64,000 bases of DNA from Chrysomallon squamiferum. Taxonomy: Eukaryota; Animalia; Mollusca. A model generated the notes under the pieces. It was not told the origin of the DNA. It was given only the letters and a program-made list of their open reading frames with translations, and did not search any database. The DNA lies in contig CM022665.1 in assembly GCA_012295275.1 (NCBI GenBank), positions 2,914,001 through 2,978,000 of the forward strand, written 5' to 3'. Position 1 is the first letter of the stretch. Every line of letters starts with the position of its first letter. Made by a program: the position numbers and the translations under genes. This document shows, one piece after another, positions 1 through 64,000 of the stretch.

Positions 1-557
1 GTTGAAATTGCAGTAGTACACGACTTCTATTTGTAGACGACGTAGCAAATAAACTTCACCCACAGTAATTGCAGGATCACCTTTATTTTCAAATGAAGCA
101 ATATCAAAGAATATGGCGTATTTGAAGCTACCAATGAGATCTTCAAATATATTAAAGTGTATCCTTTGAGCCTCACGTATTATCTCAGTGTTTGTGTTGA
201 GCATCTGGGATAGCTGATGCGCGTTGTATCCATGATGTATAAGACGCAATTTCAGAAATTTTTCTAATTCTATCTTATTTTGTTTTAGGTAACTAGATTC
301 CAGGTCTGGATAAAGCTTTGTCTGGCTTAAAAGTTTGAAAGATTCTGCCCCGAACGTTCTTTGCTGAAATACTTCTGCCAGAGAAATATCGGCTTTCTTA
401 GTTTCTGAAAGACTAGCATCTCCTGTTTCATGATTGCGGGTAAATTTGGAGATTATTCCGCAACTGCCAACAAGTGCAGACACTGCAGTAACTAATACTA
501 CAAACATCACTAGAAGCATTCTTCTGTCGTATTTGCTTGACTTTGGTACATCAGCTG
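1..557 (-). CDS. Coding exon 3 (truncated by window edge): type II TM anchor, stem, and N-terminal part of a polysaccharide pyruvyltransferase-like domain (Pvg1/EpsO-like)
   Basis: Acceptor acattttctttag|CAG at 559-558 is phase-compatible with the donor at 824. The frame stays open for about 185 codons to position 1: AADVPKSSKYDRRMLLVMFVVLVTAVSALVGSCGII...REAQRIHFNIFEDLIGSFKYAIFFDIASFENKGDPAITVGEVYLLRRLQIEVVYYCNFN. The NKGDPAI..GE..LL..L.IEVVY stretch matches the recalled N-terminal motif of pyruvyltransferases. Confidence 0.75.
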
Positions 558-645
558 CTAAAGAAAATGTTTTTAATTATAACCAATAGAAATTATCTAA
601 TTATTACACACAAACACACACAAACATTGTCTCACTGAATTTTAA

Positions 646-691
<46 letters not shown>

Positions 692-824
692 CAGTAATAA
701 AAAAAAAAAAAAAAAAAAAAAAAAATGTATAACATTATAGCAATAATAACTTAATAACATTAAAATAAGGAGTTTTATAGAAAGATTATAAATATTTTTG
801 TATTTGTTGTTAATACTGACATAC

Positions 825-1788
825 CTGGTATGATGCCGTTTTCTTTGGTTGTGTCGTTACTGGTTATTTTTTCGTGTAGCAGTATCACAAGTCCCAGCGA
901 ACAGACCACGAGACCGCCAAAGTTCCACACATTCGCGTGTCTTTGTCCGAACAGATACAGCAAGAAGACAACAGAGACTCTTTTCAGGATGTTGCAGACT
1001 GCGTGGCTGAGGACTGTCATACAGCGCAGGACGACGTTGGTAGACACGTAGGAGTAAACCACGTGAAAGAAGCTCGACATGAGCATCACGGAAATGACAA
1101 ACAGGGACGTTTTAGGAATGACTTTTCTCGTTTCTGCGGCATAAATCAAAGCAGCGAAAACGACAGAACTCGTCACAACAGTTACGATGTTGATGACAGG
1201 TCGAAGTCGACTCTCTTTGGATTTAGTTTGTCCTAGTTTTATGGCAACGTTTCTTACCGCTAAGATGATGTTGGAGCTAAATGCCAAAAGCGCGCCTAAA
1301 GAGACGGAGAACGTTGCAAACGGGTTACCCACAAACACGACGGCGCCCAGTACAATTAACGGCAGACTAACTAATGTTGATGTTGTCACCGACGTTGCCA
1401 GGACGAGACGCTGAACCAGAGCTGTCGTGATGGGTTCCATCAGTTTGATGGCAAACGTCGACGACGCTGTCATGAATCCCATGCTGCAGTTCGTGCAGAA
1501 GGTGGCAGCAACGTGCGACAGCGTCATGACGTAGAACACACTGTCTTTTCGTTGTTGGATGTCCACTAATAAAAAACACATGACTGTTTGTGAGAAAGTC
1601 AGAGCTAAAGAGAACAGAACTGTGTAATCGTGGTGTCGGACAGAAGTAATGCTGGTGTAAAGGAAGGCTTTGGCAGTCTGATGACAAAGAAAAGAGACGA
1701 CTGTCCAGGTTAGAAAGATGCACACTCCTTGTACGACACGAAACTTTGATATCTGAAAGCAAATTGTTACATCGTCATTTTCCACGCC
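825..1788 (-). CDS. Coding exon 2: triose-phosphate/PEP translocator (TPT, SLC35E-like, DMT superfamily) multi-pass membrane domain
   Basis: ORF 775..1785 has about 9-10 hydrophobic segments and TPT-family signatures: STFAIKLMEPITT (cf. SFTHTIKAxEP), GALLAFSSNIILAVRNVAIK (cf. GFxxAxxSNxxxxxRNVxSK) and LSHAVCNILKRVSVV (cf. THSVxNxxKRVxVI). Acceptor ttttag at 1790-1789; donor CCAG|GTATGT at 824 (phase 1). Confidence 0.85.
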
Positions 1789-2143
1789 CTAAAATAATGT
1801 GTGCAAGTCAAAAGTTTCGGATTATGTGCTGTTTTGTTATTATTTCTATTACACTGCTTCTATTACCATTACCTTTACAACAGTCACCACTACAAAGACA
1901 ATGATAACGATGCTTGCTACTGTTAAATTGCTACTACTACTATTACTCCTACTGCTGCTATTATACTGCTACTACTACTACTACTACTAATGTTTCTACT
2001 ACTACTACTACTGATACTACTACTCCTGCTACAACTATTCCAATAATTTTATTATTGTACCCTTAACGAAATCAGTATCACGTTCTGTATCATATATGAA
2101 CAACAGTATCAACAAAATTAATATGTAAGAATTTACGTCTTAC

Positions 2144-2158
2144 CGTATTTTCTTTCAT
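2144..2158 (-). CDS. Coding exon 1 (MKENT) of putative TPT-family transporter / pyruvyltransferase fusion gene
   Basis: Minus strand reads ATG AAA GAA AAT ACG followed by a consensus donor GTAAG at 2143-2139. Phase 0 matches the acceptor of the next exon (ttattttag|GGC GTG GAA at 1788). The exon is very short, so the start assignment is inferred. Confidence 0.6.
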
Positions 2159-3577
2159 CTCGCAGCCTCCCTTTCCAACAGAAGTACTAAAAATAACTGC
2201 TGCACATTTCAAATGTCGTCAAACCCACCTTTCTTACGTTAATCCCACAGGCATTGAGTTTGTTAAGGCTGATATCATGTTTGATGGAAATCTGTGAGAA
2301 CTTGAGGCCTTTTCTTCTGGCAGTTTAGATACGCAATGTCAAGAGATTCTGTTTTACAACATAAAACAACGAAATGCCCGTGGCCACGTGTTCGCTAACA
2401 GTTTGAAGCGTAATAAAGATCAAATTTAATTAAGCAAGTTTATAAAGATATTTCAGTAATAGTAAATGCTAATGTTTGATATGATTTTTTCTGAATTGTT
2501 TTTAGAGATATGATGTGAAATATTTACTAATGTTTTGAGACTGTTTTTTTTTTTTTTTTTTGTTTGCTTTATTTATTTATTTATTTATTTTATTTTATTT
2601 TATTTTATTTTATTTTATTTTATTTTATTTTATTTTATTTATTTATTTATTTATTTATTTATTATTTTGTGTTTGTTTGCTTTTTTGTTTGTTTTATTTA
2701 TTTATTTATTTAATTATTATATTTTTATTTTTATTTTATTTATTTATTTTTATGTTTTTTGTTTTTTTTCGGAGCTTGTGGGGTTTTTGTGTTTAGTTGT
2801 TATTTGCTCTTTTTCTTTTTCTTTTTTTGTTTTACTTAATTAGACCACATACATACTTACATACTTACATATATATATAATTTGAAAACAAAGAAATAAT
2901 AAAAATATTTCGTATGTATATAAATAAAGGGAAATAACTCTTATTAGAACCTATTAAGATGCAGATAATTAACTTACATAATGATGTTCATGATGAGGAC
3001 AATAAAGTAATAAGAAACAAATACTTTTAAACGAATTTTACAATATTTTGTTTTAGCATGAAAGCCGTTTTTATTCACAGTATTTTATCTTGTCTTGAAA
3101 AACAGTCGCTATAATCAAAACTGTTTAATAAGGCTTTACAAAATTCAACAAAAGCAAACAATGGTTTTATAAACACACACAAACACAGAAATGTATGTGG
3201 GTGGGGTGATTAATCGACGACCCAAAGGGCTGGAACTGCCAGGAGACTCCGCCTGCATACCTCTTTCCCCGACACTTTTTGTTTTTTTGTTGTTTTTTAA
3301 ATTGCATTCTGGGAAGGAATTGGCAAGGGAGATAACTAAGTTAGTGTCTGTCATCATGGATCCGCGGGAAATTAACGACATTGTTACATTACCACCAATA
3401 TCTACTGTGCATTACATCATCAGACTATTTTTTTTTTTTTTTTATTTTTTTTTAACCTCGACAGACTATGTGGTTTGCGTATATATATTCAGAAAAATCT
3501 GTTTAAATTCCTAAACTTCAGTCCTCTTTCCTATTTATTTTATTTTATTTTATTTCATCTATTTATTTATTTATTTA

Positions 3578-3620
<43 letters not shown>

Positions 3621-4199
3621 TTAAACGCAAATTAATGTTAGTATCACCGGATTTTCGAATAAACTGGATATAAAGAATTACTGAGTTCTAAAGTACATCG
3701 GTATTTTAGCCTGAAAAGTACACCAGACCGTGTAACAACTTGGATGCATTATACATTTCACATAAATAATTTAGACGTCTTGAACAGATAAACTTTGTTT
3801 ATTTAGAGGTTTAAGTCTAACGACATTAGACTGGAATTAAAAATTAATCAGAGCTCTTCTTTTGATAAAAAAAAAAACCGTGTTTTTTTTTGTTTTTTTT
3901 TTCACTTTCAAATTCTAACAATAAATAAGTTTGTGTAAAAGTATAAATTTTTCTTAAACAACACTTGTCAGTGAGTGATAACAGTAAGTTTTCACCTTCT
4001 GTGACGTCAGACCTAAAAATAGAACCGCCGACCTCAAATCTAGTTTATGTAGCAAGGTAAATTGCACATCACGTACACATTTTACAGTAAGCCTATTTCT
4101 GTTCAAATTACAAAAATATTTTTAATTAAAAGTTTAGTAATAATCTTTAAAATGTTATTTGAATTTAATAATATCCATATTTTATTTTCCAAAGATATC

Positions 4200-4266
<67 letters not shown>

Positions 4267-4967
4267 TCTTCATTGTTGCTATTTAATTGGTTACACAGAT
4301 CAAACGCCTGTATAAATGCATTATCATTATTATTATTTGATATGAACAAACATATGAGTGTAATTAATTAACAAGATAGTGACAAATGTGATGGGTTTTA
4401 TTAATACTGCAGGAATCGAGTGCAAACAGCAAAGAGCCTATAAATAGCTCACCTGTTAGAAAGTAGTCACGTGATGAAAAAGGGTCAAAGCGGAAAATCG
4501 ATTATTATAATAATAATAATAATAACAACAACTACAACACTAAATAAAAAAAAAATTAAAAAAAATGTAGTAATGTCATCTATACATCGTATTTTGACAT
4601 GCAGTATTATTTGTTTGTGACTGTTACATTCATCAATATTTGTATAAACTTCAGCTGCTGCTGCTGTTGTTGTTGTTCTTTTTCTTAATTAGTGTACATA
4701 CAAACAACGTTCATTAATAATGATTTTACAGTTGAGCTTAATGGCCGAAATCAAAATGATATTTCCTTTTTCATCATCATCATCATCATCATTATTATTA
4801 TTATTATTGTTGTTGTTGTTGTTGTTGTTGTTGTTTGTTATAACTACTAGTACTACTGTTTTAACTTCGTTGTAGAAGTCGTTCGTCATTGATATTTTTC
4901 CTATTACGTCTTTTATTGTTATTTTGACTTCATTTGTATCAGTCTTTTGTTATTGTTTTTTCTTCCT

Positions 4968-5100
<133 letters not shown>

Positions 5101-5420
5101 TCTTTTAATCAGCGTGAACATAAAGAACATTTCATGTCTACACCACTATACAGAATATATATAATATATATTCATATACAGATCCCTTCTGTAAGCGCTG
5201 CCCCTAATGATGAGCATGACTGAACTTTCTACTGGATGTGCGATAACAGATTATTTTAGTTAAAGCACGCTTGTACAAACAGTTTTTCTATCGCTGGGAC
5301 TGACCTGTGAATATTTATACTTTAATCTGCCATACACGGCACTCTCTTGTCCTGCCACGGGTTACGTTCAAACGAAAACATTTAAACTAAACTGTCAACT
5401 AATTTGTAATTCACTAATAC

Positions 5421-5462
<42 letters not shown>

Positions 5463-6045
5463 TTTTCTCTCTTGTCAAAGGTTAAAGTCCCAAGGGCTTC
5501 GGAGCAGCTAATTAAAGAACTCTCAAAGTATTATGTGAACAATGATCGGTTCTAAAATAACATTCATTTCAGCGTGGTTAGGCGTTGACAGGAGGTGGAG
5601 CTGCGACATTAGCCCCCGGATGTTGACATTGTCTGGTCAGCCATTCGGATTAAAGAGGTAAAAAGACTCAATTAGTGGAGCACTGTTAAACACCAGTCTT
5701 CCTTGATTCGTCATGACACGGTTCACAATCCAATTGAAGCCATTCAGATGATTGTAATGCAGTCGGATTAAACTTCGTTTTCATTAACAAATCAATGGGG
5801 TTTGGGGTTTTGGGGAAAAGAAAAAAAAAAAAAAGGTACGTGTTTTCGGTTGTCGCTCGTGCTTCACACGCAAAGACACTGCTGCTGCGTAAGCTTTGAA
5901 AACGAAAGAACTCATTTCCTTTCTCGAATATCCCTGTATTCCATTTAAATTTTTTTTTAAAAATAGATAAAAAATTTTTTTTGAAAAAATAGGTGAAAAT
6001 GACTTAAAGACATTTTTTTTGAAAATAAATGTTGTTAGTTATTAA

Positions 6046-6102
<57 letters not shown>

Positions 6103-7246
6103 TTAATGCAAAGTGTTATTTTCATGATTCTTAAACTGGAAACAGTAACTGGAATTTTCGCAAAAAATTATTTTCAAAAATTAGTATAAAATAAGAAATG
6201 CGTTAGAACTTGGAAAACAAAATGTGCGTGCGTATTGCGTGCATTTATGTGCGTGGTTATAAGCAAACAAGGACAGAGATGCCAACGAAAGTGTGTGTGT
6301 GCGTGTGGGGGTTGTTGTTGTTTTTTCACCCATACCATGTTTGTTCATCCATTATATGACAAAATGTTTTTGAAAGCACCATCAGAAAATTATAATATAT
6401 CCAGTTGCCTTTCTTTGATGTTTTTCAGTCCCAGCTTTATGCTGCATACTTCAGAAGAGGGAAAATAAAAGAAACTATAATAATGGAACCTTACACTACG
6501 TATTAGTTTTCACACATTTTATCGTTGTCGGTTTATAAAATGATAATATAATACAGATACGATCTAAAGGTGTTTTTATGATGGTCTTCGTCGGCAGGTA
6601 CACGACCAAATACAAAATTATAAGCTTCCAGCTTACAAAAGATGATTCAAAATACATCAAAATATTATCTAAATCTCGTATTATCTTCCATCGTTTGAGT
6701 ATGGCCAGAACTAGTATCTCCTTACAATGATGTTTACATCGTATGATGAAGAAGAGCAGATGAAAAACTAGCTTCATTTTCAGGCTAATAATGAATAATA
6801 ATGTGGAACTTTAGTTCACCTATTAAGGAATCTTTTATAATTTATCTCGGTATATCTGGTCGTAAATAAAGACATGGATATAAAAACCTTTTTCTAATAT
6901 GTTATGAAATCATTTGCATACGAATGGAAAATAAAAATCGTTTTAATCTGGTTTCAGGTGTATAATAATTATATGTCCTATTTTTTTATTATAACCCAGT
7001 AATAATATTAGATAATGTTCAAAATGTGGTGGGAAAGTTGCTAGGCTTTTGTGCTCAGTCATATGTATGTAAGTATTAGTAAGTATTGTCGTTGGGTTGT
7101 TGTTTGTTGTTGTTGTTGTTTTTGTTTTTGGCTGTGCGGGTTATTATCTATTTATTTGTTTATTTTATTACTTTTGTTGTTTTTTTTTTTTTTTTTTTTT
7201 TTTTTAGATCCAGTTGGTTGGTGATAGTTACTTTATTATTATTATT

Positions 7247-7301
<55 letters not shown>

Positions 7302-7308
7302 TTTGTTG

Positions 7309-7343
<35 letters not shown>

Positions 7344-7843
7344 TTTTTTTATTATTATTTACTTATTTATTTTTTTACTATTCTTTAAATTATAAAATTA
7401 TTATTACATTTTTTTTTAGTTTCATTTGGTTGTGTCAGGTACTTTATTATTATCATTATTTATTTATTTATTTATTTATTTACTTATATTTATATTTATA
7501 AGTCCTTTTTTTCTTCTTTTTTTTAGATTCAGCTGATTGTGCTAGCTATTTACTAAGAAGTAAGTATGAAATCAGGATCATGATATACCTTTATGTCTAC
7601 AAAAAAACCCTGTTTAATACCTATAATCCAGTTATAGTTAATTATATTATTTATAACACCTGTGATCACTGTGGTTTTTTATAATTTAGATTGTTCTCTA
7701 GATAATTAATTCACTTTGTGTCTGGTTTCGAATAAATCAGAACAGATGAAGTGGATTAGATTCGTTTTTGACAAAGTCACTCCATTGAAACGCGTGAATA
7801 GATAAATAAATAAAACAAACACAAAAACAAATTAATTAACTGA

Positions 7844-7890
<47 letters not shown>

Positions 7891-10800
7891 GAGTAAGTAA
7901 ATAGATTTGTTTAAATTTATTATATATATATATTTTTTTTTTTTTTTTTTTAAATGACCATATTGGTAGAGTTATGATCCACACATATTTTGTTTTCATT
8001 AGAATTATAAAAAGGAAAACAGGAGAATTTTTTTTATAAAAAGCGGACAAAACATGTTTAGTGTTTGGTTACATGGCTTATTTATAAGGTTAAGGATAAC
8101 AGAATTAAGGATGAAGAAAACCTAGTGAACAGATCTTCATCAGCAGCGGTGACAAACTGGCTGAGTGAAAATGACACATCAGATTAGAACTGATTCAATT
8201 TTTTAAAATTGTTTTTGGGATCATTTTCTTGCCTTAATACAAATTTTGCCGGCCGTTGTGTAAAATCTTTTTTATTTTTTTATTATTGTTGTTGTTGTTG
8301 TTGTTATTATTATTATTATTATTATTATTTTTATTATTTTATTTATTTATTTTTTTATTTATTTATTTATTTAGTAGATATATGTCTTGAAGAATCCATT
8401 GACGAGAGAAGCAGAATGTTCAGTGTTAAATTCATAATATTTAGAATTTCCTACCAAAATTTGTTACACTTATTATTAACGTTGAGTACACTTTTCAGAC
8501 TACTGAAATATTTAAAGATTAAAGGAATTGATTTTAGATTTTAAAATGTTTATTGATCTTTTAGTTACAAACAGATGGATGTTAGGTTATATAAATAATG
8601 AGATAAAAAAAATATATATACAGAGAGAGAGATTGCGAAAAACGAAGTTAAAAACGTGAAAACATTTGTCAAGCTAACATCTTGTAGAAAAACAACGTAA
8701 TATACATTTAGATAAGAACAATAAAATAAATGTCAGAAAGTGCAAATGAATTTATTGTTACACTGGTAATTACTCTATTTACAAGAACACGTACTAAGAA
8801 CTCAGGTCCTTACGTTGTGTAGACTATTATTCATCTACGTTCTGAAAACGTCCTTAAAAGGGATCCGACGCGTTGAAAAGAAGCCAGCACGAAGAAGTAT
8901 ATGATTTCTAACAATAATCAGTCTTAACACAGTTTTTACAACTGCGTGCTAAATACACCCGATATTACAAGGCGTATCCATATCTGCGTTCACACCTCCC
9001 GAGTACACTAAATAACCCGAGTATCTAGGGATTTATCTGAATATCAATCTGAGTTTAACTCCAGTACCCGAGTCTTGTCACTGCCATTCACATTCCCTTG
9101 AAAACAGTTAGCTGTGAAGTCTTTCAAACCGAAATATTTTAGCCAAGTTGTTTCCATAACACACTGCATTTATCTCGGCGGTTTTTGATCCCCATAAGAT
9201 AATAAGAGAATGGTGGCCGGGTACAAGCTAGCACATTTTATTATCTGACTTAGAGATAATTGAAGTCGAAAGTAAAGCGAATAATCGGCAACATCGGGAA
9301 TTTCTTCACAGGACAGGATGAGTGATTTAAATTATAGGATCAGCCGAGATAAAAGGGAGAAGACGTTTGCGTCTTTCTTGTGCTGACAAAAAGCAAACAG
9401 CAGCAGAGACAACAACAGTTATAATACTATTAGTTTATAAGACTTAATTTTTAATTGAAAAAAAAAAAAAAAAAAAAAAATGTTGTCACAAACAAAGCCA
9501 AAATAAAGGTTATTTTAATACATGTCTTCAGAGGGTTTGTATCTGTGACACGTTACTTCAGATTTTATCTTTTTTTTTTTAATGGCTTTGAATAAAGTTA
9601 AAATAACACATACACGCAAGACATATATATAAAATAAATAATTTTCTTTTCAGCCTATAAAATACCAGAAACAAAATTTCAATTAATAATACCTCCTTTC
9701 TTAAATATCTCAGTTTTAAACAAACACAGTACTATTTTTTCCAAAAAAATAAAAAATAAAAAAATAAAAATAAACGCCCCAACAATCCATTTCATTCAGC
9801 AGCTTTGTATTTTATATCAAAGTCTGATCTGCTAAGTAAAAATCTCAGCATTCTTCAGCTGAAAAGATCTTAGGCTGTAATATAGATTATTATCCGCGTT
9901 GCAGTCATTATTATACTATCATTATTACTTACCTCAGTTTGACAACCAGAGCGAGGTCATGATCAAAAACAGTCCCCTTTCAAAGAACGCAGGATCAGTC
10001 GTAATGTTTTAACTAAACACTTTTCAGTTGAACCACGTCATCTGTTGGTTTTAGACAAGACTTGTTAGAGTATTTAGCTTATAGTTTTTATTTAAAAACT
10101 TATGGTTCAAACATTCATATCTTATTTATCGAATAGTATACTGGATTCGTGTTCATGGAACTGACTTTCAGAAATCGAAATTATCTGAGCGTAGAAGAGA
10201 AATTATCGTCTTAAATCGCTTTGATGAAAAACTTTCGATTGATAATCGATAAACAAAATGATTAATTTGTGGAAATTGAAGATCAATTACCGAATTCCCT
10301 TCTGATCAAACCCAGCAGACATCTCTGTTCCTTGCTGAATCGTGTAACTCTGGACAGACTGAGTGTTTTTTATTTTTTATTTTTTTTATTTATTTATGTT
10401 TTTTTTTTTGTTGTTTTTTTTCTTCTGTATAAATCATTGTGTTGTGCATGTTCATGACTAGTAACTAAAATAAAGCTGATTAATAAGTATTTCTAACATT
10501 CTTCCAATACGTAGTCTCTGTGTGTTTTGTATGTGAAATAAATTTAAAACACGAGTAGGTAGTCTACATGTTTAACCCAACAGAATTTGAAAATTAATTT
10601 CTATACACATCCATGTAACTATGCTCCCACACATATACGTATATACCCCGTATATGAATATATTTTCAGTTTAACGTGGTATCTCTGTATTAACATGGGG
10701 AAGTAAAACAAATAATACGAAGAGAAGAAATCTGAACGCGAAAACAACTACACCGAGATAAAAAAAAAAACACGAAAATTTTATACGGGTGCAAAAAGTA

Positions 10801-13800
10801 ACACCCATGAGTGCGTTGACAGTGAAACGTACGAGATAATTATCAGCTTACTTTTTTTCTCTCTCTCTTCAGACTGTTAAAACAGTGGGTCGTGTTTCTG
10901 TGTCATAATCCACGCTTTCATTCTCGCCAAAGCTAACATTCATGACATCTCCCAAACACTCCGATCTCCAGCACGCTTCTACGATCTTAAAAAAAATATA
11001 AAAAAAAAAAAAAAAAAATATATATATTTCTTTTGTTTTCCCCCATTGTCCGTCAAGCAAATATACTTTCTGAGTCTTATGATAGAATTTCTCATTATTT
11101 ATCACTGCGTAACCGAAACCACGGAACGAACAATACGTTCAAAGTGGATACAGATATCGGTTTTCTGGAAGGTTAAAACAGAGAACATTCAGACGTGTTT
11201 TAAACGTTTGTCTCGCGTCCCACGTGTTGAAGCAGAGGGCTAATAAAGGATAAGCCGTAGGCTGCGTTTCAAATTTTACACATTTTTTTGTAAAGAAGTT
11301 TCCTCTTGAATTTTAATCTACCCTCAAATCACGTTTGGCTCATACGATTTATTGTTATCGCGTTATCCGCAACGCTTTGATCGCTCATGTATGTCCGGGT
11401 ATCTCACAATCTTACAGTTTCCTTCTGTCTAAGGTCATGTAACCCTAGGGACGAGTTTAGGTTTTGTTTAGCTATTTTTTGTTTTGTTTTTTGGAATTTT
11501 TTTTTTTTTTTTTTAAAAACAGTTTTTTTTTTTTTTTTTTTTAGGTAAGTATTCTGTACTGTAAATCACACTGCGGTGAGGATAAGCTGATTTAAAGTGA
11601 GAAGACTCAGTAACGACCAGTCTGCAATGTTTTGGGCGGTTCGGCTGATACTTGTGTAAGATAATATTCACTTAATTTAAGGCAAAAAATACACCTTAAA
11701 GCCCTTTGATCGCCGCAGGAGAAAAAGAGGTGCGCAAAATGGCACCTCCGCTCAAAAGGTTGAAAACGTAAACGAAACGGTGAACACGAATAGCTGATAA
11801 AAAGATGGTCACCTAATATGTCCTCTCCAGTTTAAAAATCATGTCATCTGTTACAGATTAACCGTGCATTGATCAAACGTTCTGCAATTTTATATTTCTT
11901 TCCTTTTTTTCTTTCTTTTTTTTTTTTTTTTTTTTTTTTTTTTAGCTTCCTTAATTTTTTTTTTTTTTTTTTTTTATTATTTGATTTTCTTCCTTTCGAC
12001 TTTATAATTTTAAAACTTTTTTTTTTTTGTTTGTTTTGATCTGGTCTCTTTTTGGTGACTGTTTTTTATAAAAGAAACTACTAAAAACTGTCGAATATTG
12101 TAATAGATATCAATGAGCTCGTAACTTTGCAGCGAAAAGAAAAGAAGTAAATAAATTAAAACACAACAAAGTTATACGTAGCGGTGTATTAGACAAAAGA
12201 CTGTCTCGAATGTCGTGTAACAGGTGTTTACAATCTATTGTTGTTCTTAATCTATAGTTTAAAAGAGATTTAGATATCGCACTCATTGGCAGTTGGTTTT
12301 TTGGGTTGTTTTTTTTTTTTTTGCAGACTGAAACAAGGCTGAAATATATGGAATTTTGTGACAGACGCACCAGAAACGTTAACAATAATAACCTTTAAGT
12401 CAACATGATAATCAAATGACTCAGTCGTTAAGCGGACTTAATTGTGGTAGATAGTTAGGTCGAATCTTGCTAAAGGTTCCTTCTGAAGTACACTAGCTGT
12501 GACGTATATGACACCTCCATTATACATATATATATATATATATCTGTTTTTTTTCTTCTTCTTTAAATAAACATTACTGATGTCTGTGATCTACTATCCT
12601 CAATCCTGGAATGCTGGCCGAAGATAAACATGATTTTCCCAGTCTTCTCTCAGTTATTAATGATAGTGTAACAGAATATAAATTTACGTACAAAGTCACG
12701 ATTCTTTTCATTTATTTATTTATTTATTTATTGTTATTGTTGTCATGATGTCCAAGCTAGTAATAATATCATTAGAACGGACAGTAAAACAAAACTTACT
12801 TTATTTACTGTCTAAATAATGGGCCATTTATTTACTGATTCCACCCTTTCCTTACTCTCTGTTTCTGAAGTAAAAATGAAATATGTATAATAAAACACAA
12901 TAAGTAACAACGAAAGATTAAAATTTAAATATACGTGTTTACGCGTTACTATTCGACCGGTGGCTACTGATAACCTTTATCTGTTTTCCAAAGCGAGGTG
13001 TGTAATTGCTGTGAAGCATTGTCTCCCCTCTCACTCTAACTGACCGAAGCGTCATAAAGTGTGTATCATAATGGAAAACTAAAATAAGTAAACTATTATC
13101 CACCTCGCTTTGATTATCTACAAAGAAACATCGTAAACCCATTAAACTAAATTCGTTCTCAGGGGCAAAGCCTTTGGGAATCATTGGCTTTTGGTACTAC
13201 AAGCCGCCATCTTTAGATAACTTGATAACGACTGGGAAACACAACCCCCCGCGGTATAGCTTATGTTCAAATATTTGTATCGTCACCTTCGATATTTTCA
13301 CCAGTTAAATGGGTTTAAGCCAAAGGCGAAAAAGATTTTATGATCCACCTATCGCTCTATTGTTTTCTTTTAAAGCATTCTCTGGTTTCACTCGTTTCGT
13401 CTATGGGAAATTATAATTTTACAAACAAACAACAAAACCAAAAAACTTTCCTTAATTGTCGCGTTTTATTAGAGTCGCGGTCTTGTTCCCATGCCCGGTT
13501 TATACTTTACGAATAATTAATTCGTTTATGGTTGGAAATTATAAAGCATCAATCACCATTTGACATAAGACCGTGAAGAAATTTAATAATGCTTTAATAA
13601 AAAAGTGTGCAGTCAATCATCCAGGTATGACTGGTGTTAGAAAAGTATCTGTTTCAAGTACATTGAAAACAGCAAACGTGTTTATCTGAAATAACATGTT
13701 TTATTTTCCCTTGATAACTTTATCGTTTTTTATTTTTTTTATCTCATTTCTTCATCGGTGGAAAATATCCATCTTATATCCTCTTCCTCTTCTACTTTTT

Positions 13801-14891
13801 CTTTTTATTACTATTACAATAATAATTATTATTATATATTATTATTATTATTAATATCATCATTTTCATCATCATCATCATAATTATCATTATTATTAGT
13901 AGTATTATTATTATCTTTATTTTTTTTTTGTTATTGTTGTTGCAGCTGCTCTTGTTGTTATGTTGTTGTTGTAGTCGTTGTGTTTGTTTTTACTATTGTT
14001 ATCAAGATTAATTATTTTACTAATTTACTTAGAAAATACGTGAATGCTTTGACATCCGGTAATTTTATCATACTATGATGTGACTTAAGTAATTTTACAA
14101 AGTTAGGTTGTTTGTTTTTTTTTAACTGAAAATTAATACGAGTATCAAAGGAAAATTTAAACTCTACTTTTTCACAAAAAACATTTTTTTTTTTGTGTCA
14201 TTTTCTTATCGAAAAACAATTTTTCACACACGAAATCTGGGCGACAAAAATATTTTTTTTTTTTTTTGTCTCTCTCGATATAAATTCTTAAGAAAAAAAA
14301 AACCAACAACATTATAATGCTAAGTGTAATCCTAAGTTTCTTGTTCTGTGGAAAACCAGTAGGTTATCCTTTGACAGTACCGAACTTTTGTATTATTTGT
14401 CGAATATATTGCTTGATAATTTGAAATAATTCTTTTAAATTTATCCTACCACAGACATAAAATACAAGGTTAAGAAAAAATAAAAATAAAAGGAATTTAA
14501 AACTGACAATACTATCAACACTATTAACACTGCATTTTGCGTTCATTAGCAGTTTCATGTTGCACTACTTTACCATAAAACTCAGTAATCGCTTGTGAAG
14601 TCCCTCGACGTGTAAGCGATCCGCCATTCCACCCCGATATAAAAGAAGACGAATCGCGATCATATATTTCATGACAAGAAATGGGATGGCTGTTAATGAG
14701 TTTGTCTTTTGAAAATATTCCTTTGAAAAGAACGGTCAAAGGGGATAATGATAGTGTTTTCAAACAGCCCTTACACCTCCGGTACCCGACAAAAGCACAC
14801 GGTGTTTTTTTTGGGAGAAAACGGATCAGAAGATGGTATTGATGATTTTGTTCCTGTCCCCGTTTCTCCTTCCTGCTGTTTCCAGTTTTCA

Positions 14892-14999
<108 letters not shown>

Positions 15000-15851
15000 C
15001 TCCCACCTCGTCCCCAGACACAGACGCCACACCTTTTTTAACCACCACTGCCGTTTTCTGGTGCAACATGCGACAATGGCAAAGAAAATCTCTTACACTT
15101 AGTTCCTGTAATTTGTGCTGTGTTATGTCATGTAAACGTTTAAATAGTCACAAGCCATAAATCTGACATCTGCTGTGTTTAATTTAAAAAAATCTCAGAA
15201 GAGATGGCTGCTGATAGCTATAAAGTTACAGAGTGGAAGGTGAAAATGAAAAGTGAAAAATATTTCTTAATCGAAAAAAAAAAAAAAAAACAAACACAAA
15301 AAACCCACATTTATAATAATAAAAAATGAAGTTTTATATTAAATAGAATTTAACTGTTTTTGTTTTAATTTCTAGATTTTCAAATAAAAAAAAAAAAAAA
15401 AACAAAACAAACAAAAAGAAAAAAAGTATATTTAAACTGAATCCATCTTTTATTAATAAATACAGTAATTTTTAATGAAGGATAGTTTTCTTTGTTGTCA
15501 AAAATAGATAAATATAAAAATAATATTTCAATCATTTCAGAACTCTTTGATTTTGTTGTAAGTAATTATATCCAGATTTGTATGTGTTAAAATACGCACA
15601 CGTCAACCAAAAACTATTTATACATAAAATTATGACAGAAATTTAACATTTTGTTATCGATGATAATTATTAAAACTGTCTGTTTTGTCGTAGTCAGTTC
15701 ACTTCATTTATCATCAAAAAAAAATATTTCTTAGACATTTGTATCATCATCGTAATTGTTACAGTTATTACAGACTCGAAATTCAGAAATAATTTCAGTT
15801 TATATTCCCACATAGTCTAAAACCTAGCATTATTACATTGATAGACAATAA

Positions 15852-15899
<48 letters not shown>

Positions 15900-16667
15900 T
15901 GTATGTGTGTGTGTGCGCGCGCGCGTGTACATATACATATATATATATATATATACACATGCATTGTATATATTATTAAATTATGTTTTATTTGTTTTCT
16001 GGTGACAGTATCAGTAATACTGAAAGATAATCGATTGTTCTGTTTATTGAAAATCATATTGATGTTATAAGATGCAAGGTTTACAATAAATGAGACACGT
16101 TTCCAGTATGTGTTTTCTGTTTGTCAATAATGTCGAAATTTCCCCCCAAATCTCTCAGCTGCTGTTTGATACGCAAGTCAGCAAATATGCTGAATATAAT
16201 GTGATTCTTATTCCTGATTTCCATCTAAAATAGTGTCATAGATAAGAATAAATGTTGAAGACGGGGAGAGAAAAATTGCTGAGCTGAGCGCGTTTTTTGT
16301 CATCTTAACAGAAACCAGAATGGGAGTGCGTTTTAAACATTTACCGTGAGATCAACAGTATGTCTGTTACAACAGGTTCCTAGGCACGTCTTTGTTGTAT
16401 ACGTGTTTATTTGTAAGTAAATAGACGTAAATATTTGTGTAAGAGGGAAAAAAAAGATCAGTCCCTCCTGGTTTTCGTTATAATTCGTGTTTGTTTAACT
16501 TAATATATAATCTGCAAAAGAGGTGAATCTTACAACACATTATCGGGTCACCTGCGTTAATCTTAATAAAGAACGTTTAGAAAAGCTTTGACGTCGTGTC
16601 GGATAAGTATGCGAAACAACCAGCTACATTTACCTCACAACTTTGTTCACAAATTTGTGTCTGTCAT

Positions 16668-16686
16668 GGTCCGCTAGATGGCGCCA
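16668..16686 (+). promoter_or_regulatory. CTCF-like binding motif
   Basis: GGTCCGCTAGATGGCGCCA closely matches the CTCF core CC(A/G)C(C/T)AG(A/G)(T/G)GGCGC. Confidence 0.55.
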
Positions 16687-17519
16687 CTCGTGACAGAAAG
16701 AGGGCGATTCTCTCCCGCCATCTTTGTGGTAATTGGGGGTTAGATCAGACTTGATGGACGTAGCCAAAATAATCTCATTCTGTCGGACTTTCTCTCGTAA
16801 ATGTCGTCTTTTCAGCGCAGCCTATCGCTTACAGACACACGCTGCGATAAGTCAACATCGATGTTTAAGCCGACCACGAGACCGCCTATACATCGCGTCC
16901 ACATACGTGTGGTCCTTTCATGGCGTATTAGAAAAAAAAAATAATAATAATAATAATAAAAAAAAAAAAAAAAAAAAAAATTATTATTATTATTTTTTTT
17001 TTTTTTTTTTTGGGGGATCAATTCAGTATCTGTCTAGTTTTCTTCTTCTTCTTCTATAATTTTTTCCGCTCGCCGATTTATGAAAGGTAGACTTGTATTT
17101 TGACAGGCGTCTTTTAAAACACACTACATACAATGCCCGGCTTTGAAACTGCAGCGATTCTGCAGCGCTGTTAACGGATCTCCTCTGTGGGTATAATTTT
17201 AAGAGGATGAACGTGGTGAGGATGACTATAATTCAATACCGCTACAGCCAAAACTGATACGCATTTAAAATATTTTATTATTAAGCTGATACATTTTCCG
17301 ACCGTAACCAATATTTAGCCGCCGTGTATGAAATACATCGTGTTCCTGTCAGCGGCAAAACGATGAAAGCAATCCTTCTTTTTATAACTTGCATTACTGT
17401 TAAAAAGTATCATCATCATCATCACTGTCGCCATAATCATCATCATGACCAGCATCATCACTGTATCAGCGTATCAGCAATGTTGTTGTTTTCTTCTTCT
17501 TTTTCTTATTAATATCAGT

Positions 17520-17990
17520 GTTGTTGTTGCTGCTGTTAATATTAGTGTAGTTTTGTTATTGTTGTTGTTGTTATTATTATTATTAGTAGTAGTAGTAGTA
17601 GTAATAGTGGTAGTATTGCTGTTATTGTTGTTATTATTATTAGTAGTAGTAGAAGTAGTAGTAGTAGTAGTACTGTTATTATTGTTGTTGTTATTATTAG
17701 TAGTAGTAGTACTAGCAGTAGTAATAGTGGTAGTATTATTGTTGTTGTTGTTGTTATTATTATTATTATTATTAGTAGTAGTAGTAGTAGTAGTAGTAGT
17801 ATTGCTGTTATTGTTGTTATTATTACTATTATTATTATTAGTAGTAGTAGTAGTAGTATTGCTGTTATTGTTGTTATTATTACTATTATTATTATTATTA
17901 GTAGTAGTAGTAGTAGTAGTGGTATTGTTGTTATTATTATTATAGTATGCTGCAGTAGTATTGCTGTTATTATTGTTATTATAGTTATTA
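17520..17990. repeat. Compound trinucleotide array (TTG)n(TTA)n(GTA)n with higher-order period of about 60 bp
   Basis: Alternating blocks such as gtagtattgctgttattgttgttattattactattattattattagtagtagta recur several times. Confidence 0.9.
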
Positions 17991-18653
17991 CTGCTGTAAT
18001 AAATAATTAATACTTAGTCAGTGACACATGATCGCTGAAGTCCACTAAGGAAACACGTGTCTGGCGCTGTAACTGTTATAACGGACTATTCCACGAATCG
18101 TTTACAAGCACCTCCAGGCGTTACTTTGCACATAAGACATCGGCCCGCAGTATTACTCACAAAGAATGGCTAGATACATCATGATAAGTGGCCGACTTAC
18201 ACCCCAGGGCTACCTAAACATACGCATCAGAAGATTCACAAAGCTGAAGAATGAAAGACCCTGATTTAATTTGCCTATCTGAAAGATAAACAAGAAGACA
18301 CAACTTCGAATGTCACAGATAGCACGCTGACACTAAAACTGATTTTATCTGCACGCTTTATCTCAGTATAATTTTCAGAAATTAATTTATACAGCGTAAT
18401 GTTTAAGAGTATATATCCTGGCGGTTTCGTTATCCACGATAAGAATTTTTCTGACTTGAAGATATTTTGTGATTTTTTCTAATTAGTATTAAAATATTCT
18501 TATCGGACTGCGATAGAAAAAAAAAAAATGATTCATTTTCAGTATTTTTTTTTTTTTTTTTTAACCAATTTTTTTTTTTTTTTTTTTTTTATTTAAATAT
18601 TATTTCACTTATTTGAATTATTCTTATTTTTTACATTTAAATAAGTAAAATCA

Positions 18654-18692
<39 letters not shown>

Positions 18693-19256
18693 TTAGTTAT
18701 TATTATTTTTATGAAAAACGTGATATACCCGGTTTTGGTTTATTTTTATTATTATCTTTTTATATATTTATTTATTTTACTTCTAAAAATTTCCGTTCAA
18801 TCCGGCATTTGTGATTTATTCATGGATTTTTTTTTATTATCATCATTATTATTGTTGTTGTTTGTTTGTTTGTTTGTTTGTTTGTTTTAAAATGTCTTAT
18901 TTCTAAATTTATTGATTGAGATTGTAATAAAATAGTTCTTAATCATTATGCATTTACGTTCCTTGTATACCTCTGTTGGTAAAGGTTTTTCGTATATAAT
19001 CGGGAATTTAACAAATCCAGTTAGTAAAGCACACAAAGATGTATGTATATGTATACCTGTTTTGTATTATATATCTACTACAAATTATCAAAGTAATATT
19101 AACTGTGAATTTCCAGACATCATATGTTTACTTTGATTATTTTTATTCATTCTGTTCTGTTTATTTATTTATTAATTATTATTACTACTAATTCTACTTC
19201 TACTATTGTTATTATTATTTTATTATTATAATTATTTGTTTAACTATTATTATTTT

Positions 19257-19291
<35 letters not shown>

Positions 19292-19734
19292 CTTGGATGC
19301 ATTTATTTATTTATTTAGTTACTTACATACTTACTTATTAATTTGATCGTTTATTTATGATTACTGACTACTTAATTGATTACAAAACAGACCTGACATT
19401 CATTTATATGTATAAATAAATATTTATTTTATTGTTTTCTGATTCAACAATAAGGTTGCAGTTTCAACGTTTTCTCTGTTGACTCAACTGGAAATCAAAA
19501 GTATTTTTATGATGAAAATATCTACTCGCGTGACATGCTAACAGTGGGTGTCCTTTCTTATGATTATTTTTATTGCGTAATATATACACGTTTGATAAAC
19601 TTTCAACTCAATTGTGTTTTGGTGTCGTAAAACAAATAATCATTGAAGCTAATCGCGAAGTAAATTAACTTTTCATCATTTTATTTTTTACTTTTTATTT
19701 TATTTTATTTTATTTATTATTTATTTTATTATTA

Positions 19735-19772
<38 letters not shown>

Positions 19773-22700
19773 TTTTTTTTTTTTTTTTTGATCTCATGAC
19801 GTAGAAACGTACAAGATTAGCTGGGATATTATCAAAAAAAGAGAGTAAACTAATATGATTAAGCTTGTATTGTTAAAACCGGGAAAATTTGGCGCTAACA
19901 ACACTATGTACCTTGCTAATATAAAGATTAAACATTCCATTGAACGAAAGCAAAAACAAAAAAAAACGTTGTTAATGACGTCAAAACAGTCACTGTAGCC
20001 GGGTGCGGAGTGGCTCTTGAAAGTGTCACAGCTAGCGAATGTTACGTCAAACAGAAAAGAAATCTGGGCGATTTCGCTCAGTTTAGACAGCAAATCTTTG
20101 AAGTATTATGTCTAAACACCTAGCTAGAAAAACAGCGCCAGCTGACGCGAGGAAAAGTTAGTTGTCCGCGTGTCTCGAGGACGTAATTAAGTGAGCATCA
20201 GAAAAGCAATTTAAAGCACAACGATTTGTTTTTGGCCAACGTAACACTTGTTACTGAGACTGCTGCCCCGTTCCCGTTCAGTTTTCCCGTGACATCATCT
20301 CACCCGAGTTAATGATTTCAATGCCTGTAATCTTCAACTCATTGCACATTGTTACTGCTTTTGTTCTTCGCGTTGTTTTCTCTCTTTTGTTAACGTTTTG
20401 TGTTTTTATGATGGGGAAGAACTGGAGATTGGGAGATAGAGAGCTCTGGCGACGCTATTTAAATGTTTCGTTTTCTCTTACTGATGCAGAGAACTATGAA
20501 AAAAAGATTATGTTCAGACTCTGGGAAATTTATAATACTAGTACTAATAGTAGTGGTACTAGCACTGCTGATGGTGTTAGTGGTGGTAATAATAGTAGTA
20601 GTAGCAGCAGCAGTAGCGGTAGTAGTAGTAGCAGTAGTAATAATAGTAGATTAAAATAGATTAGTGCAGATAAAACGATGTTATTTGAAATTTGAATAAA
20701 ATTACAAAAGATATCTTGTGTGTGACAGGACGTCCATTTTGTACACATGACACATATATGAAAATACACGTGCAATAACATTCGCCAGTTCTGACAAACT
20801 GAAAGTGGTGAACAGCTATGTGATCAGTAACGCATTCACTCCAAACATTTTTTTAAATTTATTTATATATATATATATATTATTTATATATTTATTTATT
20901 TATTCACAATTTTAATATACTACTACAAGTATTTATCCGGCTATGAAAACCGGTTATGATTTAAACTGGCCTCGTTTGAATTAGGTTTTCGTGACGCCAG
21001 TTCTAGTGTTGCTGTGTGATTCTTTCATGATAAGTTATTATTTATTTATCTATTTATTTATTTTATTATTATTGTTGTTATTATTATTATTATTTTTAAA
21101 AGTTTACTCTCATTTTCATTTATTATCATGCCTGAACGCAGCTTGATAATGAAAAGCGTATTCAGCAGGGGTATTATAAGTGAATTAATAAAGATCAAAG
21201 AGACTCTGCTTTAGAAGTGTATTTTTGTGTCTGTTAAATACAGCTTCAGTCTTGACTTTTCACTGTTGTTCTTTTTTATTATTATTTTAAGTAAAGATTT
21301 AGTCTGTATTCAGAAATCCAGACCACCCCTTGTCCCAAACTTGTCGAATAAATGGTTCGGTAATCTGTACTAACTTCTTCAACTGCTACTGTTACTACTG
21401 CTACTACTGCTACAACTACTACTACTAATATTACTACTACTACTGCTACTACTGCTACTGCTACTGCTACTGCTACTGCTACTACTACTACGTCTACTAT
21501 TTTTATTACTGTCACAACAAATGAAGAAAAACGTCAACGACAGCAACAACAACGACTACTGTATTTTAATGTGCAAAACACGTTTTCTCTGTTATTTCTA
21601 TATGCGAGATCGCGACTAAACATTTTTATCTTGTGACATGTTATAAATCCCTCGGAAGGAGTTACTGTTGTGCAACCCAATATGTCTGTACGTTATTCAG
21701 GTGTTGAGCTAAGAAAGACTCAGAGCACGGCGTGGTTTTTTTTGTGTGTTTTTTTTTTTTATATACGCTCGCACCATGCCCCATTCTTCAATGCGATGAT
21801 ACGGATCACACAACAAAGGTGAAAACTGAATGATTAAACAGATAACCAGACGTCGGCTTGGAATCCAACAATGCGTTATTCTTTATGATGTTACCGAAAT
21901 GAGAGGTTCGGGATGCGAGGTTAAAAAGACAGAACACTCGGGGACACACGATACACTCGACAAACCACTTATGGTTTTCAGAAAGATCGCTATAATAATT
22001 AATGCAGATGATCACTTTGTTGATGTAATCAAGCATGGATTTTCACAGCTGAATTAACCGTCTGTGTTTGGATAAATCCTCGAGTTATATTTCGTAGATA
22101 ATTTAATTCTTCGCAAAAACCCGAGGCATTTTTTTTTTTTTTTTTTTTTTTTTGTTATTAGTCTTTTTTTTCTTTTTTTTTTTTTCTAATAGAATTCTTC
22201 AACCGAAGGAGGTAAAGAAACCTTTTGAAGGTGAGGCTGGGTCAGCTGAGACATTATATTCTTTAATGAAAGAAGTACGTAGACGAAAAAATAAAATGAC
22301 TTTCCGCTTGAAAGATAGGAAAGACGATTTGTCTGATTTCTCCGTGCCGGATGCCTCACAAACGTGTGTAGAATTTGCCAAAACAAGAACATATTTTGAG
22401 ACATAATCGCTGAGAAGAAAAATTAACCCACATAATTAACAAACGTCGACTCGGGGTTTCTTCCTCAAGGCGAGCTCATCAAGACGGCGGGGGGCTCTGT
22501 TGGAATTCCCAAAACTTCTTTTATTGAAAAATTATCTTTGCTTATAGTTTATTTTCTAATAACCCTTTCAAGTGAAATGGATCCCACGTTTAATAGACGC
22601 CGGTAATTTAAAATGTAACAGCTACAACAACACGAAAACACTTTTTTTTTTTTTTTGTACGTTTTTGTGTGAAACTTGTAAAGACACAATTACACTTTCA

Positions 22701-23114
22701 GGACGCCTGTCTGTTGCGATCATTATCCTCCTCTTTCTTTGCACTAAAACAGTTAATGCCCAGAAAGGTTTACTGAAAATCTCTTAGTGTTAATTAATTG
22801 TTAATTAGCGCGTAGTTATTAAAGAACCAATGTTGCTAAAACAACAAGTCGAAGTTAAAACTCGTGAAGGAATGTACACAGTAAGTTAAGCTGTTGTGTT
22901 AGTGTTTGTGCATTGTGTACAAATTATACGTTTTAAAATTTAATCTACAAAGTGTTTGGTTGTTTTAAATTATGAAACGTGTTGTATGTTAAATCAAGCT
23001 GTCCTTGTTTTTCAAAGAAAATATTTAACAATAATATAACATGAGAAAATCAAAAAGTACTTTGGTGGATTATATACGTATTCATATTTACATATACATA
23101 TACATATGCATATA

Positions 23115-23171
<57 letters not shown>

Positions 23172-24073
23172 AATAACGAAAAAACTAAAAATATTTTTTG
23201 GTGATATTAAATACATAGCGGATTGTCGTATTACAGTTAAAGAGGAAATAAATATGTTGACAGTGTTCGTTAAGTCCTAACACCTTTGTTTTTTAATTAA
23301 TATTTTTACACTGAAGTAAATGTTCCAAAATAGTCGTGTGAGATTATAATGTGAATGTATATGTGTTGACCATATGATGTACAAGTTACGATAAACATAC
23401 GGAACACAGATTCAGATAATTTCAAAGAAGAATAAAGCTATTCTAATTAATTATTATTATTATTATTATTATTTTTTTAATATATTTTTAAAATATTTAT
23501 CAGCTAACACTCTGCAACTGCGATAATAAATTAAATTATCCTGAACGCGCCATTGTATGTAACTTACAGTGATTACTGGGGATTAGAGTTTATTTATACA
23601 CTGTGTACTTCTCATAAATAAATAAATAAAATTATCCATTTAATTGTTTTTATTTTTTTTATTATTTTTTTGTTTTAATTATAAAAATGTTCTCTTATTT
23701 TATTCCATTTCATTTTTCTGTATGAGTAGTTTTACAAAGATAAAATCCATGCAATGTTTTAAAATTATTGTTATTTTGTTGTTGTGGGTTGTTTTTTTTT
23801 GTGTTTTTTTTTTCTATGCTAACTCACCTGATCCGAGAAAGCATTAGCGAATTCAGCAAAGGGAGAAATACAATTTCCTTTATAGATAAAATGTATTAGT
23901 AAATATTGCATGAGTTCGGAAATATTGATCTGTTTCACCCATCCTTGCTTTGTTTATCTTACAGCACTGTGTGTTTCACGGAATCATCTTCAAGCGAATT
24001 ATCTTAATTAAATCAAGGAATAAACAGCCTTTGGATTTAGTAGCCCGTGACACGTCAGGCTTGGGGAACGTGG

Positions 24074-24109
<36 letters not shown>

Positions 24110-24416
24110 CCTTTATTGTAACTTTTTGGGAAATTTTCGCCCAAGGCAGAAATCCTCGACTCGGGGGAATGATCGTCAGGTTTATTACGCTTAAGGGAAA
24201 CAGCCAGTGACTTCTTTTTTATTTATTTTTTATTTTTTTTTTTAGTAATTATTCTGTGGTATGCAGATGAAAAAAAAAAGATTGTAAATGTTAGTTGTAA
24301 TAAAATATATTAAAGAAAGAATTAGTATTCAGATGTTTGTCATTATTTTTGTGCGTGTATGAATATTCCTGTGTGTGTGTGGATATATGTGCATGTATGT
24401 GAATGTTTGTTTGTGT

Positions 24417-24502
<86 letters not shown>
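24417..24502. repeat. (TG)n(AG)n microsatellite
   Basis: Direct reading. Confidence 0.97.
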
Positions 24503-24506
<4 letters not shown>

Positions 24507-27067
24507 GTAAATACCATACAGTGACATATTAAGCCAGTGACACAACTTCTTTTCAAACAGTTAATAATGTTTGTCTTTCCGTAGCCACAGTCTTTAGACA
24601 CAATTAACGATTATTATTTCAAACTTCATTAGAATAAGACTGAAATCAAGACATCGGGTGCTAATTGGTTTGTCCTGTTGATTTTACTGACATCAATTAA
24701 CTGCATCAAGACAAATATTTTCAAATGCAGGTGTCAAAACCAATAGTAAGTCATGATTGCCTTGTTAACTTATTTTGTCTTCCCATCCGCGTCTTAACAA
24801 ACGTCGTTTCCAGTCTACTTTTCTTTGCACCCGTCTAATTGCCTGTCAGCAAGTATTCACCAGGTGTCTAACTCCGTACTGAAAACTTACAAGACAATCA
24901 TAATTACAATTTCCATTACACGTGTGCGTGATTAATGCGGAGAACAATAACTGGTGTAAGTATTTATTGTCTTACGAAAACTGCCGACACGACGCTAGTA
25001 TTCGTGCTGAAAACGAATCGCTTGCTGAAGACAATAGGAGTTTTCAGCACATCGGAGTGTTTTCGTTAGAAATTAAATTATTATAAAATCAATGACGCGG
25101 TGTGACACATATTTGCGGTACAGAATTTATGTATCGTCGTCGCTTGTTTTATTATTATGATTCTTTTGTTTATATGATACTTGTAACGCAATACGTAATT
25201 ACTCAAACACGTATACTGCAGGTGTCCTCGGGGTATGAATGTTATGATGAAGTTGTGGGCGTGTTCACGGTTAGGACAAAAAAAAAAAAAAAAAAAAAAA
25301 TAATGCATTACAATGTTAAACATTTATAATGCTGGATGATTTCGAAAACAAAATTTATACACTTTTTTTTTAAACTTTTTTTTCTCTTCTTTTTTCTTAT
25401 ATATATATATATATTGTAATTTTGTTTTAATATTTTTCTCTGTTTAAAATTATTATTATTAATAGTAGTAGTAGTGGTATGATTATTATTATTTATTATA
25501 ATAATTTGCTTTAAATTTGTAATCTAATGGAATTAGTATCGCTGAGTGAAACAGTAATAAAAACATAATGAATAATATCTAAAGAAAGTGTTGCATACAA
25601 AAGGTTGAAATATTTTCACATTTTGTTCAGTCTAGTCATTAGTAAGACTGAACATTTCATTTTTTTAAGATCATTAACATATTTTATTATTTTAGTTATT
25701 ATTTTATTTATTCATTTATTTATTTTATTTTTTAGATATTTATTAAGAACACGTAAAATATCTAAATGTTATTATAGTATACAAATTATGTACAGAAGAA
25801 AAAAAAATTTAGTCAAAAAAGTGAAGTAGTAGATACGTAATTTAAATTAAAAATTTATATAGAAATGTAATATTAAAATAAAGTATACGTAAACGTTTAG
25901 TAAGAACACTGAAGTGAACACAATGAACAGTAGTCAAACAGCTGTACACTGTGATGACGACGTTCACTACAAACTGTGTTCAGTGGTTGCAGTGACAGAA
26001 GGTAACTGAAAACTATAAAGTAAGTTATTAAAATGTTCTGAAAAAAAAACCAGAGAGAGACTACTGTTATTCATTCTAAACGTCATTATACTGCTAATAT
26101 TTGGAAATACCAACCCGAAAACAAGCATTTAATGGCAACAGAGCACAGGTAATAATAATTAAAAATAATAATAACCTCAGAAGCAATTTTCTTACATCTA
26201 ACACAGAGAAATTACCTTCGCATAAAATACGGTATTTTCATAAACGTCAAATAAATCAGAAATAAAGCTGCCTCTTTTAAGCGCCAAATGTTTTGAAATA
26301 GGACGTGTCTCGTTCGGTAATTCTAAACTTGATATGCCATCAAATAAGTGAATAATTGTTTTCGGTGAAGGCTGGAAGATGTAGTTTTGTTATCGCTTTC
26401 ATAATAGTACCCGACTGAAGGTAACCAAAGAGATAAATATTTTATCTCGGCGACATTGCATTCTCACTTTGTTCTGCCATTTTATGGACAAAACCAATTA
26501 TTCGCGATGTGCTTCCGATTTTTAAAAAAAAATAAAACTTGCAGTTAATTGCATTCAAAGCAAACCGAGGGGCTGATGAACACACGTGGCCATCTCCAAG
26601 TATATACCATAAAGATAAGGTTGCACGATTTAAGCAGAAACATCCGCCACATCGATGGTTCCAAGTGATGTGATAAAATATATCTGATTTAATGTTGCTA
26701 CTGCAACGCTGTTGTCATTTCAAACCTACCCAGTTAGTCATAGATGCCACTTGCACCTGGTAATCATTTTTGAATATTTTTTCTTTTCTTTTTTGTTGAA
26801 AAGTTTTTTTATTTTTATTTTTTATCTTGCAACAAATGTATTATTCAAAGTCGAAATGTTACGTAATGTTTACATTAAACGATGCTGTTACGTAATGTTA
26901 ATTGACAACAAAATATTTAATAATTTAATAAATATATATATATCCTTTAATATATGGATTGAAATATGTTATGTATTTCTGTAACAGAAATCCTCTAGAA
27001 ATAATAACGACAAAAAACAAAATGATGATGGTGATAATAATAGTAATAGTAATAATAATAATAATAA

Positions 27068-27102
<35 letters not shown>

Positions 27103-28351
27103 CACACGAGAAAAACCAAAAACAAACCAGCAAAAATCTTAAACCAAAACACAAGTAACTTTAAGACATTTTTATTGTATTATGCATAAACATATATATA
27201 TATATATAAACAAAACTGAAAATCAAATAAAAATAATAATAATAATAAAAATTTAAAAAATTAAAAAATTAAAAATATCGTAGATTCCTCTTAACTGTTA
27301 GCTATTTTTAGACATTTTTTTTTTTTTTTTTTTATATAGCAATATACTTATATTACCGTTATGGTATTTTTTTATATATCTTTTCTTTATTAATATTCTA
27401 AATATACATCCAAATCGAAAACAATCGGTTTAATACGTATCATAGATTATAACAGATATACTGCCGTGCACTCTGAGCAAACATATTTTCGTGTTTCTGA
27501 TCAAAGCATTAATTGATCCTAAATCTTAATAGCAATAACAACGGCTTCTTTAAAGCCATGCAAGTTCTGGTCTTTAATTCGTGAAAACAAGGTGGTTTCC
27601 TCGTGCATGGTCAGAGCATTTGTGTCGTCTGAAAACACAATCAGAAAACAGCCAATGAATCATGATGTCCATTGGCTGTTTTTTTTTTTTTTCTTTTTTT
27701 GCTGATGACGTTTTGCTTTTTGTTCGCATGTGTGTATGTGAGTGTGTGTATTAATGCTTCTATGTGCGTGCGTGTACGGTGTATGTATTTGAAAGCAAAT
27801 GCTAAATGGTAAAATATAATAAAATGAGAATTTTTTTTTTTTTTTTTTTTTTCACAACCAAAACCGATATCACCTATCATCACCGCATAGTCTGTGTTGG
27901 CGCAGTAAATTATTTGATTTTATTTTACTCACGGTTATTCAGAACAAAACGTTGTGTTTGTGTTTCTTGCGTGTTAATGTCTGTGTGAGTTAAAATCATT
28001 CGGTACGAAACAGATGCATTCGTTTCTGTTTAATAAACTTTTAATCCAAATCTCGAGGCATTTAAAATACACAGTTTCGTTTTATATGAAAATGTGTCTA
28101 GTTTTATGAATACTGCTATATATGTGTGTATAAAAGTATGTGTTTGTGTGTATTATGTGTATACGTGTTTGTGTGCATTATGTGTATATGTGTGTACGTT
28201 GTGTGCTTACATATATGTGTGCATGTGTATATATGTGAAACATTGTCAACTATAGTTGATTATATTCATTGTACATAGGTTTTTTCCTTTTTTGTTGTCT
28301 TTATTATTATTATCATTATCATCACCATCATCATCATTATTATTATTATTA

Positions 28352-28382
<31 letters not shown>

Positions 28383-28934
28383 GATTATTATTATTATTCA
28401 TGAACACGCAGCAGACTGTTCAAGTCTGGCTTTAGACGGAGTGTGTATGAGAGTATAAAATATCGGCCTGCATGAAAGAAAACTTATCTTCGCTTTGATT
28501 TTAATTCTAAAATTACGCTTACACATTGCTGCACGAGATATGCATCTTTCTAACATAAAAAGGCTCATATTTGTCCTGAATACTCTTTTAAAATAATAAT
28601 TAAAATCTGTTACAAAATTTTTTTCTTACAGATAGTGAAGGCTATCTAATTACAGCAGATACACACCTCAGTGGTATTAAAGCGTGCGCACATTTTAAAT
28701 TTTTATTATTTTTTATTTTTTTATTTTTTGTTTGTTTATTGTTACGTGAGCATTGCATTTTCATTGTTATGTGTGTGGGTTTTGTATGCATACGCATATT
28801 ATATGTGTATGCGTTATTGATGTGTGTGTACACATACGTCCGCACCTATGTCTAATATATATATGAGTGTGTGTTTGTGTATCTGTGTGCATTTGCGTGT
28901 ATGTATGTATCTGTGTATGTATGTATACATGCAT

Positions 28935-29345
28935 CAGGGATTCCAGAACAATTGTGACTCTGGGGCGTCGGACTAGCAATGTTTGCTCGGATACCCTAGG
29001 ACAAGCTCCCCCCTGGAAAAATGATTTGAATTGCTTCTGGCCACTATAAATAATATATGAATGAGATAAAATATGTTGCTAATTTATATATATATATTAA
29101 GGTCGATGTAAAAAAGAATGAAGATTACTTATTAGTGACTATTTAGTTTATCATGGCAGGCGTATCGAAATATTAATTATGTAGACCTACATGCAAATCT
29201 AATATTAATCTGTAATGACAAAACTGATTTGGATCGGGACCGTGCTGCAGCACAGACAAAGTTATGTAAAGTAGTAAAACTGCTTGGACGGCGTCATGGT
29301 CAAATTAATGGAGCCACTGTCGCCACCCCAGTTCTGGCGACCACG
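28935..29345. mobile_element. Putative decayed MITE
   Basis: GC-richer ends cagggattccagaac ... gttctggcgaccacg form a degenerate TIR sharing CCAGAAC. Internal gctccccctggaaaaat. Embedded in (TG/TA)-rich satellite. Confidence 0.35.
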
Positions 29346-29399
29346 TAAATATGGTGATTTACATAATATGTGTCTCTATACGTTTTACGCGTTCGTGAA

Positions 29400-29975
29400 T
29401 GTGAAAATGTGTTGTTCCTGTAAGTATGTGTTTGTATGTGTGTGTTATGTGTATACTGTAGCTCTGTATAGTTCATTTACGTATCTTGTACATCGATGTG
29501 TTTATGTGTGTTGTACATGTGTTGTACATCTATGTATATACGTGATTTGTATATCTATGTGTGTTGTACAGGTATGTGTTGTTCATATATGTGTAAAAGT
29601 GTGTTGTACATCTATATGTATAAATGTTTTGTATTATTTATGTGTATATGTGTGTTGTACAACTAAGTTATGTTGTATTTTACATATATATGTAAAAGTG
29701 TGTTGTACATGTATTGTACAAGTAAGTCTACGTGTCTCTGTGTGTTGTACTTCTACATGTTTTGTGTTGTGCATGTGTTGTATATGGAAATGTGCATTAT
29801 ATATATATATATATGTTTATGTGTGTATATATATGTGTTTACATTTCTTGTACATCTATGTGTTTATGTGTTGAACATCTATATATTTATGTGTGTTGTA
29901 CATCTATGTACGTTTTACAACTAAATTTGTATATACTGTACATGTATATGTATGTTGTGTTGATTGTATGTACCA
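29400..29975. repeat. Degenerate minisatellite with core TGTGTTGTACATCTATGT
   Basis: Recurrent tgtgttgtacat(c)tat units at irregular spacing of about 20-40 bp; explains the spurious Cys/Val/Tyr ORFs. Confidence 0.85.
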
Positions 29976-30257
29976 AATATGTGAAAACTAGTATTTCGAA
30001 TTCTGCTAAACCAAAACATTTCATTCAATTTTATAATTAATTTTTCTTATCTGGTAATTCAGTAATGAAAGAACTCTTGGGTAGACACGTTAAATAAACC
30101 AACAAACACATAAATGAAAAATTAATAAAATTAACGGAATCGTCAATATTACTGTATGTATTAATTACTATTACACAATTAACAACGATAAATAATTTTC
30201 ATTTACTTGTATTCCGAAATAAATAAACAAAAAAAAACAAACAAACAAACAAACAAA

Positions 30258-30292
<35 letters not shown>

Positions 30293-31849
30293 AAATATAA
30301 ACAAATAAATAAATTAAATTATATATTTTGTATAACTGAAAATAATTTTACTGATTTCACATTCATATACTTTGGAATATATTTTAACATTCTGATATAC
30401 TTTGATCTGGTTTGACCTATGGCAAGGTGAAATTTCACTTCTTTTTTTTTTTTTGACAAAATAATAAAACACGTTTGCTGAGTGACCATCCTTCACCGGA
30501 CACTGACAGAAATAATTACCTGTTTTCACCTGTAAGACATTCATTGATCTCAGTTTGAGAAAGTCGCTTTCAAACCATAAACATCTTTACAGGTACAGTG
30601 TGATGACAACAATACACGCAAAGAAAAGTATAAATATATTAGTAATTAAAACTGTGGACATAGCAATAAATAAAATGAAATATATATTTTTTTATATCTT
30701 CATGTTAATAAATCTGTGTTAAAGTTTGAAAAATAATGTCGTAGAGAAAAAGGAAGTAATTAAAATGATTAATGAAACACCCTGTTAAAAAATAACTTTA
30801 CGTTATATGCTGTTATTCCTTTTATTTTATCTTATATTTATTTATTTATTTATTTTATTTTATTTATTTATTTGTTTATTTTATTTTATTTTATTTTAAA
30901 TTATTATTTTTTTATTTTATTTATTTATTTACTTATTTATTTATTTATTTGCTTACTTACTTACTTATTATATATTTACTTATTTATTTATTACAGTATA
31001 TCATATAAATATATGATATACTATAATAAATCATAACATAAATTGTTAATTTTTTAGCATATTAATATAATTTAATGGTTATATTCATTGTAAATAATAC
31101 ATCTCTTCTTCTTCTTTTTTTTTTACATGATAACTGAATATTGTTACTAATTATAATAAGTAATGTTTCACGTTCTTTAAATTTCTATGCCAATATAATA
31201 ATAAATATTAATGCTGAATTAATGATCGGTGATTGAAATGCAAATGACTGAATATTTTATATCCACTTCAAAGTGTCAAATTATGAGAAAAAGTTTAGAA
31301 CTGTCTGATAAATGCTTTCTATGTTTAGAAATAAGATAATGAAATAAAACAAAATATGGAAATTTATTATTATTATTATTATTATTAATAATATTTTATT
31401 ATTTTTATCATCACCATTATCATTATTATCATCATTATTTTTTTAACATATTTCCATATTTATACTATTAATATCTGTCAAAATAATTTATGTTCTTTAC
31501 CTTAAGAATGTGCATATATGACAAGTTAAATTCACTAAGAGAATAATATTTATAAAATGTACGTTTAAAATAAATACATTTTTAAAAAAATGCCTTCAAA
31601 AATAAAGTTTAAATTACAAGCTTTTTTTAAAAAAAGAAAAGAAAAAAGAACTGGGGTTAAAACTTCTCACATTTTTATCAGGAATAGTTTTAATCTAACA
31701 ACACTGTCGCATTCGCTGTCATCAAGAAAGAAAGAAAGAAAGAAAAAAAAAGAAAAAAAATCCGTGCAGAAAGTGACTCTAAAAATATCTAAGCCTTCAA
31801 ATCTTTATTTCCTTACTTGATCTACGTGATATATGTTACTTCGGCTATC

Positions 31850-32170
31850 GAACAAAATTCATGAATATTCATTAGATGTAATCGCCAAACCATGAACCTT
31901 AATAACAAACGTCGACTGTTCATTGGATGAAAAGCGCCATCAGTGTGCAAAGCTTAACAATGGATCTAAAAGTGTTTTGACAGCCTAACAGCGGCATTAC
32001 TGATCCTGATACAATTACACTTGACTGAAAGGGGCTGGGCGATACTTAATTTCATTAAAAGGTAATAAAATTATCCCTACACGACTCGGACCCGTTTCAG
32101 TGAGTTAAGTGCTTTAGAATTGTTACCTTGCTTTTAAGAGTCCAGGCTACCGGAGAGGTCGTCATTCGTT
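31850..32170 (+). promoter_or_regulatory. Putative gsc proximal promoter
   Basis: Complex, microsatellite-free block just upstream of exon 1. TATA-like TTTTAAGA at 32132 lies about 30 bp before an Inr-like TCATTC at 32162. Confidence 0.35.
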
Positions 32171-32317
32171 CGGGTGTGCGTTCTCAGACCATCAACTCTG
32201 TAGCTGTGTCAGTTTTGTTTTGATTATTTCTAACACACTAAACAGTTTAAACCGAACAGTTCACACTCGCTTGTGGTCTGCGTGTGTCTGTGTGTCTGTC
32301 TCTCAGTCTGTCTCTAA

Positions 32318-32354
<37 letters not shown>

Positions 32355-32428
32355 GAGACTGCCCCGTTCGGAGGTTTATTGCAAGGACGTTTTCGTGACT
32401 TTTCGTGGACTTCAGTTCAGTTCGTGGA

Positions 32429-32705
32429 ATGTCGGTGGATTCTCGACTAGCGCTGCCCAGGAGTATGGCAGATTTAGTTCCGTCCACAATGGCTGCCGCA
32501 ATGATGCCTCACTTCTCGTACTACTACAGCCCCGCGCAACTGGAGCACCTGAAATCCTGTCACAACTCCATGTTGGCGGGTACAGCGCCGTCTCTCTTCA
32601 CCATCGACAGCATCCTTGCTCCAAGACCGCTGCTGGCTCACAGACCCAACCCGTACTTCCCATACCACGGCTTGTCTCCAGCTTGTTCTCCGCAGGAACT
32701 GTTCG
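32429..32705 (+). CDS. gsc: Goosecoid exon 1 (contains eh1/GEH Groucho-binding motif)
   Basis: Reads MSVDSRLALPRSMADLVPSTMAAAMMPHF...SLFTIDSILAPRP...QELF, with eh1 FTIDSIL at 32597-32617. Donor G|GTAAG at 32706 (phase 1). The true start could be one of several in-frame ATGs (32429, 32465 or later). Confidence 0.88.
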
Positions 32706-32835
32706 GTAAGTAAACGACGACAACAGAAACAGCAACAGCAACAGTAACATTAATAATAATAATAATAATTATAATAATAATATTAATAATAGAATTAAAA
32801 ATAATAATTGTTATAATTATAATTATAATAGTAAA

Positions 32836-32866
<31 letters not shown>

Positions 32867-33449
32867 TGTAGTAGTAGTATTAGTATTAGTAGTAGTAATG
32901 TATTAAAGTTCATTATTTGAACAAAAATAACTAAAAATGAATTTATGGTAATAAAATAATTATAGACAAAATGTTTTAAATTATTTTTCTTCATTTTCAT
33001 CATTAACAATTTTTGAATAGTAATGAATACACTATATTATATAGATAGTAATTTCCGCAAAAGTTTTCAAATACTATATTATTATTGTTATTGTTGTTGT
33101 TGCTTTGTTTTTTAAATACATATAATCATGTATTTAATAATATAATTAATGAAATAGTTTTTAATCTTTCGGCTATATGTCTATTTAAAATATAATTATT
33201 TATTTTTAATATATTAACTTTTAAATGTAATCTATGTTCTTTTGTTATGCGTGAAATAATAATAATGTTTTTCTATAAAATATCATATATATCATAACTT
33301 GAAATTGCTAAAACGTTTATGAGCGTTTTAAGTGAAAATTTGTGTTTTCTTCATCAACGAATTTTATTTAAACACTTTTATTTCATTATTATTTTTGTTT
33401 ATAAAATTATAAAGTAATAGTATTACTACAATACTACTAATACTACATC

Positions 33450-33498
<49 letters not shown>

Positions 33499-33873
33499 AA
33501 TAATTACTACAACAGCAACACCACCACCACCGACAACAACAACAATAATAACAATATAATATTAATAATAATAATAATAATAATAATGACTCACATAGAG
33601 TTAAATTTAACTATGTTTTAAAAACTAGGTTCTAAAACACATATTAAATTAAATGCTATTACACTTTTTAATTTGAAAATAAAAGCAGTAATATAGACCT
33701 ACGATTTCAAAAATTGCAGCGAATAAAACTAAAAGAAACCAACAAAAATAAAATATTAATAATAATAATAATTATTATTATTACTATTTTTATAATAAAT
33801 AAATAAAATTTACAGTAACTGTAATAAAAGTAACAGAAGACAAAATTGAACAAATTAATTTAAATTTATATTA

Positions 33874-33922
<49 letters not shown>

Positions 33923-34495
33923 CCACAAAACAAATGTATGAACCATGGTAATAATAAAATATATAAATATATATATATATATATGAAGAAAAAAAACATT
34001 AATCGAAAATCATAGAAATAAGAATTTTAAACAAACATATTAAACAGAACTAAAAACAAACACATTTATATTTTATTTTTCACAAAACAGAAAACACTTA
34101 AAATTGTTCAGAAAATTCGACTTATTTACGAAAAATCACACAAATTGAAATTTTACGCAAGGAAATGTGAGGTTAACCGAATTAATTAACCTTAAGCATT
34201 TAACTTATTCGCAGAGTCGGATGGGTTTAATTAGAATGATCCCCGTTAAGTGTCTTAAATTTCCTACTGCATTACATAAAAATAATAGAATTCAAAGCTA
34301 GGCGCGCTATTCGTTTCTGCTGCAACTTGTAGGATTTCCAGATCTAATGACACTAGCCCTGCGCCATTTTGAAGACGTTTAACAGCACAGACACGTAAAA
34401 TTTGCTGTCTGGTACTTATGTATTTATTTATTTATTTATTTGCCTTTTTGTTTGTTTGTTTGTTTAATTATTTAATTACATACTGAGTAGTTGAT

Positions 34496-34534
<39 letters not shown>

Positions 34535-35682
34535 TTTTTTATTTATTTATTTATGATTATTGTCATTCGTTTTGGTATTTACTACTACTACTACTAATAT
34601 CGTTGTTATTTGTTATTATTATTGTTGTTGCTAATTTAATAATAATAATTAAAAACTACTGAAGATGATGATGATGATAATAATAATAACAAAATCGGTT
34701 TATTAATAATGATAAAAATAAATAAATAAATAAATATCGTTATTGTTATTATTATTATTATTATTAGTAGTAGTAGTAGTAGTAGCAGCTGCAATAACAC
34801 ATTATTTTGTTATAAATCATTAATTAACTATATTTCAAAGCTTATTTCAAAGTGATCCGTCTATATCATTTTATATATAAAAAGGTTAACCCGTAAACAA
34901 AAACCTTTTGACAGAAATCTGAATATATTAGTCTAAAGTTAGTCGTTGAACCGGATCATATTTTAACAGTTTATAGTTTATTCTAAACACCATATTTTAT
35001 TTGAGACAAAGAATGCAGTCTGCTATCCATTAAGCGTAAAACATAGCATATTTTTGTGACAGTTTTATTTATTTATTTATTTATTTATTTATTTTATATT
35101 TTTATTTATCTATTTATATTTTTATTTATTTATTTATTTATTTATTCCCCTGCTTACTTTATTTTTTTGTTTTTTAATATTTTATTTTAAATTATTATTT
35201 TCTCTACATTATCAAGATTATTATTATTTTTTCTGTTTAGTAAAAAATATATGTAAATAAAATAAACGTAAATAAATAAAGGAACATATATTTATATCCC
35301 AATAATTTTAATATATATATATTTTTTATATTATTATTTAATTCCTGTTTAGTCAAAAGAAAATAGATTAACACAGCTTATAATAATAACAATAAAAAAT
35401 AAAAATAAAAATAAATAAAAAACAAAAAAACAAAAACAATTTAATGAATTAAATTGTGTAGGCTTTACAAAATTATATTTCGGTAGTTTTATTTTCATTA
35501 TTTTATTTTACGTTTTTAAAAATTATTATTATTAATATTATTATTATTATTATTATTATACTATTATAATTATTACAATTATTATTATTATTTATCCATT
35601 TGTTATTTTATTAATTTATTTATTTATTAATATTAATATTATTATATTATTAATATTAATATTATTATATTATTAATATTAA

Positions 35683-35725
<43 letters not shown>

Positions 35726-36444
35726 TTCTAAATTTTACGTTTCTTATAATCATATTTTTACCTACATTCTTTTAAAGTTTTGTTTATTATTAAATCGGTA
35801 AATTATTTCCTTCTTTGAATTAACCACAAATCCTTAAAAACATTATCCGAATTATTTCAGTGTTTATTTAAATCATCGTATTAGGATAATTTAAGCAAAC
35901 ACTGAAATAGGTGCTAGGTAAGTGGTAATTTGCTGAGGGTGAAGGTATTAAGGTTTTCAGCGGAAAATAAAAATAATGATTCACTCTGTTAACATAAGCA
36001 AAACTTACGTAACGTATTAAAACAAACAAAAAAAAAATCTGAACTACATGTAATAATAAAACACCTTAAACAACTTCGTAGTTATTCTAATGAACTTTTC
36101 TGATGCGTGTTGTTCACTGAACGGTATTTTTTTTTTCGTGTTGTTTTAACAAAGTCTTTGTGAAAACAACGTCACACTTTTCTATAAAATATATGTGATT
36201 TTAGCAATTTAAGTAACTGTTAACGGCATTTATTTTATCTTTTCAACTTTTACGTTTCGGTGTTTTTTTTTCTGTGTGTGTTTTTGTTTTGCGAGTGTGC
36301 ACACACCTCCGCCAGCGAAACAATTATTATGTTAAGTGAACTTTTTTTTAAAAATAAAATGTTTTTGCCACCTGTAGCTGCTAAATGTTAAACGTTCTTG
36401 CAAAAAAACCACTGTGGTTGGATTAAAATGATGCTGCTATCGGG

Positions 36445-36455
36445 TAATCGGATTA
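36445..36455. promoter_or_regulatory. Palindromic P3 paired-class homeodomain dimer site with K50 half-site, in gsc intron 1
   Basis: TAATCGGATTA (reverse complement TAATCCGATTA), with an additional GGATTA at 36420-36425. Confidence 0.5.
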
Positions 36456-38130
36456 TCTTCATTAAGTGCAGCGTTAAAGACTATTTAGCTCGTGAACAGA
36501 TTATAACATTTAAAAATGCGGATTTGCGTGGAACAAAAAAAATAAAAATAAAATCATTTTATTATTATCTATAAAATTCCAACTGTGTAAAACATATACC
36601 AAATAAATGAGAATATTATTATTCTATACCATTTTAACCATGAAAAACAAATTTAAAGGGTCATAGTTAGAATATTGTGTTTAATAATAGCTGATCGCTG
36701 ATTTTGCGCGACACGACTGAAGGTTTATTGTAAACATATACACACACATATTTAGACAATTATAATAGATAATACCAACAACAGCAAAAAGTTACTAAAT
36801 TGTCAGTCAAGCGTGGCTCTAACACTTCATCTATCACCCGTACGTCGCTGAAGTGTTGCTGAAATGTCTTCAATGTTAGTGCTATAATTTAGCGATTAGT
36901 GTTAAGTTTCATTCCGCCGCGTCTTGTATGTTGTACAGTGATATATTATCGTGACAAACGTCTAAAGTGCAACGCCTTTTTTTTTTTGAAAAATAGATTT
37001 ACTTTGATCAGTTTTGGCTATATCAAAAGGAATATGCTATTATCTCAAATCGTCTGCTTATGGATCATTAACGCTTCATTTAAAAAAAGTTATCCAACAA
37101 TTCGACCAGAAAGCTCTTGAAATGTGCTCGATGATAAGCATCTCCGAGTTTAAAGGAGATAAGTAATTATCACTCAACTGAAATAACATGCTAAATGTAC
37201 GGATGGATGGGTAAGCGATCGGACGTAAGGACGAACGGATGGTTAGATAAAAATTTAAAACAGTGATCTCTCTCACGAACGTAGCAGAAATCTGCTTAAC
37301 TTTTGAATTGGATTGTTTTTGATGACAAATAATCTTTCATCGTATACAGCTTTATTTATTTATACGTTTTGTGTAATTTTATTTTTTTATCCATCGTTTT
37401 TTTAATTTATTTATTTATTTATTTAAATCAACACACCTGTCAAAAACAAAAAAAATAAAATAATAATAATAATAATAATTGTAAAGCGACGTCATTCAGA
37501 CACAAATAATAACATTTAGTTAAAATATGTGTTTTAAAATAAAACGACGAAAACTGTAATTTTACAAAAGATGAATATATTGTTTATTACCTATGTATGT
37601 CTAGCTGGTTTGTCGAAAATAAACATTCTTCTTATTCGTCGACATAGAAATCGTTAGAAAATTTTAGTTCGCACGAATTCTTTATTATTATTATTATTAT
37701 TTTCCTTTTTGTTTCGAAATTGAGAAACTGACTTGTGTTTCAGCTATGATATTAATAAATATCAGTATAACATAAATTAAATTAAAAAATGAAAAGAACC
37801 CCCCACACACACACACAAAAACAATAAGTTCATGATAATAATTCTGCAATTAATCCCAACCCCTGGTCGCAGGGTGTGTCCTCATTAGGGTCACAAGGGA
37901 CTTTCACACAATGCTTACATTACGTCAAATGGAAAATAAAAAGGACTGTGAACCAATATATCAATGTAAATATTTGTTTCTGTTTACATTATTTATAACA
38001 TTTTTAGGAACTTCTTTAACATTTGGTAAAACGTTATTTTATTTATTTATTTATTTATTTAACTAATACCGTCACTGTTCAAAACAGGAATTTAAAAATA
38101 AAAACAATTTTTTTTTTTTTCTTATTGCAG

Positions 38131-38333
38131 CTGCCTACCAGCCCTTCCCGGGCTTCATGAACCCGGCTGAGATTGCACGTGCGAATCAGAAGAGAAAGCG
38201 AAGACATCGCACGATCTTCACGGAGGAGCAGCTGGAACAGCTAGAAGCGACGTTTCAGAAGACGCACTATCCCGATGTCCTACTTAGGGAAGAACTAGCC
38301 ATCAAAGTCGACCTCAAAGAAGAACGCGTAGAG
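38131..38333 (+). CDS. gsc: Goosecoid exon 2 (homeodomain helices 1-2 and start of helix 3)
   Basis: Acceptor cttattgcag at 38130. Encodes [48 protein letters not shown], the characteristic Gsc homeodomain. Donor GAG|GTACG at 38334 (phase 0) is the typical PRD-class intron before VWF. Confidence 0.96.
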
Positions 38334-38471
38334 GTACGAGCTTTACTGACATACACTTCAATATTTAACAACAACTCGCCACTTTTCATTATTTACGTTA
38401 TTAGATTTCAAGAATACGACGGATTTTATTATTATTTATTTATTTATTTTACGTACGGTATTACGACTTCT

Positions 38472-38592
38472 TGAGAGAGAAACCCATGTCTGTTTAATTC
38501 CTTTTTAATTAAAAACAAGGACATTTTTCACGATGTCCGCCCGCAGACAGAAAAACCTTAAATCACGCGCATTTTGATAAATTAGTCGTGGT
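38472..38592. repeat. Possible decayed copy of a dispersed SINE-like gastropod repeat
   Basis: Motif order gagagagaaaccc...caagg...cgcagacag...agtcgtgg resembles, from memory only, an abundant dispersed repeat of some gastropod genomes; unverified. Confidence 0.2.
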
Positions 38593-39751
38593 TTTAGAAA
38601 AGCTTTGTGAAGATATTTATATTATTTATTTTTGTTTTGAGATTCTGAATAAGTCTAATCTTAACAAAAATCAGTTGAGCTAATATTAGATTTAATAATT
38701 AATGTGTTTATTTCGTTATCTGAACTTCACTACGCCATTTTGTCTGTCTTAATAAATACAACATGTTTAGAATACTTTTAAACAATATACAATAACTAAA
38801 TAAATAAAGTTACATTTATTTATTTATTTATTTATTTATTTATTGTTTGCTACATTACTTCTTCCCCGCCTTGCCTCACAAAACTTAAATGAGAAAAGGG
38901 GCAAAAAAGCGTAATTTTTCATTATAAAAGTATGAAAACTCGCATTATTTTAAAAATTCACGAGTGCTCGTAAATTTCGCCTCTAAATATTATGCTAATT
39001 TTGACTTCAAAATAAACTTTTTATAAAACAATCTAAATAAAAATAAAACATTTATCTAAATTACCGCAGCACTGTTCTAAAATTATTTTTTATATTTCCA
39101 AAAAAAAAAAAAAAAATTAAAATAACAAATGAAATAATATTCTCTAGTTCTGATCGCATTAAATCATGTTTTGATCCAATACTAACAAAATGATATTAAA
39201 ATATATTTTATTTAAAAAAGTAATAATATTAAAATAAAAGAATTAAAAAAAAAATTTATGATTGAGTTAATTTTTTAAATTTTATGAAATATATATTCAT
39301 ATTTTTATTTGTTTCACTATTTTTTTTTTTTTTTATTTTCGAGATAACTTACATTAAAATATAATTTACACAAGAATTTTTGCTGTTCAGTATTATAACT
39401 TAAATTTTAATCGAATCTTATTCAAATTCAGAATCCACTCTGACTGACGTTATTATTTAAAATATTGTTTTCTGCTGTATAAATATTTTTATGCTATATC
39501 AAATGTATCTGGCAATATCAGAAAAACATATTTGTCAGCTAAACTATTAAAATTATATAATACGTCCATTTACGTTTATTATTGTCATGCGATAACTATT
39601 ATTATTATTATTATTATTATTATTTTTATTTATTTATTTATTATAATTATTATAATTTTATTTATTTAATTCAATAATTATTTTAAATTAAAACTACAAC
39701 CATCTCTCTAAATATTTTCTTGTATGTGTATGTTTCAGTGTGTACAGTCTA

Positions 39752-39799
<48 letters not shown>

Positions 39800-41704
39800 C
39801 CTTCTTGCTCGTTTATAAGCAGTGGTGACTAATTTTTTTAAAGCTGTATAATGTTCTGACAGAAAAATTTGCGGGTCATTGCAAACGACGTATTATATAC
39901 AATAAACCATACAGAAGTTAAATAAGGTTTAGACTCAAACTATTTACACTTTAAAAAGTTCTGGTTTCATCGGAGGAGATCAGTTAGCATTACTTGAAAG
40001 ATAAATAGAAGTATTTCACGCCTACCGTTCGGCCCCCTGGTAAGCTCAAAGACAGGTCTGCATCCTGTTAATTTGTTTTTCCTTTTCTTCTTTCTAACAT
40101 TCCTTCTTAAACTGGGGCAAACAGAATTAAAATAACTAAAATTTACAAAAAAAGGTGCAGAAGGTCTGAGGTAATCATTTTTTTTTTTTTTTTTTTTTTG
40201 TGTAATCTGTAAACTTGAAATAAGCGTGTTAAAATTATCTTTATCATCGATATCGTCAACAGCCAATCAAAATGGTAATAGTGGCAATAATAACAATAGT
40301 AATAACGGTAATGGTAATAGTAAGAGCGATGATAAAACAGTAATAGCAGTAGTAAAGAATAAATAAATAAACTATTTCTGCAAAATTAAATATTTTATCA
40401 TTTTTAAAGCATCATTCAATATCAGAAAAAATCAAATACTCAGTTTTCAGTTTTAACTGAAATAACTATTTTTGACAAGTTTAATAAATATTTGAAAGCT
40501 TTTCATTCAGATCTTTTTTTTTGTATGAAAAACAAAATTCTAAACAATATGTATTTAGTACGCAATATTACATACAAACATTTCAGTTACAAATAAATAA
40601 ATGTTTTATTTTTGTAATTCATTCATTCATTCATTCATTCGTTTGTTTCGTTTATTTTAATTTTAATTTTAATTTATTATATTTTATTTTATTTTGAAAC
40701 TGGAATGTGCAAAGCTGTTAGAAGTAAACATCGAACAGTATTTTGTTCACCGTTTTTAAGTTTCATTTACTTATTCAAGTTAATAGTTTAAAATGACATC
40801 TATGTCACTGGTATTATTACTACTTACTGCCTACATTGATGCTGATGATCATTATAATGATGACGACGATGTTAATCTGATAATAAAATTAAGAAAGTGA
40901 ATTACGTTTAAACTGAAAACACTTTTCCAAATTATGCTAAGAAAGAGAAAATAAGTTTATGTTGTTTTTCTTCTTCTTACGCAAACAGCCCGTGGAGTAA
41001 TAGCTGTACGAGATTATCTGAGTGTAATTCTCTCAATCTAGTACCACTGTCTTTTCAACACAGGATCTAAATCAGCATAACCCTAGGCGCGGGCATTCTC
41101 TGGATGTCAGTGCTTTACGTAATAATCACATTATTTTCGCTTGTTTGTGCTTATCCGAAACATCTCTAAAATGTCCACCAACAGATAGAAACTTAGCTGG
41201 CTGTTAAGAAGTTGATAGTTTAAGATACAGGAGCCTGCCATTATCTAGTTTAATAATCTCTGATAGTTTTCTCGTCGCTGGCAAACACCAGCCCCGTGGC
41301 TACTGGCGATCACACTGTTGAAAATGATTTTATTTTATTTGATGGCCTTTGTGGGGCAAGCGGAGCAGTGTTTTTATTTCTAAGCGATTAGGCAGCCGCC
41401 CCGCCATCGTATCATTTAGAAGTATTAGGTGAAGACGGTAAATAAAATTATAATAGAATGGTTGATGATCGCAGACAGACAAACAAGGGTACGCGATGAT
41501 GCGACATCTAAAACGACGGCGCTCAAAGGATAGAGACGGGACGAGCTCTTGTGACGGCAGCTCATGACAGCGGCGTTTACGCTGGTTTCATCTTCTCAAA
41601 AGTGCATCGTTAGTTTGTCTTATCAAATCTGACAGCATTCAAAGCAGATCCTCTGTTTTCTGAGAAAACCCGAGATATCACTTTAAATATATTAGTTGTT
41701 TTGT

Positions 41705-41760
<56 letters not shown>

Positions 41761-42315
41761 CTCGTTCTCGTTCTCTGTTTGTGTGTATTCTCTTCAAATT
41801 ATCATATTAAAAATGCTTAATGCTTCTGAATTATAGAGAAATTTTCGTGTGCCCCCGAGCGATGTCGTGCGTTTTATGACACTGTATTGAAGAGTGGAGT
41901 GTACGACCCAGGGGCTTTATTTGTGATCAGACTGTTCCGTGTACTCACAAACTCCGTTCAATAACAACAGAATTAAAGAATTACTTATAGATACTGGCTT
42001 CGACATCAAAGGGAATCCAGCCGACAACTGTCGCGTTTCACAGACAGAGACGAAATATCAGTAGTCTGTTATAATTATCACACTCCCAGCCTGCTGACTG
42101 TCGTGTTCAACAAATTCATGGATTTATCATAAAGCTGTTTCATGAAAAAAAGAGAGAATGTCGATAGTATCAGATGAAATCCATTGTTCACATAGTCCCA
42201 TAAGTTTTATCGTGTTTGGTGGCCAATATATTTTTTATTAGTTTCAGAATTATAGAATTTTGCTGGTGATTTCGAAAATGTTACATTGGTAATTATATTT
42301 ATCTCTAATCTTCAG

Positions 42316-42663
42316 GTCTGGTTCAAAAACAGAAGAGCAAAATGGAGGAAACAAAAGAGAGAGGAAGAAACAGCTAAACGGACGCCGTCGGAAAGTGCAG
42401 TATCTCAGACGAGTGGCGCCGAACAGCCAGAAGACAAAGACGCGGAACATCCCGAAGACAAAGATGCGGATTCTTCGATATGCGTTGATGACGACACGGA
42501 TGATTCGGAAATTCACGCACATCACGAAAACAGTGCTTCGTCGCATCTCGGACAGTTCGGTGTTGAAAAGAACAAGTGTCGACATCCCTCCAGTGACAAT
42601 GAAACGCGACACCGCCAAGTAACGACCAAAACACACGTGGAATTACAATCTGCTGCACCTTGA
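42316..42663 (+). CDS. gsc: Goosecoid exon 3 (recognition helix with K50, acidic C-terminal tail)
   Basis: Acceptor cttcag at 42315. Encodes VWFKNRRAKWRKQKREE (K50) through TGA at 42661-42663. The spliced CDS from 32429 is 828 nt (275 aa). Confidence 0.95.
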   Translation, partial: VWFKNRRAKWRKQKREEETAKRTPSESAVSQTSGAEQPEDKDAEHPEDKDADSSICVDDDTDDSEIHAHHENSASSHLGQFGVEKNKCRHPSSDNETRHRQVTTKTHVELQSAAP

Positions 42664-43092
42664 GGAAAATCCTTTATTATCAAATCATCCATAATTATCG
42701 TGCCCCATTATTAAGGCAGGAATTGTGCTAGTCGACTTCTACTGATACAGAAAGACTTTTCAGTTATTCCAGAAAGCCTCAAAATTCAATACAGCTGTTC
42801 AGTATGGCCAAAGGACAACACTAGTTATTGTATTTAACTTAAATCCCCAAATGGCAGGAACAGAATATATAGTTGGAGGATATTCCTTCATCGATGTAAT
42901 TATTTATAAGCAAAATTTCAATTATATAATTTTATATAGAGAATTAGCTTTTATTGTTCATAATTAGTATGGAAAATGAAAAGTTCATTAAATTTCTTTT
43001 TTGTTGTTGTTAATATTTTTACTTGTATTCATAAAAGGAAGTCATGTCTGTATAATTCGTTCTTTGTATTAAAGAATAACTGTTTATTATTA

Positions 43093-43098
43093 AATAAA
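43093..43098 (+). terminator. Candidate gsc polyadenylation signal
   Basis: AATAAA about 430 nt after the stop codon, preceded by ATTAAA variants. The AT-rich context makes this weak. Confidence 0.3.
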
Positions 43099-44234
43099 CA
43101 TGATATATGCTTCATGGTGTTATCTTCTTATTTTTACTAATACTGACGTCACTCTATAAGTTATGGTTTAAAACCAAAACGGCTGTAAATAAATTGCTTT
43201 TTAATCGTATATACATGTAAAAGGCAAAATATTCTTAAATATATATTTTTTCAAACTTAGCACTATAAATTAGGAGTAAAGTGAGAAATTCAAAAAAAAA
43301 AAAAATATATATATATATATAGTGCCAACTTGGTAGCAGCGTATTTATAGAAACAAAATATATAACGGAAATAATGTCGAAATATTCCTTTTGTTATTGT
43401 TGTTGTTGAAATTATTATTGTTATTGTATTTTCATCATCGCCATCATTACTACTACAGTTGCTATAAGCTATTTTTAAAAGAGATAGTAAAATTAAACAA
43501 CATATTTAACAACAACAAAACTATTTTTAAAATTTCCTATTTTTCCCCGCCCCCGCCCCTCGAACTTTTTTCTCGTTTGCCGTTTTCCTTTTCCGTTCTT
43601 TTGTATCGAAAGACTTAAAATTATACATACTGATAAAATACCTATTTACCAAAATAAAAAAAAATAAAAAATCACAACCCCCACAAAAAATCAACACATA
43701 GGGAAATGCCTAATAATTTATTTATATTTTTATTTTTTCATTGTATTATCTCTAAATTAAAATAAATAAATAAATAAATAATATATATTTATAATCAATT
43801 GCATACTTTTCAGTTAAAATTAAATTAAATTTATATGCTATTCTGTAATGAAATTAGATACATCAATTTTAATGTTATTACCATTACCACTGGGAAAATT
43901 GCTACTTTCCAGATATGCATGGCATCATATAATCTTCAACAATGACTGATTACTATGTCTTTATACTCCGTAATAGTTGCATTATTACTTTATTATTACT
44001 ACTACTACTACTGCTACTACTATTACTTGTGCTAATTCTACTACTATTTCTGCAACTTTTGTTGCTGTGATTTTAGAATAACTATGTTGTGTACTTTCAT
44101 CCACTTTTCTCTACTGTGTCTGTCATATCAATATTATTTGTTGTTGCTGTTTAATTATTTAATTTCTACATACATCAGAAGAAAAAGTCAATGACAATAC
44201 ATATTAATGCTTATTCTATTGTCATTAGAATTGA

Positions 44235-44485
44235 TTTATTTATTTGTTTATTTATTTATTTGTTTGTTCATTTATTTGTTTATTTATTTATTTATTTCGT
44301 TTCGATTTATTTTACTTTACTTTACTTTAATTTATTTTTTATATTACATTACATTATATTATATTATATTATATTATATTATATTATATTATATTATATT
44401 ATATTATATTATATTAAATTTTATTTTATTTTATTTTATTTATACCAATTTATTTTATTTATTTATTTTTATTTAATTTATTATA

Positions 44486-44568
<83 letters not shown>

Positions 44569-44580
44569 TTATTATTAATT
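44235..44580. repeat. Compound (TTTA)n/(ATATT)n/(TTA)n microsatellite
   Basis: Direct reading; representative of dozens of (TAA)n, (TTTA)n, (CA)n and poly-A/T tracts across the window. Confidence 0.9.
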
Positions 44581-45493
44581 ATTATATACATGAAATATTT
44601 AGTAATTAAAAACGCCCCTGTTAAATAAAATACACCAGTGATCATAAAACCTTGTCCGTGACCGGAAAAATATTTTTGAACAGCTCACCCTGTTCCTACA
44701 TTTTTTTTTTTTTTTTTTATTTATTTATTTATTTTGTTTAAACTCTAAAGAACCTTTCCTTATGCAGTTACGATACGACAGACTCGAACATTCATTTCAA
44801 TTATAATACATAAAACATACGAATTTCCTTTCCAAGGTTAAGCTGTGAAACTCGATAACAGATTGAAATTTCTGTTTCTGACAAATCTGATCTTCTTTAC
44901 TCGAGTGTTCTCGACGGATAATGGTTCGAGGATCAAAAGATTTCAACGATCCTTAAGCGTTTACAAACCGATATTGAACTTAAAAGCATATCGAAAAGGA
45001 ATTTCCACTAATTAATCCATGCGATCGTAAATATACTGATGTAAAAATTCCTTAAAACAGCCTTAGACGTTGACCAGTGCCGTGAAGAGTGTGGAAGTTT
45101 GTTCGCATTTTATTATTATATTTTTTTTTATTTTTCTAAAGTATCGGAACGGATTTTCGCGAAAATCAGCTTATAATTAGTCTTAGTGAAGTTTTTATTT
45201 TGGCCGGTTAGGTTCTTTTATTTGCTAAATTTTGGCCGTGCGGTTGACACTTAGAGGTTTAAATGTGAAAGAGGTAAAAATGTTATTGACGTTTGGATTC
45301 AGAAAGATCAACAGAAGTAACTCGGTGTAGTGCCACGTTACTTCCAATGTTCGTTACATGGAGATTTAGAATTTTTTTCTTTGTTTTTTTTTTTCGTTTC
45401 CGTTGGTTTTTTTTAAATAAAGTTAAACCACTGATTACGTTATTGCAGCCGACAGAAGATAATTATAAAATAAACAACAATAACCAGTACTAC

Positions 45494-45535
<42 letters not shown>

Positions 45536-46047
45536 AATAAATAAAATAAACATTAATTGTTTCCCTAAATAAATAAATAAAATAAGAAATTTATATAATA
45601 AAGAGCATCAGAAATATATTTCATTATCTTCATGATAATTAATTTTTTATCTAATACCTCAGTTTTATTTTATTTTATTTTATTTTATTTTATTATTCTT
45701 TCTTTCTTTTTGTTTATTCTTTTGAATAGATTAAATATTTATATATAATTACAAACGCCAATACAAGATTTAAGAAAGGGGGCGTCATCGTTATGGTGGT
45801 TATAGCTCTTAAGATTAAACATTAATGAGTCATTATAATGAAAAAAAACACAGAAAAAATCGTTACGTACAAACAGGGTGGGATGCCTTCCACAAGCTCA
45901 AGAGTTCGCAAACGAATCTCGTGTGTAAATGTTAGATACGTAACACGTAAATATAATTAGAGTAATAAAATATAATAATATCAGTTTATAATAAAGTAAA
46001 TATTCGGCATCTGCAGTTCAGAGCGTGCGTGCGTCCAAGTTTGTTTA

Positions 46048-46087
<40 letters not shown>

Positions 46088-48200
46088 TGTGTGTTTCAAA
46101 CTTCGTATATAAAGTGAATTATTTCTAAAATCATTGCTTTATTCGTCAAAGCAACCGTCGGTAAAGATATCATCAGTATACAAAAAAGATTTCTTGATTT
46201 ACTAAATGTATTTCGAGTAATTTCTTTGTTGTGTTTAGAAAAGACACTGGTATTCCCAGATGGTATAAAAATGGGGATGTAACCGAGTCGAGAATAATCT
46301 ATTTCAACAACAAAATTGAGAAGCTTTATCCTGCTTTTATTTGATTCTAATAATTGATTTGTTGGGCTTTTTTGTGCCAATGCAATTAGAAGCCAACGCG
46401 CCAGCTTTATTCAACAATCTTTTGAAGTCTTTCAAATTTCCCTCACGGTCAATTAATTTAAAACAAAAATATTGATTTGCGTGGGGTTTTTTAACGACTC
46501 TTTGAGACATGCACTGTAAACGTTCTTTTTTTTTCTTTTTTTTTATAAAATCTATATAGTTATATAAGTTGTAAATGTTCCAGGGTGTAACTAACATGCT
46601 ATTGTTCAGTTTTATTTATTTATTTATTTATTTATTTGTTATTTTGTTTGTTTGTTTGTTTTTGTTGTGTTTTGTTTGTTTGTTTATTTTTGTCGCTGTG
46701 TGTTTCTTTTGTTTTTACTGAATAATATTTTGCTATTTAAACTCATTACCAAGTAATGTACAAACATATTTTAATAATATTTTAATAATAATACTAAATA
46801 TATACTATAGTATTTCAGTTAAGTACATTACAGAATTAATATTTATTTATTTATTTATTTATTTATTTACTTTCTTAGTTATTAGTTTGTTTTGTTTGTT
46901 TGTTTGTTTTCTTGCTTCTTTGCTCGTTTCTTTATTCAAATAATTTGTACAGTACATTTTAATTTTTAAAGACTACAACGTACAATAAATAATTATTATT
47001 CAACAACGCTTTCCAGAAATGTAAAATAACTGGTATTATTTAATACATTACAAAGTAATACAACATATTAGTTATTATTATTATTATTGTTGTTGCTGCT
47101 GCTGTTGTTTATTAATTAATTTGTTTGTTTGTTTGTTTGTTTGTTTGTTTGTTTGTTTATTTATTTATTTATTTATTATTATTATTATTATTACTATTAA
47201 AATTTATTTGATATTGTTAAAGTGCTTATTTATTATATCGCTCTTTGCTGTATTTACGTTCAAGTTGAATATGCCTTGATAATACTGGAAAATATTTCTG
47301 AAAAATAATAAATACGGTTTCGTCCGTTAAATCCAATGAAATTTCAAATCTAAGAATAATTAACAACTTCTATTATGATATACAGAACCATTGCCCGGAC
47401 TAAAATCCTTGAGGTGATGGGCTTTGTCGTTATAAAAGTATTTATAATTTATATAAGCACTTCTAGGGGAAAACTTTAATATTAGATATACTAATTTCTT
47501 TCCATCTAAAACTATTTAAAAAAAAAAACAAAACATAACAAAAAGAAGTAGTTTTTAAATACTTTCATGATTGTTTTCTTTTTCCGCTCCCCGCGGCGAA
47601 GAGCCTCGATACAGCATATATAATTAAATAATTATTAATATACGTAGCATATGTAATTAAGTAATTATTTACAGTAGGTATGTGTATTGCTTTACTGCTA
47701 CCAGTTACATTACACTGATATACTGATAAAGCAAACAAAAATACATATACATATGTATATACATGCATGCAGTCAGATAAGTATACATATATTGATTTAT
47801 ATTTATTATTATTTCAATAGTTAATCTCTTATTTTATTTGTGTTTACAAGATATGTTATTGTTTTAATAGGTAGAATACATTTTCAAACCGAAGATATCT
47901 GAAGAAAACACGCAAATACACACGCACAAAAACACACTTACCTCGATATATAAAAAATTATTTTTAGATGATTTTTACAATAGACACAGAATTTTTTTTT
48001 TTTCTATAAATTGTTTTTAGTTTTTATTATTCAATACCCTACACCATGTCATATATCAAACTTAGTTTTTTACTGTATTATTAATCGAATATGCATTCAT
48101 TGTGTTACAAAATTATTATTTATGGTAAATAATATCATTTGTTAAATTTTAAATATAATTTAAGCCAAATTTATTTAGTTTCACTTATTTATTTATTAAT

Positions 48201-48231
<31 letters not shown>

Positions 48232-48240
48232 TTAACCACT

Positions 48241-48274
<34 letters not shown>

Positions 48275-48822
48275 GCTGCTTATTTATCTTCACAGAGTTT
48301 ATTTGAATTTTTACATTTTATGCAACTGAAATTTAAGCATTTCTTATAATTTCAAGTTTCCTGGTTTATCTTTATAAAACTAAATAATGTTTTGAATTCT
48401 TCCGTGCCTCGATGAACAAACAACAGATTACTGTCCCAACAGATCATTATTAAAACTGATAAAACGTCTGAAATTTAAAACTTTATTCTTTCATTCGTTA
48501 AAACCGGTAACAGGTCTTCGCCCAGAAACTCTTTAAATTTCGTTTTTAAGTCATTTTGACCGGTTTTTATGCTTATTTTGTTTATTTAACGTTTAGCCGA
48601 AGTCTAAATAATCTGTTACATAAACTTATTTTAATGTATCGTTTCTAAAGTATAAAATAATAATTTAATGTGTCCAAGAATATTTTATGAAATCGAAATT
48701 AAAATATCCACATAATTATGTAAATGTGTTTACTTCAATTACTCGTGAATGTTAAAAATAATTTAATAGTATTTACGGATTTTATTTCAAGTTTATTTTA
48801 TTTCATTCCTTTATCTTCATCG

Positions 48823-48887
<65 letters not shown>

Positions 48888-50005
48888 TTAAATAAATGAA
48901 TTTATATATTTATTTTCTCTTCCCAGTAATACACGGTTTACTTGAGTAAAACATTATAATCATATTGGTTTACGTGCTAAATTATGGACTGCCACATTTT
49001 CAGTCAGTATAAATTTATATCCTTACAAAAACATGAAACGAACTTTACCAAGAGCTCAGTTTGTTTTTTAACCTATTATAGTTATTTACTAAGCCTTAGG
49101 GTGAAACTTTAACAAATGATCCGTTCAATTCAAACAAGTAGTATATCTTAAGAGTTGCGCAATTGCTGATGTTTAGGTTTGACTGAATAGCGTACGATAA
49201 TCGCTTTTTCAAAGACTAAGGCGAGATGTAAACTGCAAATCACACACAGCTGTCTGTAGTGTCGCGTAATTCCCGAAGAAATCACTAGAGCATTCAAGTC
49301 AATGTTTGAGTAGTACTCGATATTACAAACACGGCTTTCAATTACCTTAAAGCTTTTTGCCGACCAGATTTGTTAAAAACTGATAATCTTTGAGCGTGAT
49401 TAGTGAAGTCTGGTACACCCACATACTGACCATTCAGCCGAAGCTAAACAAATATAATGTATGAACGTCATTTAAATAGCTAAGACGCATTTAAACACTA
49501 TAAACACAGTGTTCTAACCTTTCCTAACACAAATCAATGGCCTTTCATAACACATAGAGGTATAATGAAACCAGATAGGTGAGTTTTACACGACGGAAAA
49601 CCGGGCCCTCTAGAAAACACCATTTAATACTAATGTACTGAACACTTTCTTAATTGTGACAATTTTGAGATAATGCGTTAAGTAAGAGGTGTGACTTATG
49701 TAAGAAGATACAACAATGACAAGAACAGGTGTGTTAAACTGTGCCAGAGCGTTAATACACCACATTATAGTCAGTTAACAAAAATGTACGCAAACAGTGC
49801 ACAGACATTGATCGAAAAAGTCCACATCGCATGGCAACACGTGTTGTCTACTAAATAAGCAATAAACTATCTGACTTCTGTTTAATAAAATAAACTGTTG
49901 CTAACAAATATATATCTATACGATCACATATTACATATGTTGTAACAGTACGAATTTTTCCTCCAGTTATACTAATATAAATAATGATGTTATTCAAACA
50001 CAACA

Positions 50006-50056
<51 letters not shown>

Positions 50057-50335
50057 TTTAGTAAATCTTTCATACTACAGTATTTTAATAAAATATACAT
50101 CATAAAATATTAAATAAAGTGAATCATCGTATTTATATATAATACTTTTTTTAATGTTATACGATATGTTATAAGGCGATTCGACACGACAAAATACAAT
50201 TTGATATGATATGATACATGATATGAAAACTAAAATGAACCAAAATATTCATATTTATATAAGTATGTTAATTTATTATCTTAAATTGTATTACAAATGT
50301 AATTTGAACTTTAAATGTAGCAAAAATTCCAAAGA

Positions 50336-50379
<44 letters not shown>

Positions 50380-50479
50380 GTTTTAGTTTTAGTTTTTTTG
50401 TTTGTTTGTTTGTGAACAAACTTTGAATTTTTTTTTTTTTTTTTAGTTATTTAAATCGCTATAAATGTGACTGGATAAC

Positions 50480-52179
50480 AGATCTCTACAAGGTACAGCT
50501 GCATGCAATTATACATTTTTTATAACTATCCTACTCTTACGAACAAAACACTTTAAACAAAAAAAACAACAACAAAAAAACAGATTTAAAAAAGTGATTG
50601 ATTACACCTATTTTGTATGCATTATTTATACAATAATTTTGAGACATTCAATAAAAATAAGAGATAAATTAAATTTATTTAAACGATTATAGCAAACCTG
50701 GAAATCTAGCACTCGGTTCCGTGCTCTGTAATAACAGTGTTTCAGTATATTCTTTGTAAAACTATCACGTGACCTCTGTGTTCGTCTGGTTCCAATCTTG
50801 ACGTCTTAGCAGACGATGTACAGAGGAATCTTCCGGTTAACTCGCAGGACCGTCTGGAATTTTATTTATTTATTTGTTTGTTTGTTTGTTTGTTTGTTTG
50901 TTTTCTTACTTTCTTATTTAATTATTTTTAGAAATAAATAAGAAGTAGTTAAAATTACTTAATTTATTTATTTATTATTTAGAAAGTAAATAATTATGTA
51001 AATAAATAAATAAATACGAAAACAAAGAGACTAACAAATAAATAAAAGCAATCAAAATTTTGATCGCTAATAAAATTATTTTATTTTATTTTATTTTATT
51101 TTATTTTTTATTCGTATTTATTTATTTCCTTATTTATTTATATTACTTATTTTTATTTGTTTAATTTATATTATTTATTTAATTATATTACTTTATTTAT
51201 TCATTAATTTGTTCTTTATACACATTTTTTTTTTAATCTGTTTGTTTAGTAAACACGGTCAGTTTGAAAAAGTTTAATATTTTCTTTCAGGATAACTGAA
51301 ATTTTACAAGAATAATTTTCCTTGATGATTACAATCTAACTTTGATAAGATTATATTATCAATGTTCAAAATTTTTTTTTCTTCAAAAATTAGCATTTGA
51401 TTATGCGTTATAAATTGAAAATAAACTGTCATTTATTCATTTTGATTATCTTCAAAATCAACAGCAAAATATCTTTTTGAATAACCTCTAATTTTATAAA
51501 ACTTTATGAAAGTAAAGCGATAACTGGTGAAAATACGTTACGCAGTGATGGTTTCTTACTCGAAATGTCAAGTATTTACAACCAGCTATTAAAAATTTAA
51601 ATTACTGGTAAATTAAAACGATATAAAATCATCAGAAAATAATGCGGAATCTGCGACGAGATAACTAACATTTAAAAAAAAAAAAAAAAAAAGTAAACTG
51701 AAGTGGAGTTCAGCTTCTTGCTCAATACTGGATGGATGGCTGCAGGCAATAGCCAATGAACAGACGGAAAAAATCGATAAGATCGCATTTAAATAGACGC
51801 ACTTAGTTTGTGTGATGTGAAAATCTGATAATTCAGAGAGGGGATTTATTTGTAAATCGCTATCTATCAGACATATCTCTCTATGCAGGCCCTTTTCGTC
51901 TGCCATCTTTTGTTATTGTCTCTTGAATTCTGTGTGGATAATGGGGTTTTCCTGAATGGTCCTCTGTTATTTTTTTTTTTTATATATATATATTTTATTT
52001 TATGATTATTATTATTATTTTTTTTTTTTTTTTTTTTTTTGCCAATGTTAAATTTATAGACCTCTTTCTATAGTAGTATATCATCGCTAAATCCATTATG
52101 AGTCTATGAATATTAATTAAAAACATAAAGTGCCGAAATACTTTTGCATAGGCCATAAAACTGAAAAAGTGTAACATAT

Positions 52180-52217
<38 letters not shown>

Positions 52218-53047
52218 GACTCGCAAACACAAACACAGATATGAACACACATATACACGTACATATGTACATAAAAAAAAATAGAAACATAATTCAAGTA
52301 AAGAGATGAGGAATAAAGAAGACAGAAAAAAGAAGAAGAAAAAGAAGAACAAGGTTGCGAAAGGAAAACGTAAATTTTAATAGAGTAATGGAAGTCACAG
52401 AAAGACTGAGATGACCGTACTTGTACGATTAACTGTAATCACAGAAATATGACAGTTTAACTGAATGTGCGTCAACACACGATCTCACACTGTCAAACTG
52501 ACTGGAGGTGATATTCTGTTGTGTGTTATTTACGACTTGTTTGTGTTTGTTCATCTCAGTTCATACGCCTTATTATCTCAATCAGAAATCTAGATGTCAT
52601 CGATCAAGTCAAATACTGAACAAAATTACCGATTTCCCTATTTTTATCTTGCTCTTTGAAAATACCTTGGAAACAAAAAAAAAAAAAAAAAAATCTAATA
52701 TAAAATAGAAATTTAGATCTAAGATGAAACACAACAGCAACATTTATATACATTCAAAATCTACAAATTCTGAGCGAGTTCTGAGGATAATAAGAAACAG
52801 AATATAAAATATATAATTCTAACAAGATAAGGTAAATACATTAGTGTACATCAAAGAGCTATTCTCGCTAGAGATCAAACGGCAGTTTAATTATTTTGAG
52901 TTATGTCTTTCTAACCTTTATCTGAAATTATTTCACAAATGCTTAGTAAAAAAAAACCAAGCTGACTGTTGATTGCAATAAATGAGATCACAATTCAGTT
53001 TTTGTCATTTAAACTAAATATTTATAAAACACAATTATGATTTTTAT

Positions 53048-53078
<31 letters not shown>

Positions 53079-53542
53079 GAAGATGTAATTATTGGTAATT
53101 TAAATGTTCCAAAGGTAGAAAAGTAATTAAAAATGGTAAAAGGTTATCAAATTCAGGATTTTTTTTACACGTCTGATTTTCAAGAAACTGGATGAAGGAA
53201 AGTTTCCCTATAAAAATCCAATCTGATAACAAGAAAATGAAAAAGTCTCAAAGCTTCATTTTACAATTTTTTTTGTTTAGTTTTTTGTTTGTTTGTTTGT
53301 TTGTGAACAAACTTTGAATTTTTTAATTTCTTTTCAACATTTTTATCTGTTTTCTAAATTATCATATTTTTATGTTATGTTATGTTATGTTACCTTATTT
53401 ATTTATTTATTTATTTATTTATTTTATTCTGTTTTATTTATTTACTTATTAAAATATAAGAAAGATTTGTTTCCGACAACTTACTTGTATTTTCAGTAAA
53501 AAACTAGAGGTTTGTTATTTTCTCATTTCAAAACTACAAAAC

Positions 53543-53578
<36 letters not shown>

Positions 53579-54115
53579 GTAAAGAGAGAAAGAAATTATA
53601 ATAATAAATAAATAAAACAAATGAAAGAAATTATAATAATAAATAAATAAATAAAAGAAATGAAATAAATTAAGTAAATATATAAATAAAATAGATTAAA
53701 ATAAAATAAAATAAATAAATAAATAAAATTCCATACGAGTTAACAGTAACTGAAAGATTCCTCTATACATTATCTACTATGACGCCATATTTATTTCATA
53801 AATGGGCATAACGAAAATACTGAAGCAAAGTTATTATAAAACAGACCCATAGTTTGTAGACAAAATATTGTTAAAATTTCAAGTCCTAATCTAATTTCAG
53901 GTTTGCTGTGTAAAAACTTAATTTATCTGTTTACTGAATGTCTCAAAATTATTGAATGAAATTTGAGTTCCTTATTTTTAAACGAAAGGTCAATATACTT
54001 AGAAGATGAACGCTTAATAAATCATTTTGTCGTTGTTGTTGCTGTTGTTGATCGCTGTGTAGGATAGCGTTAGAAAATATCTAATTTTGTGCAACAATAC
54101 CTTGTAGAGATCTGC
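50480..54115. repeat. Diverged long inverted repeat: arm A about 50480-50870, arm B about 53715-54115
   Basis: Collinear reverse-complement blocks: cagatctctacaaggta / taccttgtagagatctg; caataattttgagacattca / tgaatgtctcaaaattattg; agcaaacctg / caggtttgct; gatgtacagaggaatctt / aagattcctctatacatt; ggaattttattt / aaataaaattcc. Confidence 0.8.
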
Positions 54116-54434
54116 TAACCTGACCAATGCATCGCAAATTAGCGGTTGACATTCTGCACTAAGTAACTACAATTTGAGGTTTAAGCACACGCAGCCTGCA
54201 CACAAGAGATCCTCTTAACAACAAAGCGTAGGATGGAAATAATAAATGGCTGTACCCGTGAGGGATGGGCCGTACCAGTAGTTATTAAACAAGCAATGCT
54301 GTTTTCCTTTAATAACAATGTCGTGTTTTCTCGTGCATGTCAAATTACCAAAATAATCTATGAGTATTATCTCTTAATTCATATATTAGACTAATAAATC
54401 AATATGATTACCCCCCGCGAATAATATATATATA

Positions 54435-54490
54435 AATACGATATAAAAGCAATCCCAAAGCAATGTCACATACATACATACATACATACA

Positions 54491-54523
<33 letters not shown>

Positions 54524-54574
54524 TTATGTATATATGTATGTGACATTGCTTTGGGATGGCTTTTATATCGTATT
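54435..54574. repeat. Near-perfect hairpin (about 42-bp arms) enclosing a (CATA)n microsatellite
   Basis: aatacgatataaaagcaatcccaaagcaatgtcacatacata is the reverse complement of tatgtatgtgacattgctttgggatggcttttatatcgtatt, with one mismatch. Confidence 0.9.
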
Positions 54575-55048
54575 GATACAAAAAAAAAAAAAAAAACCGG
54601 CGTCACTCCGTGTTTTATGCAAATATAAAACTGAAAACTGCTTAGTAATAGACGAAAACAAAGATTCTGGAAAGGTGTGAGAGTTCGGGGATAGGGCCAT
54701 CAGTGAGAATGAACTTTCGTATAAAGAGGAATAAATGAGATTCCGTAGAAAGATGATTTAAAAATTTAAGAAATAAATTAATTAAATTAAATTAAATTAA
54801 ATTAAATTAAAATAAATAAATATTGCTACACAAATACATATGTCTGACATAATTATTTCAAAAATGTTCTGTAAATTATTTTATATTTATATAAACTGAA
54901 AACAAATAAATACCGTGGGCAGAAATTACAACTTTTAGGGTAAAAAAAAAATGAAAAGAAGAACAGTTTTTTGTTTCTTTGTTGTTTGTTGGAGTTTCTT
55001 TTGTGTTTTTTCCTTCTTATTTCTTTTCTTTTTCTTTTTTTTTTTTTT

Positions 55049-55084
<36 letters not shown>

Positions 55085-55219
55085 TTGTTGTTGTTGTTGT
55101 TGTTGTTATTGTTTGTGGTTTGTTGTTGCTGGCGGTTTTTGGGTGCTTTTTTTTTTTTAAATTCTTATTTATATTTATTTCTGTTGATAATTCTCGTAAC
55201 AGTAACAAACAAGCAAAAT

Positions 55220-55252
<33 letters not shown>

Positions 55253-55901
55253 AATAATAATAATAAAAATAATAATAATAACAAGCAACAACAAAAATAA
55301 AAAAGAAAGAAAAGAAAAGAATCAATAAAGCAAACTTAAATGATAGAAGGGAGATAAATCCTACTATCAAATACTACTAACCAAGACACTACTTGCAGCT
55401 TTTTTTTTCTTTTTTTTTTGTTGTTGTTTTTTGGTGATGGTGGGGGGGGTCCACTTAAATCGCTTAATTTTGATCACAAATACTGGGCAAAAAATGCCCG
55501 GCTGGGCTACTTAGATTTTATAATTAATATTTCAGTTTTCGAGGTATCTGCATATTCTCAACACAGTTTTCCGATAGGAAATTTAAAAATTATTTTAAAG
55601 TGTCTACTTATTGATAATGTGCAAATAAATGACATATGATTTTGACATTTTATGAACAAAACTATGCATACGGTAAATTTACACTATAAATAAAATCCGT
55701 CCGATGAAAATCAAAGAATTTATTTTATGTGGCCTAAAGTACCCCCCCCCAAATAATAATATAAAATAAAATAAATAAATAAAATAATAATAATAATAAA
55801 AATTATAATTAAGATCAGAAAGGTTATTAATATTTATATATTGTTTTTTGTAATTATTTTTTTCATTGATTTATTCATTCATTCATCTTTTTCTTTCTTT
55901 C

Positions 55902-56082
55902 CATGGCCGTAATTACATTGAGGCAAATGCCTCATACCGAAATAGAGGATTTTTATTTTATTTTATTATTATTATTTTTTTTTTTAAATACAAATGGCTA
56001 GAATCGAGGATTGTGCCCCCAGACCCCTCGCCCAAATTTAGTGGTTTTGCCTCATTTCAAAAAGAGTCTAGTTAAATCCATG
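55902..56082. mobile_element. Putative small MITE
   Basis: Ends CATGGCCGTAATTA...TAGTTAAATCCATG form an imperfect TIR, with subterminal TGAGGCAAA/TTTGCCTCA inverted pair, internal gcccccagacccc motif and flanking CTTTC on both sides (possible 5-bp TSD). Confidence 0.45.
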
Positions 56083-56846
56083 CTTTCTAGTTTTTCTTTC
56101 TTTCAGTAATGTGTTGTTCACGTGTACCGTTCTTAACAAAATCCAATTCATAAATCAGTGCGAGAAAACAAATAATATAATGATTGGAAAACAGCACCCT
56201 TTGGATTGACAAACTATATAGATACCCAGTTCCTATTAAATTTGGTAGGGGTTGAGATAAGGAATTTCACCACTGTTAAAATAGAAAATAAGTAAACAAA
56301 TAGCAATAACAAAACATATATTCAGCTAGTATTGATCTAAATTTACCAATATGATAAGATTTTTCAAAATAATTTCCACAGTTTGAGTATAATGTAAAAT
56401 GTTTGGCAGAATTTTATTTATTTCATTAGTGTTTTACGTTTGCAACGATGCAGGCTATATAGGCATTTGTACATCTAATATATAACAAGTCATTTTGCAC
56501 TTGGATTATTCAATGCATATTTTTATTTTTATTTTTTATAATAATAATAAATGTTCATCGTTCATAAAATATTACGATGGTGGGCCTTTAATTACTTAAT
56601 CATTAACGGTATGACATAATGACGTTTTATTAGCTTATAATTTATGGTATGAGTGGCTGTGTAATGTTTGAAAAATAATTACATTTGAAATGCATTTCTC
56701 GAATATACACATCCAAACCAGTGTATGTCAAATTATTTAGTTAATTTGTTTCTCCTTATAAATGTGCACTTTTTCTCACCTACGTATAATATAGCTAACA
56801 TTATTATCAGTACGAATTGATTTGGTAGGCGTCCTGGGTTTTCAAG

Positions 56847-56952
56847 ATGGCGATGAACAGAAATGAATATGTGCTAGATGAATTGATATGTTATCTTAGC
56901 AACTCTTTGTTTCAGGTTCCAGTTATATCTTTTATGGAGAACAATTGTATTA
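56847..56952 (+). CDS. CFAP36: CFAP36 (CCDC104) exon 1
   Basis: ATG in context caagATGGcg. Encodes MAMNRNEYVLDELICYLSNSLFQVPVISFMENNCI, the start of the BART-like domain. Donor A|GTACGT at 56953 (phase 1). Confidence 0.85.
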
Positions 56953-57360
56953 GTACGTATTTATTTAAAATAGTTATTAAAGTACGGAGTAGTAACTATT
57001 ATGTTTGGTGTGTAATTATCGCCATCTGTAACGAGAAACTATACCATGCATTGATGTATTACCGACCTGTATTTATTTAGTACTAACGATTATGATGATG
57101 ATGACAGTGTTAATATGTAATTTCGAGACTGATGTTAATGTTTTCATAAATTGTATTAAATAAAGAAGTAAATAAGATAATAATTGATACTTGTATATTT
57201 TAAGAGGCATTTTTAATGTAAGTCAGTTTTCCATTATTTCATATGCTTGCCTTTTCTAATACAGAATTACTTACATACCTGTTATTAAGATTGATTATAA
57301 ATATTCTTTCTGTGATAATATAATTTATAAATGCATCTGTTTTTATTATTATGTTGATAG

Positions 57361-57425
57361 TATTTGAACCAAATTGTGAAAATACTCCAGAATGCCAGGC
57401 AGTCCACAAGGAATACAAAAAAATG
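57361..57425 (+). CDS. CFAP36: CFAP36 exon 2
   Basis: Acceptor gatag. Encodes (I)FEPNCENTPECQAVHKEYKKM (cf. HxEYKxL of the BART-like domain). Donor GTGTGT at 57426. Confidence 0.85.
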
Positions 57426-57750
57426 GTGTGTGCAATAATTTTTGTTAACTTTGTGTTTTGGTTCTCTTAATTTTTATATTATGCAGTTAGTTTCTTTTTT
57501 ACATAAAGTAATACATTTTAGAATAACTACACTGAAGTGAAAAAAAATCTAAATGAATATATGGCAAATGAAAAATATTATATTGTTGGTGTAAAACCCT
57601 CATAATACATTGTTAATTAAAATACTTTTTCTTTTTTTAATTCTGTGGTTTTTACATCTTAATTATGAGTTGTTTGATAACTGAAGTATTTCCTGTACAA
57701 TTGTCCAGTATAACAATGTTTTATTTTATTTTAAATATTTTTCTCTCCAG

Positions 57751-57861
57751 ATTGATGCACTATTAAGCAGTTTTCAGACTGACACAGGACTCACTCACGA
57801 GCAGATTCTGCAGGCTTTAAAGGACTTGAATGCTAAACCTGAACTCAGAGATGTATTTCAG
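57751..57861 (+). CDS. CFAP36: CFAP36 exon 3
   Basis: Acceptor ttctctccag. Encodes IDALLSSFQTDTGLTHEQILQALKDLNAKPELRDVFQ. Donor CAG|GTCAGT. Confidence 0.85.
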
Positions 57862-57950
57862 GTCAGTACTCATGCTCATTGTTTTGTTGACCTTTATATA
57901 GTGTCATTTTGTCTTTAAGAAACAGTTTATTCAAAATATGTTTTAAAATA

Positions 57951-58708
57951 CAGTGGTACCTCAACTTATGAGTTACAAGCAGTCGCCTGGTTGATTTTTT
58001 TATTTGAGTTGTAAGCCAAAATCCAAGTTACGAGGGAGCTTCAGATATGCTGCCACAATTAGCGCAACAAACAACACAGTATCCACCCAGCGTCTTGTGT
58101 CTCACTCATTTGCGTCATGTGGTGACCTTACCATGGAAGCATCTCTGGTGTGTTGTGCTCATGTTTTGTGCAGTATTTTGCCACATTTCCATGGATCGTA
58201 AGAAACTGAGTTCAAAGGACAGTGCTGAGAAGAAGAAGCAGATGATGTTCATTGAATTAAAGCATGAAATCATAGAAAAACGTGAGTGAGGCAAGTGTAT
58301 AGTCAACATGGCTAGGCAGTACAAGCATAGTACTTTTACAATATGTACCATACTGAAGCAGAAGGAGTCGATAAAGGATGTAACTCCAGCCAAAGATGTT
58401 AAAATAATTTCTAAGCTGTGGGCCTCTTTCCATGAAATGATGGAGAAACCCTAACCCTGTACACTTTACAAAACCAATTTATTTCTTTACATTCTCTTTC
58501 ATTTTGTTTTTTTATACAATATTTGTCATTTATGAATACATTTTTCTTATTTAAAAACATATACCAAAACCTGGGGTGGTTTTTGTGGGGGCTAGAATGG
58601 ATTAATGGTATTTCAATTAATTTCATTTGGCAAAACTGATATATCAGCAAATTTGAGTTACGAACTCAGTCACAGAAGGTATTAAACTCGTAACTCAAGG
58701 TACCACTA
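57951..58708 (+). mobile_element. Internally deleted Tigger/pogo-type (Tc1/mariner superfamily) DNA transposon in CFAP36 intron 3
   Basis: TA|CAGTGGTACCTCAACTTATGAGTT ... AACTCGTAACTCAAGGTACCACTA|TA gives imperfect 24-bp TIRs and a TA target duplication. An internal decayed transposase N-terminus is present. Confidence 0.85.
58191..58454 (+). pseudogene. Remnant of Tigger-like transposase N-terminal (CENP-B-type HTH) domain
   Basis: Reads MDRKKLSSKDSAEKKKQMMFIELKHEIIEKRE*GKCIVNMARQYKHSTFTICTILKQKESIK...MMEKP*, with an in-frame TGA (likely from CGA) and no DDD catalytic domain. Confidence 0.8.
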
Positions 58709-58948
58709 TATTTCAAAATCAATATTCCTTTTTTTTTTTTTGTATATATGTATCTCTCTATGTTTAAAACTAAAAATATCATTGTGAAATTAAATACTTT
58801 GCTAAATTTATTGTTTTAACTGATAAAAATATTTTATTGGGACAATTGGTCAAACAGCTTAATTAAGTATTATTTTAGAATGTAAATATATTTGCAAATA
58901 AATGCCTAGATGTCTTAATAATTATGTAAATAACTTTACTTTAATCAG

Positions 58949-59148
58949 AATCTCTTTGAACAAGTCTTGGCAGCTGATGATCCTGATATATTTTTTCGGC
59001 TGATGGTTCAGAAAAACATTGAACTGCAACATCAGGCATTGATGTTCATCATTAAGCTGCAAGGCAACCTTCCTGCTAGTTTAACTGGCACAGGTGAAGT
59101 TAAAGAGGACCAATTCCCTGATGATGATGTGTTAAAAGCAGTTCTGGA
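58949..59148 (+). CDS. CFAP36: CFAP36 exon 4
   Basis: Acceptor taatcag. Encodes NLFEQVLAADDPDIFFRLMVQKNIELQHQALMFII..., matching the CFAP36 VLAAxDFxxFxxMMVQKNIExQxQA motif. Donor GA|GTATGT (phase 2). Confidence 0.92.
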
Positions 59149-59546
59149 GTATGTATAATAAAAGCCTTCATTATTTTTTCTGTTGATATATATTTGAAAG
59201 AAAGATAAAATAATCTTCTTTTTTTTTTAATTAAATATATAAATTTCTGGCTATATATATATATATATAAAAAAAAGAAGAAAAGAAATGCAGTTTTGCT
59301 ATCTATCTTACTATTGTTGTTATAAAAATTATGTATTTTTAGAAATAAGGTTTTTAAGAATGTTTTTAAGACTGAAAAGAAGAATCATTTACAAAAATAC
59401 CATGAGAAAAAAAATGTAGTCTTAAGGATTAGTCTCAGAAATCCAGGAACATTTATTTTAATTTATTATATTCATGATTATGTTTGTGCAAATCTTTTTA
59501 ACTGAATAATTTGTCTAACCAGAAAAAAACTTTGTTGTTTCTGCAG

Positions 59547-59691
59547 ACAGTCTAGGAAGGAATATGATGATGATCAGAAACAGTTGAATGCCAGAGATGA
59601 GGAGCAGTATCAGGCTGTTATCATCATGTCTCGTGATGAGTCTCTGCATCTACAGGATGAGATGAAAAAGGAACACGAAAAACTTGCACAG
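59547..59691 (+). CDS. CFAP36: CFAP36 exon 5
   Basis: Acceptor ttctgcag. Encodes (E)QSRKEYDDDQKQ...EHEKLAQ (cf. VLxxSKEEYD). Donor CAG|GTTAAT. Confidence 0.85.
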
Positions 59692-60356
59692 GTTAATAAT
59701 TAAAATGTTTATTTATTTAAAATATTATAACTTGTAGATTAATTCTTAAAAAATTATCTGTTGATAATTAATTGCTTATATGTCAGGATCTTTGAATGCA
59801 GCTTTAAACATTGCAGAATTAAATGATTTTGTTGTTTAGACTTTATGTTCAGCATTTATCTAATCATACTATATACTTGTTATAGTTAATATGAATAAAG
59901 TTTGCATATGAAACAAATTAACATAGCATTTGATACACAATGGTAATCCAAATATTAAAAGAAAATTAGATTTTATTTCTATTTTATTTTTTAAAATTCA
60001 CCAATTTGTCAATTATAAGTTAAATCTGTGAATTCCTTCTTTGATGAAATTTGATAAATGTGAAATAAACTTAAATAGAGTATTCTTTTGATTGAAAGTT
60101 ATTGACAGAATTGATATAATATTTTTCTTTTTAAATGTTCATATTTTAAAGTAAAACACTAGAGTAATAATTGTGTTTTTGTAACTTTTTTCATCAAAAC
60201 CCACAAAGCTATTCTTCACACAATAAACAACATTATACAGGAAAGAAATTACTTTATAAAATCGATAAAATAGTGATTTTGGGTGGAAATAAAAATTACT
60301 ATATTTTATTATCTTGTATATAAAAACAAATGTTTTTTAATTTTTCATATTTTCAG

Positions 60357-60473
60357 AAACTTACATCAGTTTCCTTAGAAGAACCATCTACATCGAAAAC
60401 AAGAACCAGTCAGAAAAAAAATACAGCCGCACCATTTTTAGCCCAGCAGAGTCTGACTGACCTGAAATCTGCT
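60357..60473 (+). CDS. CFAP36: CFAP36 exon 6 (low-complexity linker, phase 0-0)
   Basis: Acceptor attttcag, then an open 39-codon frame KLTSVSLEEPSTSKTRTSQKKNTAAPFLAQQSLTDLKSA, then donor GTAAGA at 60474. Supported by splice sites and frame only. Confidence 0.65.
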
Positions 60474-60591
60474 GTAAGACAGATTTAATATTTTTTAACT
60501 GTAAAAAATAAAAGTTTCTGTTTAATACTCTCATTCTGATAGTTATAACATTGCTAAAATATGTTTTCTTCACATTCACAAAAGCACATTG

Positions 60592-60631
<40 letters not shown>

Positions 60632-60871
60632 TCTTTATAGTGTTCAGTATTCACTTTTAGCGTGGAATGCTTTATTCACACTTTAAAGATTGCATGTATT
60701 ATAATATCCTTTGAGTTTGATATCTTACATAACTGAAATAGCTAGACATTTGTTTGTTTGTTGGGATTTTTTTTTTTTTTTTTAATTTATTTAAAATAAG
60801 ATTTACCCATTACCAGACATAAACTGACTTTTTTGCTTTTAATACAGAAAACAATTTCTTTGAATTTACAG

Positions 60872-61147
60872 CCTTCACTGGTTTCTGATAATATAGCCAC
60901 TTCAAAATCAGAGGCATCTATTACAGTGAAAAGTAAATCTTCAACAGCTTCAGTTAAATCACCATCAGTGAACAACACAAAAAAGCCAGTGGACACCCTG
61001 GCCCAGGGAGACCCTGGGAGTAAGTCTGTGGCAGGTGTGGTAAAGGGAGGCATCAGCAGTGCAGAGGCAGCTGCCAGCTGGTTGCAGTCAGCTCAGACAG
61101 AAGTGCAATCATCAGTAGCCCATTCTGAGGCAGTTAGAGCAATGGCT
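60872..61147 (+). CDS. CFAP36: CFAP36 exon 7 (S/K-rich linker)
   Basis: Acceptor tttacag at 60871, with an alternative in-frame acceptor at 60847. Encodes PSLVSDNIATSK...SAEAAASWLQSAQTE...VRAMA. Donor GTGAGA at 61148. Confidence 0.75.
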
Positions 61148-62228
61148 GTGAGATTTGTTTTTAATTTTATTTGTCAGTGTCCTTTCTGAACTGATTTTAG
61201 ATGCTTACGCTTTTTGATATACTACTAAGTGTTGCGCCTTCGTGTACAACTTATTTACTGTGCGACCTGGCTGAACTGGATAGAGTTTCTACCATGACCA
61301 GTTTTCATTTGGTTAGCCATTTTGTTCAGAAAACACAGAAAACAGAAATGACCAATACATTCCAGTATGTCTAAAAACCAGAATACAGACAGTTGTATTG
61401 ATAAAAGTTACATTTCTTTAACCGTTAGACTACGTTATATGTTTATCACCCACCACTTTGTCATAAACACCACAACTTTTGCCACTAACTTTACAACATT
61501 TAATACATCATATTGCATATTTCGTTTTGTCACAATCTTCATAAAGTCAGAAACAATTTAAATCCTCATTCCATATTTAGTTGCTAAATACTGTAATCAT
61601 TTGGGCATCAAATGTAAATATTTAATTAAACATGGGATGATAATTCAAATTTGGTTCATAAATTAATTTTATTTAATTATTTTTATTTGTTTATTTTATT
61701 TTATTTTATTTTATTTTATTTTATTTTATTTTATTTATATTTTTTTTAAAGCTAAATTGTTTCAGTCATTGGGTATATTGGGTAAATGAAAGTTACCACA
61801 TTATAATGCAAGAGTAACTAACATATACTCCACCATTTATAGAATAAACTGATAACAGTCAAGCAGTATATTCTTAATTAATCAAATATATTAATATTTG
61901 TATGTAGAAGATCCATCCAGTTTCTGGAATACTCAGGTTTTAGTTTATTCAGTGTTTAAATGCATTCTATACATAGGCAAAAATCTGGGTCCCAAGAAGT
62001 TTTTCACATTTTGACAGTCTCAGGTATAATTGTGATCCAGTTTTGACAGTTTCCACTATACAGTTTTATGACTGATTTTTGTAAGGTTAGTTATTAATTA
62101 ACTTATTGGTCGTACGGTCAGAAATATTTTTGGAATTTCTAATGAGTCATATTAACATGTTAAGTAGAAATTGAAGTACATGTTTGCAATGGGATAGTTT
62201 TGAAGTGAAGTTTATAACTGTCTTTTAG

Positions 62229-62516
62229 GCAGCCATGCAGAATCTCACTCCAGAAGAACGGAAAAAGCGAGAGCACTTTTTGAAGCAGCAGCGAGACAAA
62301 CTGATGGAAATGAAAAAGAAAGAAAGAGAAAAGATTTTGCAGTCTGCTGAAAAGCAGCATCCAGAGCGACCTTTGTCTGCAAAGGCTGCACGTGCAGTTA
62401 TGAACCAGGACAATAGACTGACTAAAACTGCAAACCCAGAGGACGAAAAGAAACTTGCAATGAGGCGGGCAATAGCCAGTCGAATTAAAACTGAGCTGAT
62501 GGGTAAGAAAGAATAA
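62229..62516 (+). CDS. CFAP36: CFAP36 exon 8 (C-terminal coiled coil)
   Basis: Acceptor cttttag. Encodes AAMQNLTPEERKKREHFLKQQRDKLMEMKKKER...KLAMRRAIASRIKTELMGKKE*, matching the CFAP36 RExYLKxxRDKLxxM and RRxLAxKLKxE motifs. The spliced CDS is 1308 nt (435 aa). Confidence 0.92.
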   Translation, partial: AAMQNLTPEERKKREHFLKQQRDKLMEMKKKEREKILQSAEKQHPERPLSAKAARAVMNQDNRLTKTANPEDEKKLAMRRAIASRIKTELMGKKE

Positions 62517-62693
62517 GATAAGATGGGAAATTGTCCTAATTTTGTTTCTGCATGAGGGTTGACCACACCCTTCTAAAATATCCAGCTAAAATTGTTATTT
62601 TTATTGTAATTTGTGTTTTGTGCATGGATGTATGCACATTCACCATGTTTGTGAAGGTGGCTTTTGACTTATGCCTTTCAGTTAACTTCTTAT

Positions 62694-62788
62694 AATAAAT
62701 AGAAATGTATTTCAGTAAAACAGATAATTGAGATGGTTGTTCTGTTTGTTTAATATTGCATTATGTATTTATTATAATAACAAATAAA
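62694..62788 (+). terminator. Candidate CFAP36 polyadenylation signals
   Basis: AATAAA at 62694 and 62783 downstream of the stop codon. Confidence 0.35.
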
Positions 62789-64000
62789 TGTTCATTAGGC
62801 TATTTCCGTGTTAAATATTTTTTCATATAGTACAGTTTTACCATAGTCTATTAAGATTTTTACCATTTATATTTGATATTCTTTGTTCTTGTTTATCTAC
62901 AATCAAATTTTAAAAAACCATAAATGGTCAGTTGATTTGAACTGTTTATAAGCCTATTTTAAACAACAAAACCAGACAAAACAACATTTCTGTGTTTGTA
63001 TCAAACATAAAGAAATATTAGTAACAAATACATTGTTATAATCAGATTGTAATACTTGAATTGTTTGTGAAAAACAACAATGTTGCATATCCTCAGATGC
63101 ATGCAGTTGTTGCTTGTAATACAGAAAAACAATAACACGGCAAATGACTAAAACTTTTACTGTTGTTTCAAACATGACAGTGGGTCACTCTTCTGTGGCT
63201 CATGACCACATCAACACAAAAAAAATCACTATATATTCTGCCATATGTTAATTAGTGATTTTGTATTTTGATATAGTATGCATTCTTACTTAATTTAACT
63301 ATCGTCCCTTGGGCAAGAAGCCCGAAAATATCTACCTCCTTCCAAATAAAGTTTTGCATTTCTTGGTTTAAAGAATCAAATTTTATTAAAATATATTTGT
63401 ATACTTATAAAGAATGCCAATGTTGTTTGTTTTACAGTATTCTTTATTTTATTGCCCTATTCTAAAATGCTGTATTTTTCTTTCTGTTCCATAGATGTTT
63501 AAGATATGTTAATGTTGATATCATTAAGAATAAAAACAGAAGTTGAAAATTATAATGAATGCAGTGATAAATCATTTTAAGTTTTTGCCATCCATTTCTG
63601 CATCTTCTGTGATAATATTCAGATATTACATATTTTGTCTGGAAATACTTATTAAGAAGTTGGGAAAAATTAAAATAGTTGTAGTTCTGTGTGAAACTGT
63701 TACATAGTGAATGAAATACACCAACAGAACTTTTGCCATTATCCTGTATTAACTATATTGCCAACTAATAATAATAGCTGAAAGGAACTAATCAGATGTT
63801 AGAAAGATTATATTATTAATACATCTTTTTTCTTCTTCTTTTGTCACTTTTTGCTATGTATCTTATGTATCAAAATACTGGTGCATTTTTTTCTTTTATA
63901 AACATTCAAGATACATTAACAGAGATGTAAATATGAATAAAAATAGAAGTCAAAAATTAAATTATACGCAGCTATAATTCATAAAGGATAACAGGTGTTT

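What the first reader, a model, noticed from the sequence alone, without database searches (positions are those of the whole stretch)
1..2158. Putative PEP-transporter / pyruvyltransferase fusion gene: a self-contained glycan pyruvylation system in an animal
Seen in sequence: exons 2158-2144, 1788-825 and 557-<1 join through consensus GT-AG sites in matching phases (0, then 1) into one ORF. That ORF has a full TPT-family transporter domain, a short cytosolic linker, one more TM helix, a stem, and FDIASFENKGDPAITVGEVYLLRRLQIEVVYYC (NKGD at 87-76). Established knowledge: an N-x-G-D-x-x-I motif near the N-terminus typifies polysaccharide pyruvyltransferases (Pfam PS_pyruv_trans; S. pombe Pvg1, Bacillus EpsO), which use PEP as donor. 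In S. pombe, Golgi pyruvylation needs Pvg1 plus separate TPT-family PEP transporters (Pet1/Pet2). Inference: both halves of that pathway are fused here, so the protein would import PEP into the Golgi and use it to add pyruvate ketals to glycans, a sialic-acid-like negative charge. Pyruvylated glycans are known from bacteria, algae, fission yeast and sponges; I know of no characterised bilaterian pathway. The ORF track misses the enzyme exon because it is open at the window edge.
Basis: partly seen in the sequence, partly recalled or inferred. Interest (0 to 1): 0.93.

Follow-up and report, generated by a model that had tools for sequence, protein, structure and literature searches.

The report
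Snail transporter-pyruvyltransferase fusion gene
This snail gene joins a membrane carrier of the phosphate-translocator family to the start of an enzyme of the sugar-pyruvylating family, as whole genes do across snails and in a clam, so the protein likely imports its own donor (phosphoenolpyruvate) into the Golgi and is a likely maker of the pyruvate-capped glycolipids long known from sea-hare nerves.

Summary
Three GT-AG exons join in frame into 512 stop-free codons: a 10-helix TPT-family carrier (Pfam 45 bits, cut-off 30), an 11th helix, a stem and the first ~30 residues of the enzyme; about 270 residues lie beyond the edge. All 19 long homologues carry TPT plus PS_pyruv_trans. The fusion is named in 15 gastropod genera and one clam, Aplysia included, and in slime moulds and alveolates; the scan noted it before in Cryptosporidium and unnamed protists. 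The window keeps all seven phosphate-binding residues of GsGPT and the Pvg1 D106 equivalent; 33 of 33 homologues keep D106, R217 and R337. Likely mechanism: PEP in, pyruvate ketal onto a glycan, phosphate out; inferred, untested. No RNA for this animal was available. The architecture is already in public annotation. A new variant of a known pathway that gives an orphan glycan a testable candidate enzyme.

The parts
2144..2158 (-). Likely first coding exon (5 codons, supplies the start Met ahead of helix 1)
   Evidence: donor ACG|GTAAGA, phase 0; nearer of 2 candidates in 1800-8000; not confirmed by RNA
1789..2143 (-). Intron 1, GT-AG, phase 0
825..1788 (-). Exon 2: whole TPT-family (drug/metabolite fold) carrier, ten helices, plus start of the linker
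   Evidence: Pfam PF03151 45 bits; model pLDDT 88.6, pTM 0.87; 54-62% identical to Gigantopelta copies
1669..1671 (-). Lys equivalent to GsGPT K128
1435..1446 (-). Lys and Glu equivalent to GsGPT K204 and E207
1237..1254 (-). Arg and Lys equivalent to GsGPT R266 and K271
1054..1056 (-). Tyr equivalent to GsGPT Y339
979..984 (-). Lys-Arg equivalent to GsGPT K362-R363
558..824 (-). Intron 2, GT-AG, phase 1, 267 nt, in-frame stop at 777-775; tandem acceptors 557/554
1..557 (-). Exon 3 (open at window edge): linker, 11th helix, stem, start of Pvg1-type pyruvyltransferase
   Evidence: 53% over 197 columns to P0004; 62% over 124 to P0002
460..516 (-). 11th membrane helix, predicted to carry the enzyme into the lumen (4 K/R before, 2 after)
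   Evidence: hydropathy 2.55
76..87 (-). NKGD motif; its Asp corresponds to Pvg1 D106
   Evidence: D106A nearly inactive per PMC4872226

Best explanation
This is a spliced snail gene for one membrane protein that joins a ten-helix TPT-family carrier, an eleventh helix and a Pvg1-type domain, and it likely works in the Golgi as a self-supplying glycan pyruvylase: the carrier would swap cytosolic phosphoenolpyruvate for lumenal phosphate, and the predicted lumenal enzyme would put pyruvate as a ketal on a terminal sugar, probably galactose. Shown: exon structure and frame, both family assignments (enzyme through homologues), kept phosphate-site and catalytic residues, the extra helix. Inferred: Golgi location, lumenal orientation, PEP as cargo, PEP/phosphate exchange closing the loop with the phosphate that pyruvyl transfer releases, galactose as acceptor, and a role in making the 3,4-pyruvylated galactose glycolipids of Aplysia nerve. 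The full protein is predicted at about 780 residues.
For: 19 of 19 long homologues carry both domains, each above its Pfam cut-off. P0002 matches Pvg1 5AX7 at E 3e-39 and GsGPT 5Y78 at E 5e-10; its model gives Z 34.2 (rmsd 2.3, 313 aligned) to Pvg1 and Z 25.2 (rmsd 3.2, 258 aligned) to GsGPT, against 20.4 or less for the SLC35/nucleotide-sugar carriers. The window has 7 of 7 phosphate-binding residues listed in bioRxiv 10.1101/206912 plus E207; in 33 homologues R266, Y339, K362, R363 are 33/33, K204 32/33, K128 and K271 30/33; D106, R217, R337, H339 33/33. An 11th helix is present in 32 of 33, with more K/R before than after in 23, fewer in 5. Five protist fusions keep K204, E207, R266, K362, R363, D106, R217, R337 (5/5 each). 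In S. pombe the same two functions are done by Pvg1p with Pet1p/Pet2p (PMC4872226, PMC6801904); ketal transfer from PEP releases phosphate (abstract of PMC8615578). Aplysia, whose congener has pyruvylated glycolipids, has the fusion (P0069). Five Logan contigs of 2.7-4.1 kb hold whole 723-791 aa fused frames, and slime mould and Piridium fusions come from transcript assemblies. In run X1, 11 of the 17 listed exonic differences are synonymous and none makes a stop (expected share 0.24-0.34; p 4e-4 to 0.01).
Against: No biochemical data for any member. Two substrate-side residues of GsGPT differ (H185 is Thr in the window and 32/33 homologues; H201 is Phe/Leu), so cargo cannot be read off. Pvg1 makes 4,6-ketals whereas the Aplysia glycolipid has a 3,4-ketal, and the Pvg1 acceptor-pocket position H168 is variable among homologues. 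R217 and R337 of this copy are outside the window. The 11th helix and linker are low-confidence in the full model (pLDDT under 50). Relationship to Pet1/Pet2 was not tested. 62 of 129 early hits lack the carrier part; many look like single-exon gene calls, but one clade of 25 may be stand-alone enzymes, so fusion may not be required. One Biomphalaria pfeifferi paralogue (P0220) has lost both sites, so dead copies occur in this family.
Confidence: 0.7

Rival explanations
1. The enzyme is a real pyruvyltransferase, but the fused carrier moves a different phosphorylated metabolite (or only phosphate) and PEP reaches the lumen by another route.
For: H185 and H201 equivalents differ from GsGPT; the kept residues bind the phosphate group, which any phosphorylated cargo shares; Atlas neighbours of exon 2 are a mix of TPT, UAA and nucleotide-sugar carriers.
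Against: The same pairing is kept in molluscs, slime moulds and alveolates with both sites intact; PEP is the enzyme's only donor in the characterised cases; GsGPT is the best structural match of the carrier.
Confidence: 0.13
2. This particular copy is not a working fusion: it is broken beyond the window edge, or is mainly expressed as separate products (intron 2 retention would give a carrier-only protein ending at 775).
For: About 270 residues are unseen; no RNA holder listed; intron 2 is 267 nt with an in-frame stop; paralogues are many and one is degenerate (P0220); some databases split such loci in two.
Against: Consensus splice sites in matching phase; all visible key residues intact; synonymous excess in a second sample; a contig of X1 runs 1187 nt past the edge, room for the rest; fused frames on transcript-sized contigs in relatives.
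Confidence: 0.09
3. The fused protein uses the same folds for another chemistry or compartment, for example a non-galactose acceptor on a secreted mucus or egg polysaccharide at the cell surface, or transfer of a PEP-like donor.
For: Only about 31% identity to Pvg1; variable acceptor pocket; molluscan glycolipids also carry aminoethylphosphonate.
Against: D106, R217, R337 and H339 are invariant; Pvg1 stands far above other GT-B folds (Z 34 against 13.7 or less for the ordinary glycosyltransferases).
Confidence: 0.07
4. The sequence is contamination from a symbiont, alga or protist.
For: The parts resemble plastid and yeast proteins; some slug copies are named 'chloroplastic'.
Against: Spliceosomal introns, microsatellite-rich AT-rich flanks, an animal homeobox gene in the same window; exon 2 groups with Gigantopelta aegis at 98/97; homologues sit on contigs up to 150 Mb in many snails.
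Confidence: 0.01

Closest known systems
Schizosaccharomyces pombe Pvg1p (PDB 5AX7) with the Golgi PEP transporters Pet1p/Pet2p
   Same: Pvg1-type GT-B enzyme with D106, R217, R337, H339; a membrane helix before the catalytic domain; a TPT-type carrier as predicted donor supply
   Different: Here carrier and enzyme are one chain; multi-copy in molluscs; H168 pocket differs; the known molluscan product is a 3,4- not 4,6-ketal; orthology to Pet1/Pet2 not tested
Plastid phosphate translocators, Galdieria GsGPT (PDB 5Y78/5Y79)
   Same: Ten-helix fold and all seven phosphate-binding residues plus E207
   Different: H185 is Thr and H201 is Phe/Leu; carries a C-terminal 11th helix and enzyme; host is an animal without plastids
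Pyruvylated phosphonoglycosphingolipids of Aplysia kurodai nerve (Araki et al. 1989, 1992, seen only as cited in PMC6801904 and PMC6994554)
   Same: A gastropod product that needs exactly this chemistry; A. californica has the fused gene
   Different: No enzyme is linked to it in the passages read; the link is my inference
Public gene models with PF03151+PF04230 in molluscs, Physarum, Ceratiomyxa, Vitrella, Piridium (ESM Atlas cluster of 60)
   Same: Same architecture and kept residues
   Different: Automatic annotation only ('uncharacterized', 'pyruvyl transferase 1', or misnamed 'chloroplastic'); no functional description found

Membership tests
TPT family (PF03151) | Pfam score above the curated cut-off | tested here: met
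   45 bits against 30 on the window's exon 2
TPT family (PF03151) | Ten-helix drug/metabolite carrier fold | tested here: met
   Own model, ten long helices, pLDDT 88.6; homologue model Z 25.2 to 5Y78
Plastid-type phosphate translocators | Phosphate site K128, K204, R266, K271, Y339, K362, R363 | tested here: met
   7 of 7 in the window (residue list; numbering mapped from alignments)
Plastid-type phosphate translocators | GsGPT substrate-side His185 | tested here: not met
   Thr in the window and 32 of 33 homologues; so not filed as a GPT/TPT sensu stricto
Plastid-type phosphate translocators | Phosphate/phosphorylated-metabolite exchange | not testable with these tools
   Needs liposome assay
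S. pombe Pet1/Pet2 PEP transporters | Orthology and Golgi location | not tested
   No Pet sequence came up in my calls
PS_pyruv_trans (PF04230), Pvg1 type | Pfam score above cut-off in this gene | tested here: inconclusive
   Only about 30 domain residues in the window, no hit; 19 of 19 homologues pass
PS_pyruv_trans (PF04230), Pvg1 type | Catalytic Asp106 | tested here: met
   Asp of NKGD at 78-76; 33/33 homologues
PS_pyruv_trans (PF04230), Pvg1 type | PEP-binding Arg217, Arg337, His339 | tested here: inconclusive
   Outside the window; 33/33 in homologues
PS_pyruv_trans (PF04230), Pvg1 type | Two-domain GT-B-like fold of Pvg1 | tested here: met
   On homologue P0002: Foldseek E 1.6e-15, TM by target 0.82; Z 34.2
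PS_pyruv_trans (PF04230), Pvg1 type | Membrane anchor before the catalytic domain | tested here: met
   Helix at 516-460; 32 of 33 homologues
PS_pyruv_trans (PF04230), Pvg1 type | Ketal pyruvyl transfer from PEP to galactose | not testable with these tools
   Needs enzyme assay

The most novel reading that the evidence does not exclude
Molluscs carry a whole, expanded, one-gene glycan-pyruvylation pathway, a carrier-enzyme fusion shared with scattered protists, in which PEP import and phosphate export are tied to catalysis in one chain; it would be the first defined animal pyruvylation machinery, the source of the pyruvate-capped glycolipids of gastropod nerves, and a sialic-acid-like charge system in snails including schistosome hosts (Biomphalaria, Bulinus).
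Probability: 0.5. Interest if true: 0.78.

Novelty: new variant of a known kind. Interest (0 to 1): 0.6.

Why it matters
Pyruvylated galactose was found on sea-hare nerve glycolipids in 1989, and the two reviews I read in passages name an enzyme only for yeast and bacteria. This family supplies a named, clonable candidate in Aplysia itself (XP_012941009.1) and in laboratory snails, with a ready test in fission yeast mutants. It predicts pyruvylated glycans across gastropods and some clams, where they may have been missed. A donor carrier fused to its Golgi enzyme is also a compact model for donor supply, and a possible one-gene tool for adding sialidase-resistant negative charge to glycoproteins.

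Tried and rejected
No whole genome is held, so the 3' end could not be read. No RNA holder listed; three RNA runs added by study laid nothing, which is no evidence either way. Exon 3 alone: no Pfam pyruvyltransferase hit. Exon 2 alone: no PDB sequence hit at E<=1; the profile and homologue did hit. The 80 metagenome loci kept of 356 were prokaryote-like enzyme matches at 27-39% identity, and none showed a carrier part in six frames; they served as outgroup only. Direct transfer from bacteria was considered: in a quick, unrooted tree of 97 enzyme domains (SH-aLRT only; P0025, P0191, P0242 and unfused rows without both anchor motifs were dropped) molluscan sequences fall with alveolate and unnamed fusions on one side of a 96-support branch, and prokaryote-like rows and slime mould fusions on the other; this neither supports a bacterial donor nor settles one or several fusion events, and no AU test was run. 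Kleptoplasty link (slug copies named 'chloroplastic') rejected: same family in non-photosynthetic snails. Domain co-variation across 33 fusions (rho 0.35; same nearest neighbour 22 of 33) is confounded by kinship and not used. Literature: 'pyruvyl transferase'+'gastropod' gave 0 papers; searches listed no row joining the pyruvyl term with a mollusc, but these loose searches are crowded and weak; the HGT-chimera preprint has no mention of pyruv, mollus, gastropod or triose; supplements of the metazoan HGT compendium could not be read and may bear on origin. A pyruvylated galactan from a Pomacea snail is recalled from memory only; and the two of its six papers that I opened did not confirm it.

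Full report
Observation. The minus strand of 1-2158 holds three exons as described. Exon 2158-2144 ends at a GTAAGA donor, exon 1788-825 has a polypyrimidine AG acceptor and a CAG|GTATGT donor, and exon 557-<1 follows a TTTCTTTAG acceptor; phases 0 and 1 match and the joined frame has 512 codons without a stop. A tandem acceptor three bases on gives the same frame. Intron 2 is 267 nt with an in-frame stop at 777-775, so it must be spliced for the fusion. Exon 2 passes the Pfam TPT cut-off (45 against 30 bits); exon 3 alone gets no pyruvyltransferase hit, since only about 30 domain residues are inside the window. No genome is held. A contig of run X1 covers 1-634 and continues 1187 nt past the edge, but those letters are not shown; homologues need a median of 270 more residues (n 160).

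What it is. Searching longer proteins with exon 2 gave 19 hits, and 19 of 19 carry TPT and PS_pyruv_trans above the cut-offs. Profile searches (33 hits; best 120 of 224 shown) add named fusions from 15 gastropod genera (Gigantopelta, Haliotis, Lottia, Patella, Littorina, Nucella, Pomacea, Aplysia, Elysia, Plakobranchus, Bulinus, Biomphalaria, Physella, Bradybaena, Candidula) and the clam Ruditapes; no non-molluscan animal name appeared in the rows shown. Many species have several copies, for example a run of Pomacea genes on one contig. Of 129 proteins, 67 include carrier sequence and 62 do not; the latter are scattered among fusions in the tree, as expected of single-exon gene calls, except one clade of 25 unnamed proteins that may be stand-alone enzymes. 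The window's exon 2 groups with Gigantopelta aegis at 98/97 (34 rows), so the host is a gastropod near that lineage. The spliced product aligns as one segment across the junction with three Gigantopelta proteins. An exhaustive profile search (best 150 of 7844 shown) found more distant fusions: 16 of 29 long proteins scanned hit both families (two with TPT under the cut-off), and of 10 looked up, four are named protists: Physarum, Ceratiomyxa, Vitrella, Piridium. The Atlas has a 60-member cluster with both families, mostly Mollusca.

Anatomy and sites. Homologue P0002 matches Pvg1 (5AX7, E 3e-39) and GsGPT (5Y78, E 5e-10) by sequence (profile 3e-55 and 1.5e-19) and by fold (Z 34.2 and 25.2). 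Its model shows ten carrier helices, an eleventh low-confidence helix and the enzyme; the window's own exon 2 folds with ten long helices at pLDDT 88.6. Mapping residue numbers through those alignments, the window keeps K128, K204, R266, K271, Y339, K362, R363 and E207; passages of bioRxiv 10.1101/206912 list these as the phosphate-binding residues and report that K204A, Y339F, K362A, R363A and R266A abolish exchange. H185, on the substrate side, is Thr, and H201 is Phe or Leu. The Asp of NKGD is Pvg1 D106, whose Ala mutant is nearly inactive (passages of PMC4872226); D106, R217, R337 and H339 are invariant in 33 of 33 molluscan-type fusions, while H168 varies. Five protist fusions keep both sites (Y339 in 4 of 5), and one Biomphalaria pfeifferi paralogue has lost both. 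An eleventh helix is found in 32 of 33. That ten-helix Golgi carriers have both ends in the cytosol is established knowledge, recalled; on that basis the eleventh helix would place the enzyme in the lumen, as for Pvg1.

Is it expressed and under selection? No RNA holder was listed for this animal. For relatives, five Logan contigs of 2.7-4.1 kb hold complete fused frames, which fits spliced transcripts though intronless genes are not excluded, and three protist fusions come from transcript assemblies. Of the 17 exonic differences listed for X1, 11 are synonymous, 6 are mild replacements and none is a stop; the neutral share is 0.24, or 0.34 for transitions alone (p 4e-4 and 0.01). X1 may be related to the window's source, so this is modest support.

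Mechanism. Most likely (0.7): a Golgi protein whose carrier exchanges cytosolic PEP for lumenal phosphate and whose enzyme transfers pyruvate from PEP as a ketal to a terminal sugar. The logic rests on S. pombe, where Pvg1p depends on Pet1p and Pet2p (PMC4872226 passages; PMC6801904 section 5.1.3), on phosphate being the by-product (abstract of PMC8615578), and on both sites being kept together across distant eukaryotes. The product side exists: 3,4-pyruvylated galactose on a phosphonoglycosphingolipid of Aplysia kurodai nerve fibres (passages of PMC6801904 and PMC6994554; the Araki papers were seen only as citations), and A. californica has the fusion. Against: no assay, changed substrate-side residues, a different ketal position from Pvg1, and the unseen 3' end. 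Rivals: another cargo (0.13), a broken or split copy (0.09), another chemistry or compartment (0.07), contamination (0.01).

Origin. In a quick unrooted tree of 97 enzyme domains, molluscan rows sit with alveolate and unnamed fusions, apart from prokaryote-like rows and slime mould fusions. A direct bacterial donor is not supported; ancient fusion with many losses, transfer between eukaryotes, and repeated fusion all stay open.

Novelty. Both parts and the two-protein pathway are known, the fused models are in public databases, and the scan noted the same architecture before in Cryptosporidium and unnamed protists. I found no paper describing the fusion or an animal pyruvyltransferase gene (only one search is a strict search, and subscription journals are largely missing). 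It is a new variant of a known kind whose value lies in linking an orphan animal glycan to a clonable gene family. Interest 0.6.

Noticed in passing
window 38067-42663 +: Homeobox gene split by a GT-AG intron (38333/42316) inside the homeodomain (Pfam hit, junction); looks goosecoid-like, a name recalled from the motif and not tested.
   Followed up: partly
window 558-824 -: Intron 2 is a multiple of three with an in-frame stop; retention would give a carrier-only protein. Tandem acceptors 557/554 differ by one residue.
   Followed up: partly
window 1232-1272 and 1418-1464: Short contigs of run X1 match only these conserved carrier motifs with several differences, suggesting paralogues in the same animal.
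   Followed up: no
protein P0220 (Biomphalaria pfeifferi, KAK0059266.1): Paralogue that has lost both the carrier phosphate site and the enzyme's D106/R217/R337 equivalents.
   Followed up: partly
protein P0087: Named as from a Candidatus Thiodiazotropha MAG (2.3 kb contig) but nests among molluscan-type enzymes; likely host DNA in the bin.
   Followed up: partly
protein P0184: A 252-aa record labelled Digyalum oweni falls in a Littorina 90% cluster; likely host transcript in that data set.
   Followed up: no
proteins P0006, P0009, P0014-P0016, P0044: Sacoglossan slug copies are named 'chloroplastic' translocators by NCBI; they belong to this snail-wide family, so the names should not be read as algal transfer.
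   Followed up: partly
proteins P0066-P0129 subset and P0205-P0249 subset: A clade of 25 unnamed enzyme-only proteins next to the venerid clam clade, and a clade of 12 unnamed enzyme-only proteins next to the molluscan group; possibly stand-alone enzymes or other animal lineages.
   Followed up: partly
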